Shown: positions 1 through 32,000 of the stretch, one piece after another
Layout of the letters: the number at the start of each line of letters is the position of its first letter
Numbering within the stretch: position 1 is the stretch's first letter
DNA from: Candidatus Iainarchaeum sp.
GTDB lineage: Archaea > Iainarchaeota > Iainarchaeia > Iainarchaeales > JACQJH01
DNA length: 32,000 bases
Assembly (NCBI GenBank): GCA_016205145.1
Contig: JACQJH010000001.1
Span: 330,001-362,000, forward strand
Direction of reading: 5' to 3'
Notes under the pieces: generated by a model
The model's database searches: none
What the model saw: the letters and a program-made list of their open reading frames with translations, nothing else
What the model was told of the DNA's origin: nothing
Translations under genes and position numbers: made by a program

Positions 1-1
1 T

Positions 2-1030
2 TCCGAGGTTTTCGGCAAAACGCTTGCGATTGCAACCGACTCGCATCCGAACATTCACGCCGACGCATCCGCCAAGCAGATAATTGCCGAGGGCACGCCC
101 AGGCAGATTGTCAGCGGCCAGAATGCGAAAGCTGGCATTCTCGGCAACCGCGAAACCATTTTGAGGGGCGATTCCGAAAAGAGAGTCGGCCTGCTTGAAT
201 CAATTCAATTTGAGAATGGCGTAATCATTGTGAAGCCTGAAACAAAGCAGTTGATTGTCTGGCTGAGGCACAACGAAAAAGCCGTTCTTGACCAGAAGGA
301 CGTCAGCGGTTTGAAGGCGAAATTGGAAAGCGTGAAGAATCCTTTGACGAGCTGTTCCGAGCCTGCAATAAGCCTTGAGGCACTGCCGACGCAGGGCTCC
401 GACTTAGCGGCCTTCAAGACCCAGCAGTTCAACCAGTCCATTCAGAAGCTCGGGCCGTTCCAGGTCTTTGACACCGACAAAAAGCGGTTCATTCTTTACT
501 CCAAGCTTGAGGGTGGCAAATGCGTTGACTATTTCAAGGTAATTGACAAGGCAACGGGCGAGGTCTATGAGTCGCCCATATCTTCGATTACGCAGACGCC
601 GGACGGCGTGCAGATACAGACTGCGGACGGCCAGACGCACTCACTCGGCTTTTCCGCGGAAAACGGCATTCCGAAAGTTACGTTTGACGGCGGCGCGCCG
701 GAAACCCTGCTTTCCGCGACAGGCAAGAACGGCTCGTTCTATTACAATCCGGACAAGGGCTTGTGGTATCCTGAAAACGGCCAGTTCATTCCGTTGAGCG
801 ACGCGTTCAGGCAGCAGGGCGTTACGACTCAGGCCAATCCCGACGGCACGGTTTCAAGCCAGCCCGGCGGAAACGTAATGAACCTGAACATAGGCGACAA
901 GGGTTCGGGCACGCCCTTCAACCTGCCCTCATTGCCGGAATCCGCGGCAATGCAGTTTGCATTCATTGCATTGCTGCTGCTGTCATTCCTTTTCGTGCAG
1001 GCGCGTTTTTCGCGTCGCACCGGACCATAA
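2..1030 (+). CDS. 3' part of a large secreted/surface protein with a C-terminal membrane anchor; the 5' end lies outside the window
   Basis: Frame 2 has no stop from base 2 to TAA 1028-1030, and the ORF-track start at 161 is only an internal TTG. The sequence is Gly/Asn/Thr/Gln-rich and looks extracellular. It ends in LPSLPES, then a ~20-residue hydrophobic helix, then RFSRR. No catalytic motif was recognised. Confidence 0.6.
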   Translation, partial: SEVFGKTLAIATDSHPNIHADASAKQIIAEGTPRQIVSGQNAKAGILGNRETILRGDSEKRVGLLESIQFENGVIIVKPETKQLIVWLRHNEKAVLDQKDVSGLKAKLESVKNPLTSCSEPAISLEALPTQGSDLAAFKTQQFNQSIQKLGPFQVFDTDKKRFILYSKLEGGKCVDYFKVIDKATGEVYESPISSITQTPDGVQIQTADGQTHSLGFSAENGIPKVTFDGGAPETLLSATGKNGSFYYNPDKGLWYPENGQFIPLSDAFRQQGVTTQANPDGTVSSQPGGNVMNLNIGDKGSGTPFNLPSLPESAAMQFAFIALLLLSFLFVQARFSRRTGP

Positions 1031-1080
1031 GGGGGCTGACAGCAATTTTTTTAAGCCTGTCCGCCGAACCTTTTCCTTAT

Positions 1081-1473
1081 ATGCCTGCAAAACTAAAAGA
1101 GCCGCGTGCATTTGAAGGCACGGTGGTTTCGGGAATGCAGAAGGCGCAATCGTTTCTCTCCAAAGATTTTTATGCAGCAGAAATGCTTGGCTGTTTCGGC
1201 TTTTCGCCTTTTCCCGGAACGCTTAACATTCGCGCGGACGATGCGGAAGTGCAGCGCGCTATCGCCGGCGGAAAATGCGTTGAAATCGCCGGCAAACACG
1301 GGCACGGCGGCCTGAAATGCTACCGCGCCCTGCTGAATGGAACCGAGCCGTGCATTCTTGTCTTTCCCGAAAAATCGTTGCGCGGGGGCGTTGTCGAGAT
1401 AGTTTCAAAAGGGTTTCTGAGGACAAAATTTTCCTTGAAGGACGGCTCAAAAGTCAGGGTGCTCGTCGAATGA
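1081..1473 (+). CDS. ribK: Archaeal CTP-dependent riboflavin kinase (DUF120/MJ0056 family)
   Basis: 130 aa. The pattern EGTVVSG...FPGTLNI...KDGSKVRVLV matches my recollection of the archaeal RibK family. It sits directly upstream of ribC and ribH. Confidence 0.8.
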   Translation: MPAKLKEPRAFEGTVVSGMQKAQSFLSKDFYAAEMLGCFGFSPFPGTLNIRADDAEVQRAIAGGKCVEIAGKHGHGGLKCYRALLNGTEPCILVFPEKSLRGGVVEIVSKGFLRTKFSLKDGSKVRVLVE

Positions 1474-1501
1474 ACTGTTTCAATTATTCTGGGTGCATGC
1501 A

Positions 1502-1987
1502 ATGAAGCGCATAGGGATCGCGGACACGACTTTTGCAAGGGCCGACATGGGCTCTTTCTGCGAAAAAACCCTGCTTTCCGGAGCAAAGGCAATGGGAAAA
1601 AAAATTTCCATTGAACGGTATACCGTTCCCGGCATAAAGGATTTGCCGGTTGCGTGCAAAAAGCTTTTCGACGAAAAGAATTGCGACATTGTCCTTGCAT
1701 TGGGAATGGCCGGGCCGAAGCCGGTTGACAAGCAGTGCAGCCACGAAGCCTCGCTCGGCATCCAGGCGGTGCAACTGCTTTCAGGCAGGCACATTCTCGA
1801 GGTTTTCGTGCACGAAGACGAGGCAACCGGAAACGACGGACTGCTTGCAAAAATAATGGCAAACAGGACGAAAGGGCATGCAATCAACGCTTTATGGCTT
1901 TTGTTCGAGCCGCAAACAATGAGAAAAAGGGCGGGCACGGCGAGAAGGCAGGGCTTTGCCGACGAAAAACCCATCAGGCTCGAATGA
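1502..1987 (+). CDS. ribC: Archaeal-type riboflavin synthase
   Basis: MKRIGIADTTFARADMG...VPGIKDLPVACKKL...ALGMAGP...CSHEASLG...EVFVHEDEA closely parallels MJ1184-type riboflavin synthase. ATG 1502 gives a homologue-like N-terminus. An in-frame ATG at 1493 is an alternative start. Confidence 0.85.
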   Translation: MKRIGIADTTFARADMGSFCEKTLLSGAKAMGKKISIERYTVPGIKDLPVACKKLFDEKNCDIVLALGMAGPKPVDKQCSHEASLGIQAVQLLSGRHILEVFVHEDEATGNDGLLAKIMANRTKGHAINALWLLFEPQTMRKRAGTARRQGFADEKPIRLE

Positions 1988-2034
1988 TTTTTTTATTTTG
2001 TTTGTTTTTTGGTAAAAATGCGGCTGGTGTTTGG

Positions 2035-2445
2035 ATGAAAAAGATCGGCATAGTTGTTTCCGAATTCAATTCCGCAATCACTTCGAAAATGCTCGGCACT
2101 GCGCAGGCATACGCGCAAAAGCTCGGCCTCAAAGCGGAACGCGTCATAAGCGTGCCGGGCGCATTCGACATGCCCCTTGCGATAAAAGCCCTGCTTGAGC
2201 GAAGCGACATTGAAGGCGTCGCAACGCTTGGCGCGATAATCACCGGGGAAACATCCCACGATGAAATCATTGCGGCCGCGCTTGCAAAAACAATCCACGA
2301 TTTGCAGTTGGAGTTCAACAAGCCTGTTTCATTGGGCGTGTCGGGGCCGGGCATGACTGAAAAGCAGGCGAAGGAACGCGCGGAAGAATATGCAAAAAGA
2401 AGCGTTGACGCGCTCGCAAAAATGATTGCCGTGCTTGAAAAATAA
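2035..2445 (+). CDS. ribH: 6,7-dimethyl-8-ribityllumazine synthase
   Basis: ATG 2035 gives MKKIGIVVSEFN..., 136 aa, with the VPGAFDMP motif and a typical length. The ORF-track start at 1735 would overlap ribC and encodes Arg-rich junk. Confidence 0.85.
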   Translation: MKKIGIVVSEFNSAITSKMLGTAQAYAQKLGLKAERVISVPGAFDMPLAIKALLERSDIEGVATLGAIITGETSHDEIIAAALAKTIHDLQLEFNKPVSLGVSGPGMTEKQAKERAEEYAKRSVDALAKMIAVLEK

Positions 2446-2481
2446 GCATGGGGCGGGCGATTGTCCGGAAACTCCGCGGCC

Positions 2482-2498
2482 GGAAAAACTGTTTTTCC
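2482..2498. terminator. Hairpin between convergent genes (ribH and the 2521-3282 gene)
   Basis: GGAAAAA-CTG-TTTTTCC forms a 7-bp stem with a 3-nt loop and contains its own A and T runs. Flanking CCGG/CCGG could extend the stem. Confidence 0.4.
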
Positions 2499-2520
2499 CG
2501 ACCGGCAGTAAAACTGAAAC

Positions 2521-3282
2521 TCACCCTTCTTCCCTGTCCTCTTTTCCCTCATCGTGCTTTGGCGGTGGCGTCGGAACCTTTCCAAGCCTTCCGGCCCGCG
2601 CGTAAACCCTGAGTTGCTTTTCCGAAATCTTGAATGCCAGAGTGCCTTCCCTGCTTGACCTGCCCTCATTGAACGCATTTGTCATGCGGTCGTAAGTTTC
2701 AACCATTTGCGACCTGATGCTTCTGAGCTTCCTTAGCTTCCAAAACCCGGGCTTGTGGAAAAAAATCCCGATAAAATTAATGGGCAGTTTCCACGGGCTG
2801 ATGAGATAGAATTTTCCATGCTCGCTCTTTTCGGGCTTGAAAATTGTGAGCATTGGATTGAAGCCCCGCCCAAATTCCTTGATGGCTTCCCACGTAGGAT
2901 TTGACTTTTTGACCTTTGTTATCATGTCGTCTATTTTTGCAATGCTTTTCTCCTGCTGTTCTATCTGGGTGGCAAGAAGCCTCATTTGCTTTCTTGCGGT
3001 CTCCTCGTTTCTTTTCGGCGCCTCCTCGTCCCCCGCTTTCTGTTTTTCCTCAAGGATTTTTTTGCGTTCGTCCAGAGCCGCTTTCTGAAGCTCAGCATCC
3101 GCTTCTTCAAGCTCCCGATTGTAGCTTTCGGCGCTTTCAAACTTCCTGCCGAAAAAGTTGAAGTTCCTTTCTTCCGGCCTGCCTTTTTTCGGCTCGCTTT
3201 TCCTTTTTTCCGCCAAGAACCGCAGAGGCTTTTCAGCGGGCTTCCTTCTTCCAAATCTAATGCGCAATGCCATCGGATTCAC
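2521..3282 (-). CDS. Hypothetical Lys/Glu-rich coiled-coil protein
   Basis: 253-aa ORF starting 13 nt downstream of the PAC2 gene on the same strand. It has a charged helical middle region (ELEEADAELQKAALDERKKILEEKQK...) and a Pro/acidic tail. No family was recognised. Confidence 0.55.
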   Translation of the reverse strand: MNPMALRIRFGRRKPAEKPLRFLAEKRKSEPKKGRPEERNFNFFGRKFESAESYNRELEEADAELQKAALDERKKILEEKQKAGDEEAPKRNEETARKQMRLLATQIEQQEKSIAKIDDMITKVKKSNPTWEAIKEFGRGFNPMLTIFKPEKSEHGKFYLISPWKLPINFIGIFFHKPGFWKLRKLRSIRSQMVETYDRMTNAFNEGRSSREGTLAFKISEKQLRVYARAGRLGKVPTPPPKHDEGKEDREEG

Positions 3283-3294
3283 CAGTCTTTCTGT

Positions 3295-4053
3295 TCACGA
3301 GAACATCGGCGTCTGCACTGTCTTGTCCTCAAGCTTTTTTATTTCATCGCCCGTTTTTTTCATTGCGCCAAGGTGCGAGAGCAAAGCCTTCTCCGTTTCC
3401 TTCGCCTCCTTGAGCAGGGGAGCGATGTCAAGCCCCAGTCCGGACATTTCGTCAAGCTTTTTCAGCAATACCGCGGCAGCCTTGTAGTCCGCGGAAATCT
3501 GGACCCTGCCGAGAAGTGAGACTGCCTGGATGTCCTTGTCCATCAGATCAAGCATTATGAGCGCATTCACGCCGGTCGTGATGCCCTCGTTTATGATTTC
3601 AACGCCGTTTTTTTCCAGGAAATCCTTTGCCCTGGCATTCGAGGCTATGCCGTAGATTTTTTCCTTTTCCTCTTCCTCGGTCTTTATGCCGGCAAGGGAA
3701 ACCACTCTTTCAATGCCCTTGCCCTCGATCCAGTCCACGAGTTCCCTGGCAAAAATCCAGACAAGGTTCTGCGGAATGAGCTGCTCTGCAATGATCACTG
3801 CAAGCTTTTTCCTGTCGTTGACGTAAAGCCTCGACGGGTGCACGGGCCTGCCGCCGTGAATCCTGATGATCGGAACGAACGCGTTGGAATCCACGAACCC
3901 GATCTGCTCGAAATCAAGCTTTTCGACAAGGTATTTCGCGGCAATCGTGCCGACAAGGCCCATGCCGGGAAAGCCCTCAATGAGTGTATAACCTGAAAGG
4001 TTATGCTCGCCTTTTTCAACAAATTCAACCCAATACTTTTTCGATTCAGCCAA
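3295..4053 (-). CDS. PAC2-family proteasome assembly chaperone-like protein (COG1938)
   Basis: The N-terminal LIEGFPGMGLVGTIAAKYLVEKL... pattern and ~250-aa length are typical of archaeal PAC2 proteins. The start is TTG at 4053, because an in-frame stop lies 2 codons upstream. Confidence 0.75.
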   Translation of the reverse strand: MAESKKYWVEFVEKGEHNLSGYTLIEGFPGMGLVGTIAAKYLVEKLDFEQIGFVDSNAFVPIIRIHGGRPVHPSRLYVNDRKKLAVIIAEQLIPQNLVWIFARELVDWIEGKGIERVVSLAGIKTEEEEKEKIYGIASNARAKDFLEKNGVEIINEGITTGVNALIMLDLMDKDIQAVSLLGRVQISADYKAAAVLLKKLDEMSGLGLDIAPLLKEAKETEKALLSHLGAMKKTGDEIKKLEDKTVQTPMFS

Positions 4054-4108
4054 GGGAAATCACAATATAAGAAGAGTTTCAGTGTTTTTTAATTTATGTT
4101 TTTTTCGC

Positions 4109-4245
4109 CGGTTTCGTCCGGCTCGCCGTCACGTCCGGGCGCGTTTTCGACCGCGCGTGCCGAAACCAAGGCATATTGCTACGCAATATGCCGAGTATTC
4201 CATTAAAGCGTCCGGGGTTTTGCAAGGGGTGCAACCCCTGCGTTT
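4109..4245 (+). repeat. Structured intergenic repeat element, copy 1 (candidate ncRNA or hairpin-ended MITE)
   Basis: It aligns block by block with 18612-18758. Shared blocks are CGGTTTCGTCCG, GCCGTC.CGTCCGG and CGAA(A)CCAAGG. It has a 10-bp hairpin at 4170-4192 (GGCATATTGC-TAC-GCAATATGCC) and a GC hairpin at 4222-4241 (GCA-A-GGGGT-GCA-ACCCC-TGC). No credible ORF is present. Confidence 0.75.
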
Positions 4246-4315
4246 TATCCGGCTGGTCCGATGCCCATGCTCATTTCATTCGCATGGAGCTGCGCGCTGT
4301 TGCGCGTTGAGAAAC

Positions 4316-5248
4316 TCAAAAGAACATGCCTGCCGCAAAATACGCAAGAAAGCCCGCCGGAAGCATGAACGCAGCATACAAACAGCCTTTCTTCCAGTCC
4401 TTTTCCTGGAATCCGAGGAATGCGGAGGCAAGAATGGCATACTCGGCAATGTACGCCTGGCTGCCGAGAACCGCGGCGTCAAACAATTGTTTCCTCTGCT
4501 CCGCCGGAACGCCTAAGCCGAATTCCGCGAACTCCGAAAAATGCATTCCAGACACCATCGAAATTATCATGCCAAGAATGGCCGGAACTATAATTGCGCC
4601 GGCAAAAAGCAGGGTATATTTTTGGACTAAAAGGCCCGCCTGCCGTTCCCTGAAAGCGGAAGCGGTTTCAAGCAAATCCTCGGCGGTTTCCCGGAACACG
4701 GCTGACATGTCGGCGCCGCTTTCATAGCCGTGCAGCAAAAGGTTCAAAGCCCGGTCCGCGATTGCGCTGTCCGCCCTCTCCGAAAAATCCGCGAACGCCT
4801 GCGCAACGCTTTTTCCCGCGGTTATTCCTGCGGCGCATTTCCCGAACTCCTTTCCAAGCCCGCCGAATTCCTCGGAAGCGAACGCTTCAAGGGTTTTTGC
4901 CATTGGCGTTTTAGGCGGGAAAACCGATGCCTGCAAAAGCAGGTCCGGAATCATTTCCTCCATTGCCCGGCGCCTGACGCCGAACCGGTAAAGCACGGCA
5001 AACGACCTTGATGCGAGCGGCACGAAAAGCAATGCAATGCAAGCAAACAGAATGTGCCCGGCTGGAAGTTTCAGCAAAAACAGCACTCCGAAAAACGCGG
5101 CCGCAAGGCCCGCGCCTGAAAGCAGGTTTTCCGAAACAAACGATTCAAAGGTTCTGCCTTTCACGCAAAGCAGTTTTCCGCAAAACGAGCGCATTGCACG
5201 CTTTCCAAAAACGGTTTCAAAAAATTTTTCCAGCCGCAAGCATTCCAC
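4316..5248 (-). CDS. Type II secretion system F-domain membrane protein (TadC/FlaJ-half-like)
   Basis: 310 aa, polytopic. A cytoplasmic helical T2SS-F-like segment (SVAQAFADFSERADSAIADRALNLLLHGYESGADMSAVFRETAEDL) is followed by TM helices. It is the last gene of the ATPase operon. Confidence 0.6.
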   Translation of the reverse strand: MECLRLEKFFETVFGKRAMRSFCGKLLCVKGRTFESFVSENLLSGAGLAAAFFGVLFLLKLPAGHILFACIALLFVPLASRSFAVLYRFGVRRRAMEEMIPDLLLQASVFPPKTPMAKTLEAFASEEFGGLGKEFGKCAAGITAGKSVAQAFADFSERADSAIADRALNLLLHGYESGADMSAVFRETAEDLLETASAFRERQAGLLVQKYTLLFAGAIIVPAILGMIISMVSGMHFSEFAEFGLGVPAEQRKQLFDAAVLGSQAYIAEYAILASAFLGFQEKDWKKGCLYAAFMLPAGFLAYFAAGMFF

Positions 5249-5270
5249 CAGCCAGTTTTCAGTTTTCCGC

Positions 5271-6104
5271 CTATTGCATGAACGCCGGCGCCTGGCTTTT
5301 CACGAAAAGGAATACCGCCATGTCGAGCAGTGGAAAGCCCGCAATGCAGGCGAGCAAAACCTGCATCGGAGAAAACGAGACTTTCAAAAACGCGCTGCCC
5401 ACAATCACGAACACCAAGAACATTGCCGGAACAATCGCGGAGACAACGACAAAGACAAGCGACAGCATTGCAAGCTTTGCCGAAAATTCTTTCGCCTGCG
5501 CCCTCTGCCTTGACAGGATTTCCGAGGAAACGCGCCTGATTGCCCCGGCTGATTCCGCCGGAGAACCGGAATTGTACGCGAACGCAAGCTGTGCGCACGC
5601 GCGCCTGAGGCTCCTTGACGAAAACCTGTTGCCCAAATCGAACAATGCATTCCGCATGCCTTTTCCCTTATGCCTTGTCTCTGCAAGCAGCCTTGAAAAC
5701 TCCCTGGACACAATTCCATAATTCCTGTTGGAAACGTTTTCCGCGCATTTCTCGAACGCCAGGCCGAGGGACAGCTCGACGGCAAAATCGTTCAACGCGA
5801 ACGGAAGCTGGCTTTCGACAAGCTGGCTTCGCCTTTTCCCCGCCCCTGCCGGTTCGACAAAAGAAAGGAACACGAATGCCAATGCACCGGCGGCAAGCAT
5901 TGCACCCAATCCAAGCACAGCGCTTTTCAGGTACAATCCCGCCAAAAGCCACGCAAACAATCCGGCCAGCGCCGACGATTTCGCATTCCGCGCAAAAAAC
6001 GCCTTGGCATCCGGCCTCTCGTTTCCGGCCGCGAAAAGCCTTTTTTCGGTTTCAACGCAAAGCAATGCGAACCGTTTTTGCACGCCGGCATGCAGGGCTT
6101 TCAT
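5271..6104 (-). CDS. Type II secretion system F-domain membrane protein (TadB/FlaJ-half-like)
   Basis: 277 aa with TM helices flanking a helical T2SS-F-like segment. Its ATG overlaps the ATPase stop (ATGA at 6101-6104), which indicates translational coupling. Confidence 0.6.
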   Translation of the reverse strand: MKALHAGVQKRFALLCVETEKRLFAAGNERPDAKAFFARNAKSSALAGLFAWLLAGLYLKSAVLGLGAMLAAGALAFVFLSFVEPAGAGKRRSQLVESQLPFALNDFAVELSLGLAFEKCAENVSNRNYGIVSREFSRLLAETRHKGKGMRNALFDLGNRFSSRSLRRACAQLAFAYNSGSPAESAGAIRRVSSEILSRQRAQAKEFSAKLAMLSLVFVVVSAIVPAMFLVFVIVGSAFLKVSFSPMQVLLACIAGFPLLDMAVFLFVKSQAPAFMQ

Positions 6105-7558
6105 TCCAAATCATCTCCGGCTCCGATGTCTGCAGCATCCTTCACAACCGCCTTCCCTCCAAGCCCGGCTGCCTTCCTTTTGAGTGCGGCCTTCGCCCCG
6201 CCCTCCAAGCCGGCAAAACTTTTCTCCGCCTTTTCAAGAATGCCTTTTCCCCCACCGCATTTCACGAGCCGCCGCCTTGCGTAATCGAAGCCGAAAACCT
6301 TTTTCGCAGACGCCTTCCCGCCTTTCAGGCAGACCTCGCAGATTTCGGTTATGCGCCTTTCCTCCTTCACGCCGCCCGGATGAAACGAATTCCACCTGCG
6401 CTGCACTACAATCACGCCAATCGAACCCAGGTCCATTTCATTGACGCCAAGATTTTTGAGCCGGTTCAATGTTTCCTGGCCGGACTGGCCGTGAAATGTC
6501 GCATAACTTCCCCTGCCCTGTCCAGCAAGCATAGTGTCCACAAAAGCGTTCGCTTCCTCGGAATTCCGCATCTCGCCCACTATGACGCGGTCGGGCCGCA
6601 TGCGCAAAGTTTCAACTATGAGGGCATTCATTCCAAAGCCGAGCTCGGGCCTTGCGACAAGCCTCACGACGTGCCTGTGCGGAACCCTTATTTCAGGCGT
6701 CTCCTCCAGCAATGCAATCCTTTCCTGCAGGGGCACAAAATAAAACAATGCGTTCAAGGTCGTGGTTTTCCCGCTGCCGGTGTTTCCCGCCACAATGACT
6801 GACAGGTCGGTCTGCATTGCAAGCCACAAAAAAGCCATTGCCTCGGCGCTGGCAGTGCCATTCCGGCACAATTCTTCCGGAGTGAAAGGCTTCTCCCTGA
6901 ACTTTCTCACCGTAATCGAAACCCCGTTCAGGCACAACGGTTCAGCCACAACGTTCAGCCTGCAACCGTCCGGAAGATTCGCGTTCAGCCTCGGGGTTTC
7001 AAGCGTGATGCGCCTTCCGATGCCGAGAGCCATGCGGTTCGCAAGCTCCACTGCCCTCTCAGCAGTCGAAACGAAAAAATTGCATTCAAGCCATCCGAAA
7101 ACCGAGTGGAACGCCCTCACGGGATTGTTTTCTCCGGTGCCTGCCACCGCAATCTCCTCTATTTCATGGTCATTGAACAGAACATCAAGCACGCCGAATC
7201 CGAGAATGCAGCTTTTCAGGATTTCAATGTACGCATGCACCTGCTCGGAGTCGAGCGAAACAAGGTTGGCAATGCAATACTGCCTCAGGAAATCCGCAAC
7301 CGCATCGCTTTTTTCAAGCAAAGTCCTTCCGTCCAATGCATCGGCATGCGAACGGAAAAGCTCCAAAGCATCGGCCAAAAAGCCTGCTTCAAGGCAATTC
7401 AGCGGCGGCACGGACAACGCAAAATAAACCATGCTTCCATTGCGCAGCCTCAGAATCTCGCAATTTGGCCGCTTTGCAATAATCCTTTCAATGTCAAAGC
7501 ACTCCCTTGCCAGAACCTTCCAGCCAAGCCTTGCGAAAGCATTCGCCGATTCAGGCAT
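6101..7558 (-). CDS. Type II/IV secretion-family ATPase (FlaI/PilB/TadA/VirB11-like)
   Basis: Walker A AGNTGSGKTTTLNAL; LLEETPEI; RMRPDRVIVGEMRNSEEA; ATFHG. The start is placed at ATG 7558 (MPESANAF...), because the 70-codon extension to 7768 overlaps the divergent methyltransferase and runs through an AT-rich promoter-like region. Confidence 0.85.
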   Translation of the reverse strand: MPESANAFARLGWKVLARECFDIERIIAKRPNCEILRLRNGSMVYFALSVPPLNCLEAGFLADALELFRSHADALDGRTLLEKSDAVADFLRQYCIANLVSLDSEQVHAYIEILKSCILGFGVLDVLFNDHEIEEIAVAGTGENNPVRAFHSVFGWLECNFFVSTAERAVELANRMALGIGRRITLETPRLNANLPDGCRLNVVAEPLCLNGVSITVRKFREKPFTPEELCRNGTASAEAMAFLWLAMQTDLSVIVAGNTGSGKTTTLNALFYFVPLQERIALLEETPEIRVPHRHVVRLVARPELGFGMNALIVETLRMRPDRVIVGEMRNSEEANAFVDTMLAGQGRGSYATFHGQSGQETLNRLKNLGVNEMDLGSIGVIVVQRRWNSFHPGGVKEERRITEICEVCLKGGKASAKKVFGFDYARRRLVKCGGGKGILEKAEKSFAGLEGGAKAALKRKAAGLGGKAVVKDAADIGAGDDLE

Positions 7559-7669
7559 AACGAACAAAAAAAGCGGGAAACAAAAGAATAAAAGCCTTGC
7601 CAGTTTTTCGGCAGAAAACGGAATTCCTGAAAAAGTAATAAATACCGGTTTCTTCAATAGGCTTTTGTA

Positions 7670-8578
7670 ATGGCGACTAATCGGAGCGGCGGCAGGAATC
7701 CGCCGCATCAAAACCGGCGTGAACCGCTGCGTGACGGCGCACACGTCCCGGCATGGGAAAAAATCCACGATGCCGGGTTAAGAAGCCCCCAGTACCCTGA
7801 TTCGAATCCGGATTTGCTGGCTGCAAGGGAAATGCTCGCCGAAGCCATGCGGGGCAGGCAGCACCGCATGTTGCTTGACGTCGGAGCCGGCGAGGGGCGC
7901 ATCACTTCCGGCCTCCGCGGTCCGGGCATAAAAGTCATTTCGCTTGAACCCACATCCGTTCGGCAGTTGCCGCACCAGGTGCCGCAGTTTGCCGTCAGGG
8001 GCATTGCCGAGGCCCTGCCATTCGCAAAAGGCTCTTTTGACACAGTCCTCTCGGCTTATGCTCTTGAATATGCAAACCGGGAAAAAGCCGTGCGCGAAAT
8101 TAGAAGGGCGCTTGCCCCTGGCGGAAAAGCGGTTCTGTTGCTGCACAAGCCGGGCTCGGTTTATGTCAGGCAGCTTGAAGGAATCATAAGGTCAAACTCT
8201 GCAATGGTCACTTTCCTTGAACGCATTCGCGGCAACGAATATGAAACCGCTGATGCCGCGCTCTCTGATGCCGCCGCTCTCGGGACAGACGAAACCCTGG
8301 CATCACCAACGGCAAGAATGGCGTTCCGGCATTATTTTAACGAAGTAAGGGCCGGAAAGCCAAGTGCAATTGAGCGCACTGAACACAATATTAAAGGAAT
8401 CCGCGCCATAGTTTCGGCATTTGAACGCACGGTTGTGGACAACAAGCGCCTTTTCCCGAACGGGCTCGCGGTAAAATCGTATTTTGGGATTGCAGGTTTT
8501 AACGTTGCCCAGGTAAAAACCGTGCGCCTTCAAGACGGAAGGGAACTGGGCTACGCTGTGCTATTGCAAAAAAAATAA
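7670..8578 (+). CDS. Class I SAM-dependent methyltransferase with an extra C-terminal domain
   Basis: Motif I is LLDVGAGEGR. A Methyltransf_11-like segment reads LPFAKGSFDTVLSAYALEY...LAPGGKAVLL. The start is uncertain, since the Arg-rich N-terminus may not be translated. Confidence 0.7.
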   Translation: MATNRSGGRNPPHQNRREPLRDGAHVPAWEKIHDAGLRSPQYPDSNPDLLAAREMLAEAMRGRQHRMLLDVGAGEGRITSGLRGPGIKVISLEPTSVRQLPHQVPQFAVRGIAEALPFAKGSFDTVLSAYALEYANREKAVREIRRALAPGGKAVLLLHKPGSVYVRQLEGIIRSNSAMVTFLERIRGNEYETADAALSDAAALGTDETLASPTARMAFRHYFNEVRAGKPSAIERTEHNIKGIRAIVSAFERTVVDNKRLFPNGLAVKSYFGIAGFNVAQVKTVRLQDGRELGYAVLLQKK

Positions 8579-8590
8579 AAAAAGAAGAAA

Positions 8591-8615
8591 TGTGCCCTTC
8601 TTCAGGGCACTTTTT
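8591..8615. terminator. Hairpin plus T-run between convergent genes
   Basis: GTGCCC-TTCTTCA-GGGCAC followed by TTTTTT and preceded by an A-rich run. It lies between the methyltransferase stop (8578) and the surface-protein stop (8631). Confidence 0.55.
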
Positions 8616-8630
8616 TCAAAATTTCAGCTT

Positions 8631-11600
8631 TTATTTACGGGTAGCTGAGCTTAGGGTAGTTTTTTTTTTACCCCCTCTGATGTAGAGGTATCCCGCGACC
8701 AGGACAATGACTATGACTGCGATGCCCGCAATCAGGCCGGTGTTGTCCTGCTTCGGTGCCGGCGCGCTTGGCTTTCCAGCAACTGGCGCCTGCTCAGCTG
8801 CGCATGTGCCTGCCTTGCAGACCTTGCCATCCTCACACCAGGTTCCATCAAGCGCAGTGCTGTATTCGCACTGGCCCGTATTCCTGTTGCAGCTGGCTGT
8901 CTGGCAGGTTATCGCAGCGCACCTGACTCCGGTGCACAGGTTCTCCTGCTCGACGACACTTGTTACCGCCGGGGCAGAATAGTCCTGCAAAACCGCCTTG
9001 TTCAGGCTTGACCTGACCTGGTAGCTGATTGTGACCGATTCGCCTGCAAGGACTTCCGGAACCGTAAACTTCAGCACCGGGTCATCCTTGACAACTTCAA
9101 ACGCATAATTTGCGTTGATTATCTTTGAAGCCGTCATTGCCACGCTTTTCGGCACGAACTCTATTATTTCAATGTTCTTCCAGTCCTTGTCGGTCGTGTT
9201 CGAGATTGTCGTCTCAATAGTGCTGGAATACGTTGTGGCCTTTCCGCCGCCGGAAGTTTTCTCAACCGTCAGGGACCTTGTCACTTCCATCTTGGAAGCG
9301 GTGTCCTCCGCCGTTGCGACCGCCTGCTCGTCGGTTATGCCCGCTTCTGACAACGTGCTTTGCACCGATTCGACTGTCGGCATTCCAGTTGTGGAACCGC
9401 TGACAACTGTTTCAGTGCTCTGCGGCGAAGTGGTTGTTGTGCCGCTTGACGTCGTGCCGCTGGAAGTGCTGCTCGAACTTGACGTCGAACTGCTGCTTCC
9501 GCCGGTCACGAACACGACATTCGTGGACGTCACGGCACTGTTAATGTCCGAATAGTCCTGGGCCTTCACATAATATGTACTCGTTCCAGTCGGAATTCCG
9601 CTGTATATGAACGTGTAAGACCTGTTCGCAGTTTCGACCCAGGTAGTGTTGTCCTCGCTGAGCCAGTACTTTTCGACTCCGCTGACAACATCCGTTCCAT
9701 TGAAGTCAATGGTTATGGATGCGGCATTCACCTGCGTTCCCGCAGCCGGCGAATTGATCTGGACCGTCGGGTTCGTCGAATCGTTGATGATTATCGACGT
9801 GACAGACTTGTTCCAGTCGCCGAGCCTGTTGATGTCGCCGGTCTGGCCGCCTGAGAACCTGTTATAGTCTGGAATGTGGCCAGCGATATTTGTGGCATTC
9901 ACTTCGACTATGACAAAGTACCTTGCCGCGGACAGGTTGGCTGCGTTGAAGTCAACAGTGCAGTTGGTGTCCTGCTTGTATGCTCCATAAGTGCAGCGCA
10001 GACCGCTGCCCCTGATTCTTGGTGTAATTGGTTTCGATCCTGCATTATAATCCGAGTTATAATCCCATCTGTAATTCTGGTCCCTGTTAAGGACGTTCGC
10101 GTCCCAGGAAACAATGTTTATGTCTCTTGTGGTTCCGGTTGACGACAGCCAGACAACAAAGTTGTAGTCTTGTATGCTGTTGTAGTCGCCTACAGTGATG
10201 CTTCCGGCCTTGTTCCAGTCAACATTGACTGGGAAATGCACGTTGAAGTCCACTGAAATGTTCCTGTCGTATGCAGGCGCACTCGCGTTGGCAGTAACGT
10301 TGGCGTCGTTGCCGAAGTTCCTTGCGCCGAACGTGAAATTCACGTCAACGATGTTTATGTCCGGCGGGTTAATCCTGACAAGCGGGCTTGAGAATATGAG
10401 CCAGTTGCCGTCGGATTGCCTTAAGTTGACGTCAATGTAGTACATGCCCGGGAGGACTTTTGCTATATTGAAGTCCACTGTGCATGTATTGACGGTTGCC
10501 GCATTGCTGTCCGAATCCGTGCAGTAAACCCTGCCATTTTGCGAGTCGGTTGTAGCGCCGCTCTGCGTGAGGCCGTACTGTCCACCGAGAACGGACAACG
10601 TGTTCGTGTCGTTGAACAGCAGCAGGTTGCCATCGCCCGGGTTCTTTGACAGGTATATTCCTGTGACTATGTTGACGTCCCATGAATTAAGGTCGCTGGC
10701 GTTGCTGTCAACGAAAGTGAACGTGAAACTCGCGTTCTCATCCGCATTCGCCGAAGTCATGCCCACTCTCCTGCTCCTGAACGCCTGGTTGGCGGTGATA
10801 GTCAGATTCGCGTCAATGTTGAAGATCGCGTAAGCCGAAAACGTGCTTACCCTGAACGAGAAGTTTCCGTCGCCCCTTGCGGGATTGTATGCCCAGGTCT
10901 GCACTCCGGTTTGGGTGTCGCTGTGCGATTCCGCCAGCGTGCTTCCATCCTGGTTTGTGCAGATGCCTGCCGGGCACTTCTTGTTGTTCCTTGCAATGAC
11001 AGGCATGTTCGGGTTTCCTGTAACCACATAGTACCAGAAGACGTTCGCGTCAATCTGGAATTCGGGGAAGGACTCCGAGTTGAAGTTGAAGTCCTTGCGG
11101 TTGTTTGAAATGCCGTTGCTTGTGTAGTTCCTGTTCGCCCCTTTTGAAAAGTTTATGTCAGAATTCATTTTGATGACAATCGCCCTTGCAGTGGATGTCG
11201 CGGGGTCGCCGAACTGGACAATTATTCCCTTGACCGCCTGCGTGTTGTCAATATATTTATGCTCTATTGCATCCTGCATTGGCATCCTTGTCTTTGTCGA
11301 GGCCCTGCTGTCGCCGCTATAACATGTGCGGGCACTTGACTGGTTCAGGTCCTTGTCGCAGATAAGGACAGTTATGTTCACGTCTGTTGGAAACTGCAGT
11401 TTCGGCGTGACGACAAGCATTGAGTTGGTGTCAGCCAATGTTGAAAGATATACTGTTCCAAGGTATTGGGCATTGATGTTCGTGTCCGTTACGCCGATTG
11501 AGCCGAGCGTGACAACGCTTGAACTCGGTATGATGATGTTTACGTCAAAGTTTCCGTTTGCATCCGGGAAGATTATTGACTTGTTGAAGTCGGCAAGCCT

Positions 11601-12494
11601 TGCGGTTGTCACGAATTTCTGGCTTTCGAAGTATCCCAACATATCGTTATAGTTTGCGTCCTTGTCTTTCAGGCCAAGCGATGCTGCCGCTGTCGGACCT
11701 GAGGGAATGTTCCTGTCAGCGAAAATCCAAGGCTGCATGTAGTTAACATCTATTATAGTGTTTATGTCCCACTGCGAGCCGTTATGGTCAACGTATCTCA
11801 AAAGTATTCCCTGGTTAGTGTCAACCGGGAAACCGTAGCCCTGCACGAGTATGTTTGAGTCAATCTGGCCAACGGGCGTTCCCGCATTAATCCTTAAGTA
11901 TGGCGCAACCAGGAAGTTTGCGTCAGCGTAAGAGCCTGCTATTCCATTCGTGTCCGGTATGCACGTTGCCGCGCTGTTTTCGGTTGTGACAAGCGCCTTC
12001 CAGACCTGCACCAGGATTTCCTCGTTTTTCCATGCTGCTCCCGGGATTGTCAGGTTAGCGTCAAATCTTCTTGTGCCGCTGTTTGCTATTGTTGTGGTGT
12101 CATTGACATCTATAACGTCCATGGACCTTGTCGTGAAGCCATAGCTTGAGCAGCTGCCCTCGGTTACGGTGACTTTGCGTACTATTCTGTCGATTTGATT
12201 GAGGTCTGCGGTGTTTCCGTCGTTTATGGTGAGGTTGAAGTCTGTTGTTGTACCGCCGCTGACCGAACTGTTGAAGTCAAGGTATACGTTCCGCATCGGA
12301 TAGTACAGCCTTACAAAGTAGTAATAGCTGTTTGAGTCCGCGTCAATGTTGGTAACTATGAGGTTGAAGTCCTCGCCCCTGCTTGCGAACATCGCGCCGT
12401 TGTTGTCCTGCGCGTAAGCGCTTGCAGTCGCATGCGCCGACGCAATCATAAAAAACAGAATAGCGAGTGCTATCAGATACTTTGAAACTTTCAT
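8631..12494 (-). CDS. Giant cell-surface protein (~1287 aa): signal peptide, Asp/Asn/Thr-rich beta-type repeats, Ser/Thr linker, Cys-rich stalk and C-terminal TM anchor
   Basis: ATG 12494 is preceded by GGAGGT with 7-nt spacing. The signal peptide is MKVSKYLIALAILFFMIASAHA. The Ser/Thr linker is at 9384-9503, a 9-Cys module at 8802-8936, and the TM GLIAGIAVIVIVLVAGYLYI at 8679-8738, followed by RGGKKK. Confidence 0.85.
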   Translation of the reverse strand: MKVSKYLIALAILFFMIASAHATASAYAQDNNGAMFASRGEDFNLIVTNIDADSNSYYYFVRLYYPMRNVYLDFNSSVSGGTTTDFNLTINDGNTADLNQIDRIVRKVTVTEGSCSSYGFTTRSMDVIDVNDTTTIANSGTRRFDANLTIPGAAWKNEEILVQVWKALVTTENSAATCIPDTNGIAGSYADANFLVAPYLRINAGTPVGQIDSNILVQGYGFPVDTNQGILLRYVDHNGSQWDINTIIDVNYMQPWIFADRNIPSGPTAAASLGLKDKDANYNDMLGYFESQKFVTTARLADFNKSIIFPDANGNFDVNIIIPSSSVVTLGSIGVTDTNINAQYLGTVYLSTLADTNSMLVVTPKLQFPTDVNITVLICDKDLNQSSARTCYSGDSRASTKTRMPMQDAIEHKYIDNTQAVKGIIVQFGDPATSTARAIVIKMNSDINFSKGANRNYTSNGISNNRKDFNFNSESFPEFQIDANVFWYYVVTGNPNMPVIARNNKKCPAGICTNQDGSTLAESHSDTQTGVQTWAYNPARGDGNFSFRVSTFSAYAIFNIDANLTITANQAFRSRRVGMTSANADENASFTFTFVDSNASDLNSWDVNIVTGIYLSKNPGDGNLLLFNDTNTLSVLGGQYGLTQSGATTDSQNGRVYCTDSDSNAATVNTCTVDFNIAKVLPGMYYIDVNLRQSDGNWLIFSSPLVRINPPDINIVDVNFTFGARNFGNDANVTANASAPAYDRNISVDFNVHFPVNVDWNKAGSITVGDYNSIQDYNFVVWLSSTGTTRDINIVSWDANVLNRDQNYRWDYNSDYNAGSKPITPRIRGSGLRCTYGAYKQDTNCTVDFNAANLSAARYFVIVEVNATNIAGHIPDYNRFSGGQTGDINRLGDWNKSVTSIIINDSTNPTVQINSPAAGTQVNAASITIDFNGTDVVSGVEKYWLSEDNTTWVETANRSYTFIYSGIPTGTSTYYVKAQDYSDINSAVTSTNVVFVTGGSSSSTSSSSSTSSGTTSSGTTTTSPQSTETVVSGSTTGMPTVESVQSTLSEAGITDEQAVATAEDTASKMEVTRSLTVEKTSGGGKATTYSSTIETTISNTTDKDWKNIEIIEFVPKSVAMTASKIINANYAFEVVKDDPVLKFTVPEVLAGESVTISYQVRSSLNKAVLQDYSAPAVTSVVEQENLCTGVRCAAITCQTASCNRNTGQCEYSTALDGTWCEDGKVCKAGTCAAEQAPVAGKPSAPAPKQDNTGLIAGIAVIVIVLVAGYLYIRGGKKKTTLSSATRK

Positions 12495-12501
12495 GTTTTT
12501 G

Positions 12502-12561
12502 ACCTCCACCACAATCCGGAAACGGAATTTTCGTTATTAATAAAGCAGTTTTATTTAAATA
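12502..12561 (-). promoter_or_regulatory. Putative promoter and Shine-Dalgarno site of the giant surface-protein gene
   Basis: On the minus strand, TATTTAAATA (12552-12561) and TTTATTAATAA (about 12531-12545) are TATA-box-like. GGAGGT (12502-12507) lies 7 nt before the ATG. Confidence 0.45.
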
Positions 12562-12706
12562 CTTTTCCGTCAGGTTCGGGGATTGTATTATGGCGTTTCG
12601 GGTTAAAACCACACTTTTTTGCCTTTTTTCGCCTTTTCGGGGTCTGGTTTGCGTTTTCAGGTTTGAACCAAAAAGGCGTTTTTTTTGCTTTTCGGCGGCA
12701 GTTGGT

Positions 12707-15373
12707 TTACGCTTTGCCCGCGAACAGCCTTGCAATGTACGGCACAAGCAGGCCCAAGGCGCTTAATGTTATGACGATTGCCCAGTCCGCAAGGCCTAAT
12801 GGCGTTGTCCTGAAGAATGCGCTGAGCGGAGTGTAAATCACTGCAAGTTGCAGTGCGAATGAAACCGCAACCGCAAGCAAAAGGCTTTTGTTTGAAAGCA
12901 GGGGCATTTCGGCGAAGGTTTTGTTTTCGCTCCTGCAATTGAACACGAAGAACAGTTCGAAGAGCACGAAGATTGTGAATGCGATTGTGCGCGCCTTTTC
13001 AATGCCCTGCGGCAGGTAGTATGCGAAGCCTGCAAGCACCGCAACCGCCATCAGTATTGCGGCAACAGCTATTGTGGGTTTCATTTTGTGCAGAATGTCT
13101 TCTTTCGGGCCGCGCGGCTTTTTTTTCATTTCGTCCTCATGAAGGGGCTCGTTGCCCAGGGCCAGCGCCGGAAATCCGTCCGTGACAAGGTTTATCCACA
13201 GCAAATGGATTGGCAGCACGGGAATCGGGAACGATTTCACGAAAAAGCCCGCGATTGTGGCAACGCCCACAACAAGCACTTCGCCGGCGTTTGCAGCGAG
13301 AAGGTAGCGCACGAAATTTTTGATGTTTGAATAAATTTTCCTTCCTTCCTCTATTGCCTTGACTATTGTCGAGAAGTTGTCGTCGAGCATGACCATGTCG
13401 CTCGCTTCCTTTGCGACATGCGTTCCGGTTATGCCCATTGAAATGCCTATGTCCGCCTTTTTGAGCGCGGGCGCGTCGTTGACTCCGTCGCCGGTCATTG
13501 CCACGACATGGCCGTTCGCCTTGAGCGCGTCGACTATCCTCAGCTTGTGCTCGGGCGATACCCTTGCAAAGACCGCTATCCTGCCGATTTTTTCCCTGAG
13601 CTCCCTGTCGGACATTTTTTCAAGCTCGTCGCCGCTCAAAGCGATTTTGCCTTCCGCCATTATGCCTAATTCCCTTGCAATCGCAACCGCTGTAAGCTTG
13701 TGGTCGCCCGTAACCATCTTGACGTCGATGCCCGCGCTCCTGCATTCCGCAATCGCTTCCCTTGCCTCCTGCCGCGGTATGTCAATCATTCCGGTTATGC
13801 CCAAAAGCGTCATGCCCTTTTCCGTTTCCTTGACTGAAACCTTTTCCTTCGCGTCAAGCCGCCTGTAGGCGAAGGCAAGCACTCTCATTCCATCGGCCGC
13901 AAACTCGTCGTTTTTTTCCTCAAGCTCGCGGAAAAGCTTTTTGTCAGGGCTTTCCTTTCCTCCGGAAAGAACCTTTTCCGAAACCGAGAGCACGGACTCG
14001 AAGCTGCCTTTCATGAACGCAATCCTTCCGCCTTTGTGCCTGAACACCGATGTCATGCGTTTCCTGTTCGAATCGAACGCAAGCTCGGTTTCAAAAGAGA
14101 ATTCCGTCAAAGCGTCTTTCTCCACGCCCGCCTTCCTGCCCATCAGCAGCAATGCTATTTCTGTCGGGTCGCCGATGTTCCCGTTACCGCGCCCGGCGCT
14201 TGCATTGTTGCACAGCACCGCGCCATTCAGCAGCAATCTGAGCCCTTCGCCGAACTCTTCTTTTCCGATTTCACCGCCGCCTGAAAGGAAGCTCTCGCCT
14301 TTGGGTTCGGCAAGCACTTCGATTGTTTCCCTGTCCGCGAAAACCGTTCTCACGTTCAGCTCGTTTTTCGTCAGCGTTCCGGTCTTGTCCGAGCAGATCA
14401 CTGTCGTCGAGCCGAGCGTTTCAACCGCGACGATTTTTCTGACAAGCGCGTTCCTTGCAGCCATTGCCTTCATGCCGAATGCAAGCGAAATTGTCACGAC
14501 CGCGGGCAGGCCTTCAGGCACGGCCGCAACCGCCAGCGCTATCGCAGTCAGAAACGATTCCGCGCCGAATGTTCCGATTGCAAAATCTATTGCAAGCAGC
14601 GCAACGATTATCGCAATCACTGACTTTCCAAGGAATTCCGCCAGGCCGTCCAGCTTTTTCGTGAGCGGCGTTTTTTCCGCTTCGATTTCCTGTATGAGCA
14701 GGGCGATTTTCCCGAACTCGGTTGCCTGGCCAGTCGCAACGACAATTGCGGAGCCCCTGCCGTACGTCGCAACAGTGTTCATGAAAAGCATGTTTTTCCT
14801 GTCCGCGACAGCCGCGCCTTGGGCAGCCTTTTCATCCGTTTTCTGCACGGGCGTTGACTCGCCTGTCAGCGATGATTCGTCCGTCTGCAGGTTCACTGAC
14901 ATTAGCACCCTGCAGTCAGCGGGAATCTTTTCGCCTTCCCTGACAATGACGATGTCGCCGGGCACAAGCAGTTTCGCGTCGATCTCCTGCTCTTTCCCGT
15001 CCCTTACAACCACTGCCTTCACTGCGGCAAGCTTCTGCAACGCTTCCATCGCCTTCTCCGCCTTGAATTCCTGCACGAATCCGAGGGCGGCGTTCAACAC
15101 AACGATTGCGAGAATGACGATTGCGTCGAACTGTTCGCCGATGAAAAAGGAAACGATTGCGGCAAAAATGAGCATGAGCACCAGGAAATTGGAGAACTGC
15201 CCGAACAGTATTTTGAGCGGATTGATTTTTTTCTTTGCAGGCAATTCGTTCAAGCCGGATTTCTGCAGGCGCTTCTCCGCTTCCCCCGCATCCAGGCCTG
15301 CGGATGAAACCGACAGCCGTTCCAGCGTTTCCTTCGCTGAAAGGGAATGCCATTCACTGTTCGTGTGCGCCAT
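12707..15373 (-). CDS. P-type cation-transporting ATPase, PIIA (SERCA/Ca2+-ATPase-like)
   Basis: Motifs seen: CSDKTGTLT phosphorylation motif, TGES, VAAVPEGLPAV in TM4, MVTGDH and MTGDGVNDAPALKKADIGISMG. The start is ATG 15373 or 15382. Confidence 0.9.
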   Translation of the reverse strand: MAHTNSEWHSLSAKETLERLSVSSAGLDAGEAEKRLQKSGLNELPAKKKINPLKILFGQFSNFLVLMLIFAAIVSFFIGEQFDAIVILAIVVLNAALGFVQEFKAEKAMEALQKLAAVKAVVVRDGKEQEIDAKLLVPGDIVIVREGEKIPADCRVLMSVNLQTDESSLTGESTPVQKTDEKAAQGAAVADRKNMLFMNTVATYGRGSAIVVATGQATEFGKIALLIQEIEAEKTPLTKKLDGLAEFLGKSVIAIIVALLAIDFAIGTFGAESFLTAIALAVAAVPEGLPAVVTISLAFGMKAMAARNALVRKIVAVETLGSTTVICSDKTGTLTKNELNVRTVFADRETIEVLAEPKGESFLSGGGEIGKEEFGEGLRLLLNGAVLCNNASAGRGNGNIGDPTEIALLLMGRKAGVEKDALTEFSFETELAFDSNRKRMTSVFRHKGGRIAFMKGSFESVLSVSEKVLSGGKESPDKKLFRELEEKNDEFAADGMRVLAFAYRRLDAKEKVSVKETEKGMTLLGITGMIDIPRQEAREAIAECRSAGIDVKMVTGDHKLTAVAIARELGIMAEGKIALSGDELEKMSDRELREKIGRIAVFARVSPEHKLRIVDALKANGHVVAMTGDGVNDAPALKKADIGISMGITGTHVAKEASDMVMLDDNFSTIVKAIEEGRKIYSNIKNFVRYLLAANAGEVLVVGVATIAGFFVKSFPIPVLPIHLLWINLVTDGFPALALGNEPLHEDEMKKKPRGPKEDILHKMKPTIAVAAILMAVAVLAGFAYYLPQGIEKARTIAFTIFVLFELFFVFNCRSENKTFAEMPLLSNKSLLLAVAVSFALQLAVIYTPLSAFFRTTPLGLADWAIVITLSALGLLVPYIARLFAGKA

Positions 15374-15593
15374 GCAGACCATTCACATTAACTGCGCCAA
15401 TATTTAAAACAATTAATGGCTGGCGTGCAACGGGTTTCCCGGCCGGATGCAGATTAACTTTTTCCGATAACAAGCGCACAAATTTTTTGGCCGCCAGGAA
15501 GCATTAAATACACGAAAAGCCGCATAAGTACTGGTGTGGTTGGTCTTAACCGACGGATCACCCCAGTTCTTGAATAGAAGGCAAGAAGGCAAA

Positions 15594-15645
15594 GGAGGAA
15601 AGTTAAGGACCCTGTTTTTCCTTTTAACTTTCCTCTTATTTTTTT
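15594..15645 (+). terminator. Strong orphan hairpin plus T7 run (terminator-like, plus strand)
   Basis: GAGGAAAGTTAA / TTAACTTTCCTC form 12 contiguous bp, plus 2 more bp after a 2-nt bulge, with an 11-nt loop. TTATTTTTTT follows. No plus-strand gene lies upstream. Confidence 0.4.
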
Positions 15646-15702
15646 CGCTTCCATTCCGGCATTCGGAAAGGATGTTTTAAATAGGCTTTTTGCGAATTAT
15701 GT

Positions 15703-16341
15703 GTGATGCTAAAATCGCCTTTGCCGCGCATTAGGCGTGCCGTGCAGGGCCGCCGGCGTGCGGTGGTAAAACGCGAATGGGATAGGCGCGCTAGTACTAT
15801 TGAGGCTGCCCTGCAGCAAAGGGAATTTTTGAAATCGTTGCTTGACGCTGAATGCTCGGGGCCGAACAGGCTGGACCTGATGTCCGGGACCGGGTTGGAT
15901 GCGGGCGCTGTTGCATTGGACCTTTCCGGCAAAATGCTTGGGGTGAACCCGGCAGCACGCAAGGTAATGGCAAACATTGACCCGCATCTTGGGCCGGCGG
16001 GCATTCCTTTTCCTGGCAATCAGTTTGACTCGGTTTCAATGGTTAATGGCGTGAGGTATCTGAACAGGCCGGCTGAAACCTTCAAAGAAATATTCAGGGT
16101 TCTGCGGAAAGGCGGAAAACTTGTCATAATAAACTATGCCGGGCCGGGAATAAGGGATGTGCCGCGGCCCAAAACCCTTTCAGTTTCGGGTTTGGAGAAA
16201 CTGCTTAATCGGTCGGGGTTCAAAACGCACACAAGAGAAGAAATGGCGCCGCCCCCCGATACGCTCTCTGTTATACGGGTGCTGACTGGCGCCGAACCGC
16301 GGTCCGTGCCGTATTTTGTTATTGTCGCGGAAAAACAATGA
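15703..16341 (+). CDS. SAM-dependent methyltransferase-like protein (Methyltransf_11-like)
   Basis: FPGNQFDSVSMVNGVRYLNRPAETFKEIFRVLRKGGKLVIINY is typical of the post-motif I/II region. Motif I is atypical (DLMSGTGLD). The start is GTG 15703 or ATG 15706, and TTTTAAATA at 15675-15683 lies ~23 nt upstream. Confidence 0.6.
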   Translation: MMLKSPLPRIRRAVQGRRRAVVKREWDRRASTIEAALQQREFLKSLLDAECSGPNRLDLMSGTGLDAGAVALDLSGKMLGVNPAARKVMANIDPHLGPAGIPFPGNQFDSVSMVNGVRYLNRPAETFKEIFRVLRKGGKLVIINYAGPGIRDVPRPKTLSVSGLEKLLNRSGFKTHTREEMAPPPDTLSVIRVLTGAEPRSVPYFVIVAEKQ

Positions 16342-16353
16342 CAAGCCTTGTTT

Positions 16354-16485
16354 TTATTCCCACTCTATTTCGTCGCCCTGGCGCGTGCCCTTCGCCTTTC
16401 CGGCGGGCAGTTCGATGAAGTATTTCGCGGCCTTTTTTCCGGGCATGGTTTGGCGTGAACGCCAAAGGGCTTCAGGAGCTGTCGC
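16354..16485 (-). pseudogene. Duplicated, frameshifted 3' fragment of the DUF192 gene
   Basis: 16354-16437 aligns with 17028-17111. The 51 nt at 16387-16437 are identical to 17061-17111, and the 33 nt that include the stop codon have 7 mismatches. Copy A has T6 where copy B has T5, which shifts the frame. Upstream, weaker similarity remains (LKPFG vs LQPFT). Confidence 0.75.
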
Positions 16486-16488
16486 AAT

Positions 16489-16611
16489 TCAGAGCTTCCC
16501 TATCGCGGTCAAAAGCTTTTCGTGGCCTTTTATGAGCCTGTTGAACTCTTCAAGTTCTTCGGAAACAATCCTGCTCTTAATGCTGTCTTTCAAATTTTCT
16601 GATTTTGCCAT
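16489..16611 (-). CDS. 40-aa helical small ORF overlapping the 3' end of the Doc gene (candidate cognate partner or antitoxin)
   Basis: Hand translation gives MAKSENLKDSIKSRIVSEELEEFNRLIKGHEKLLTAIGKL*. The ATG at 16611 lies 35 nt inside the Doc ORF in another frame. The ORF is too short for the ORF track, and no family was recognised. Confidence 0.35.
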   Translation of the reverse strand: MAKSENLKDSIKSRIVSEELEEFNRLIKGHEKLLTAIGKL

Positions 16612-16975
16612 TTTTTATCCACTCCGTTATCTCCGAATCCGAATAATGGTTTTCCCTTATGCCAAGCAAAATTTTGGCATTTTCGGGGTTGTCGGGTATT
16701 GCCGTGCGGCAATTGTTTTCCGCCAGAAAATATTTCATTGCAATGAACGCCGTTCTTCTGTTGCCGCTGGCAAAGGCATGGCCTTGAACGAGGCATTTCA
16801 GGAGAACCGCAGCTTTCGCGTAAATGTCCCCGTCAAGCTTCCTGCAATTCTCGACGGCCTCTGAAAGCTTTGCCCTGCTTAAAACCTTTGCCGAATCAGA
16901 TTTCTTCGCCTTCAGAACGCTCAACGCCAAAACATTGAATTCTATGATTTTGTCGGGCGAAGGGTATGAAATCAT
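16577..16975 (-). CDS. Doc (death-on-curing)/Fic-family toxin-like protein
   Basis: AAVLLKCLVQGHAFASGNRRTAFIAMKYFLAENN matches the Doc core (HxFxxxN[KG]R plus RTA). ATG 16975 (MISYPSPDKIIEFN...) is preferred over the TTG at 17014. An AT-rich TTTTTATTA lies just upstream on the minus strand. Confidence 0.75.
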   Translation of the reverse strand: MISYPSPDKIIEFNVLALSVLKAKKSDSAKVLSRAKLSEAVENCRKLDGDIYAKAAVLLKCLVQGHAFASGNRRTAFIAMKYFLAENNCRTAIPDNPENAKILLGIRENHYSDSEITEWIKNGKIRKFERQH

Positions 16976-17027
16976 AAGTATTCTATTCTCCCCCGGCTTA
17001 ATAAAAATATCCAAAGGCAGCAGGCCT

Positions 17028-17387
17028 TTACTCCCATTCTATTTCATCGCCCAACCGCGCGCCCTTCGCCTTTCCGGCGGGCAGTTCGATGAAGTATTTC
17101 GCGGCCTTTTTCGGCGTGTAATTCGGGGTGAACGGCTGGAGGCTTTCTGCGATGTCCACAACCTTTCTGTTCGAGTCGAGGAAAATTATGTCAATCGCGA
17201 AGAACACGAACATCATGTGCACGCTTGCCCCGATTTTGGATTCGGAGTCAAGCACGAAAACAAGGCCGTAATCGAATTTTTTCGTGTCCTCGAACATGAG
17301 GCCGCGCAGTTTGTCCCAGGAAGCGGAAATGACCTTGGACTTTGCAATGATTTTTGTTTTGCGGGTTTTGTTGAAAATCATCCGCAA
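17028..17387 (-). CDS. DUF192 (COG1430) family protein
   Basis: 119 aa. GLMF...D.....MFVFFAIDIIFLD....V......L.PF......KAAKYFIELPAG fits my recollection of DUF192. Confidence 0.65.
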   Translation of the reverse strand: MRMIFNKTRKTKIIAKSKVISASWDKLRGLMFEDTKKFDYGLVFVLDSESKIGASVHMMFVFFAIDIIFLDSNRKVVDIAESLQPFTPNYTPKKAAKYFIELPAGKAKGARLGDEIEWE

Positions 17388-17459
17388 GAATTAGTGCGCC
17401 CCGCTTAAAATGTTTTTGTGTGCCTGCACTGCGGCCGGTGCGGCGGCTTTTTGTTCTAT

Positions 17460-17663
17460 TTACTTTTTGTCTTTGAGCAGTGACAGTTCGGGCACGATTA
17501 TTTCCTCGATGAGGCTTTTCGAGTATTTCGGCGACTGCTTTTCTTTGGCAGGATGCGGCATCCGCCTTTCAATCCTGCCGAGCCTTTTCCTCAGCACGCC
17601 CAGTATTTTTTCCATTCCGCGGATTTTCCTGTCCGAAACGCTTCCTGCTTGGCTTTTTGGCAT
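17460..17663 (-). CDS. Small basic hypothetical protein (67 aa)
   Basis: MPKSQAGSVSDRKIRGMEKILGVLRKRLGRIERRMPHPAKEK... An ATTTAAAAG box at about 17693-17701 lies ~30 nt upstream of ATG 17663 on the minus strand. No family was recognised. Confidence 0.4.
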   Translation of the reverse strand: MPKSQAGSVSDRKIRGMEKILGVLRKRLGRIERRMPHPAKEKQSPKYSKSLIEEIIVPELSLLKDKK

Positions 17664-17782
17664 TTGTACCAACAAAACAATCGCTTTCAGGCTTTTAAAT
17701 GATATCCTTTTAAAAGCTATTAAAAGAATAAACTTTACAACCGGCTTCGGAAAAAAAACCGGTTTTTTTTTGGTGCGGCCAA

Positions 17783-18481
17783 ATGGAACTATCCTCGGTT
17801 GCTTTCATTCCCGACGGAAACAGGCGGTATGCCGTCAGCAATGGCATTTCCCTGGCGGAAAGCTATGCCTTGGGCACGCAGAAGGCATGGGATGTGGTCA
17901 AATGGCTTTCAGATTACCCGAAAATAAGGGTGGGCACGTTTTACACGCTTTCCCTGGAAAACCTCACGCGCAAAAAATCCGAGCTCAAGCTGCTTTTCAA
18001 AATCTTCGAGAAACAGCTGGACAGGGTTGAAGGCAACAGCCTGCTTGAAGAGCACCAGGTGAAACTGAACTTTGTCGGTCGCACGGACCTCCTGCCGAAA
18101 ATAGTGCAGGACAAAATCGCAAAGGCCGAGAAATGCACGGAAAACTTTTCCGACAAGACAATAAACTTGGCAATCGGCTACAATGGCCGGACCGAAATAG
18201 TCGACGCGGCCAAGGCAATCGCCCAAAAATTCGCGCGCGGAAAAATAAGCCTCGACCAGATAGACGAGGACTCGTTCAAGGACTACCTGTACAGGGGCTC
18301 TTTCGACCCGGACATGATAATCAGGACTTCCGGCACGCAGCGCCTTTCAGGCTTTCTCACATACCAGAGCGTTTACTCCGAACTCTACTTCTGCGACAAG
18401 TTCTGGCCCGAATTCTCGCGCACCGACCTTGACAGGGCGATTGCGGACTACGATGAAAGGCAAAGGCGCTTCGGAAAATAA
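17783..18481 (+). CDS. uppS: cis-prenyltransferase (undecaprenyl/polyprenyl diphosphate synthase)
   Basis: VAFIPDGNRRYA, LSLENL.R, IGYNGR.EIV, IRTSG..RLSGFL.YQS.YSELYF and the C-terminal RRFGK are all canonical UppS motifs. Confidence 0.9.
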   Translation: MELSSVAFIPDGNRRYAVSNGISLAESYALGTQKAWDVVKWLSDYPKIRVGTFYTLSLENLTRKKSELKLLFKIFEKQLDRVEGNSLLEEHQVKLNFVGRTDLLPKIVQDKIAKAEKCTENFSDKTINLAIGYNGRTEIVDAAKAIAQKFARGKISLDQIDEDSFKDYLYRGSFDPDMIIRTSGTQRLSGFLTYQSVYSELYFCDKFWPEFSRTDLDRAIADYDERQRRFGK

Positions 18482-18536
18482 GGCCGAAACGCAAAAGTTA
18501 AATGCCTTCTCCCGAATAATTTCTTTCTGCCATTCT

Positions 18537-18609
18537 AGCCCCGTAGTCTAGTGGCCAAGGATTCGAGGCTCTGGACCTCGAGACGAGAGTTCGAATCTCT
18601 CCGGGGCTA
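18537..18609 (+). tRNA. tRNA-Gln (anticodon CUG), no encoded CCA
   Basis: Hand-folded cloverleaf. The acceptor stem is AGCCCCG/CGGGGCT with discriminator A. The D stem is GTCT/GGAT with GG in the loop. The anticodon stem is CGAGG/CCTCG with loop CT-CTG-GA. The variable loop has 4 nt. The T arm is GAGAG-TTCGAAT-CTCTC. Confidence 0.93.
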
Positions 18610-18611
18610 AG

Positions 18612-18790
18612 CGGTTTCGTCCGCAGCCGTCTCGTCCGGCTGGTACGAACCAAGGCGTATTGCTGATCGCAATACGCCGGGTATGCTGTTTGTGCATAAG
18701 TGGTATTGCGCAAGCAATACCACGCAAGGGGTTTGCAAGGGGCGCTAGCCCCTGCGTTGTGACACGCCGAGTAAGCCGGCCTTTTTTTTT
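18612..18790 (+). repeat. Structured intergenic repeat element, copy 2, immediately 3' of tRNA-Gln and ending in a T10 run
   Basis: It shares the blocks of 4109-4245. Hairpin A is at 18654-18678 (GGCGTATTGC-TGATC-GCAATACGCC). An extra hairpin B is at 18700-18723 (GTGGTATTGC-GCAA-GCAATACCAC). Hairpin C is at 18735-18755 (GCA-A-GGGGC-GCTA-GCCCC-TGC). The T10 run is at 18782-18791. Confidence 0.75.
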
Positions 18791-18900
18791 TAGGAACCCA
18801 AAAAAGAAACCGCGGCATACTACTTTCTGCCGTATGCCACTGCCTAGCTCGGCTGGTTTTTGTCTGTTTGGCATTGTAAAGAATTCGGATTATTTTTTTT

Positions 18901-19548
18901 TCAGTCCGCATGGCCGTATTTTGCCTGCACTTGTCCCGGGGCCGAAACGGTTGGCGGCTCTGCGCGGTAAATCAGCCAGATAAAATCTACCTGTCCATCG
19001 GATTCTTCAATCGGCCCGTCCGCGATCCCGCCGTTCCAGTTGTCTAAAACGATTTTTCTTGCCGGGCCATAGGAATCGACTTTCCATTTCGTCCAGTCCG
19101 CGTCTTCAATCGCGGCAACGCTCCACTTTCCGGCCGAGCTGCTGAACTGCCATGTCCCGTCCGCGTTTATTTCGAGCCGGTGCCCTGTTCCGCTTCCCAC
19201 GTCCCCGCCTCCGCCCGCGTCATAAAACAGCCTTGAGGACAGGGCGCGCCATGAGCCGGCAAATTCCTGCGGATTTGACTGGCTTGCCTTGCCGGCTTCA
19301 ATGCCGGGAATTTCATCTTCTTCTGATGGAATGGCCGGAGGCGCATCGCTTTCATCTTCCGCAATCGCCTGTATTTCCTCGTTGTCGCTTGGCGGTGCAG
19401 GGGGCAGGTCGGAATCCTCTATTGCCGCTTGTTTGCCGCCTGCATCGGCACTTTTGGCGGTTTGCGGAAATTGTGTGCATCCTGCAAGCAGGATTAATGC
19501 AAGCAATGCCAATAATGCCAAATTTTTGAATTTCATTTTATCCATCAT
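18901..19548 (-). CDS. Secreted lipoprotein-like protein with an acidic Pro-rich repeat
   Basis: The signal peptide has a lipobox-like LLAGC (MMDKMKFKNLALLALLALILLAGC). A tandem acidic repeat reads EDSDLPPAPPSDNEEIQA / EDESDAPPAIPSEEDEIPG. Its start overlaps the upstream stop (ATGA at 19545-19548). Confidence 0.7.
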   Translation of the reverse strand: MMDKMKFKNLALLALLALILLAGCTQFPQTAKSADAGGKQAAIEDSDLPPAPPSDNEEIQAIAEDESDAPPAIPSEEDEIPGIEAGKASQSNPQEFAGSWRALSSRLFYDAGGGGDVGSGTGHRLEINADGTWQFSSSAGKWSVAAIEDADWTKWKVDSYGPARKIVLDNWNGGIADGPIEESDGQVDFIWLIYRAEPPTVSAPGQVQAKYGHAD

Positions 19549-20828
19549 CCCGCATCCTCAATATACCGCCTGCCTCTTGTTCCTTGCGGGGTTATTCCGG
19601 AATCTTGCGAGGCTGTTATTTCATCGGTTGATTCCGGTGCGGCTGGCGGCGCTTCCTCGCCGTCTTCGCTGCCAAGAATGCAGTCATCGGCAACTTTGAT
19701 CCAGTAGCCGGTTCCGGCATTAAGCTGGTCGCGCTTGTAGTAGCCCTGCGGCTTTCCGTTTTCAATGAACCCGCTGTAAGTGAGCGGGCCTTTGAGTATG
19801 CTGCAGCTCGTGTTTTTTGCAGTGTCGAACGATTTTTCCGTTTGGATGCTTATAAGGTTCCAGCCTTTTTTCAGCGCTATTGCCTGTTCGGACAGGAATT
19901 TGCCCGTATACTTTATTGTGCAGTCGCCGCTGGCGCTTTTCGGGCTGGCCCTTTTGGCCCACAGGCCTTTTCCGATGAGGCTCTTGTCTTTCAGGTCAGT
20001 GACTTTCCGGTACTTGCCGTTTTCCTTGTCGTAGTAATAGAATTTTGAAACGCATGAATGGTTCTCGCTTGAAATTTCTGCGTATGGCACGCCGACAAGG
20101 CTCCATGTCCAATCCAGCGCGAACCTCAGTTCCCGCTCGGTGCCGGTTGCGGCTTGCGCCTGCTTGAAGCACCTGCCTGTTGAGTCAACAACAAGCCCGC
20201 CATTGCAGGTCTTTCCGTTCGGGGGCGCGGCGCCGCATGCGTATAACCCCTCGCAGCCGCAAAGAATGTACCCTGTGCGGTCCCAAACGGTCCCGTTCTT
20301 GCACGAAGTGTCTTGTGCCGGCGGGGTTGGTGCGGGTGCCGGGCTTGGAGCCGGAGCAGGGGCCGTGCCGGCCTTGGAGGAAGCTTTCACTGTCACAGCC
20401 GCATAATCGTTCGCGCCATTCTTGCACGTAATGTCGGTGAAGCAGTAGCCGCCGCTGCAGACAACGTCATCCAAAAAAATTTTGGCCGACACCTTGTAGT
20501 CGACGTCCTTGCCTGAGGCTTTGTAAGTGCAGTATGCGCCCGAATACGACAGAGTTGTGCTTGTGTAAGCAGCAATCCTTGCAGTCACGGCATCCTCGTT
20601 CGCGCCGGGCAAGGCGTTTCCCGCATTGCAGTTCACTTCGACTTTGGTATTGCCGTTGAAACCGCCTGCAAGCCCTTCGCCGAAAACCGTGACCCTTCCG
20701 GCATTCGCGCCGTAATCGTTGTCAATATCGACAATGGCCGGCGTTGCGGAAACATCGCAGCTTGCCGCGGACGCAAAAGCCGCGAACAATGCAACAAACA
20801 TCAAAAAAGCAATGGGTTTACCAAACAT
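19545..20828 (-). CDS. Secreted Cys-rich protein (427 aa)
   Basis: The Sec-type signal peptide is MFGKPIAFLMFVALFAAFASA. GGAGG lies 8 nt upstream of the ATG. It has an APAPAPSPAPAPTPP linker, many Cys residues and an acidic C-terminal tail. Confidence 0.75.
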   Translation of the reverse strand: MFGKPIAFLMFVALFAAFASAASCDVSATPAIVDIDNDYGANAGRVTVFGEGLAGGFNGNTKVEVNCNAGNALPGANEDAVTARIAAYTSTTLSYSGAYCTYKASGKDVDYKVSAKIFLDDVVCSGGYCFTDITCKNGANDYAAVTVKASSKAGTAPAPAPSPAPAPTPPAQDTSCKNGTVWDRTGYILCGCEGLYACGAAPPNGKTCNGGLVVDSTGRCFKQAQAATGTERELRFALDWTWSLVGVPYAEISSENHSCVSKFYYYDKENGKYRKVTDLKDKSLIGKGLWAKRASPKSASGDCTIKYTGKFLSEQAIALKKGWNLISIQTEKSFDTAKNTSCSILKGPLTYSGFIENGKPQGYYKRDQLNAGTGYWIKVADDCILGSEDGEEAPPAAPESTDEITASQDSGITPQGTRGRRYIEDAG

Positions 20829-20954
20829 TTTTGCCGCCTCCGTGGAACAACGCAGAAACGCTTTATGGTTTCCCGAATATATAAATTATTCGGTTAAAGC
20901 TTTTTTTGTTCGGTTAAAACTTTTCCAATGCTGCAGCTGAAAGCCTGCGGCCGC

Positions 20955-22100
20955 TCATGTCATCTGGAATTTCATGAATTCGGGCGCCATGAACCAGAAG
21001 CGCGGGTTTGCGATTATCTTGCCGACAAACCTGCTCGGGTAATCCATGTGCCCGTGTTCTTCGAGCACTTCTTTTATGCCGGCTTTTTTGAGCTTTGAAA
21101 AAAAATTGTTCATCTGCTCGTAGCTCAGGGAGTTCGCGTATTTTCTCATTTTCCAGTGCAATGCAAGCTCCTTGTTTATGCCTTCGAGGCTTTTGTCGAA
21201 GTTTTCAAGCGGCGACTTGTGGATGAGGTGCGAGGCGATCGTCTGCGCGCAGATTTCAGATGCCTTCAGGCCGAGGATTATGCCGCCGCCCGTCGTGGCT
21301 TTGGCGTGCATGCCCGCGTCCCCGACAAGCATCATGTTGTCCTTGACAACGCTTTTCATCGGCGGGCCGCATGGAATGAGGAAGCTCGACGGGCCGCCGA
21401 TCCAGTCGACCATTTCGCCGCGCTTTGCCGTGAATTCTTCCAGCGCGGAATTGATGTTGGTGCCGAGCGTTGCGCCCAGGCCGATTTCCGCGATTTTTTC
21501 GCTTTTCGGTATGACCCAGGCAAAGTATCCGGGCGCGAACCTGCCGACGTGCACTTCAACCATGTCCGGCGTGAATGTTCCTTCGGCAAGCCTCTGGATT
21601 GCGTGCACGAAGTTTTCCCTGCCCAAGCCTATGCCTGCTGCCTGCCTCACAGTGCTGTTGACGCCGTCCGCTCCGACAACGATGTCGGATTTTATCATTT
21701 CGCCGTGCCCCGCTTCAAGGAAAAGGTTTTTTCCGCGGATGCTCCTGACTTTTGCGCCGAATTTTATTTCAACGCCTTTCGCTTTCGCCTTGGCTTCAAT
21801 GCTCTGGTCGAACCTTGCCCTGTCCAATACGACTGCAACGGTTTCCTGCCTTCTCACTTCAATGCTTTCATTGTTGGGCGCAAAAATTTTCGCACCGCTT
21901 ATGCGGTTGACTATGACGTCCTCGTCATAATAGCCTGATTCGATGAGCCCGCTTTTCGACACCAGGCCGGAACAGTTGACGGGTTCGCCGATTTTTTTGT
22001 GCTCTTCTATTACGCCGACGTCAAAGCCGTGCTCCTTTATTTTGAGCGCGCAATTCAACCCTGTCGGCCCGCCGCCGACAACCGTGACGAGGTAGCCCAT
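20955..22100 (-). CDS. Geranylgeranyl reductase family FAD-dependent oxidoreductase (likely digeranylgeranylglycerophospholipid reductase)
   Basis: It has the N-terminal FAD fold VVGGGPTGLNCA, then GEPVNCSGLVS, VVGADGVNSTVR and MLVGDAGMHAKATTGGGI, and is ~380 aa long. Confidence 0.85.
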   Translation of the reverse strand: MGYLVTVVGGGPTGLNCALKIKEHGFDVGVIEEHKKIGEPVNCSGLVSKSGLIESGYYDEDVIVNRISGAKIFAPNNESIEVRRQETVAVVLDRARFDQSIEAKAKAKGVEIKFGAKVRSIRGKNLFLEAGHGEMIKSDIVVGADGVNSTVRQAAGIGLGRENFVHAIQRLAEGTFTPDMVEVHVGRFAPGYFAWVIPKSEKIAEIGLGATLGTNINSALEEFTAKRGEMVDWIGGPSSFLIPCGPPMKSVVKDNMMLVGDAGMHAKATTGGGIILGLKASEICAQTIASHLIHKSPLENFDKSLEGINKELALHWKMRKYANSLSYEQMNNFFSKLKKAGIKEVLEEHGHMDYPSRFVGKIIANPRFWFMAPEFMKFQMT

Positions 22101-22139
22101 CGGATAGATTATGGGCTGATGACTTTTTAATTTTCAGCT

Positions 22140-22817
22140 TTACGCTTTTTCGGCCAATGCAAGCAGGTACGGCAGGCCTGCCTTGGGCAGGGCAAAGTCC
22201 AATGGCTTGAGCAAAAAGTATTTGGGGTAAAAGAATTTTTTTGACAAAAAGCGCACGTTTGAAAACCCGGCTTTTTCAAGCTCCGCCTTCAGCTCTTGCG
22301 CGGAAAATTCCTTTTCATGCTCCGCAAGATGGCCGTCATCGTGCTTGCGGTAAACTTCCCGGTTGGGCGTGTACACAAGGACCTTCCCGCCTTTGCGCAG
22401 TACCCTGCAGCATTCCCTGAGCGCGTTTGCATAATTTTTCATGTGCTCGATCGAGTCAAGCATTGTCACTGATTCGAATTCCGCGCTTTTGAATGGAAGC
22501 TTTTCGCCGGCGTCGCCGCTTATGACGTCAAGGCCCTTTTCCCTGCACGCCTTCGCCTCGTAGTCCGTTGCGGTTATGCCTTTCACGTCGAAGTTGAATG
22601 CCTTCAGTGCGGACATCATTTCGCCGAAGCCGCAGCCAACATCGAGCAGTTTCCTGTCCATCTCCGAAAAAACGATGTTGAATATTGCCAGGTCGGCGAA
22701 GCCCCGCCGCTTTTCCGGGTACTTTTCCGCGTAATGCCTTTCAAGCTGTTTTTTTGTGAAACCCAGGAAGACCACGCCGCTGCCGTTTGCCTTTTTTTCT
22801 GCCCGCAACCAACTCAA
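22140..22817 (-). CDS. Class I SAM-dependent methyltransferase
   Basis: Motif I is LLDVGCGFGEMM. Further matches are FESVTMLDSIEHM and LRKGGKVLVYTPN. The start is uncertain (TTG 22817 or a downstream GTG). Confidence 0.75.
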   Translation of the reverse strand: MSWLRAEKKANGSGVVFLGFTKKQLERHYAEKYPEKRRGFADLAIFNIVFSEMDRKLLDVGCGFGEMMSALKAFNFDVKGITATDYEAKACREKGLDVISGDAGEKLPFKSAEFESVTMLDSIEHMKNYANALRECCRVLRKGGKVLVYTPNREVYRKHDDGHLAEHEKEFSAQELKAELEKAGFSNVRFLSKKFFYPKYFLLKPLDFALPKAGLPYLLALAEKA

Positions 22818-22861
22818 ACCACAAAAAACCTTTTAAATGCTGTTCGCAGTTATTCTGTTTC

Positions 22862-23218
22862 ATGGTTCTGGAAATAATTTACGGCTTTGCCTCGCTGGCA
22901 TTCGCGTTGCTCGTGCCGGGCTATTTTTTCTGCCTCGGCTTTTTTCCGCAAAAAGGCGACATTGACGGGTTGGAACGCCTGGCATTCTCGCTTGTCTTTT
23001 CCATAACGCTTCTGCCATTGCTCGTGCTCTTCGAAAACATCCTTCTCGGCGTGCGCATAGTTTTCGTGACAGTCGCGGCGAACATGGCCTTGATAATCCT
23101 GTGCGGCCTTCTGCTCTACCTTGTGCGCACGAAAAAGGTTCCTTTTCCCGGCCTGTTCTACAAGTTCGTTCCGGCAGTGCCAAAAGGCGAAGAGTTTCCG
23201 GTAATTCCGGTAAAGTAG
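22862..23218 (+). CDS. Small polytopic membrane protein resembling the N-terminal region of DUF1616 proteins
   Basis: ATG 22862 lies 24 nt after TTTTAAAT (22831-22838). LLVPGYFFCLGFFPQKGDIDGLERLAFSLVFSITLLPLL resembles the DUF1616 N-terminus, a family common next to archaeal glycosylation genes. Confidence 0.5.
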   Translation: MVLEIIYGFASLAFALLVPGYFFCLGFFPQKGDIDGLERLAFSLVFSITLLPLLVLFENILLGVRIVFVTVAANMALIILCGLLLYLVRTKKVPFPGLFYKFVPAVPKGEEFPVIPVK

Positions 23219-23219
23219 C

Positions 23220-23936
23220 CTACTTTTGTTTGCCCTGCCAGTCCTTTCTTGCTTTCTCAAGTCTCGCAAGGTTGTCTGTCGGCAGCCATTGGCCCTGGCA
23301 AAGAACCCCGAACAGCTTTCCTTTCGCGGCGATTTTCGGGAACGCGTCGCGCTCGATGCTCGACTTTCCGTCCGGCAGGTAATTGAAAATCTCCGGGCCG
23401 AGGATGTAGAGGCCGGCGCTAACGGTTGCGTTTTTTGTCACGGCATTTTTTTCGTCAAAGCTCGTTATCCTGCCGCCTTCAAGCCTCACTGCGCCGAATT
23501 CCGAGGCATCATGGATTTCCTTTAGTGCGAGCGTTGCAACCGCCCCTTCGGCGAAATGCGTTTTGAGAATCGGTTCCGGATTGAAGTCTTTAAGCTCGTC
23601 GCCGTTCATCATCAGGAAATCCGAATCGAAAAAGCCTTGCGCGAGCTTCAGCGCCCCGCCCGTGCCAAAGAATTCTTTTTCAACGCTGTAAACGATTTTC
23701 ACGCCGAATTTTTTTCCCGTGCCGAAATAATCGCGGATTTTTTCATGCAGGTGCCCGACGCCCAAAACGACTTCTTTTGCGCCGAACCTTTTCGCGAGTT
23801 CAACGTTGTATTCGAGGATTGGTTTGCCTTTCACTTCGACCATGACCTTGGGCGTGTCCTTGGTCAAAGGCATGAGCCGTTCGCCTTTTCCCCCCGCAAG
23901 AATGAATGCCTTTCCGATTTTTTTTGCCGCATGCAT
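23220..23936 (-). CDS. Sugar-1-phosphate nucleotidyltransferase (G1P-NT/RmlA-like short form)
   Basis: KAFILAGGKGERLMPLTKDTPKVMVEVKGKPILEY matches the canonical GGxGxRLxPLT..xPK signature. The body is NTP_transferase-like. Its ATG overlaps the GT4 stop (TAATG). Confidence 0.8.
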   Translation of the reverse strand: MHAAKKIGKAFILAGGKGERLMPLTKDTPKVMVEVKGKPILEYNVELAKRFGAKEVVLGVGHLHEKIRDYFGTGKKFGVKIVYSVEKEFFGTGGALKLAQGFFDSDFLMMNGDELKDFNPEPILKTHFAEGAVATLALKEIHDASEFGAVRLEGGRITSFDEKNAVTKNATVSAGLYILGPEIFNYLPDGKSSIERDAFPKIAAKGKLFGVLCQGQWLPTDNLARLEKARKDWQGKQK

Positions 23937-25051
23937 TATTTTTTCACCACTGCTTCGAGTCCGCGTTTTATTTTTGCGCCTATTTTTTCGCTTGAGAATT
24001 TTTCCTCAAACGTCCTGCGCGCGTTCCCGGCAATTTTTTCCGCGAGCGCGGGATCGTTTTTCAGCCTTCTCACGGCATCCGCAATCTGCCCAGCATTTCC
24101 TTTGTCGACAAGCAATGCGTTTTTTGCATCCGCCAGCACGCCGGAAACCGCGTCGGAACGCATCGTTATGAGCGGCTTTGCCATTGCCATTGCCTCGAAA
24201 ACCTTGTTGGGTATGACGCGCCGGGCTTTCGGGGTTTCACCGAAAATGCCCAAACAAGCATCGGCTTCCGAAATTTTTCGCGCTAATTCCTGCAATGGCA
24301 CCGCTTCCGAGAACTTTGCGTTTGCGGGCCGCCCCTTCCTGTCCCGTTCCTCCCTGAAGAACAGGTTTGCGCCCACGAATTCGAATTCAATGTCCTTGTC
24401 GCCTTCAAGAATCCTCGCCGCCTCGACTATATGCGGAAAGCCGTGCATCGGAGTGACGTTGCCGTAAAACAAGACCCTGAATTTTTTGCCCCGCACGCTT
24501 CTGCGCTTTGCCGCCGGCTTGAACGCAGATTCATTTGCGCCGACGAAAAACCATGAAAGCTTTTTTTCCGGAACCGAAAATTCTTTTGCGATGAACTGCG
24601 CGTGCTGTGCAGTGTCGAGAAAAACCCTGTCGGCAAGCCTGCAGGCAAGGGCATCGATGGAGTGCAGGAGCCTTGCGTGGAATGATTTGCGGGAAAACTG
24701 CTTCATGCCGTGCTTTTCGATGAGGCGTTTAGACTGCTGCGCACCGCCTTCGATTAAGCCGTATTCGGTTTCCGCGTCGAATTTTGAAATGAACAGGTCG
24801 AATGCCAGCGGCTTCCTTTTCAGCATGCACACCGCCTTCGCCGCAAGCATGTCAAGATGCCCCGGATAGCACACCCACATTATGTCGAAGTCGCATTTCA
24901 TTCCCGCAAAAAAAAGCCTTACTGCGCTGAAAGGGAATTTTTTTTCCCGCGCATTGCATTCAACGGTTTCCGAAAAGGTTTTGATGGCGGCGATTGCGGA
25001 TGCGTTTCTCGCATAGTCCCTGTCATAGCTTCCGAAGAGGCATACTTTCAT
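23936..25051 (-). CDS. Family 1 (GT4-type) glycosyltransferase
   Basis: C-terminal GT-B motifs are present: FYGNVTPMHG, ADACLGIFG and VIPNKVFEAMAMAKPLIT. The start is preferred at ATG 25051 (MKVCLFGSYD), because AATATATT at 25083-25090 would then be a TATA box. ATG 25081 is the alternative. Confidence 0.8.
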   Translation of the reverse strand: MKVCLFGSYDRDYARNASAIAAIKTFSETVECNAREKKFPFSAVRLFFAGMKCDFDIMWVCYPGHLDMLAAKAVCMLKRKPLAFDLFISKFDAETEYGLIEGGAQQSKRLIEKHGMKQFSRKSFHARLLHSIDALACRLADRVFLDTAQHAQFIAKEFSVPEKKLSWFFVGANESAFKPAAKRRSVRGKKFRVLFYGNVTPMHGFPHIVEAARILEGDKDIEFEFVGANLFFREERDRKGRPANAKFSEAVPLQELARKISEADACLGIFGETPKARRVIPNKVFEAMAMAKPLITMRSDAVSGVLADAKNALLVDKGNAGQIADAVRRLKNDPALAEKIAGNARRTFEEKFSSEKIGAKIKRGLEAVVKK

Positions 25052-25172
25052 TTTATCAAACCTTTTTTGGGCCGTGCGCATAATATATTCGGCTTGGCGG
25101 ATTGCCTGAATTATTGTGCCTTCAACTATATTTTAATAAGTTAGCCTGCCAATTTCTTTTGGTGCAATTCTC

Positions 25173-25637
25173 GTGGAAATGATTGAAGGCGTTGCCGTGA
25201 AGCAGTTGAAGCGGATTTCCGATTACCGCGGCTTCCTCATGGAAATCATGCGCCCCGACTGGCCTGAGTTCAAGAAGTTCGGGCAGGTTTACATGACCGC
25301 GTGCAATCCGGGCGTTGCAAAGGGCTGGCATTACCACAAGAAGCAGACGGACAGCTTCTGCGTTGTGAAAGGCGTTGCGAGGATTGTCCTTTACGACATG
25401 CGCAAGAACTCGAAGACTTTCGGCAAAATAAACGAGTTCATTGTATCGGCCGAGGAGCCCAGGCTCATCCAGATTCCCGCTTTCGTCTGCCACGGCTTCT
25501 GCGCTGAAGGAAAAGAAGAGGCGTTCATTGTCAATGTGCCGAGCGAAACCTACAACTACAAGGAGCCGGACGAGCACAGGTTTCCATTTGATTCGCCCGA
25601 AATACCATATAAATGGAACGTTGCAAAGGGCGGCTGA
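25173..25637 (+). CDS. rmlC: dTDP-4-dehydrorhamnose 3,5-epimerase-like cupin (short RmlC family)
   Basis: KGWHYHKKQTD....VKGVARIVLYDMRKNSKTFGK...........IQIPAFVCHGF follows the RmlC pattern (RGLHYQ...DxRxxSxTFG...IPxGxxHGF). The start is GTG 25173 or ATG 25179. Confidence 0.7.
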   Translation: MEMIEGVAVKQLKRISDYRGFLMEIMRPDWPEFKKFGQVYMTACNPGVAKGWHYHKKQTDSFCVVKGVARIVLYDMRKNSKTFGKINEFIVSAEEPRLIQIPAFVCHGFCAEGKEEAFIVNVPSETYNYKEPDEHRFPFDSPEIPYKWNVAKGG

Positions 25638-25655
25638 ACCTACAGGTTTTTTTTA

Positions 25656-26519
25656 ATGTCATCCGTTCTCGTTGTCGGCAGGGGCTTTCTCGGGGAAAAG
25701 CTTTTGACGGTTTTTTCGGCGGAAGGATTTGAAACGCACTGCGCGTCAATCGGCACGGAAAGCGAATTTGCGCTTGACATCGCGGACCGCAAAAGGGTTT
25801 TTTCGTGCCTTGAAAGGTTTGCGCCTGAAACGGTTTTTTTGTGCGCCTCCCTGACGAACGTTGACGCGTGCGAGGCCGATCCTGCAAAAGCCGCGGGTGT
25901 GAATGTTCTGGGCGCGAAAAACGTCTTGGACGCGTGCATCGAATTCAATGCGCGGCCGGTTTTTTTTTCGACCGATTTTGTTTTCGACGGCGAAAAAGGC
26001 GATTACAGGGAAAACGATTTGCCGAACCCTTTGAACGTTTACGGGAAGACGAAGCTTGAGGCGGAAAGGCTTTTCCTGAAGCGGGCCGATGCACTGGTTC
26101 TGCGCATTTCAAGCCTTTACGGCCGCAACTCGGAAAACGACAAGCAGACGTTCCTCAACTGGGTTTTAGGCAGCCTTTCCGCCGGCAAAAGCGTTCCGGT
26201 TTTCACTGACCAGAAAACCTCTCCGGCCCTGATCGACGACATTGCAGGCGCGTGCCTGAAGCTTTTGGACAGGGACGCGCATGGCCTGTTCCATTGCACC
26301 GGCAGTGAGGCGGTTTCGCGTTTCGGTTTCGCGGAAAAAGCCGCGGAAGTTTTCGGCCTGGACAAAAGCCTGCTCCGCTCGGTCTCCTCGGATGAAGTCT
26401 GGCAGGCCGCGAAAAGGCCCCGTGATTCCAGCCTGTGCATAAAAAAGCTTGAAGGAAAAGGCGTTGCAATGTCAGACGTTTCGCAGGGCCTTGAAAAAGT
26501 GAAACGCGGTTTTGCCTGA
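25656..26519 (+). CDS. rmlD: dTDP-4-dehydrorhamnose reductase
   Basis: The match rests on VFFSTDFVFDG, NVYGKTKLEAE (YxxxK), LRISSLYG, SP.LIDD.A and position immediately after the rmlC-like gene. Confidence 0.85.
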   Translation: MSSVLVVGRGFLGEKLLTVFSAEGFETHCASIGTESEFALDIADRKRVFSCLERFAPETVFLCASLTNVDACEADPAKAAGVNVLGAKNVLDACIEFNARPVFFSTDFVFDGEKGDYRENDLPNPLNVYGKTKLEAERLFLKRADALVLRISSLYGRNSENDKQTFLNWVLGSLSAGKSVPVFTDQKTSPALIDDIAGACLKLLDRDAHGLFHCTGSEAVSRFGFAEKAAEVFGLDKSLLRSVSSDEVWQAAKRPRDSSLCIKKLEGKGVAMSDVSQGLEKVKRGFA

Positions 26520-26546
26520 TTGCCCTCACCCAAAACTTAATATTGC

Positions 26547-27050
26547 ATGGTGCGCTATTTTTTCCATATGCGAAGCGAAGGCGGTTCTGCAGGAAGGCGC
26601 GGGCCGGGGCCTGCGGGAGAACAAGGCCGTGAAAGGAATGTTCTTTTTCCGGGCTTGCGCAGGTGGCTCCGCAATTTCCGTGGCAGGAAGGCACAGGTTG
26701 ACCGGCTGGTCGACCTGCTTCAAAACAGGCAGGCCGGCAGGGCGGCCTTTTTTGATGACTTTGCGGGAGTTTTCCGCCGTTTGGAGGGGCGTTCCGGCCA
26801 GGCTTTCAAATTCACCCGGCTTTTGCGCGATCACGAGATTTTCGGCTGTGTTGCGCCTGACGGAAAGAGGCTGATAGTTTTTCCGGACGGGGAATTCACA
26901 AATGCGGAAATGAACGGCTTGGCGGCAGAACTTGCGGCAGTATCCGGGGAAGAAAATTTGCAAGCCGACATAAGGTTTACGACCGTTTCGCGCCTGAAAC
27001 GCAAAATCGCGGGCGACTTGAGGGCATGGGAGCGCCATTTGCTCGGCTGA
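26547..27050 (+). CDS. Hypothetical protein (orphan; start uncertain)
   Basis: The C-terminal two-thirds look protein-like (VDRLVDLLQNRQAGRAAFFDDFAGVFRRLEG...LIVFPDGEFTNAEMNGLAAELAAV...). The N-terminal ~45 codons are Gly/Arg-rich and GC-rich. A T7 run follows the stop. No family was recognised. Confidence 0.35.
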   Translation: MVRYFFHMRSEGGSAGRRGPGPAGEQGRERNVLFPGLRRWLRNFRGRKAQVDRLVDLLQNRQAGRAAFFDDFAGVFRRLEGRSGQAFKFTRLLRDHEIFGCVAPDGKRLIVFPDGEFTNAEMNGLAAELAAVSGEENLQADIRFTTVSRLKRKIAGDLRAWERHLLG

Positions 27051-27059
27051 CCATTTTTT

Positions 27060-27872
27060 TCAAAGCAGTATTTCCGCTTTCCTTAAGTCCTCGCGCGAGT
27101 TCACGTTCAGGTAGACGCCCTGGAAAGGGTAGCCGAACAGCAGCCGTTTTTCCGCAAGCTTGGGAAACAAATCCCGCTCGATGTTCTCCATGTTCCTTGA
27201 AACGTATTTGAAGATTTCCGGCTCGAAAATGAAGTAGCCTGCGTTGACGAGATAGCTTTGCACGTTTTTTGTCGGCTTCTGCACGAAGTCGACTATGTTG
27301 TTTCCTTCAAGCGTCGCAACCCCGTACTTTTTCGGGTTGCTCACTGTTGTGAGGGCAACGGTTGCGATCGCCTTGTTCTTTCGGTGGAACGAAAGCATGT
27401 CGTTGAGGTTGATTGAGGTTATGGTGTCGCCGTATGCCACCAGAAAAGTGTCCTTCAGCCTTGCCTTTGCCTTGAGCAAAGGGCTTATGGTTCCGGTCGG
27501 CCTGTCGCCTTCGATGAAGTCCACTGCGTAAGGCGGGCTTTTCGCCCTGATGCCTGAAATGATTTCCTCGGCATTGCTGTCAACGTAGACCAGGAAATTG
27601 TTGACGTTGAATTCGTGGATGGAGTCCATTACCGTCTGGAGCAGGGCCTTGTCGTTTATTTTTTCGAGGAATTTCGGCCTGCCGTTCCACAGCAGTTCGC
27701 TTTTCCTTCCGCCCGCGAGCACAAGCGCCTGGCTGAGCCTGAAGTCGGAGAGGATCTTGCTTAGAAGGCTTTCCATTGCCTGGCTCCGGCTCCTGATGCT
27801 TGTGCCGTCCACAAGCCTGTCGACCTGCTCAAGCAGGTCCTTCTTGATAGTTATGGTCGCCCTGACTCTCAT
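27060..27872 (-). CDS. Fusion of an N-terminal ribbon-helix-helix (CopG/NikR-like) DNA-binding domain with a sugar-phosphate nucleotidyltransferase-like domain
   Basis: Residues 1-45, MRVRATITIKKDLLEQVDRLVDGTSIRSRSQAMESLLSKIL, give the classic RHH beta-alpha-alpha pattern. The rest is NTP_transferase-like (VAYGDTITSINLNDMLSFHRKNKAIATVALT...KKYGVATLEGNNIVDFVQKP...LVNAGYFIFEPEIF). The P-loop-like signature is a variant, LAGGRKSEL. Confidence 0.7.
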   Translation of the reverse strand: MRVRATITIKKDLLEQVDRLVDGTSIRSRSQAMESLLSKILSDFRLSQALVLAGGRKSELLWNGRPKFLEKINDKALLQTVMDSIHEFNVNNFLVYVDSNAEEIISGIRAKSPPYAVDFIEGDRPTGTISPLLKAKARLKDTFLVAYGDTITSINLNDMLSFHRKNKAIATVALTTVSNPKKYGVATLEGNNIVDFVQKPTKNVQSYLVNAGYFIFEPEIFKYVSRNMENIERDLFPKLAEKRLLFGYPFQGVYLNVNSREDLRKAEILL

Positions 27873-27990
27873 GCCATCAAGCCCCAGAAATATTTGATGC
27901 TGACTCGGCGGCCTGCGTCAGCAGGCTGCCTTGGTTCCGGACCAGCCGGACGGAAGCGGCTGACGGCGGTTGGTGCGGTTTTCGCCTTTT

Positions 27991-28026
27991 TCATATTGTA
28001 TCATATATCATATGAGCCAATCATAC
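27991..28026. promoter_or_regulatory. Cluster of four TCATA(T/C) repeats upstream of ugd (candidate operator)
   Basis: TCATAT occurs at 27991, 28001 and 28008, and TCATAC at 28021. The cluster lies just upstream of TATA-like CTTTTAATGG (28026-28035) and GTTTATAT (28055-28062) and of the ugd ATG at 28081. It sits in the divergent intergenic region shared with the RHH-fusion gene. Confidence 0.35.
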
Positions 28027-28080
28027 TTTTAATGGTTTGCCGGGCACATTATTGTTTATATTCCTTGCGTTGCCTGTTTT

Positions 28081-29406
28081 ATGAAAAAGGTGTGTTGTTT
28101 GGCGAATGTGAAGAACGTGTGCGTTGTGGGAACGGGTTACGTCGGTTTGGTTGCGGGCGCCTGCTTCGCCGACATGGGCCACAACGTAACGTGCGTCGAC
28201 ATAGACGAGAGGAAGATTTCGATGCTCAGGGCCGGCAAAATCCCGATTTTCGAGCCGGGCCTCGGGGAACTTGTCAGGAGAAATTCCGCCAACGGGAGGC
28301 TTTCGTTCACGACAAGCCTGCCTGAAGCGGTCGGCAAATGCGCCATCATTTTCATTGCCGTCGGCACGCCTCCCAAGGAGGATGGCACCGCCGACCTGTC
28401 TTTCGTGCGCGCGGTTGCGAAGGAAATAGCCTTGTCAGCGAAGGAGCCGAAAATCGTGGTTGAAAAGTCCACGGTTCCGGTTGAAACCGGCGAGATGGTC
28501 CTTGAAATCCTGGCCGCGAACTCGCACGGCAATGTTTCGTTCGAGGTCGTTTCCAACCCGGAATTTTTGCGCGAGGGCTCCGCTGTCGGCGATTTCATGA
28601 AGCCCGACAGGATTGTCGTTGGCACGGATTCTGAGCATGCGCGGAAGGAGCTGGGGGAATTGTACGCTCCGCTCAAGGCAAAAATCCTGTTCACCGACAT
28701 AAAGAGCGCGGAAATAATCAAGCATGCCGCCAACTCGTTCCTTGCCACGAAGATTTCGTTCATCAATTCGGTTGCAATGCTTTCCGAGGCCGTCGGCGCC
28801 GACATAAAGCTTATCGCGGAAGGCGTCGGCCTGGACAGCCGCATCGGCCCCAAGTTCCTGAACGCGGGCATAGGCTACGGGGGCAGCTGTTTTCCAAAGG
28901 ACGTTTCGGCGTTCATCCAGATAGCGGACAGGCATGGCGTAAATTTTTCAATACTCAAGGAAGTGGAAAACGTAAACAAGGGGCTGAGGCCGCTTTTCGT
29001 CGGGAAAATCGAAAAGGCGGTCGGAGGGGTCAAGGGCAAAAAAATAGCTGTCTTGGGCCTTGCCTTCAAGCCGGACACTGATGACATGCGCGAGGCCCCG
29101 AGCGTGGACATAATCAGCGCTCTCGCTGAAAAGGGCGCCAGGGTTTTTGCATTCGATCCAGAGGCGGAAGAGCGCGCAAAAAGCCTTATAAGTTCCGGCA
29201 ATGTTTCGTATTGCGGCAACGAGTTTGACGCGATTCAGGATGCGGACGCGCTTGTAATCCTTACGGAATGGCCGCAGTTTGCAAAACTCGACCTGGCCAG
29301 GGTCAAGTCTGCCTTGAAATCGCCGGTAGTGATTGATGGCAGGAACATCTTCGAAAAGGCGGAGATGGCAAGGCGCGGTTTCACTTACGTTTCAATCGGA
29401 AGGTAA
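28081..29406 (+). CDS. ugd: UDP-glucose 6-dehydrogenase
   Basis: VCVVGTGYVGLV, FIAVGTP, EKSTVPV, NPEFLREG, GIGYGGSCFPKD (catalytic Cys) and LGLAFKPDTDDMREAP are all canonical. A GTG at 28108 (MKNVCVVGTGYVG) is an alternative start. Confidence 0.92.
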   Translation: MKKVCCLANVKNVCVVGTGYVGLVAGACFADMGHNVTCVDIDERKISMLRAGKIPIFEPGLGELVRRNSANGRLSFTTSLPEAVGKCAIIFIAVGTPPKEDGTADLSFVRAVAKEIALSAKEPKIVVEKSTVPVETGEMVLEILAANSHGNVSFEVVSNPEFLREGSAVGDFMKPDRIVVGTDSEHARKELGELYAPLKAKILFTDIKSAEIIKHAANSFLATKISFINSVAMLSEAVGADIKLIAEGVGLDSRIGPKFLNAGIGYGGSCFPKDVSAFIQIADRHGVNFSILKEVENVNKGLRPLFVGKIEKAVGGVKGKKIAVLGLAFKPDTDDMREAPSVDIISALAEKGARVFAFDPEAEERAKSLISSGNVSYCGNEFDAIQDADALVILTEWPQFAKLDLARVKSALKSPVVIDGRNIFEKAEMARRGFTYVSIGR

Positions 29407-29412
29407 ATTCCA

Positions 29413-30270
29413 ATGCCTGTGAAAAAAGCCGTCATTCTCGCAGCCGGCCTGGGTTCGAGGCTTTTGCCCGCCACAAAGGCTGTTTCAAAGCCCCTTCTCC
29501 CGGTTGTCGACAAGCCGGGCATACAATACCTTGTCGAGGAACTCGCGGAAGCCGGAATCAAAGACATCTGCGTTGTCGTCAACAAGGGCGAAGCGCAGGT
29601 GCAGCAGCATTTCGCGAAGAATCCGCGCCTCAACAAACTGCTTGAAAGCGCGGGCAAGCATGACTGCGTGAAGGATTTTGAGCGCATTGAATCGCTCGCT
29701 CGCCTCGTTTTCGTGGAACAGCCCAAACCTTCCGGTCCCGGGGACGCGGTCCTGCTTGCAAAACATTTTGTCGGCGGAGACGCGTTTGTCCTGCTTTATT
29801 CAGACGACGTTGTCCTCTCAAGGGTTTCCGCGACAAGACAGCTCATTCGCGCGTTTGAAAAGTGCAACGCGAGCGTCGTGGCCGTTTCAAAAGTGCCGCG
29901 TGAAGAAGTGGTGCATTTCGGCGTCGTGAAAACATCTTCCCCGGAAAGGCTGTCACGCGTCGAAAAAATCGTTGAAAAGCCCAAGCTGTCGGACGCGCCC
30001 TCCGACCTCGCGGTTGTGGGCAGGTATCTGCTCACGCCGGAAGTGATCGGCATACTTGAAAAAACGCCTCTTGCGGGAAAAGAGCTTTTCGTGACCGACG
30101 CCCTTGAGTCGCTTGCCTCCGCCAAAAAGCTTTTTGCTTTGGAGCTTGACGGCAAATGGCTGACCACCGGAAAAAAACTCGATTATGTCAAGACAGTCGT
30201 CGAGTTCGCCCTATTGCGCGAGGACATCGGGCCGGAGTTCAGGGCTTACCTTAAAAAATTGCTTGAATGA
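29413..30270 (+). CDS. galU: UTP--glucose-1-phosphate uridylyltransferase
   Basis: KAVILAAGLGSRLLPATKAVSKPLLPVVDKPGIQYLVEE, EQPKPSGPGDAV, VEKPK and VVGRYLLTPE match the family. The gene starts 7 nt after ugd. Confidence 0.88.
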   Translation: MPVKKAVILAAGLGSRLLPATKAVSKPLLPVVDKPGIQYLVEELAEAGIKDICVVVNKGEAQVQQHFAKNPRLNKLLESAGKHDCVKDFERIESLARLVFVEQPKPSGPGDAVLLAKHFVGGDAFVLLYSDDVVLSRVSATRQLIRAFEKCNASVVAVSKVPREEVVHFGVVKTSSPERLSRVEKIVEKPKLSDAPSDLAVVGRYLLTPEVIGILEKTPLAGKELFVTDALESLASAKKLFALELDGKWLTTGKKLDYVKTVVEFALLREDIGPEFRAYLKKLLE

Positions 30271-30288
30271 TTTTTTTGTGGTCGGTCT

Positions 30289-31221
30289 GTGATGGAATCT
30301 GTTGTTGTAACGGGCGGTTCGGGCTTCATCGGTTCGCATCTCTGCGACCTTCTGCTTGGAAAAGGCCACAGGGTTTTCTGCGCCGACAATTTCTGCACGG
30401 GGCAGAAAAAAAACGTGGCGCACCTTCTGGAGAACAGGAATTTTTCCCTGATTGAGCACGACATTGCAGTGCCACTGCGCCTTGATGAAAAAATCGGCAA
30501 GGTTTTCAATCTCGCCTCGCCTGCATCGCCCGCGGATTTCGAAAAAATTCCCTTTGAAATCATCCGCACGAACACGGATGGCGTGAGGAACATGCTTGAG
30601 TTCGCGAAAAAAAACAACGCGGTTTTCCTTCAGGCATCGACTTCCGAGGTTTATGGGGAGCCGCTGGAGCACCCGCAGAGGGAATCCTACAACGGCAATG
30701 TTTCAATGCTGGGCGAAAGGGCGTGCTATGACGAGTCCAAGCGCCTTGCCGAAACCATTGTCAGCCTTTACCGCAGGAAACATGGAGTGGACGCGAAAAT
30801 CATCCGCATTTTCAACACTTACGGGCCGCGCATGAGGGAAAACGACGGCCGCGTCATACCGAATTTCATTCCAAGCGCCCTCGCGGGAAAACCCATAACG
30901 GTTTACGGCAACGGCTCGCAGACAAGGTCGTTCTGCTATGTTTCGGATCTGGTTGCAGGCATTCATGCCATGATGGATTCCAAGGCGCCCGGGCCCGTCA
31001 ATCTCGGCAACCCGCAGGAAATAACCGTCAAGGCGCTTGCGGAAAAAATTGTTGCGCTCACCGGCTCGAAATCGAGGATAGTTTTCAAACCGCTTCCGCA
31101 GGACGACCCCACAAGGCGGAAGCCCGACATTTCCCTTGCGAAAAAAGCGCTGGGCTGGGAACCGAAAGTTTCATTGGACGATGGCCTGAAAAAAACCATT
31201 GATTATTTTGCGGGCAGGTGA
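30289..31221 (+). CDS. uxs: UDP-glucuronate decarboxylase (UDP-xylose synthase), SDR family
   Basis: VTGGSGFIGSHLCD, DNFCTGQKKNV, ASTSEVYGEPLEHPQRESY, YDESKR, IFNTYGPRM..NDGRVIPNF, GNGSQTRSFCYVSDLV and PQDDPTRRKPDISLAKK.LGWEPKV give a very close UXS pattern. Confidence 0.9.
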   Translation: MMESVVVTGGSGFIGSHLCDLLLGKGHRVFCADNFCTGQKKNVAHLLENRNFSLIEHDIAVPLRLDEKIGKVFNLASPASPADFEKIPFEIIRTNTDGVRNMLEFAKKNNAVFLQASTSEVYGEPLEHPQRESYNGNVSMLGERACYDESKRLAETIVSLYRRKHGVDAKIIRIFNTYGPRMRENDGRVIPNFIPSALAGKPITVYGNGSQTRSFCYVSDLVAGIHAMMDSKAPGPVNLGNPQEITVKALAEKIVALTGSKSRIVFKPLPQDDPTRRKPDISLAKKALGWEPKVSLDDGLKKTIDYFAGR

Positions 31222-31225
31222 GGCG

Positions 31226-32000
31226 ATGGCACTGCTGAAAACCGTGAAGGAAAACTTTGTTTTCGCGGTCCTTTTCCTGCAGGCCGCAATGTTCCTGTTT
31301 GGCTTCCTGGTGGTCCCGCATTCCGCTTACTCCATCGGAGATTCAAAGCATTACCTTCTCCAGATAGGCGATTTTTCGCGTTTCAATGCTCCGTCAGGCA
31401 ACAAGTTTCCGCTGTTTCCTGCGCTTGCCGCCATTCCGAATGTTTTGCTTGGCAATCCGGTTGCCTCCGCATTGCTCGTGCAGTTCCTTGCCTCGACCCT
31501 TGCACTGCTCGCGTTTTATTTCTGGACCGGCTCGAAAAGGCTCACGCTCGCATTCATGTTCTTCCCGCAGTTCATACTGTTCTCTCACGGCGTTTACTCC
31601 GAACCATTGTTCCTGCTGTTTGAAATCCTGGCCTTGTGGCTTTATTCGCAGGCCAGGCTTGCAAAGTCCTTTTTGATGCAGGGCGTTTCAATTCTCGCGC
31701 GCGGCACGGGCTTTTTCCTTTCCGCCGCGCTCGCCTTTTCAATGTTCCTGCAGCGCCGCAGGCTTTCAGACGCAAAATTCCTGCTTCTGCCTGCGGCGGG
31801 CGCGCTGCTGCTCTCAGCATACTATGCGGTTTTCTTTTCCGACCCATTCCAGCCGCTGGGCATTTTTTTGAGGGGCGGAGGCCTGCAGTTCTCTGTTCCC
31901 GCGATGAGCCTGAAAGAGCTTTTCGTTTCGGGCGCCGCAATTTTCCTTTTCATTGCGACAACGCTTTTCGCGTGGCTGCGCTTCAGGCAAAAACAGTCCG
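31226..32000 (+). CDS. Polytopic membrane protein, GT-C/ArnT/PMT_2-like glycosyltransferase candidate; the 3' end lies outside the window
   Basis: It is absent from the ORF track because it has no stop inside the window. By hand translation, ATG 31226 (4 nt after the uxs stop) opens a frame free of stops to base 32000. It encodes at least 7 hydrophobic helices (MALLKTVKENFVFAVLFLQAAMFLFGFLVV...YSEPLFLLFEILALWLYSQ...). Confidence 0.6.
   Translation, partial: MALLKTVKENFVFAVLFLQAAMFLFGFLVVPHSAYSIGDSKHYLLQIGDFSRFNAPSGNKFPLFPALAAIPNVLLGNPVASALLVQFLASTLALLAFYFWTGSKRLTLAFMFFPQFILFSHGVYSEPLFLLFEILALWLYSQARLAKSFLMQGVSILARGTGFFLSAALAFSMFLQRRRLSDAKFLLLPAAGALLLSAYYAVFFSDPFQPLGIFLRGGGLQFSVPAMSLKELFVSGAAIFLFIATTLFAWLRFRQKQS

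Follow-up and report, generated by a model that had tools for sequence, protein, structure and literature searches.

The non-coding segment between the T2SSF (TadC-like) gene and PAC2 poses a simple question: is it an RNA gene, a mobile element, or a binding module for a protein? These were the three proposals of the original prediction, which had described a structured intergenic element present twice in the window (the whole 32,000-nt stretch of DNA analyzed here). Both segments are found where they had been placed, and they share the blocks CGGTTTCGTCCG, GCCGTC-N-CGTCCGG, and CGAA(A)CCAAGG. Their first hairpin reads GGCATATTGC/GCAATATGCC in copy 1 versus GGCGTATTGC/GCAATACGCC in copy 2 and their second GGGGT/ACCCC versus GGGGC/GCCCC, with the paired changes and the dissimilar loops that had been reported. 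Three collinear blastn matches connect the two copies (E 4e-5, 1e-4, and 6e-3 within the window), their local alignment scores 45 compared with 16.4 ± 2.5 (maximum 30) for 1000 dinucleotide shuffles, and the only three perfect hairpins of at least 10 bp in the 32 kb are all located inside them. The claim that the element holds no credible ORF also stands, and a search of the six frames of both copies, concatenated, against a set of 5.8 billion proteins revealed no spurious ORFs over other copies at E <= 1. At gathering thresholds, an Rfam 15 scan of the window recovered tRNA only and no match to the element; scans at relaxed E-values (around copies 1 and 2 and in the relatives L106/L107) produced sub-threshold chance matches only.

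The element is, however, not restricted to two copies. A third, compact unit lies on the minus strand at about 27968-27897 (77% identical to copy 2 over 61 nt, E 3e-5), and more are present in relatives. Scanning JGI metagenomes with GGTTTCGTCCGN{2,8}GCCGTCNCGTCCGG gave three matches, all of them true relatives (L105, L106, and L107), whose copies occupy loci unrelated to those of the window, beside FKBP, aminoacyl-tRNA synthetase, HerA, and transglutaminase genes; degenerate units also stand behind each of the two L105 tRNAs that contain an intron. Homologues of PAC2 (L001 and L002, 94%) and of UppS (L108, 96%; L110 and L111, 81%, from the same two metagenomes as L105-L107; L117, L118, L123, and L125-L128, about 63-64%) led to the orthologous loci, and L001, L108, and L110 carry copies at positions orthologous to those of the window. 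The family is thus multi-copy, with three copies in the window and at least eight loci overall. In this genome, these are three units in about 39 kb, comprising the window and two Logan contigs that extend it and contain no further copy. A model (R1) built on one of the hairpin modules, hairpin a, and run with filters off on the window and 14 archaeal loci returned its own source copies and weak degenerate sites, and nothing else. Scanning the GTDB representative genomes, among which the species of the window is evidently not included, with CGGTTTCGTCCGS..CCCCTGCGY yielded no archaeal copy; the 94 matches are due to chance, as they all fall in GC-rich bacteria, for whose genomes the pattern is too loose. 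Given that this pattern found no archaeal copy among the GTDB representatives, the repeat family is phylogenetically narrow. We found no description of it in the literature on Diapherotrites, on DPANN repeats and mobile elements, or on archaeal tRNA trailers.

Our preferred answer, to which we assign a probability of about 0.55, is that the segment belongs to a mosaic interspersed repeat that is confined to one lineage of Diapherotrites (DPANN) archaea and resembles the bacterial REP, BIME, and BOX elements. As to the host, the UppS protein of the window is 100% identical to one from a MAG annotated as Candidatus Diapherotrites archaeon, and homologues of PAC2 agree with this affiliation. Comparison of all copies provides a modular plan with three parts. 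M1 is the P1 stem, in which GGUUUCG pairs with CGAAACC and encloses variable inserts: copy 3, L108, and L110 are the simplest, with a P1 loop of 11 nt, whereas in others the loop contains hairpin 1 (CAGCCG-UCUCGUC-CGGCUG) and, in copy 1, L105, and L107, is enlarged by further inserted hairpins. M2 consists of AAGG, a hairpin of about 10 bp, and then CCGAGUAAGC (CCGAGUA(A/U)GC). It is single in copy 3, L105, and L110, double in L106, L107, and copy 2 (where the second M2 is half deleted), and its hairpin is elaborated to a branched stem in L107 and L108. M3 is a hairpin of the form GGGG-UUU-GCAAGGGG(G)C-loop-G(C)CCCCUGCG. Among the hairpin loops are some of the GNRA (GCAA) and C(UUCG)G types. 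The three copies and their surroundings read as follows:

3295-4053, minus strand: PAC2 gene
4085-4097, minus strand: AT-rich TATA-like box, conserved in L001, L002, and L003
4107-4245, plus strand: main body of copy 1 (model R1, 57.2 bits)
4110-4116 and 4161-4167: P1 stem of copy 1, GGTTTCG/CGAAACC, with GCCGTCACGTCCGG and a GC hairpin (4139-4156) inside
4170-4192: hairpin a of copy 1, preceded by AAGG behind P1 and followed by the tail GAGTATTCC
4214-4242: module M3 of copy 1, GGGGTTTTGCAAGGGGTGCAACCCCTGCG
4246-4306, plus strand: degenerate partial second unit behind copy 1, a weak assignment read from the sequence
4316-5248, minus strand: T2SSF (TadC-like) gene
18536-18610, plus strand: tRNA-Gln(CTG) (Rfam scan, 61.8 bits)
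18611-18776, plus strand: copy 2 (model R1, 58.8 bits)
18613-18619 and 18646-18651: P1 stem of copy 2, GGTTTCG/CGAACC
18624-18642: hairpin 1 inside P1 of copy 2, CAGCCG-tctcgtc-CGGCTG
18654-18678: hairpin a of copy 2, preceded by AAGG behind P1
18682-18698: small hairpin of copy 2, TATGC/GCATA
18700-18723: hairpin b of copy 2, with a GCAA loop
18727-18755: module M3 of copy 2
18767-18776: end of the half-deleted terminal module of copy 2, CCGAGTAAGC
18782-18812, no strand: T10, AGGAACCC, and AAAAAAGAAACC, a hairpin with T-runs on both strands
18901-19548: convergent gene
27968-27897 (approximate), minus strand: copy 3, a compact unit (model R1, 59.3 bits)
27957-27951 and 27939-27933: P1 stem of copy 3, GCTTCCG/CGGAACC
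27930-27907: hairpin GGCAGCCTGC-tgac-GCAGGCCGCC of copy 3, preceded by AAGG behind P1 and followed by GAGTCAGCA
27872: ATG of the NTP-transferase gene, in the same orientation as copy 3 and 25 nt downstream of its end

These boundaries extend those proposed earlier at both loci. The stretch from 18611 to 18758 is present as described for copy 2, and the unit really ends with CCGAGTAAGC at 18767-18776; for copy 1, which lies in a 262-nt gap, the main body holds and a degenerate partial repeat continues to about 4306. In the latter, CCGGCTGGTCCGA (4249-4261) is similar to the P1-proximal block of other copies, and it is followed by a hairpin CCATGC/GCATGG (4265-4287) and a hairpin CTGCGCGC-TGTT-GCGCG (4290-4306), whose TGTT is the loop typical of the repeat family. 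As a side observation, the 26-nt stretch TGCCGAGTATTCCATTAAAGCGTCCG of copy 1 (4189-4214) is 81% complementary to 4423-4448 inside the T2SSF coding region, 208 nt away, and this coding stretch gives a weak match to R1 in the window and in L001.

Compensatory changes between copies 1 and 2 were noted in the original prediction, and the pattern becomes much stronger once more copies are added. When eight hairpin-a (M2) modules are aligned, 97.5% of the cells are paired; six of the ten stem pairs have changed on both sides and none on one side only. Not one of 500 shuffles matches the observed M2 pairing or covariation score, and shifting the pairing partner by one to three columns abolishes the signal. 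P1 covaries in copy 3, where one compensatory change converts UUUCG/CGAAA into UUCCG/CGGAA, and M3 differs between the window and L117 at two or three compensatory positions (GGGGGC/GCCCCC to GGGGAC/GUCCCC; GC..GC to AC..GU). Assigning a strand is more difficult. Wobble pairs are nearly absent from the long stems, the few that occur indicate both strands, and by folding energy the two strands fold about equally well; P1 of L001, L106, and L107, on the other hand, contains G-U pairs that are possible on the reported strand only. The hairpins are clearly maintained, and as far as the sequences allow, selection on RNA, selection on single-stranded DNA, and templated correction of quasi-palindromes would all be compatible with these data. 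A note of caution is in order: paired substitutions between two paralogous copies are not proof of a functional RNA gene.

The same alignment bears on the proposal of palindromic binding sites for a dimeric DNA-binding protein. The modules do contain perfect 10-bp dyads, as such sites might, and they are intergenic; in copies 1 and 3 a promoter is nearby. Yet the half-site is not conserved (GCGTATTGC, GCAGCCTGC, and GCGGTTCAC in different copies; L107 and L108 have long, elaborated stems); the stem sequences vary freely, and what is kept is complementarity together with single-stranded flanks, which are asymmetric. Most copies are, moreover, located behind genes rather than at promoters, and we consider this explanation very improbable. 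The defining motifs of K-turns, C/D box and H/ACA RNAs, origin recognition boxes (ORB), and tRNA acceptor-stem mimics are likewise absent, as judged by eye.

If the segment belongs to an interspersed repeat, related strains should help to reveal how its copies change. The tRNA-Gln trailers of the window, L108 (flanks 92-95% identical), and L110 (77-81%) differ strongly in their module sets, all of which sit between the conserved tRNA and a conserved downstream terminator. L104 (Logan SRR12113385, same strain) is 100% identical to the window up to the end of tRNA-Gln and then carries a different trailer (858-966, GACCCATC-TTCG-GATGGGTC-GGTAGTA), whose hairpin and tail resemble the module of L117; the contig ends in the Nextera adapter CTGTCTCTTATACACATCT, and the trailer could represent strain variation or, alternatively, a chimeric read. 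The L001 version of copy 1 has lost the stretch between two CGTCCGG repeats and has a different hairpin, and copy 3 is missing the stretch between two CCGGCU repeats. From their sequences, such differences look like deletions between short direct repeats, and others look like module duplications, with hairpins a and b of copy 2 as paralogues. Taken together, the comparisons show that the units are reshuffled by short-direct-repeat deletion, module duplication, and replacement between close strains. Empty sites exist as well: in L123 a T-run follows directly behind tRNA-Gln, L125-L128 have an A/T-rich terminator hairpin only at this position and lack the element, and in L117 the gap between T2SSF and PAC2 is reduced to 46 nt. 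Copy 2 shares 92% identity across 153 nt with the copy of L106, from a different locus, compared with 77-81% between the window and coding DNA of the relative (L110) from the metagenome of L106. Assuming that L106 and L110 belong to one organism, this similarity argues for recent copying or strong constraint. Short-read assemblies also break inside the element: L002 ends there, L103 ends at 18640, and the contig of L113 starts near 18747.

Where the copies are located is equally informative. The original prediction had missed that the first base of copy 2 is the base directly after the end of tRNA-Gln(CTG). The unit thus resides between the tRNA gene and its terminator, the hairpin at 18782-18812, which is a resident bidirectional terminator serving tRNA-Gln and the convergent gene and lies outside the repeat. 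The T-run behind copy 2 (18782-18791) is resident because it belongs to a terminator hairpin that is common to L110 (T-run, AGGAACC, A-run). Eight loci can be counted as independent: PAC2 (copy 1), tRNA-Gln (copy 2), NTP-transferase (copy 3), the main copy of L105, tRNA trailers 1 and 2 of L105, L106, and the tRNA trailer of L107. Half of them (4/8) are tRNA 3' trailers, one more is situated about 80 nt upstream of a tRNA, and seven of the eight share the direction of local transcription, the exception being copy 1, the sole copy antisense to both neighboring genes. In L110, L108, L107, and copy 2, a run of nine or ten T residues follows 11-16 nt past the last hairpin; copies 1 and 3 have no T-run after the hairpin. 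Judged by their neighborhoods, the copies are intergenic and appear to prefer the sense orientation directly behind tRNA and protein genes, ahead of an oligo-T terminator.

This context is also what favors a family of non-coding RNA genes or of processed tRNA-trailer RNAs that act in trans. Such RNAs would be co-transcribed with the tRNA or start at a promoter close by, be freed by tRNA 3' processing, and end at the oligo-T, and they would act through the conserved single-stranded motifs CGAAACCAAGG and CCGAGUAAGC. Copy 2, L108, L110, and L107 indeed begin directly after a tRNA and precede a T-run, and the prevailing sense orientation, constant single-stranded motifs next to freely covarying stems, GNRA and C(UUCG)G loops, and the strand-specific G-U pairs of P1 all fit this proposal, as does M3, whose conservation between the window and L117 amounts to about 83% in spite of UppS proteins that are just 64% identical. 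What speaks against RNA genes is that architectures are very unlike within one genome and that strains with 92-100% identical flanks differ wholesale; the long stems lack G-U pairs, fold energies favor neither strand, and behind tRNA-Gln the element is missing altogether from L123 and L125-L128. Copy 1 is oriented against its operon, and copy 3 is placed in an mRNA leader without a T-run. Nor do the copies have a promoter in common, since tRNA, a stop codon, and other repeats make up their upstream contexts. The TATA-like sequence TTTTTTAATTTAT is present at 4085-4097 as reported, but its use as the start of an independent small RNA did not withstand comparison with L003. There, PAC2 has another upstream gene, which ends about 36 nt from the box region, and the box and adjacent sequence are kept without the element. 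We therefore read the box, from its conservation, as most likely the promoter of PAC2 on the minus strand rather than that of the element. On this balance, trans-acting RNA genes are unlikely, yet the most probable of the rivals. Known RNAs linked to tRNAs (mascRNA and the Nanoarchaeum tRNA-sRNA co-transcripts) are comparable in that they lie directly 3' of a tRNA, whose processing could define one RNA end, and differ in being single conserved genes, whereas the trailers described here are mosaic, strain-variable, and also found away from tRNAs.

Of the three original proposals, a dispersed, non-autonomous repeat comes closest: the family is multi-copy, mosaic, and strain-variable, with empty sites, while features specific to a MITE or to an IS200/IS605 element were not found. 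Dispersed copies and empty sites (L123 and L117) are shared with MITEs. However, the two ends of the element, (C/G)CGGTTTCGTCCG on the 5' side and CCGAGTAAGC on the 3' side, lack complementarity and form no terminal inverted repeats, and no direct repeat indicative of a target-site duplication flanks copies 1-3, L105-L108, or L110. The archaeal MITEs and PATEs (SM elements of Sulfolobus; the IS200/IS605-group elements of Haloquadratum) are likewise small, non-coding, multi-copy, and hairpin-bearing, without an ORF; MITEs differ by having the terminal inverted repeats and target duplications that are lacking here, and PATEs by sharing their ends with a resident IS1341/TnpB element, which was not found in the DNA fetched. 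For a non-autonomous element of the IS200/IS605 (PATE-like) or REP/RAYT type, mobilized as single-stranded DNA by an HUH tyrosine transposase that is encoded elsewhere in the genome and recognizes AAGG-hairpin-CCGAGTA modules, missing inverted repeats and target duplications would be expected. Same-orientation hairpin modules with conserved flanking bases that recur within a unit, perfect Watson-Crick stems without strand-specific wobble, and the dispersed copies with their empty sites also agree with this explanation. Nevertheless, no transposase or integrase, and specifically no Y1 transposase (TnpA), TnpB, or RAYT, was detected when 26 longer ORFs near the copies in the window were scanned with Pfam, or in the Pfam tables of the genes listed for copy-bearing and other fetched contigs. 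The 5' bases of the units differ (CTAA, TTCG, GAAG, CTAG, and CGCG) and hence provide no conserved target tetranucleotide, L105, L110, and copy 3 possess one such hairpin only, and the GTAG/CGTC tag is absent from the hairpin foot. We regard such an element as distinctly unlikely. Membership in the MITE, IS200/IS605, or REP groups or in any Rfam family is not established.

The association with tRNA genes raises two further possibilities. One is that the units are debris or mini-cassettes of integrase-type site-specific recombination at tRNA 3' ends, att-linked remnants that were later spread by recombination. Trailers diverge at or just past the tRNA 3' end (with the window, L104 has one extra base in common, and L108 the first 14 nt of the element save for one mismatch). 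In L107, a tRNA gene with a 55-nt intron (1518-1394, minus strand) has its 3' end, CCCGGTGGTCGCA, repeated 88 nt downstream, and the two repeats bracket a degenerate unit. In L118 (63% UppS; 10826-10871), a hairpin insert of 37 nt comes after tRNA-Gln and, behind it, 11 nt of the tRNA 3' end recur as a direct copy (CTCCGGGGCTA), an arrangement that looks like an att-type scar. Against this, copy 2 is not flanked by a copy of the tRNA-Gln 3' end, copies 1, 3, and L106 are not adjacent to tRNAs, no integrase was detected in the window or the copy-bearing contigs, and scans of viral contigs with four patterns gave chance matches in coding DNA or nothing, which makes an integrase-type origin quite improbable. 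A 14.5-kb integrated element with copies 1 and 2 as its att sites was rejected, as the two copies are about 75% identical with indels, the interval contains housekeeping genes, and relatives show that the copies are independent.

The second possibility concerns tRNA introns, whose hairpin arms reappear in the trailers (L105, L107, and L108). In L107, the intron hairpin AAAACTTTT/AAAAGTTTT recurs in the insert behind the tRNA, and the two tRNA genes of L105 (1382-1212 and 285-102, minus strand; about 170-185 nt each) have introns of about 100 nt that are rich in CTTTTTCTTTCTT/AAGAAAGAAAAAG arms, with similar arms in the tRNA-Gln trailer of L108. Both intron-bearing genes of L105 were found by Rfam and missed by ARAGORN. 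It is conceivable, as a tentative and on balance unlikely extension, that tRNA 3' ends, together with tRNA introns, are the specific sites at which units are swapped or copied, either as a novel archaeal mobile cassette or as a tRNA-linked processed RNA. Stable RNAs released by tRNA 3' processing could then constitute a tRNA-trailer RNA family that functions in trans in a genome-reduced archaeon, a reading we hold just as tentatively.

The proposed mosaic interspersed repeat is similar to bacterial REP and BIME sequences. Like these, the units here are short, extragenic, and built from hairpins whose stems vary while the bases at the foot are conserved; they form mosaics, lie mostly downstream of genes, vary between strains, and would be transcribed as 3' hairpins. 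Bacterial REPs tagged with GTAG or CGTC are located downstream of genes and probably transcribed, and a role as RNA has been proposed for them (Di Nocera et al., PMC3733652). These REPs are the nearest functional analogue, but the tags that define them are missing from the archaeal repeat, whose hairpin modules (23-25 nt) are flanked at the foot by AAGG and CCGAGTA and which has CGTC inside the P1 domain only. The archaeal host, the lack of head-to-head dimers, and the lack of a RAYT gene in the DNA fetched are further differences, as are the larger unit (70-300 nt), the distinct 5' P1 domain, and the preference for tRNA trailers. REP and BIME palindromes (20-40 nt, imperfect) occur in many copies; for the archaeal repeat, three units were seen in the roughly 39 kb covered. 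BOX elements of Streptococcus pneumoniae (boxA-boxB(n)-boxC) offer a second comparison. They are intergenic and consist of a modular head, variable internal hairpin modules, and a tail, with a stable predicted fold and no transposase of their own. The archaeal repeat has all of these features in common with BOX; the two show no sequence relationship and differ in domain of life, in copy number, and in the nested insertions inside the stem that are seen here.

How might such a repeat arise and persist? We infer that the units spread or are homogenized by copying in trans, which could involve transposition or recombination and gene conversion among copies. Because they lie in 3' trailers, the units would be transcribed as such and fold into stable stem-loops, and these may protect 3' ends or aid termination in cis, by analogy to what has been proposed for bacterial REP/BIME and BOX sequences. 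Perfect stems may persist because the hairpin is selected, because template switching corrects quasi-palindromes, or for both reasons. A cis-acting RNA role could not apply to every copy, since copy 1 is antisense to its neighbors, and the total absence of G-U pairs from the long stems (the few exceptions above aside) is unusual for RNA under selection and counts against the interspersed-repeat reading.

In bacteria, interspersed hairpin repeats of the REP/BIME/BOX type have been documented well, and we found no description of them in the literature on archaea or DPANN genomes. The latter are small and thought to be streamlined, and a fast-changing mosaic repeat behind tRNA genes would matter in this setting. 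It would explain why these metagenome-assembled genomes break at the element, supply strain markers, and indicate either a new copying mechanism or a cis RNA function at 3' ends, in hosts whose transcription termination and RNA decay are poorly known.

Three additional features of the window deserve mention. A minus-strand ORF of 1293 aa (8631-12512) without a Pfam match adjoins P-type ATPase and type IV pilus genes, and L118 encodes a 1190-aa protein, also without Pfam matches, in a neighborhood that resembles this one. An 85-nt direct repeat (16353-16437 and 17027-17111; 92% identical, 674 nt apart) is positioned at the ends of neighboring minus-strand ORFs, one of which encodes a DUF192 protein. 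Finally, positions 1-303 of L110 are 93% identical to 16156-16459 of the window, compared with 77-81% for the remainder of L110, and this high identity could reflect a recombination tract.

Follow-up and report, generated by a model that had tools for sequence, protein, structure and literature searches.

In the 32,000-nucleotide stretch of the Candidatus Iainarchaeum sp. genome analysed here (the window), an intact DUF192 gene encoding 117 amino acids from its ATG (P0154; 17028-17381, minus strand; Pfam PF02643, E=3e-17; 92% amino acid identity to P0121) is followed on the same strand by a Doc/Fic-family toxin gene of 132 amino acids (P0001; 16577-16975; PF02661 and TIGR01550), which carries the motif HAFASGNRR, and by a conserved ORF of 40 amino acids (16489-16611), a putative antitoxin gene that shares 35 nt, read in a different frame, with the Doc 3' end. 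Between DUF192 and Doc lies the 51-nt left arm of the cassette (16976-17026, minus strand), in which a TATA-like box, TTTTTATTAA, at 16998-17007, approximately 27 nt 5' of the Doc ATG, is likely the promoter of a leaderless transcript. Abutting the stop codon of the 40-aa ORF is a displaced DUF192 3' fragment of approximately 136 nt (16353-16488, minus strand), delimited by repeat search and alignments, which consists of a decayed arm (16438-16488), a perfect core (16387-16437) and a terminal part (16354-16386) with a stop codon at 16354-16356. The displaced fragment also has an ATG of its own, giving a 30-aa ORF at 16354-16446. Convergent to these genes is a class I SAM methyltransferase gene of the UbiE-like type (15703-16341, plus strand; Pfam Methyltransf_11/Ubie_methyltran). 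A Pfam scan of the ORFs within 10 kb on either side of the locus detected no integrase or transposase, in agreement with the first-pass annotation, which had reported no integrase. The only Rfam match in the window is a tRNA-Gln.

The first-pass annotation had described the last 84 nt of DUF192 as recurring beyond the Doc gene. The repeat is real, and none is expected by chance: a repeat search returned a direct repeat of 85 nt with 92% identity and 674 nt spacing, whose lower copy lies at 16353-16437 and whose upstream copy (17027-17111, minus strand) is the last 84 nt of DUF192, stop codon included, plus 1 nt, and a 50-nt pattern from the core has just two occurrences in the window, against 0 expected from shuffles. 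Base-by-base alignment bore out the description in its details, namely a perfect 51-nt core (16387-16437 and 17061-17111), 7 mismatches in the terminal 33 nt, the stop codon inside the repeat and an A6/A5 indel (T6/T5 on the plus strand) at the upstream edge of the core; likewise, the lower copy begins 13 nt past the last base of the methyltransferase ORF, and the 589 nt between the copies contain the Doc gene and the 40-aa ORF. The 84-nt repeat therefore stands, but not as the limit of the fragment: the 51-nt interval that separates the core from the small-ORF stop (16438-16488) is colinear, with 3 indels, with the DUF192 sequence upstream of the core (p<=0.0005 versus shuffles, with the alleles of the related assemblies L173 and L012), and the displaced fragment thus represents the last ~136 nt of DUF192. 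Identity along this fragment is uneven, with ~62% and indels in the arm, 51 of 51 in the core and 26 of 33 in the terminal part (Fisher p=9e-4). Clade-wide conservation as the source of the perfect core was rejected, as these 51 nt differ at 4 positions in the related assemblies L011 and L173 and at 3 in L012.

The window Doc scores above the cut-offs of both NCBIfam TIGR01550 DOC_P1 (50 bits, cut-off 38.65) and Pfam PF02661 (33.5 bits, cut-off 24), and its profile matches PDB 9vzc, a 'death-on-curing family protein' (E=4e-5); its 407 homologues carry mostly names of DPANN archaea. Phd-Doc of phage P1 is a type II toxin-antitoxin module in which Doc phosphorylates EF-Tu, and the active-site motif of P1 Doc is HxFx(D/N)(A/G)NKR. 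Of that motif the window protein (H-A-F-A-S-G-N-R-R) keeps H, F, N and the final R, with S at position 5 and R in place of K, and F, A, S, G, N, R, R and T are invariant across 22 homologues. An overlapping 40-aa ORF is present at the Doc 3' end in 78 of 80 DPANN loci from GTDB species genomes, and an alignment of 39 sequences has the conserved pattern ...F..L..GH.KLL.AIG.L with a mean column identity of 68%; Pfam, NCBIfam and PDB searches with the protein gave no match. The system resembles P1 Phd-Doc in that its toxin passes the DOC_P1 and Fic/Doc Pfam models and in being a small, patchily distributed and horizontally mobile two-gene operon. In contrast to P1, no Phd/YefM, AbrB or RHH antitoxin lies upstream; the putative partner has 40 amino acids, belongs to no known antitoxin family (Phd/YefM, RHH, AbrB, HTH), and is encoded downstream, overlapping the toxin 3' end; the toxin motif is altered, and toxicity and neutralisation at the window locus are predicted. 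Two small, adjacent and co-oriented genes nevertheless stay together across genomes, as in a type II module, and from this context the 40-aa protein is probably the Doc antitoxin. At six of the loci (L001-L006), there is an additional 90-aa gene upstream that belongs to no family.

Relatives carry an empty site at this locus, and the cassette is therefore an insertion between the intact gene and its displaced 3' duplicate, as originally proposed. In L012, UppS, a small ORF and DUF192 are followed after the same spacer by the methyltransferase, with no cassette and with the repeated segment in single copy, which is the direct adjacency that the first reading had suggested looking for; the left flank of L012 is only 77% identical to the window. 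In four further assemblies (L173-L176), with DUF192 proteins at least 90% identical, DUF192 is followed after 39 nt by an ATPase gene, with neither cassette nor methyltransferase. By blastn, L173 456-2043 aligns with window 18624-17034 at 94.7% and L173 2092-5183 with window 15646-12554 at 92.0%, and a 1.38-kb block comprising cassette, fragment and methyltransferase (15647-17026) is replaced in L173-L175 by the 39-nt spacer. The arrangement is thus not one that relatives conserve. In L011, whose flanks are 99.6-99.97% identical to those of L173 on both sides, Doc has been deleted and the small ORF retained intact (39 of 40 amino acids), preceded by the last 17 nt of Doc and followed by the first ~20 nt of the arm, with no methyltransferase. 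Its intact small ORF lends indirect support to the predicted neutralisation of Doc.

The similarity of the window to these genomes is mosaic. L012 3115-3417 matches window 16459-16156 at 93%, that is, the fragment and the methyltransferase 3' end are 93% identical to a genome that is 77-81% identical elsewhere; the methyltransferase has 97% amino acid identity to L012 and L093 and is missing in L173-L176, L117, L125 and L139, where the ATPase gene comes after DUF192. On the other side of the cassette, sliding identity of DUF192 to L173 is ~97% and falls to 80-90% over the last ~160 nt, and this terminal stretch resembles a replacement derived from another allele, as the first-pass annotation had supposed. 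The alternative it had offered, in which the cassette was gained through homologous recombination with a diverged allele of DUF192, fits the window locus best. No relative of the window cassette nearer than ~70% nucleotide identity was found from which its own ends could be defined.

Comparison across other genomes demonstrated that the cassette is a discrete unit recurring at unrelated sites in DPANN archaea. Between non-orthologous copies, nucleotide homology is confined to the interval from 43-60 nt upstream of the Doc ATG to 0-13 nt after the small-ORF stop, a unit of ~550 bp at every site, and a TATA-like hexamer occupies positions -32 to -27 in 60 of 75 cassettes versus 5 of 75 in a coding control; the GC content of the cassette is 45.0% versus 52.5% for the window. 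Terminal inverted repeats exceeded the 95th percentile of shuffles in only 6 of 74 cassettes, no enriched k-mer or conserved motif was found in the flanks, and no integrase was among the genes called in the surroundings of 12 further cassette loci (L001-L010, L178 and L182). Two candidate explanations for its distribution were rejected: carriage by viruses, for which 2.9 million viral contigs gave one distant match, and a preference for DUF192, as a search for the pair beside DUF192 elsewhere, suggested earlier, came back empty (none of 80 other Doc loci adjoins DUF192, and all of 80 DUF192 loci lack Doc). In the literature searched, we found no account of a Doc plus 40-aa cassette, nor of long target duplications around classical toxin-antitoxin pairs.

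Direct repeats above shuffles (z>6) flank the cassette in 25 of 73 loci, a result reproduced with a separate repeat search. They are 15-251 nt long, differ in sequence and target at each site and have no common core, and they show a usual geometry in which the upstream copy ends ~40-70 nt 5' of the Doc ATG, with the lower one beginning 0-50 nt past the small-ORF stop. Scores of at least 40 were obtained at 16 of 62 real loci versus 6 of 332 displaced control windows (p=8e-10), and with tight geometry and a score of at least 30 the counts were 15 of 71 loci versus 1 of 697 controls. Repeats end a few nucleotides from the stop codons of genes for ribosomal protein S7, a NusA-like KH protein, ThyX, ABCE1/RLI, a signal-peptide peptidase and DUF192. 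In the repeat-flanked third of the copies, each repeat duplicates the local target, which is mostly a conserved housekeeping gene's 3' end, so that both neighbours remain intact. Contact with a tRNA gene was seen at 1 of 24 repeat-flanked loci (L029, where the final 16 nt of tRNA-Glu fall within the repeat). At another locus (L064), the repeat spans the ends of two convergent genes. No flanking repeat is detectable around ~60-65% of the cassettes, which may plausibly have lost their repeats through erosion; one pair of orthologous insertions, and one only, displays such erosion (23 nt in L089 versus ~11 nt in L178).

At eight loci, the window and seven others, the codons that differ between the two repeat copies comprise 19 synonymous and 7 non-synonymous cases, a synonymous excess with binomial p=7e-6 against an expectation of 0.30 and 0.005 against 0.46, and the synonymous differences include switches between codon families (Ser TCT/AGY and Arg CGA/AGG). 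In L044, 88 identical nt give way to a recoded end, the final four codons (SSR*) differing at 7 of 12 nt, and in both L044 and L080 the differences lie on one side only of the identical stretch. To judge from their sequences, the two copies differ as orthologous alleles do, and this mostly synonymous divergence points to spread from lineage to lineage by homologous recombination that brings in a replacement 3' end. A direct empty site was seen for the window locus only; for the S7 (L044) and ABCE1 (L089) loci, exact-protein look-ups of the neighbours gave cassette-bearing contigs only.

The closest precedent is what has been termed insertion with long target duplication, known from the restriction-modification genes of bacteria. 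Such insertion was described for restriction-modification gene complexes by Nobusato et al. (2000, Gene 259:99), and long, variable target duplications with no mobility gene have since been documented around these genes (Furuta et al. 2010, PMC2853133; Mruk & Kobayashi 2014, PMC3874152), with repeats that often span start or stop sites (PMC2853133, PMC3874152); no archaeal case passed the Furuta screen (PMC2853133). That screen (Furuta et al. 2010) called for a whole module of less than 20 kb without a mobility gene, a direct repeat of more than 30 bp and an empty-site genome with one copy and both flanks. The window has a 589-nt insert without a mobility gene, a repeat of 85 nt (92% identity) or ~136 nt, and a single copy in L012. 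The two phenomena share an addiction-type gene pair, repeats that are long, of variable length and unlike one another from site to site, alignment of the repeats to one copy in an empty-site genome, and a target that stays intact across its stop or start. They differ in that the cargo here is a Doc-family toxin-antitoxin pair, so the proposal of breaks made by the cargo nuclease does not transfer to the Doc cassette; in addition, the cassette is found in DPANN archaea, at ~550 bp it is much smaller, its ends are sharply conserved, and its repeat copies carry an allelic, synonymous signature that suggests secondary spread by homologous recombination.

We therefore favor, with moderate confidence, a model whereby the window repeat is the footprint of a small, transposase-free Doc toxin-antitoxin cassette that was inserted with a long target duplication and has spread by homologous recombination. 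The origin of the duplication is the step that we infer: the first insertion at a new site would be made by host repair or replication, through staggered breaks with fill-in or through template switching, with no dedicated recombinase, and duplication lengths would therefore vary. In gene-dense genomes, the only survivors may be insertions whose duplication spans a gene end, and toxin-antitoxin addiction would counter loss by recombination between the repeats, so that insertions persist. Secondary spread to the orthologous site in related lineages would then need only ordinary homologous recombination, in which the conserved gene would provide the left arm and either the duplicated fragment or the flank downstream the right one; a right crossover inside the fragment would leave an identical stretch followed by a terminal part with allelic, mostly synonymous differences. 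At L044, for example, the model predicts S7 alleles ending in TCTAGCAGGTAG without the cassette and in AGTAGTCGATAA with it.

In this model the window locus would itself be a recombinant, in which one allele contributed the last ~160 nt of DUF192, the cassette and, within the fragment, the arm and the core, and an L012-like allele contributed the terminal 33 nt of the fragment together with the methyltransferase. As in homologous-recombination transfer of accessory genes, similarity is mosaic (97% and then 80-90% in DUF192; 93% versus 77-81% beyond the cassette) and presence or absence is polymorphic between genomes with 99.6-99.97% identical flanks. Plain homologous recombination does not explain duplication at a new site, whereas it does explain spread at orthologous sites and hybrid repeats. 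The identity profile of the window fits neither simple duplication followed by decay nor a single crossover, and an extra event is needed: a decayed arm beside a perfect core would require gene conversion as well, or an older history.

Because the methyltransferase and the fragment together form the similarity outlier, the fragment could have come with the methyltransferase and not with Doc. An L173/L011-like genome that already held DUF192, Doc and the small ORF would in that case have acquired an L012-like segment through a homologous join near the ATPase promoter and an illegitimate one just past the small ORF, with the core arising from later gene conversion. The close match of this segment to L012 (93% nucleotide, 97% amino acid, with the remainder of the genome at 77-81%) and the lack of the methyltransferase in the closest as well as more distant relatives with the ATPase after DUF192 speak for such an import, yet we consider it unlikely. 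The positions of the copies, 51 nt 5' of the Doc ATG and abutting the small-ORF stop, match those in ~25 cassettes at unrelated sites and would have to be a coincidence; moreover, L011 has the junction of small ORF and arm without the methyltransferase, and homologous pairing of an imported DUF192 end should have put the methyltransferase beside DUF192.

Direct repeats of such size can excise circles, and a circle bearing the cassette and a ~136-nt DUF192 segment, perhaps excised from another strain via its repeats, could have entered the chromosomal DUF192 3' end by a Campbell-type single crossover, with hybrid repeats, an identical core and diverged arms as the outcome, a pattern that the first-pass annotation had put forward. 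This scenario accounts for the diverged-identical-diverged profile, but the one-sided differences in L044 and L080 are better fitted by a double crossover with one exchange within the fragment, the upstream arm in the window contains indels and has the appearance of decay, not of an allele, and a circular form was not observed; we therefore judge it quite improbable.

Integration at tRNA genes and gene 3' ends classically restores the 3' end and displaces the original, and the first-pass annotation read the window repeats as attL/attR-like on this pattern. The layout is indeed that of 3'-end integrative elements, in that the incoming DNA supplies the 3' end, the original is displaced and an identical stretch has diverged parts beyond it, and the L029 repeat with its tRNA-Glu end is of the same kind; the locus would then be the remnant of a site-specific element that targeted the DUF192 3' end and whose integrase was lost or acts in trans. 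The wider comparison went against this reading, which is already largely refuted and very unlikely to hold: among the 80 related cassettes, targets vary, repeats of 15-251 nt are unrelated in sequence and lack a conserved att core, terminal inverted repeats are lacking (6 of 74), a tRNA is touched at 1 of 24 loci, DUF192 is not a recurrent neighbor in either direction (0 of 80 each), no integrase or transposase lies within 10 kb on either side of the window locus, and the cargo is a single module of just ~550 bp at all sites.

An assembly artefact, in which two co-occurring strains were joined at a common 51-mer to give a false duplication, is the least credible of the explanations and highly improbable: the genome is a metagenome assembly, related strains with different states of the locus coexist in public data, and a de Bruijn assembler could go astray at an exact repeat of 51 nt, but the sequence running from the small-ORF stop through arm to core must be real somewhere, the independent assembly L011 has the small ORF-arm junction, the same architecture recurs in ~25 independent assemblies, and any chimera could involve no more than the terminal 33 nt and the methyltransferase. 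Other element types were rejected outright, a diversity-generating retroelement because the locus lacks a reverse transcriptase and the fragment copy has A at only 3 of the 7 mismatched positions, an IS or MITE-type element because of the lack of terminal inverted repeats (6 of 74) and duplications that are not of a fixed short length (15-251 nt), and an integron because none of its genes lies within 10 kb on either side and the flanks hold no conserved motif.

Chromosomal toxin-antitoxin modules are plainly mobile, usually without a recombinase (Van Melderen & Saavedra De Bast 2009, PMC2654758), and how they move between and within genomes has been a long-standing loose end. The recurring layout described here suggests how cassettes without a transposase move: it offers a small cassette with sharp boundaries that has inserted independently dozens of times, a recurrent footprint in the form of a target duplication that spares the neighbouring genes, and a signature of secondary spread by homologous recombination. 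It extends a phenomenon known only for restriction-modification genes of bacteria to a toxin-antitoxin pair, and its range to archaea whose genomes are very small and gene-dense, in which the 3' ends of core genes such as those for ribosomal protein S7, ABCE1, ThyX and a NusA-like protein are being rewritten by such cassettes, and the conserved 40-aa protein becomes a candidate new Doc antitoxin. A bolder reading, which we regard as possible if doubtful, is that the Doc plus 40-aa unit represents a distinct kind of mobile element, a self-stabilising cassette of ~550 bp that moves without encoding a recombinase and uses conserved genes as arms for its spread through DPANN archaea. If true, this would provide a general and testable route by which chromosomal toxin-antitoxin modules travel, together with a new antitoxin family for Doc toxins.

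The Doc/Fic toxin gene of the window and the small ORF that overlaps it form a discrete cassette that recurs elsewhere between duplications of its local targets, with no recombinase, with repeat copies that differ in an allelic manner and with an empty site at the window's own locus. Here, on the minus strand, an intact DUF192 gene (17381 to 17028; Pfam PF02643 passed) is followed by a 51-nt spacer, the Doc/Fic gene (16975 to 16577; NCBIfam DOC_P1 and Pfam Fic passed), a 40-aa ORF overlapping Doc by 35 nt (16611 to 16489) and a DUF192 3' fragment (16488 to 16353) that begins directly at the small-ORF stop codon; as the first-pass annotation had described, Doc and the 40-aa ORF lie between the repeat copies, and the end of a convergent methyltransferase gene of the UbiE-like small-molecule type (15703-16341) lies 13 nt beyond the fragment. 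A direct-repeat search returned 85 nt at 92% identity (16353-16437 versus 17027-17111), and alignment bore out the earlier description of a core with 51 of 51 nt identical, seven mismatches within the terminal 33 nt and a one-base indel at the upstream edge of the core, which is present exactly twice in the window (0 expected by chance). The indel stands, but the 84-nt extent first given to the fragment does not: in the lower copy the 51 nt upstream of the core are colinear with DUF192 sequence, with three indels (p<=0.0005 versus shuffles), and the fragment thus represents the last ~136 nt of the gene. The fragment has gained an ATG, placed precisely where arm meets core, which opens a 30-aa ORF (16354-16446, minus strand; MPGKKAAKYFIELPAGKAKGTRQGDEIEWE) that is probably fortuitous, because the lower copies at other loci have no start codon.

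The true start of Doc is the ATG at 16975, yielding 132 aa identical to P0001, a database entry from a contig of 612,963 bp, and the 40-aa ORF matched no described family in Pfam, NCBIfam or PDB. For both Doc and DUF192, the homologues that carry an organism name belong to DPANN archaea, the nearest DUF192 names being Candidatus Iainarchaeum. Two frames of one 35-nt stretch (16577-16611) encode the C-terminus of Doc (WIKNGKIRKFERQH, then stop) and the N-terminal end of the 40-aa protein (MAKSENLKD...); both are conserved across loci, and the overlap starts at an A-rich run (ATAAAAAATGG). A Doc profile scan of one genome per GTDB species gave 80 loci in Iainarchaeota, Micrarchaeota, Woesearchaeota, Nanoarchaeota and Aenigmatarchaeota, 78 of which carry the 40-aa ORF overlapping the Doc end. 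Among non-orthologous cassettes, nucleotide homology is limited to the interval from 43-60 nt before the Doc ATG through 0-13 nt past the small-ORF stop, a shared unit of ~540-560 bp in unrelated flanks; a TATA-like hexamer at -32 to -27 is found in 60/75 cassettes versus 5/75 in a coding control, and GC amounts to 45.0% in the window's cassette, against 52.5% in the window. The cassette ends show no terminal inverted repeats, and among the viral contigs only one distant relative turned up. Six loci of one Iainarchaeum lineage (L001-L006, 3686-3958) carry, in addition to the downstream 40-aa ORF, a 90-aa ORF that matches no Pfam family; it is located 43 nt upstream of Doc and could be a second partner or regulator. 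The motif GGGGAGTTCCGTAGTTTT occurs just outside the left end, 65-100 nt upstream of the Doc ATG, in one cassette subfamily (L061, L065, L083 and, twice, L085), and was seen in no other subfamily. The records of L041, L052 and L071 are titled Elusimicrobia, Bacteroidetes and Pirellulales, and several others Methanosarcinales; in cassettes on contigs binned to bacteria or Methanosarcinales, Doc is 53-59% identical (aa) to the window's, which points either to contigs wrongly binned or labelled or to transfer outside DPANN, and L041 has no match to the small ORF.

Alignment of the 400-600 nt upstream of Doc to the sequence beyond the small ORF gave direct repeats that score far higher than shuffles at 25 of 73 loci (19-251 nt, 73-100% identity); a 15-nt repeat was seen in L078, and a second direct-repeat search recovers the flanking repeats. 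Displaced control windows of the same loci showed a repeat in 6/332 cases versus 16/62 real ones (p=8e-10) and, once tight geometry is required, in 1/697 controls versus 15/71 real loci; at most loci, ~40-70 nt separate the end of the upstream copy from the Doc ATG, and 0-50 nt the small-ORF stop from the start of the lower copy. At many loci the end of the upstream copy also falls within a few nucleotides of the stop codon that closes a co-oriented, intact gene, the targets being DUF192 in the window and elsewhere ribosomal protein S7 (L044), a NusA-like KH protein (L080), ThyX (L059), ABCE1/RLI (L089), a signal-peptide peptidase (L064) and a MopE-related protein (L075). In L007 and L014 it is the convergent gene downstream that is intact, and the 34-nt repeat of L064 spans the ends of two convergent genes, so that both remain whole. 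L014 has its upstream flank in common with L018 and its downstream one with L007, which places this cassette at the joint between differently arranged neighbourhoods; the cassette may act as portable homology for rearrangements. The orthologous loci L089 and L178 (86.8% identical over cassette and flanks) have repeats of 23 nt and ~11 nt, respectively, so cassettes with no detectable repeat may be older insertions. Only one repeat touches a tRNA: in L029 (2812-2953) an 82-nt flanking repeat, 99% identical, comprises the last 16 nt of tRNA-Glu and 66 nt downstream, with a third, partial copy after it.

The attL/attR-like site-specific recombination envisaged by the first-pass annotation is not supported, with no integrase, no flank motif common to cassettes and no specific target: among 80 Doc and 80 DUF192 loci, DUF192 stood beside no other Doc locus and Doc in no other DUF192 locus. 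The absence of an integrase noted earlier extends to ±10 kb, where no transposase occurs either and all genes are housekeeping genes; an Rfam search of the window returned tRNA-Gln only. A second copy of the final 21-70 nt of DUF192, stop codon included, stands 50-190 nt downstream in 7 of 75 more distant DUF192 loci, and no gene intervenes (L105 728-837, L107 895-998, L122 485-606, L121 728-981, L123, L097 and L098). The spacer is ~57 nt long and contains a hairpin in L105 and L107, and L122 shows an 85-nt unit in tandem; these repeats may be the scar left by lost cargo, may form a small element built on a hairpin, or may stem from tandem duplication.

Four states of the DUF192 locus, the only one with a direct empty site, occur in public assemblies and show that it carries an insertion. 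In L173-L176 (four samples, DUF192 at least 90% aa identical) the order is UppS, a small ORF, DUF192, 39 nt and an ATPase, without Doc, the 40-aa ORF or the methyltransferase; with flanks 94.7% and 92.0% identical (nt) to the window, they have 39 nt where the window has 15647-17026 (1.38 kb). Directly after the DUF192 stop, L011 (flanks 99.6-99.97% identical to cassette-free L173) has the final 17 nt of Doc, then the small ORF in intact form (39/40 aa), then ~20 nt from the start of the arm and, beyond these, other sequence; the presence/absence polymorphism is very recent. The deletion in L011 (980-1250; compare window 16485-17030) begins just past the DUF192 stop and reaches to a point 17 nt short of the small-ORF ATG, DUF192 of L011 also differs from that of L173 over its final ~25 nt (THIGDEIEWE-stop against TRIGDEIEWKE-stop), and the N10 of its scaffold is apparently of zero length. 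Strict linkage to Doc, together with the survival of the small ORF in L011 after loss of the toxin, suggests that the 40-aa protein is a putative antitoxin. L012 (~77-81% nt to the window genome-wide) has DUF192, the same spacer and the methyltransferase with no cassette, the empty site that the first-pass annotation proposed to look for; the window has DUF192, Doc, small ORF, fragment, methyltransferase and ATPase, and in more distant relatives the ATPase directly follows DUF192, without the methyltransferase. The fragment and methyltransferase are 93% identical (nt) to L012, against 77-81% for the rest of that genome, and identity of the window's intact DUF192 to L173 is ~97% up to ~160 nt before the stop and 80-90% thereafter. 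Similarity across the locus is a mosaic, and this is a busy recombination spot. In L012 (1441-1789) geranylgeranyl reductase directly adjoins UppS; the same interval of the window (18500-20950) holds tRNA-Gln (18536-18610) and two ORFs with no Pfam match (18901-19548, 19545-20828). About 56-60 nt of the L012 spacer match window 18764-18819 (91%) and 4140-4197 (83%), suggesting a short dispersed repeat.

The repeat copies differ as alleles do, unlike a gene and its decaying copy. Of the codons that differ at eight loci, 19 are synonymous and seven non-synonymous (binomial p=7e-6 versus a neutral expectation of 0.30; p=0.005 versus 0.46, expected with one copy constrained and the other free), and among the synonymous differences are switches between Ser codons (TCT/AGY) and between Arg codons (CGA/AGG). 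In L044, 88 identical nt precede a recoding of the last four codons, SSR-stop, at 7/12 nt, and in the window 4/6 differing codons are synonymous, the remaining two lying at positions variable among orthologues. Recombination with a diverged DUF192 allele, as first suggested, gains support from these mostly synonymous differences, and an insertion bringing a replacement 3' end is favoured by the empty site and the allelic differences together. Identity of the core is exclusive to the window's two copies, with four differences in 51 nt in L011 and L173 and three in L012, and in the fragment the core departs from the terminal part (Fisher p=9e-4) and from the arm (p=1e-6). A decayed arm beside a perfect core is unexplained by homologous recombination, so gene conversion between the two copies or an older history is needed, and the history of the window's locus takes more than one event.

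We propose that the cassette would first be inserted by host repair or replication, through staggered breaks with fill-in or template switching, which would account for the variable duplication lengths. In gene-dense genomes only insertions with a duplication spanning a gene end would survive, and toxin addiction would counter-select loss of the cassette by recombination between the repeats. On the simplest reading, homologous recombination would then carry the repeat-flanked cassette to the corresponding site of a related genome, with one exchange in or upstream of the conserved gene and the other inside the short duplicated fragment; left of the latter exchange both copies would be donor-derived and identical, and right of it the lower copy would be the recipient's own allele.

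The closest described phenomenon is the "insertion with long target duplication" of bacterial restriction-modification gene complexes, in which the repeats are long, variable and unlike one another from site to site, no mobility gene is present, and the repeats often span start or stop sites and thereby keep the target whole (Furuta et al. 2010, PMC2853133; Mruk & Kobayashi 2014, PMC3874152). No archaeal case passed the restriction-modification screen (Furuta et al. 2010, PMC2853133). Our literature search, which was incomplete and does not make absence certain, found no description of a classical toxin-antitoxin pair with such a footprint, nor of the cassette of Doc and the 40-aa ORF. The window's locus is one instance of a wider pattern that is apparently undescribed.

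Follow-up and report, generated by a model that had tools for sequence, protein, structure and literature searches.

The window, the whole 32-kb stretch of Iainarchaeia DNA that was analysed, carries a tRNA-Gln(CTG) gene that is followed at once by a structured segment ending in a run of ten Ts (Table 1). The UppS gene is just upstream of the tRNA, which ARAGORN places at 18536-18610. The discriminator A is directly followed by AGC, then by GGTTTCG from 18613, and the structured segment (copy 2 of the element) starts 2-3 nt past the discriminator, in agreement with an earlier note on this DNA that put the start at 3 nt. This is the layout of a dicistronic tRNA-sRNA unit, with the element directly downstream and neither a terminator nor a promoter between. 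There is no T-run of four or more between tRNA-Gln and T10, and no AT-rich promoter or tract between the tRNA and copy 2. A T9 occupies the equivalent place in the related loci L005 and L003, and the 3′ end of the element directly abuts a run of T8-T10 in the window, L005, L003 and L038. Upstream of the tRNA, GTTAAATGCC is kept in L003 and L005 at the position of the TATA-like box, which by archaeal TATA-to-start spacing is probably the tRNA-Gln promoter. Archaeal RNA polymerase is known to terminate at oligo-T, and T10 would fit that role. Because a TATA-like box lies upstream, oligo-T is lacking until T10 and no promoter intervenes, transcription of tRNA-Gln and copy 2 together, as proposed in the earlier note, is the natural reading and very probable. 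Past T10 lies the terminator region of a convergent minus-strand gene; L005 matches this region at 35/36 nt in spite of having a different upstream minus-strand gene.

Table 1. Features of the three copies and of the tRNA-Gln locus, in window coordinates.
Feature	Position	Strand	Sequence or remark
Copy-1 hp0	4107..4122	+	GCCGG-TTTCGT-CCGGC; conserved in L038/L039
Copy-1 core	4139..4203	+	covariance-model matches of 83.8 and 80.7 bits
Copy-1 hp1	4139-43, 4152-56	+	GCGCG, loop TTTTCGAC, CGCGC
Copy-1 linker, hpA, tail	hpA 4170-4192	+	linker GTGC-CGAAA-CCAA; tail GAGTATTCC
Copy-1 pseudoknot (possible)	4145-49, 4161-65	+	TTTCG with CGAAA
Copy-1 G-rich module	4214..4244	+	GGGGTTTTGCAAGGGG-TGCAA-CCCCTGCGTT; family D17
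TATA-like box	18493..18504	+	AAAAGTTAAATG; about 35 nt 5′ of tRNA-Gln; presumed tRNA promoter
tRNA-Gln(CTG)	18537..18609	+	Rfam tRNA RF00005, 61.8 bits; CCA not encoded; discriminator A18609
Copy-2 hp0	18611..18624	+	GCGG-TTTCGT-CCGC; begins 2 nt past discriminator; read from the sequence
Copy-2 core	about 18623/18624..18689	+	covariance models: 80.5 bits (R1), 67.9 bits (R2)
Copy-2 hp1	18624-29, 18637-42	+	CAGCCG, loop TCTCGTC, CGGCTG
Copy-2 linker, hpA, tail	hpA 18654-18678	+	linker GTACGAACCAA; hpA of 10 bp, loop TGATC; tail GGGTATGC
Copy-2 pseudoknot (possible)	18632-35, 18645-48	+	TCGT with ACGA; loop-linker complementarity
90-nt segment	18680..18769	+	missing from the L005 orthologue (flank comparison)
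hpA′	18700..18723	+	perfect 10-bp hairpin GTGGTATTGC-GCAA-GCAATACCAC; paralogue of hpA
Copy-2 G-rich module (U2)	18724..18757	+	GCAAGGGG-TTT-GCAAGGGG-CGCTAG-CCCCTGC-GT
Second tail	18764..18781	+	ACGCCGAGTAAGCCGGCC; matches the tail directly following hpA in L005
T10	18782..18791	+	first oligo-T past tRNA-Gln; presumed terminator of the tRNA-plus-element transcript
Terminator region of convergent gene	18792..18838	-	hairpin GGCATAC..GTATGCC, then GCGGTTTCTTTTTTGGGTTCC
Copy-3 core	about 27896..27961/27962	-	45.1 bits (R1, built without copy 3), 74.2 bits (R2)
Copy-3 parts		-	CAGCCG-CTTCCGTC-CGGCTG, GTC-CGGAA-CCAA, GGCAGCCTGC-TGAC-GCAGGCCGCC, GAGTCAGC

Copy 2 is rich in hairpins, and its full stretch folds at z = -4.4 against dinucleotide shuffles. 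Its first hairpin, hp0, recurs in L003 as GCGG-TTTCGC-CCGC and, with a compensated stem (GCCGG...CCGGC), in copy 1 and L038; the TTCG of its loop is also complementary to CGAA at 18646-18649. The GCAA hairpin and the tandem GCAAGGGG (at 18724 and 18735) lie exactly where the earlier note had placed them, and the hairpin module is duplicated within the element, as hpA and hpA′. The 90-nt segment is flanked by a 6-nt direct repeat, ACGCCG (18674-79 and 18764-69), and holds a small hairpin (TATGC 18682-86 with GCATA 18694-98), hpA′ and the G-rich module. The two copies of hpA in the plus-strand elements and hpA′ (4170-4192, 18654-18678 and 18700-18723) are the only perfect hairpins of at least 10 bp in the window. 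Stem/loop combinations with stems of at least 8 bp number 14 there, against 0-8 in 20 shuffles.

Copy 1, reported before, is real and spans about 4107-4245 of the plus strand, with a TATA-like tract at 4085-4097, 5′ of its hp0. The earlier count of two copies overlooked a third: covariance models find the core three times in the window, twice on the plus strand and once on the minus strand. Copies 1 and 2 and L005 served to build model R1, which finds copy 3 at E = 1.6e-9. Copy 3 ends about 25 nt 5′ of the ATG (27872) of a ribbon-helix-helix/nucleotidyltransferase gene, with no T-run and no terminator after it; copy 1, too, lacks a strong terminator. In an exact look-up, the protein of that neighbouring gene matched only in contigs identical to the window. 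The core has a hairpin with a loop complementary to the next linker, a perfect 10-bp hairpin and a GAGUAAGC-like tail. As we read it, the order would be a 4-6-bp hairpin (hp1), loop-linker pairing that may form an H-type pseudoknot, CCAA, the perfect 10-bp hairpin (hpA) and a G(A/G)GUA(A/U)GC tail. The unit of about 170 nt proposed earlier holds as a description of the anatomy, but as a repeat it does not: the stretch is a mosaic, and the conserved unit is only the core of about 66 nt.

The helices of the core covary. In the 5 sequences of the hpA family, every one of the 10 pairs is Watson-Crick, and both partners have changed in 5 of these pairs; a compensatory T:A to C:G change is seen in L038, whose orthologue of copy 1 reads GTGGTATCGC-TGT-GCGATACCAC. 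Across the six core sequences, which represent only about four variant classes in an alignment (A4) fitted to the model, the 20 pairs are 93.7% paired and 13 of them changed on both sides, a result equalled by 0 of 500 shuffles. Structures shifted by 1-3 columns pair only 26-46%. In the possible pseudoknot, loop and linker vary together, with TTTCG/CGAAA in copy 1, L005 and L003, TTCCG/CGGAA in copy 3, GCTC/GAGC in L038 and TCGT/ACGA in copy 2. In every class the loop forms its longest helix with the cognate linker (4-5 bp, and 2-4 bp when loop and linker come from different classes), with a random-loop chance of 0.02-0.10 per class for classes that are not independent and come from six sequences. 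In A4 this helix is 85.7% paired (six sequences, all pairs Watson-Crick, short L3). The pseudoknot loop L3, at only 3-4 nt, is sterically tight. Between the window and L005, 32-33 nt of the core are 91% identical, compared with 61% at UppS third codon positions. The core is conserved beyond neutral drift, and the structure of the element is under constraint.

Because all pairs are Watson-Crick, the hairpins and the possible pseudoknot would fold just as well in the antisense strand or as single-stranded DNA, and wobble pairs cannot assign the strand. Antisense folds give z-scores that are equal or better, and the only non-canonical pair, the A.C of copy 3, would correspond to a G.U on the other strand. 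This symmetry bears on the idea that the copies are selfish or neutral DNA only. They would be a miniature mobile element rich in palindromes, or a REP-like repeat that a transposase encoded elsewhere in the genome handles as single-stranded DNA, and their transcripts would be irrelevant by-products. Perfect Watson-Crick palindromes without wobble, strand-symmetric folding, copies in three unrelated contexts and two orientations, and a fast module turnover with exchange between copies would all suit such DNA. So would the short conserved motif that adjoins the hairpin foot, as one does at REP and IS200/IS605 ends. The core, however, has no terminal inverted repeats or target-site duplications around it, the window has no transposase, and orthologous copies stay put at the same loci in relatives that are 81-96% identical. 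The orientation of the copies also puts oligo-T at one end, as seen at four loci, and REP and miniature mobile elements are not known to pair a loop with a linker. We regard a purely selfish or neutral origin as unlikely.

The element matched no known RNA family. In Rfam 15 scans of the window, only tRNA reaches threshold. Permissive scans, run at E up to 10 for copies 1 and 2 and at up to 5 for L003, L005 and L038, gave scattered matches far below gathering scores, none of them common to different copies. C/D and H/ACA boxes are absent, as the earlier note had observed for copy 2. In the six copies examined, RTGATGA, or even the relaxed NTGANGA, occurs in 0/6, and CTGA is confined to copies 2 and 3, where it lies in the hpA loop and is not conserved; the stems are perfect, without the internal loops of archaeal H/ACA sRNAs, and ACA is missing in 5/6. 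Coding potential was rejected on account of swapped modules, indels whose lengths are not divisible by three and a lack of homologues. Motifs or topology are also missing for a replication-origin ORB-like sequence, an integron attC-like site, a k-turn, a loop-E and a pistol ribozyme, each compared with its consensus.

A self-cleaving ribozyme might instead make the tRNA 3′ end, as HDV-like theta ribozymes do next to phage tRNAs; these are compact pseudoknotted RNAs that lie within 5 nt of the tRNAs (PMC10879173). The element is compact, multi-copy and possibly pseudoknotted, and starts 2-4 nt past the tRNA in three lineages. GGTTTCG could pair with CGAA(A)CC as a P1-like helix in copies 1 and 2 and L003, but L005 and copy 3 have no 5′ P1 strand, and manual threading found no P2 partner and a J4/2 (GGGUAU or GAGUA) without the C. 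No ribozyme family, HDV included, matched in the Rfam scans at E = 10 (copies 1 and 2) or E = 5 (relatives), and two copies do not adjoin tRNAs. Of a ribozyme at this site there seems to be hardly any chance.

The family is confined to close relatives with UppS proteins at least 81% identical. Model R1 also matches L003 (26.8 bits) and L038 (22 bits) and has no match in more distant genomes. Linkage of the element to the tRNA is present in the window, L003/L041 and L005/L006, and absent in L042-45, L046, L048 and L049. In these four other lineages of Iainarchaeia, a T-run comes 1-7 nt past tRNA-Gln (L042-45, L048, L049) or there is an unrelated 45-nt insert (L046). L008 has an analogous yet unrelated structured trailer after tRNA-Gln. 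Within the family the modules differ sharply. L005, with UppS 81% identical, has identical flanks and the core plus terminator only, without the 90 nt of copy 2, a pattern that the earlier note itself had taken as the mark of an insertion rather than of a functional partner of the tRNA. In L003, with UppS 96% identical, hpA is replaced past the linker by a 7-bp stem that closes three other perfect hairpins. The tRNA-linked copy of L005 combines an hp1 of the copy-1 type with an hpA of the copy-2 type, and copies 2 and 3 have their hp1 stem in common. The G-rich module is found in copy 1 as well as copy 2, with relatives 3′ of tRNA-Gln in L008 and L003, two loci that have an identical 17-mer in common; together with hpA and hpA′, it appears in differing combinations across the window, L003, L005 and L038. 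The core also lies at two loci without a tRNA (4139-4203 and 27896-27961). The comparisons support neither a tRNA-specific functional partner nor copy 2 as a dedicated or regular partner of tRNA-Gln.

The 3′ flank of tRNA-Gln is a recombination hot spot in this class, with repeats of the tRNA 3′ end in both L003 and L046, in line with the remark in the earlier note that such flanks are classical sites of integration. The sequence from the tRNA to T10 could be a scar, left by an element that integrated site-specifically at the 3′ end of tRNA-Gln. In L003, a degenerate repeat of the tRNA 3′ end (AATCCCTCCGGGCTAAGC, 17/19) lies 166 nt downstream, scoring 26 against 15 ± 2.2 in shuffles under strict gap penalties but p = 0.17 under looser ones; L046 repeats CTCCGGGGCTA after its insert, and the genes at 18901-20828 are missing in L005. 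The window itself, however, has no repeat of tRNA-Gln longer than 9 nt and no integrase, the core lies at two loci without a tRNA, and viral contigs lack the motifs. In local alignments against shuffles, the copy-2 modules have no significant similarity to tRNA; significance was reached only by the 3′-end repeat of L003. An integration scar here is highly improbable.

The pattern of the G-rich module, searched in 185,579 species genomes, matched only in the L008 genome. The 16-mer linker GTGCCGAAACCAAGGC gave 12 chance matches in viral contigs, 11 of them evidently within coding-like sequence, and the module patterns gave one coding chance match there. Among 16 matches of GTGCCGAAACCAAGGCNTAY in metagenome contigs, only L030, which is the L005 contig, was real. 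For the spurious ORFs that span the elements, a word-index search found only the ORF of L003, and an exhaustive search of 1.84 billion proteins found nothing relevant. Our literature searches turned up no account of an element of this kind in Iainarchaeota or DPANN.

These results are best explained, with a probability of about one half, if copy 2 is a member of a lineage-specific family of interspersed structured elements, found in one narrow clade of Iainarchaeia (DPANN), that lies here in the 3′ trailer of tRNA-Gln. Three cores occur in 32 kb, in three contexts, as dispersed intergenic palindromic copies in mosaics. The accessory modules (hp0, hpA′ and the G-rich module) would be gained, lost and exchanged via recombination and microhomology-bounded indels, and this gain, loss and exchange between copies makes the mosaic comparable to bacterial REP/BIME elements. 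At the tRNA locus, archaeal RNA polymerase would start at the tRNA promoter, or read through from UppS, and transcribe tRNA and element up to T10. tRNase Z would cut after the discriminator A18609, and this cut would release a hairpin-rich trailer of about 170-180 nt with a 5′ monophosphate. Transcription of copy 2, its release by tRNase Z, its stability and its function are what we infer from this layout. Its role would most likely be generic, that of a module for RNA end protection, termination or processing, or there may be none beyond its own persistence. An observation that runs against the interspersed-repeat reading is that no transposase or integrase in the 32-kb window explains the dispersal.

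Alternatively, the copies could be dedicated genes for trans-acting or protein-binding sRNAs, with promoters at 4085-4097 and near 28005-28015, while the tRNA locus would piggy-back on tRNA-Gln and obtain its 5′ end from tRNase Z. The working surfaces would be the invariant single-stranded AACCAAGG and GAGUAAGC. Three covarying helices, an unpaired AACCAAGGC that is invariant in 5/6 copies, TATA-like tracts 40-50 nt 5′ of the copy-1 and copy-3 cores and oligo-T at the 3′ end in four loci are consistent with such genes, and tRNA-sRNA precursors have a precedent in Nanoarchaeum (PMC3491384). Yet the distribution is extremely narrow, the modules differ between strains with UppS 96% identical, L038 lacks AACCAAGG, and no target or partner protein is identifiable. 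Moreover, copy 3 runs into a gene without a terminator, and the lack of wobble pairs would be unusual for an old functional RNA. Dedicated sRNA genes are a tentative and rather unlikely reading. It is tempting to speculate, and quite doubtful, that the core is a functional RNA class specific to Iainarchaeia, a self-processing or nuclease- or exonuclease-directing module that spreads through the genome and uses tRNA-Gln transcription and tRNase Z, as a counterpart of the Nanoarchaeum tRNA-sRNA units that is neither C/D nor H/ACA.

The genomes of DPANN archaea are tiny and contain little non-coding DNA, and to our knowledge almost nothing has been reported on their non-coding RNAs. Here, a repeated, covarying and possibly pseudoknotted element without a known RNA family occupies space in a genome of about 0.6 Mb, inside a tRNA transcription unit. 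It would therefore be either a new class of sRNA whose expression depends on tRNA processing or the first mosaic repeat of the REP/BIME type to be described in the group, and either outcome would bear on RNA 3′-end formation, tRNA processing and genome plasticity in DPANN. Its practical value is modest for now: the known members come from only a handful of metagenomic contigs, all closely related.

Several known systems resemble parts of this arrangement. The sRNAs from tRNA 3′ external transcribed spacers, such as 3′ETS-leuZ of E. coli, and eukaryotic tRNA-trailer fragments are released by 3′ processing and can persist. The trailer of tRNA-Gln would likewise be released from a tRNA precursor; however, trailers of the 3′ETS-leuZ type are short, unstructured and act by base pairing, while this one would be about 170 nt long, with stable hairpins, and belongs to a repeat family. 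The att scars of archaeal integrative elements share the location in a tRNA 3′ flank, and L003 and L046 carry the tRNA-Gln 3′-end repeats, but the window has neither such a repeat nor an integrase, and the modules are not tRNA-derived. With theta ribozymes (PMC10879173) the element shares a compact and possibly pseudoknotted form within a few nt of a tRNA 3′ end; it differs in having no nested double-pseudoknot topology and no catalytic C, in its cellular archaeal host and in its copies without a tRNA. In the DPANN archaeon Nanoarchaeum, RNase Z is documented to cut dicistronic tRNA-sRNA precursors (PMC3491384). There too, the gene of a small structured RNA follows a tRNA directly, with no terminator between, and an RNase Z cut would make the sRNA 5′ end. 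The element differs from those sRNAs in lacking a k-turn and the C, D, C′ and D′ boxes, in being 3 times longer and possibly pseudoknotted, and in having a core that also occurs away from tRNAs. Finally, bacterial REP/BIME elements are short interspersed palindromic units, intergenic or in 3′-untranslated regions, that form mosaics with conserved linkers and vary between strains; they are transcribed passively and can stabilise or terminate transcripts. RAYT or Y1 transposases go with such elements, which number in the tens to hundreds in a genome. The element family shares with them the short interspersed palindromic units in mosaics, and departs from them in its archaeal host, its perfect stems in place of the typical mismatches, its possible loop-linker pseudoknot and its number of copies, three in the 32-kb window, where neither a GTAG-type 5′ motif nor a RAYT transposase gene was seen.

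Every feature that the earlier note had described for copy 2, the structured element 3′ of tRNA-Gln, is present in the sequence. The tRNA ends at discriminator A18609, followed by AGC and then by GGTTTCG from 18613. No run of at least four T lies between the tRNA and T10, and no terminator separates the tRNA from the element. The GCAA-looped perfect 10-bp hairpin and both occurrences of GCAAGGGG are in place, and C/D and H/ACA boxes are missing, as that note had said. Perfect hairpins of at least 10 bp occur in the 32-kb window only within the elements, and copy 2 folds with z = -4.4. The element is real and non-random, and it belongs to a small family that is restricted to one lineage and had not been described before.

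A covariance model (R1) based on the segment that copy 1, copy 2 and the relative L005 share (alignment A3) finds a third copy (45.1 bits, E = 1.6e-9). R1 also matches the relatives L003 and L038, with no match in the more distant genomes scanned; a second model, from all six sequences, yields no further copies. Copy 3 is oriented as the ribbon-helix-helix/nucleotidyltransferase gene, ends about 25 nt before its ATG and is followed by no T-run. The three copies lie in unrelated contexts, and the conserved unit is therefore a core of about 66 nt.

Features of the window and its relatives (window positions unless a handle is given)
Feature	Position	Strand	Setting
Copy 1	about 4107-4245	+	between PAC2 gene and T2SSF pilus gene
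1293-aa ORF	8631-12512	-	adjoins pilus and P-type ATPase genes; no Pfam/NCBIfam match
85-nt direct repeat, 92% identical	16353-16437, 17027-17111		duplicates DUF192 gene 3′ end
Fic/Doc-like toxin ORF	16577-17014	-	flanked by 85-nt repeat
DUF192 gene	17028-17387	-	
Perfect palindrome A8-CCGG-T8	17751-17770		13 nt 5′ of UppS start codon, in divergent region between small minus-strand ORF and UppS
UppS (undecaprenyl-diphosphate synthase)	17783-18481	+	tRNA-Gln next
Conserved TATA-like box	18493-18504		
tRNA-Gln(CTG)	18537-18609	+	downstream of UppS
90-nt insertion	18680-18769		copy 2
10-bp hairpin, GCAA loop	18700-18723		copy 2
GCAAGGGG	18724, 18735		copy 2
T10	18782-18791		end of copy 2
Hairpin + TTTCTTTTTT	18792-18838	-	back-to-back with T10
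Two ORFs (215, 427 aa)	18901-20828	-	between shared bidirectional terminator and geranylgeranyl reductase gene
Ribbon-helix-helix/nucleotidyltransferase gene	27060-27872	-	one side of copy 3
Copy 3	27961-27896	-	divergent intergenic region between two genes
UDP-glucose dehydrogenase gene	28081-29406	+	other side of copy 3
tRNA-Gln 3′-end repeat AATCCCTCCGGGCTAAGC	L003 4879-4897		166 nt downstream of intact tRNA
tRNA-Gln 3′-end repeat CTCCGGGGCTA	L046 3823-3880		after 45-nt hairpin insert, downstream of intact tRNA
63-nt tandem duplication, 97% identical	L008 5825-5977		downstream of tRNA-Gln
tRNA-Gln with ~41-nt intron in D-loop region	L048 3694-3809 (GCA_030648175.1)		missed by ARAGORN

The structure of the core covaries. 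The long hairpins, hpA of the core and its paralogue hpA′ (the GCAA-loop hairpin of copy 2), show Watson-Crick pairing throughout (100%) in five sequences, and both partners have changed in 5 of the 10 pairs. Copy 3 contributes a further three compensated pairs and a single A.C. A six-sequence alignment (A4), fitted to helices 1 and 3 and not to the pseudoknot helix, holds 20 pairs that are 93.7% paired, 13 of them with changes on both sides. This level of pairing and covariation is reached by 0/500 shuffles, and structures slid by 1-3 columns are only 26-46% paired.

The first hairpin has a loop complementary to the linker downstream of it, and loop and linker change in step: TTTCG/CGAAA in copy 1, L005 and L003, TTCCG/CGGAA in copy 3, GCTC/GAGC in L038 and TCGT/ACGA in copy 2. 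In every variant class the longest pairing is with the cognate linker (4-5 bp, vs 2-4 bp across classes), and the chance of such pairing with random loops is 0.02-0.10 per class. This fits a possible H-type pseudoknot (S1 4-6 bp, L1 1 nt, S2 4-5 bp, L3 3-4 nt), for which the short L3 is tight. The possible pseudoknot and the third copy are additions to the earlier account. Since the pairs are all Watson-Crick, the antisense strand and single-stranded DNA allow identical pairings; folds of the antisense strand are of equal or greater stability, and the one A.C of copy 3 would be G.U on the opposite strand. The working strand is therefore assigned tentatively, from context only: four loci carry oligo-T at the same end, and the element immediately follows a tRNA.

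Comparison with relatives shows that the element is a mosaic. L005/L006/L030, whose UppS is 81% identical in protein sequence and 61% in third codon positions, have flanks identical to those of the window, in the AGC that follows the tRNA as well as in T9-AGGAACCCAAAAAAGAAACCG. In L005, AGC and T9 are only about 75 nt apart, and the interval consists of a hairpin, GTGCCGAAACCAA, a 10-bp hairpin whose stem is compensated (GTACTGC/GCAGTAC) and GAGTAAGC. Copy 2 differs from L005 in its 5′ hairpin and in the 90-nt insertion, which is bounded by the direct repeat ACGCCG and holds a small hairpin, hpA′ and a G-rich module. In L003/L041 (UppS 96%), the first hairpin is retained together with the 16-mer linker; three other perfect hairpins closed by a 7-bp stem come next, then T9, a G-rich module and a degenerate copy of the tRNA 3′ end. 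The copy 1 orthologue in L038/L039 (PAC2 94%) combines the small 5′ hairpin (hp0) and a GC hairpin with a linker of different sequence (GTGGAGCCTT), an hpA′ that bears a compensatory change and a G-rich module, then a T8 (+) / T7 (-) terminator pair. The core segments that L005 shares with the window show 91% identity, vs 61% at third codon positions, which points to constraint or recent exchange. Exchange between copies is evident: the tRNA-linked copy of L005 has a copy-1-type first hairpin, and copies 2 and 3 share the stem of theirs (hp1).

The distribution is narrow. Scans of viral, metagenome and species-genome collections with the linker 16-mer and the G-rich pattern recovered the L005 contig, the L008 genome and, beyond these two, chance matches only, the great majority plainly coding-like; protein-space searches with spurious ORFs spanning the elements found nothing further. 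L048 has a T-run 1 nt after tRNA-Gln, L049 after 5 nt and L042-45 after 7 nt. L008 (UppS 64%) has a different structured trailer of two tandem units, each a hairpin, 14-nt linker, hairpin, CGGTAATA and T5, the second beginning with a G-rich hairpin. L008 also has a G-rich module with a 17-mer that recurs in L003, even though saturation has been reached at synonymous sites.

Archaeal transcription initiates under TATA direction and terminates at oligo-T, and where a tRNA gene encodes no CCA, tRNase Z cuts after the discriminator. On these grounds we infer that transcription would start near 18526 at the TATA-like box, or read through from UppS, a gene that lacks its own oligo-T, and would continue through tRNA-Gln and the element as far as T10. 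Cleavage by tRNase Z would free a ~170-180-nt trailer of stable hairpins. The co-transcription proposed in the earlier note is plausible. The idea of the element as a partner of the tRNA is weakened: tRNA-Gln does not need it, because most relatives are without it and L005 carries the core only, and a generic role, or none, therefore ranks above a tRNA-specific partnership. The significance is moderate; a stable RNA, a catalytic activity or a family spread across the genome would raise it sharply.

The best named relatives of the UppS and PAC2 proteins label the source lineage as DPANN, Iainarchaeia (Diapherotrites). Further genes in the window are those for a PAC2 proteasome chaperone, a geranylgeranyl reductase and archaeal type IV pili, and the order DUF192, small ORF, UppS, tRNA-Gln is kept in relatives. 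The Fic/Doc-like ORF with its 85-nt repeat looks like a cassette insertion, because the Fic gene is missing in relatives, which do have DUF192, the small ORF and UppS. The 215- and 427-aa ORFs have no Pfam/NCBIfam match and only a borderline PHROG match (E = 0.0099). L005 is without them, and its reductase directly follows the terminator. The minus-strand terminator is nearly identical in L005 (35/36 nt) and recognisable in L003, although the gene it terminates differs. In L048, a LAGLIDADG endonuclease ORF lies between UppS and tRNA-Gln.

The element has no match in Rfam. An HDV-like/theta ribozyme was rejected: the topology (PMC10879173) is not threadable, with no P2 pairing and no catalytic C, and the 5′ P1 strand is missing in L005 and copy 3. 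A tRNA-derived origin of the modules was likewise rejected by sequence comparison. The window has neither an att-like tRNA repeat nor an integrase. The repeats of the tRNA 3′ end in L046 and L003 are att-like scars, which mark tRNA-Gln as a recombination target in the class. Bacterial REP/BIME mosaic elements are the closest analogue for the behaviour of the family. For the tRNA linkage, the closest functional analogue is the Nanoarchaeum equitans tRNA-C/D sRNA precursor, in which the 5′ end of the sRNA is made by RNase Z (PMC3491384).

Follow-up and report, generated by a model that had tools for sequence, protein, structure and literature searches.

The 32,000-nucleotide window analysed here carries, on its reverse strand at 27060..27872 (stop codon 27060-27062), an ATG-initiated open reading frame of 270 amino acids, identical in sequence to the one quoted in the initial annotation, and predicted to join a ribbon-helix-helix (RHH) domain to a sugar nucleotidyltransferase (NT) fold; we refer to it as RHH-NT. 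ORF coordinates together with Pfam and NCBIfam matches bear out the earlier proposal that the gene is divergent from ugd-galU-uxs (28081..31221, forward strand), which this divergent synteny marks as the presumed target operon. Its three forward-strand genes, ugd (28081-29406), a galU-like gene (29413-30270) and uxs (30289-31221), are each assigned by Pfam and NCBIfam, and the uxs product matches human UXS1, a UDP-glucuronate decarboxylase, at E=2e-104. The locus does lie within a glycan-biosynthesis block, as had been described, the other members of which include GT1, a second nucleotidyltransferase, rmlC, rmlD and a methyltransferase.

Three canonical nucleotidyltransferases are encoded in the same genome, one of them being the galU-like gene of the presumed target operon. 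NT2 (23220..23936, reverse strand), a canonical nucleotidyltransferase with the loop GGKGERLMPLTKDTPK, is the closest paralogue of the NT domain of RHH-NT to lack an RHH; it is the only other match of the family profile in its own genome (161 bits), and many relatives have it immediately downstream of the RHH-NT gene. Public annotations name the relatives of RHH-NT 'sugar phosphate nucleotidyltransferase' or 'NDP-sugar pyrophosphorylase', enzyme names which are probably wrong for most members.

The ribbon-helix-helix domain

The predicted DNA-binding domain occupies residues 1-45 (27738..27872, reverse strand), and is supported by RHH_1 scores, the family profile, predicted topology and conservation. 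Scanned as a single protein with hmmscan, RHH-NT matches RHH_1 (PF01402) over residues 6-38 at a borderline 18.3 bits (E=0.0022), below the cut-off of 20.5 bits, whereas its N-terminus scores 21.4 bits, above that cut-off, in a six-frame search of the genome, and E falls below 0.01 for 18 of 33 relatives (best 1.5e-5). A profile of the family N-termini retrieves E. coli NikR as its best match in the PDB (E=9.6e-5), with P. horikoshii NikR also detected and CopG at E=0.098. In the AlphaFold2 monomer, residues 1-10 are extended and followed by helices at 11-20 and 29-43 (pLDDT 68-77), and this modelled strand-helix-helix arrangement is the RHH topology. The RHH assignment of the initial annotation is thereby upheld.

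The same segment is the best conserved in RHH-NT proteins (mean 3.22 bits), with R2, R4, D18, R27-S28-R29-S30, A32, E34, L37 and K39 invariant, a NikR-like strand R4-x-T6-x-T8, and an invariant IRSRSQA motif; the strand sequence RxTIT agrees with RVTITL of E. coli NikR. RHH domains dimerise, and this one is predicted to bind DNA sequence-specifically as a dimer, by way of a two-stranded sheet. Four other ORFs in the genome match RHH_1.

A nucleotidyltransferase fold with a degenerate catalytic loop

Residues 48-270 (27063..27731, reverse strand) form a sugar-1-phosphate NT-fold domain that we propose to be a non-catalytic sensor, the protein ending at residue 270, right after the fold. This part of the initial annotation is well founded, in that Pfam NTP_transferase (PF00483) matches residues 49-233 at E=3.3e-20, the AlphaFold2 model reaches a pLDDT of ~90-96, and the top Foldseek matches are GMPPB/VTC1 structures (E ~1e-19, TM 0.72-0.75). 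The replacement of the signature loop is likewise real: in alignment with the canonical paralogues of the same genome, whose loops are GGKGERLMPLTKDTPK, AAGLGSRLLPATKAVSK and GGTGSRLRPLTLVTNK, residues 53-68 (27669..27716, reverse strand) read LAGGRKSELLWNGRPKF in place of GGxGTRLxPLTxxxPK. Set against GGxGTR(L/M)xPLTx3PK, the RHH-NT loop GGRKSELLWNGRPK has two residues fewer, the second Gly, the Arg and PLT all being absent. Across the family, loop residues 56-66 are the least conserved in the protein (1.5 bits) and loop length varies; the canonical Arg is absent in 112 of 117 members, a near-canonical, Arg-containing loop being kept by the other five.

The fate of the remaining catalytic residues is mixed. 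The canonical Arg is gone, while K67 is retained along with LAGG, as are G184 (YG) and the conserved D149 (YGD) and K199; Q198 replaces the E of EKP in the window protein, and R56/K57 lie within the loop. An invariant Asn, N256, takes the position of the second metal-binding acid (WxD). Asn also occurs at this position in GlmU, so N256 is not decisive for inactivity. In the family pocket, G54, G55, K75, G127, D149, G184, K199, N256 and a TTVSNP..YG block are invariant or nearly so. Taken on its sequence, the NT domain of the window protein is proposed to be non-catalytic.

Distribution, synteny and descent of the family

Homology searches returned 269 sequences, the best 120 of which are nearly all full-length, and more than 117 full-length RHH-NT relatives are found in Iainarchaeota and Aenigmatarchaeota. 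Divergent orientation relative to ugd is seen at 32 of 37 loci, spanning these two phyla, and relative to a uxs-like epimerase at two more. A sister paralogue, 281 aa long in one relative, combines an RHH with an intact catalytic loop, GGKGTRLRPLT, and in some genomes the intact-loop and decayed-loop fusions coexist with the same type of operator. In the tree, a long stem branch (0.71) leads to the RHH-NT family, whose sister group is the canonical NT2 clade; together with the canonical loop of the sister paralogue, this placement suggests that the original fusion was probably enzymatically active. Two distant RHH fusions, P0123 and P0132, are without both the GG and the GD motifs, indicating that loss of the nucleotide site need not entail loss of the NT fold.

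A predicted four-site operator

Between the divergent genes lies a predicted operator (27991..28026, unstranded) composed of four hexamer half-sites, TCATAT (27991-27996), TCATAT (28001-28006), ATATGA (28010-28015) and TCATAC (28021-28026), with centre-to-centre spacings of 10, 9 and 11 bp. Of 37 family intergenic regions, 32 share this architecture, with three to four half-sites 3-5 bp apart and the consensus TATA-(ATATGA)-TCATAy-N3-rTATGA-N4-GTATGA. The core palindrome TCATA-N5-TATGA (28001..28015, unstranded) occurs exactly once in the 1.25-Mb genome, against an expectation of 0.15 under a dinucleotide-preserving Markov model; the shorter CATA-N5-TATG would be expected 1.6 times per genome by chance under such a model. 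A matrix trained on sites from 29 other genomes, with the window left out, gives the window operator the highest score genome-wide (26.3 bits), and all but one of the 29 training sites (15.0 bits) score 24.5-42 bits. With no more than one mismatch allowed, family intergenic sequence totalling 4,359 nt contains 32 sites, compared with 16 in ~349 kb of flanking sequence, and four of the exact sites outside family intergenic regions precede a second RHH-NT paralogue by 21 nt. The absence control consists of four related genomes with ugd and without the regulator; in none of them is there an operator site upstream of ugd. A wider regulon was considered and rejected, as no other site in the whole-genome matrix scan was convincing (15.5 bits for the next unrelated one, against 26.3), and RHH-NT looks like a single-locus regulator.

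The family half-site GTATGA/TCATAy is that of the NikR operator, GTATGA-N16-TCATAC (PMC7055735), here at one-turn spacing. NikR_C (PF08753) has no match anywhere in the genome, and hence no canonical NikR competes for operator sites.

The promoter region adds several features of putative function. A TATA-like box, CTTTTAATGG (28026..28035, unstranded), sits where the family-conserved TTTAAATA box abuts the operator, the family consensus at this junction being AannTTTaAAtAtAtgAat..TCATAtAttGTATGAnaaaGTATGA; a second, TTTATATT (28055..28062, forward strand), ends 18 nt before the ugd ATG and is kept in a 91%-identical relative. Both are putative promoter elements. A sigma-70 scan, which does not cover archaeal promoter types, returned no promoter-like site in the region. 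In most relatives the operator is adjacent to the regulator ATG; in the window it lies 118 nt upstream, and autoregulation here would depend on the promoter used. The intervening sequence contains a putative 41-codon upstream ORF (27869..27994, reverse strand), beginning at an ATG inside the last operator half-site and ending in a TGA that overlaps the regulator ATG (ATGA). This ORF, read from the sequence and from comparison with the 91% relative, is also open there (37 codons, with the same ATGA overlap) despite 12 nt of indels. A structured leader or riboswitch in the 123-nt GC-rich spacer between operator and ATG was rejected, the fold z-score being only -1.16; the spacer is poorly conserved and bears indels in the 91% relative, and an Rfam scan of the window matched only a tRNA.

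Discussion

Read together, these sequence features make it very probable that the RHH-NT gene encodes a local transcription regulator, which databases name as an enzyme. More specifically, we consider it reasonably likely that RHH-NT is an autoregulated one-component regulator of ugd-galU-uxs, in which the NT domain serves as a non-catalytic sensor. The initial annotation had put forward a transcription factor with a possibly inactivated NT fold as its sensor, and every line of comparative evidence in this analysis sides with that reading: the conservation pattern, the RHH being the most and the catalytic loop the least conserved, as well as the divergent ugd synteny (32 of 37 loci), the genome-unique operator and the absence of the site where the regulator is lacking. 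Counted against it are the retention of LAGG, K67, D149 and K199, the presence of R56/K57 in the loop, the borderline direct RHH_1 score, and the near-canonical loop in 5 of 117 members.

As we envisage the mechanism, a NikR-like RHH would dimerise and read GTATGA/TCATAy half-sites about one helical turn apart, arranged as a core TCATAy-N3-rTATGA palindrome with one flanking half-site on each side; given an array at this spacing, several RHH dimers would bind cooperatively along ~36 bp. The operator would abut the TATA box of a short divergent promoter region common with ugd, and in most relatives it would cover the transcription start and start codon of the regulator itself, a position at which occupancy should block TBP, TFB and RNA polymerase at the regulator gene, amounting to autorepression. 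The ugd-galU-uxs (UDP-xylose) operon would also be controlled, most likely through repression by TATA occlusion. An archaeal operator upstream of BRE/TATA can, however, also mean activation. The C-terminal domain keeps the NT fold and the residues on the sugar-phosphate side (D149, G184, K199) while having lost the catalytic Gly-rich/Arg loop, and on these grounds we propose a pseudoenzyme. It may bind a nucleotide-sugar or sugar-1-phosphate of the pathway, with UDP-Xyl, UDP-GlcA and UDP-Glc as candidates; the sensed ligand is probably a UDP-sugar. Coupling of ligand binding to DNA affinity would then provide feedback control of glycan-precursor supply. We infer DNA binding and its stoichiometry, the sign of regulation, the identity of the ligand and the lack of catalysis alike.

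The initial annotation had offered a moonlighting active enzyme as its other reading, which fits the sister paralogue (RHH plus GGKGTRLRPLT) better than the window protein. In its fullest form, RHH-NT would be a bifunctional enzyme-repressor of the BirA/NadR/RbkR type, its NT domain active via R56/K57 or some other arrangement, and the substrate- or product-bound state of that domain would govern DNA binding. We regard this as unlikely, if worth serious consideration: the fold is kept together with LAGG, K67, D149 (YGD) and K199 (KP), Arg-containing loops persist in five of the 117 members, and a paralogue with the same RHH and operator has a fully canonical loop, yet the loop of the family is its least conserved part, variable in length and not conserving a basic residue at the catalytic position, a pattern that is the reverse of true enzymes. 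The invariant Asn at the second metal-binding acid (N256), the long stem branch of the family, and a genome already furnished with three canonical enzymes, including the galU-like gene in the target operon, weigh in the same direction.

Rather improbable, in our estimation, is a ligand-independent regulator whose NT fold acts as an oligomerisation scaffold placing RHH dimers on the multi-site operator. Cooperative binding by RHH regulators requires a second interface, which such a scaffold could supply, and the distant P0123 and P0132 lack the GG and GD motifs, but near-invariance of the pocket (G54, G55, K75, G127, D149, G184, K199, N256 and the TTVSNP..YG block) is not expected of a mere scaffold. 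We give very little credence to the proposal that RHH-NT is not bound here at all, such that another factor or a promoter element explains the palindrome and the RHH serves protein-protein contacts. The palindrome is AT-rich and overlaps the promoter region, and the genome has four other RHH_1 ORFs that could be invoked; against this, the site is genome-unique and beside the gene, co-occurs with the regulator in two phyla and also at the paralogue's own promoter, is missing before ugd in genomes lacking the regulator, and shares its half-site with NikR, whose recognition strand is identical. Two further identities were rejected outright, namely a canonical NikR, given the lack of NikR_C and a C-terminal domain that is instead NTP_transferase, and a toxin-antitoxin pair of RHH antitoxin and nucleotidyltransferase toxin, given a C-terminal sugar-NT fold that is not of the minimal/Pol-beta type and synteny with a metabolic operon.

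The regulator that we favour belongs to the known category of enzyme-derived transcription factors, of which the RHH plus sugar-NT version is new; no relevant account of this architecture came out of literature searches, in agreement with the earlier remark that no characterised example was to hand. BirA, NadR, the archaeal RbkR and ThiR all fuse a DNA-binding domain to an enzyme, or former enzyme, of the regulated pathway as effector sensor, and ThiR carries a catalytically dead enzyme domain. These proteins differ from RHH-NT in using helix-turn-helix or winged-helix rather than RHH domains, and in their partner folds (biotin ligase, NMN adenylyltransferase, riboflavin kinase and ThiN, as opposed to a sugar NT). 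The operators of MetJ, Arc and CopG consist of short tandem or inverted subsites roughly one helical turn apart, cooperatively bound by RHH dimers; these regulators autoregulate, and the corepressor of MetJ is SAM, the end-product of its pathway. They are, however, small single-domain proteins, to which RHH-NT adds an enzyme-fold domain of 225 residues.

NikR (PDB 1q5v, 2hzv, 2bj1) is the best solved-structure match to the RHH, with an identical recognition strand (RVTIT), the same half-site GTATGA/TCATAC (PMC7055735), and the same layout of an N-terminal RHH followed by a C-terminal ligand-sensing, oligomerising domain, sensing being our proposal in the case of RHH-NT. The C-terminal domain of NikR is the ACT-like, nickel-binding NikR_C and not an NT fold; its two half-sites are N16 apart, whereas those of RHH-NT are inverted relative to them with a centre spacing of 9-11 bp; and it targets metal transport, not a nucleotide-sugar operon as presumed here. 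RHH-NT is therefore not a NikR, and shares with it only the RHH type and half-site. On the sensory side, GMPPA is a non-catalytic paralogue of GMPPB that senses NDP-sugar for feedback control (PMC11228364). Like the proposed sensor it is an NT fold that gave up catalysis, and it ranks with the best structural matches (7d72), but it acts allosterically on GMPPB, whereas the proposed output of RHH-NT is transcription via the fused RHH, and it has a C-terminal left-handed beta-helix domain that RHH-NT is without. RHH-NT is an analogue of GMPPA and not a member, and its putative NDP-sugar binding is suggested by the conservation pattern.

Whether RHH-NT founds a family of archaeal transcription factors with a dead NT domain as their nucleotide-sugar sensor strikes us as evenly balanced, and we place the same middling confidence in the origin which that reading includes, from an RHH-enzyme fusion surviving as the sister paralogue. 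As the sister fusion still exists, one lineage would display the path from bifunctional enzyme-repressor to pure pseudoenzyme regulator.

Conclusions

DPANN archaea have tiny genomes with few recognisable regulators, and we know of almost nothing on the control of cell-surface glycan synthesis in them. At this locus, a full predicted regulatory unit, comprising regulator, four-site operator, target operon and candidate effectors, is readable from sequence. Misannotated as enzymes, such proteins probably make the nucleotide-sugar metabolism of these archaea look larger than it is. With intact- and decayed-loop fusions coexisting, the RHH-NT family would offer a clean case of an enzyme becoming a sensor, and, if the ligand is a UDP-sugar, RHH-NT may be usable as a scaffold for nucleotide-sugar biosensors. 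If the proposed reading is true, it would mean that in DPANN archaea, with their reduced genomes, the supply of UDP-xylose and of precursors for surface glycans is under feedback control.

Domain architecture and catalytic loop

The initial annotation had read minus-strand ORF 27060-27872 as a ribbon-helix-helix (RHH) domain fused to a sugar-nucleotidyltransferase-like (NT) domain, and closer analysis upholds this architecture. The ORF encodes 270 aa from an ATG start, identical to the sequence originally quoted. Residues 49-233 match Pfam NTP_transferase (E = 3.3e-20), NTP_transf_3 is also matched, and the top curated NCBIfam models are archaeal GlmU-type, AglF, CDP-/dTDP-glucose and GDP-mannose pyrophosphorylases, each matched far below its equivalog cut-off. 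By sequence, the closest solved structures are two GDP-mannose pyrophosphorylases, GMPPB from human and VTC1 from Arabidopsis (E about 1e-17), and these, with GMPPA, are also the top Foldseek matches of an AlphaFold2 model built from the family alignment (mean pLDDT 89.3), in which an extended N-terminus and helices at 11-20 and 29-43 precede a confidently modeled NT fold. Although the RHH assignment is borderline for the single sequence (RHH_1, 18.3 bits by hmmscan vs. a cut-off of 20.5), the combined sequence and model evidence upholds it overall: RHH_1 scores 21.4 bits here in a six-frame genome search and is matched by 18 of 33 aligned relatives at E < 0.01, and a profile of 21 family N-termini, run against the PDB, best matches E. 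coli NikR (E = 9.6e-5), Pyrococcus NikR (0.0084) and CopG (0.098). In both profile and single-sequence comparison, the family strand RVTIT aligns with RVTITL of NikR.

Replacement of the canonical GGxGTRLxPLT...PK signature loop was likewise confirmed, as the regulator has GGRKSELLWNGRPK in place of the GGKGERLMPLTKDTPK, AAGLGSRLLPATKAVSK and GGTGSRLRPLTLVTNK of the genome's three canonical paralogues; it does not carry the signature loop expected of a nucleotidyltransferase. This loop is the best-conserved segment of working nucleotidyltransferases; in the RHH-NT family it is the worst conserved, with a mean of 1.5 bits at residues 56-66 of a 117-sequence alignment, vs. 3.22 bits for the RHH (residues 1-45) and 2.79 bits for the rest of the NT domain. 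Its length varies among the 117 members, and just five (e.g., GGKDTRMLPLTKNKPKF) keep an Arg in a loop of canonical length. Retained pocket positions comprise LAGG, K75, G127, YGD (D149), the TTVSNP..YG block (G184) and (E/Q)KP (K199), which we assign, from RmlA, GlmU and GMPPB, to the sugar-phosphate side; an invariant Asn, N256, occupies what we take, from the same three enzymes, to be the position of the second metal-binding acid. Within the RHH, R2, R4, D18, R27-S28-R29-S30, A32, E34, L37 and K39 are invariant across a 33-sequence alignment.

Distribution and gene neighborhood

We found 269 homologues, labeled in the source databases solely as nucleotidyltransferases, and of the best 120, at 41-91% identity, almost all span the full length of the protein. 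Where the source names an organism, the host belongs to Diapherotrites/Iainarchaeota or Aenigmarchaeota. A phylum-wide profile search detected full-length orthologues in about 32-40 of 215 genomes, clustered in a few families, and a scan of GTDB species genomes added Aenigmatarchaeota. Searching 1.84 billion representatives with the RHH alone returned 31 proteins, and NT fusions make up most of the ten that were checked; five of the ten are 168 aa or shorter and have no complete NT domain (three end part-way through it), and some matches lack the GG and GD motifs. Two distant proteins that share this type of RHH, P0123 (247 aa) and P0132 (218 aa), have a C-terminal domain with no NTP_transferase score, from which the LAGG and GD motifs are gone; judged by sequence, the enzyme fold is here decayed further.

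Divergence from a UDP-xylose operon, also proposed at the outset, applies both to the window and to the family. In the window, the operon comprises ugd (TuaD/AglM-type), a galU-like gene (TIGR01099, 256 bits) and uxs (E = 2e-104 to human UDP-glucuronate decarboxylase). Family loci were gathered by seven exact-protein-sequence look-ups, the GTDB scan and tblastn mapping of every locus retrieved; among 37 distinct loci with upstream sequence, 32 have a ugd or ugd-like dehydrogenase divergently upstream, two have a uxs-like epimerase/dehydratase at that position, and three were not assigned. The intergenic region is mostly just 46-140 nt, and the ugd operon commonly extends to a nucleotidyltransferase and uxs, joined in some lineages by an archaeal FBPase. 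In relatives, a canonical nucleotidyltransferase of the type found at 23220-23936 in the window (NT2) often directly follows the regulator on the same strand. One genome has a 912-aa open frame (G084:C1:535066-537741; L060/L061) in which similarity to ugd is split into two segments, covering residues 9-279 and 269-441, which suggests an intein or other large in-frame insertion. Window positions 26526-27050 hold overlapping opposite-strand ORFs (170 aa, minus; 167 aa, plus) with no Pfam match; the plus-strand ORF, after rmlD, is the likelier gene, because the gene called at this place in the 91%-identical relative (157 aa) lies on the corresponding strand, opposite to the regulator.

A conserved putative operator

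Family intergenic regions share a motif, for which the consensus of 29 non-window sites is TTTaAAtAtAtgAat..TCATAtAttGTATGAnaaaGTATGA. The array comprises a TATA box, a weak ATATGA half-site overlapping it, a core palindrome TCATAy-N3-rTATGA, and an additional GTATGA 10 bp further; in most loci the palindrome begins 21 nt before the regulator ATG, which lies inside the last GTATGA. When up to one mismatch is allowed, family intergenic DNA (4,359 nt) contains 32 sites, vs. 16 in about 349 kb of flanks. The core TCATA-N5-TATGA occurs once in the 1.25-Mb genome of the window, at 28001-28015 (0.15 expected under a dinucleotide-preserving model), and a matrix trained without the window site ranks that site first genome-wide (26.3 bits; next unrelated site, 15.5). 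The four window half-sites (27991-27996, 28001-28006, 28010-28015 and 28021-28026) are preserved in the 91%-identical relative, while spacers have changed. In a small control of four same-order genomes with ugd and without RHH-NT, no operator-like site was found within 400 nt upstream of ugd. Genome-wide, the pentamer TATGA/TCATA occurs 1445 times, vs. about 731 expected from dinucleotide content.

NikR reads its half-site through Arg3, Thr5 and Thr7, and a hexamer equal to that half-site fits the identical recognition strand of the regulator. The candidate half-site GTATGA/TCATAC is the hexamer of the E. coli NikR operator, GTATGA-N16-TCATAC (PMC7055735). That the regulator is itself a NikR is ruled out, as it lacks a NikR_C domain, of which there is none in this genome.

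In the window and its closest relatives, inserted DNA separates the operator-embedded ATG from the regulator. Here a 41-codon ORF (27869-27994, minus strand) starts at the ATG (27994) inside the last half-site, and its TGA overlaps the regulator ATG (ATGA); the 91%-identical relative (L055/L056) retains this ORF at 37 codons, with an identical ATGA overlap, 12 nt of indels notwithstanding. This arrangement may reflect translational coupling following insertion into a leaderless gene. At L012 (about 3375-3990), a 204-aa methyltransferase ORF fills the same slot, starting at an ATG within the operator and ending 5 nt before the regulator's GTG, which looks like insertion of a whole gene, and at L008 a remnant 'MNRGR' start is duplicated. 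A structured spacer was considered and rejected, its fold not being significant, and Rfam gave no match there. Given these features, the operator-proximal promoter may still serve the regulator, by way of an upstream ORF coupled to it in translation; an alternative promoter would use a AAATATTT box at 27888-27895, yet this ends just 15 nt from the ATG.

A canonical sister paralogue

A second full-length RHH-NT class lies 1-3 kb from the first in several genomes, as detected by the phylum-wide search. Its 281-aa members (L014 6328-7173, L020 5752-6597, L021 5826-6671, L022 5692-6537) have an NT2-like, fully canonical NT domain (GGKGTRLRPLT, FNGDN, EKP), and four exact 'outside' operator sites lie 21 nt upstream of them (L014 6307, L020 5731, L021 5805, L022 5671). 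The upstream layout is again TATA-palindrome-GTATGA(ATG), with TCATA-N5-TATGA-N5-GTATGA overlapping the start codon, making this paralogue a candidate for a true bifunctional enzyme-repressor.

In a maximum-likelihood tree of NT domains, whose root is insecure because the GalU and RmlA-like outgroups are long branches, the regulator family forms a single clade (support 100/99) with a long stem branch (0.71), and in its sister clade RHH-bearing canonical paralogues are basal to RHH-less NT2 enzymes. The simplest history would be duplication of an ancestral fusion of RHH and active enzyme, after which one copy retained catalysis and mostly lost the RHH, and the other retained the RHH as its catalytic loop decayed several times independently, since the members that retain this loop are dispersed across the clade.

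Discussion

From these sequence comparisons we consider it very probable that the protein is a local DNA-binding regulator of its own locus; that it combines this role with a non-catalytic, ligand-sensing NT domain appears likely, and for the NT domain itself we lean towards a non-catalytic sensor. By analogy with NikR, Arc, MetJ and CopG, RHH dimers would occupy the hexamers, and with centres spaced 9-11 bp apart as many as four of them could line one DNA face, from the TATA box to the regulator start. For the regulator gene, the operator is placed between TATA box and start codon, where archaeal repressors classically act by preventing the recruitment of polymerase. Towards ugd, it lies just upstream of, or overlaps, the shared or neighboring TATA box, which suggests repression via TATA occlusion, with activation also possible.

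The NT domain would bind a pathway nucleotide-sugar as effector, much as GMPPA, an inactive paralogue, binds GDP-mannose (PMC11228364). The proposed regulator would thereby resemble NikR and MetJ in joining an RHH to an effector domain, and GMPPA in using a dead NT fold as an NDP-sugar sensor, and it groups conceptually with the enzyme-derived regulators BirA, NadR, RbkR and ThiR; the identity of the ligand, the sign of regulation and the stoichiometry we infer. The initial annotation knew of no characterized example of an RHH joined to a nucleotidyltransferase fold, and our literature search likewise found no description of one.

In several relatives, the gene for archaeal fructose-1,6-bisphosphate aldolase/phosphatase (FBPase_3) lies within the ugd-NT-uxs operon (L001 3170-4288, L007 3503-4618), an arrangement that would tie gluconeogenesis directly to nucleotide-sugar supply under one promoter.
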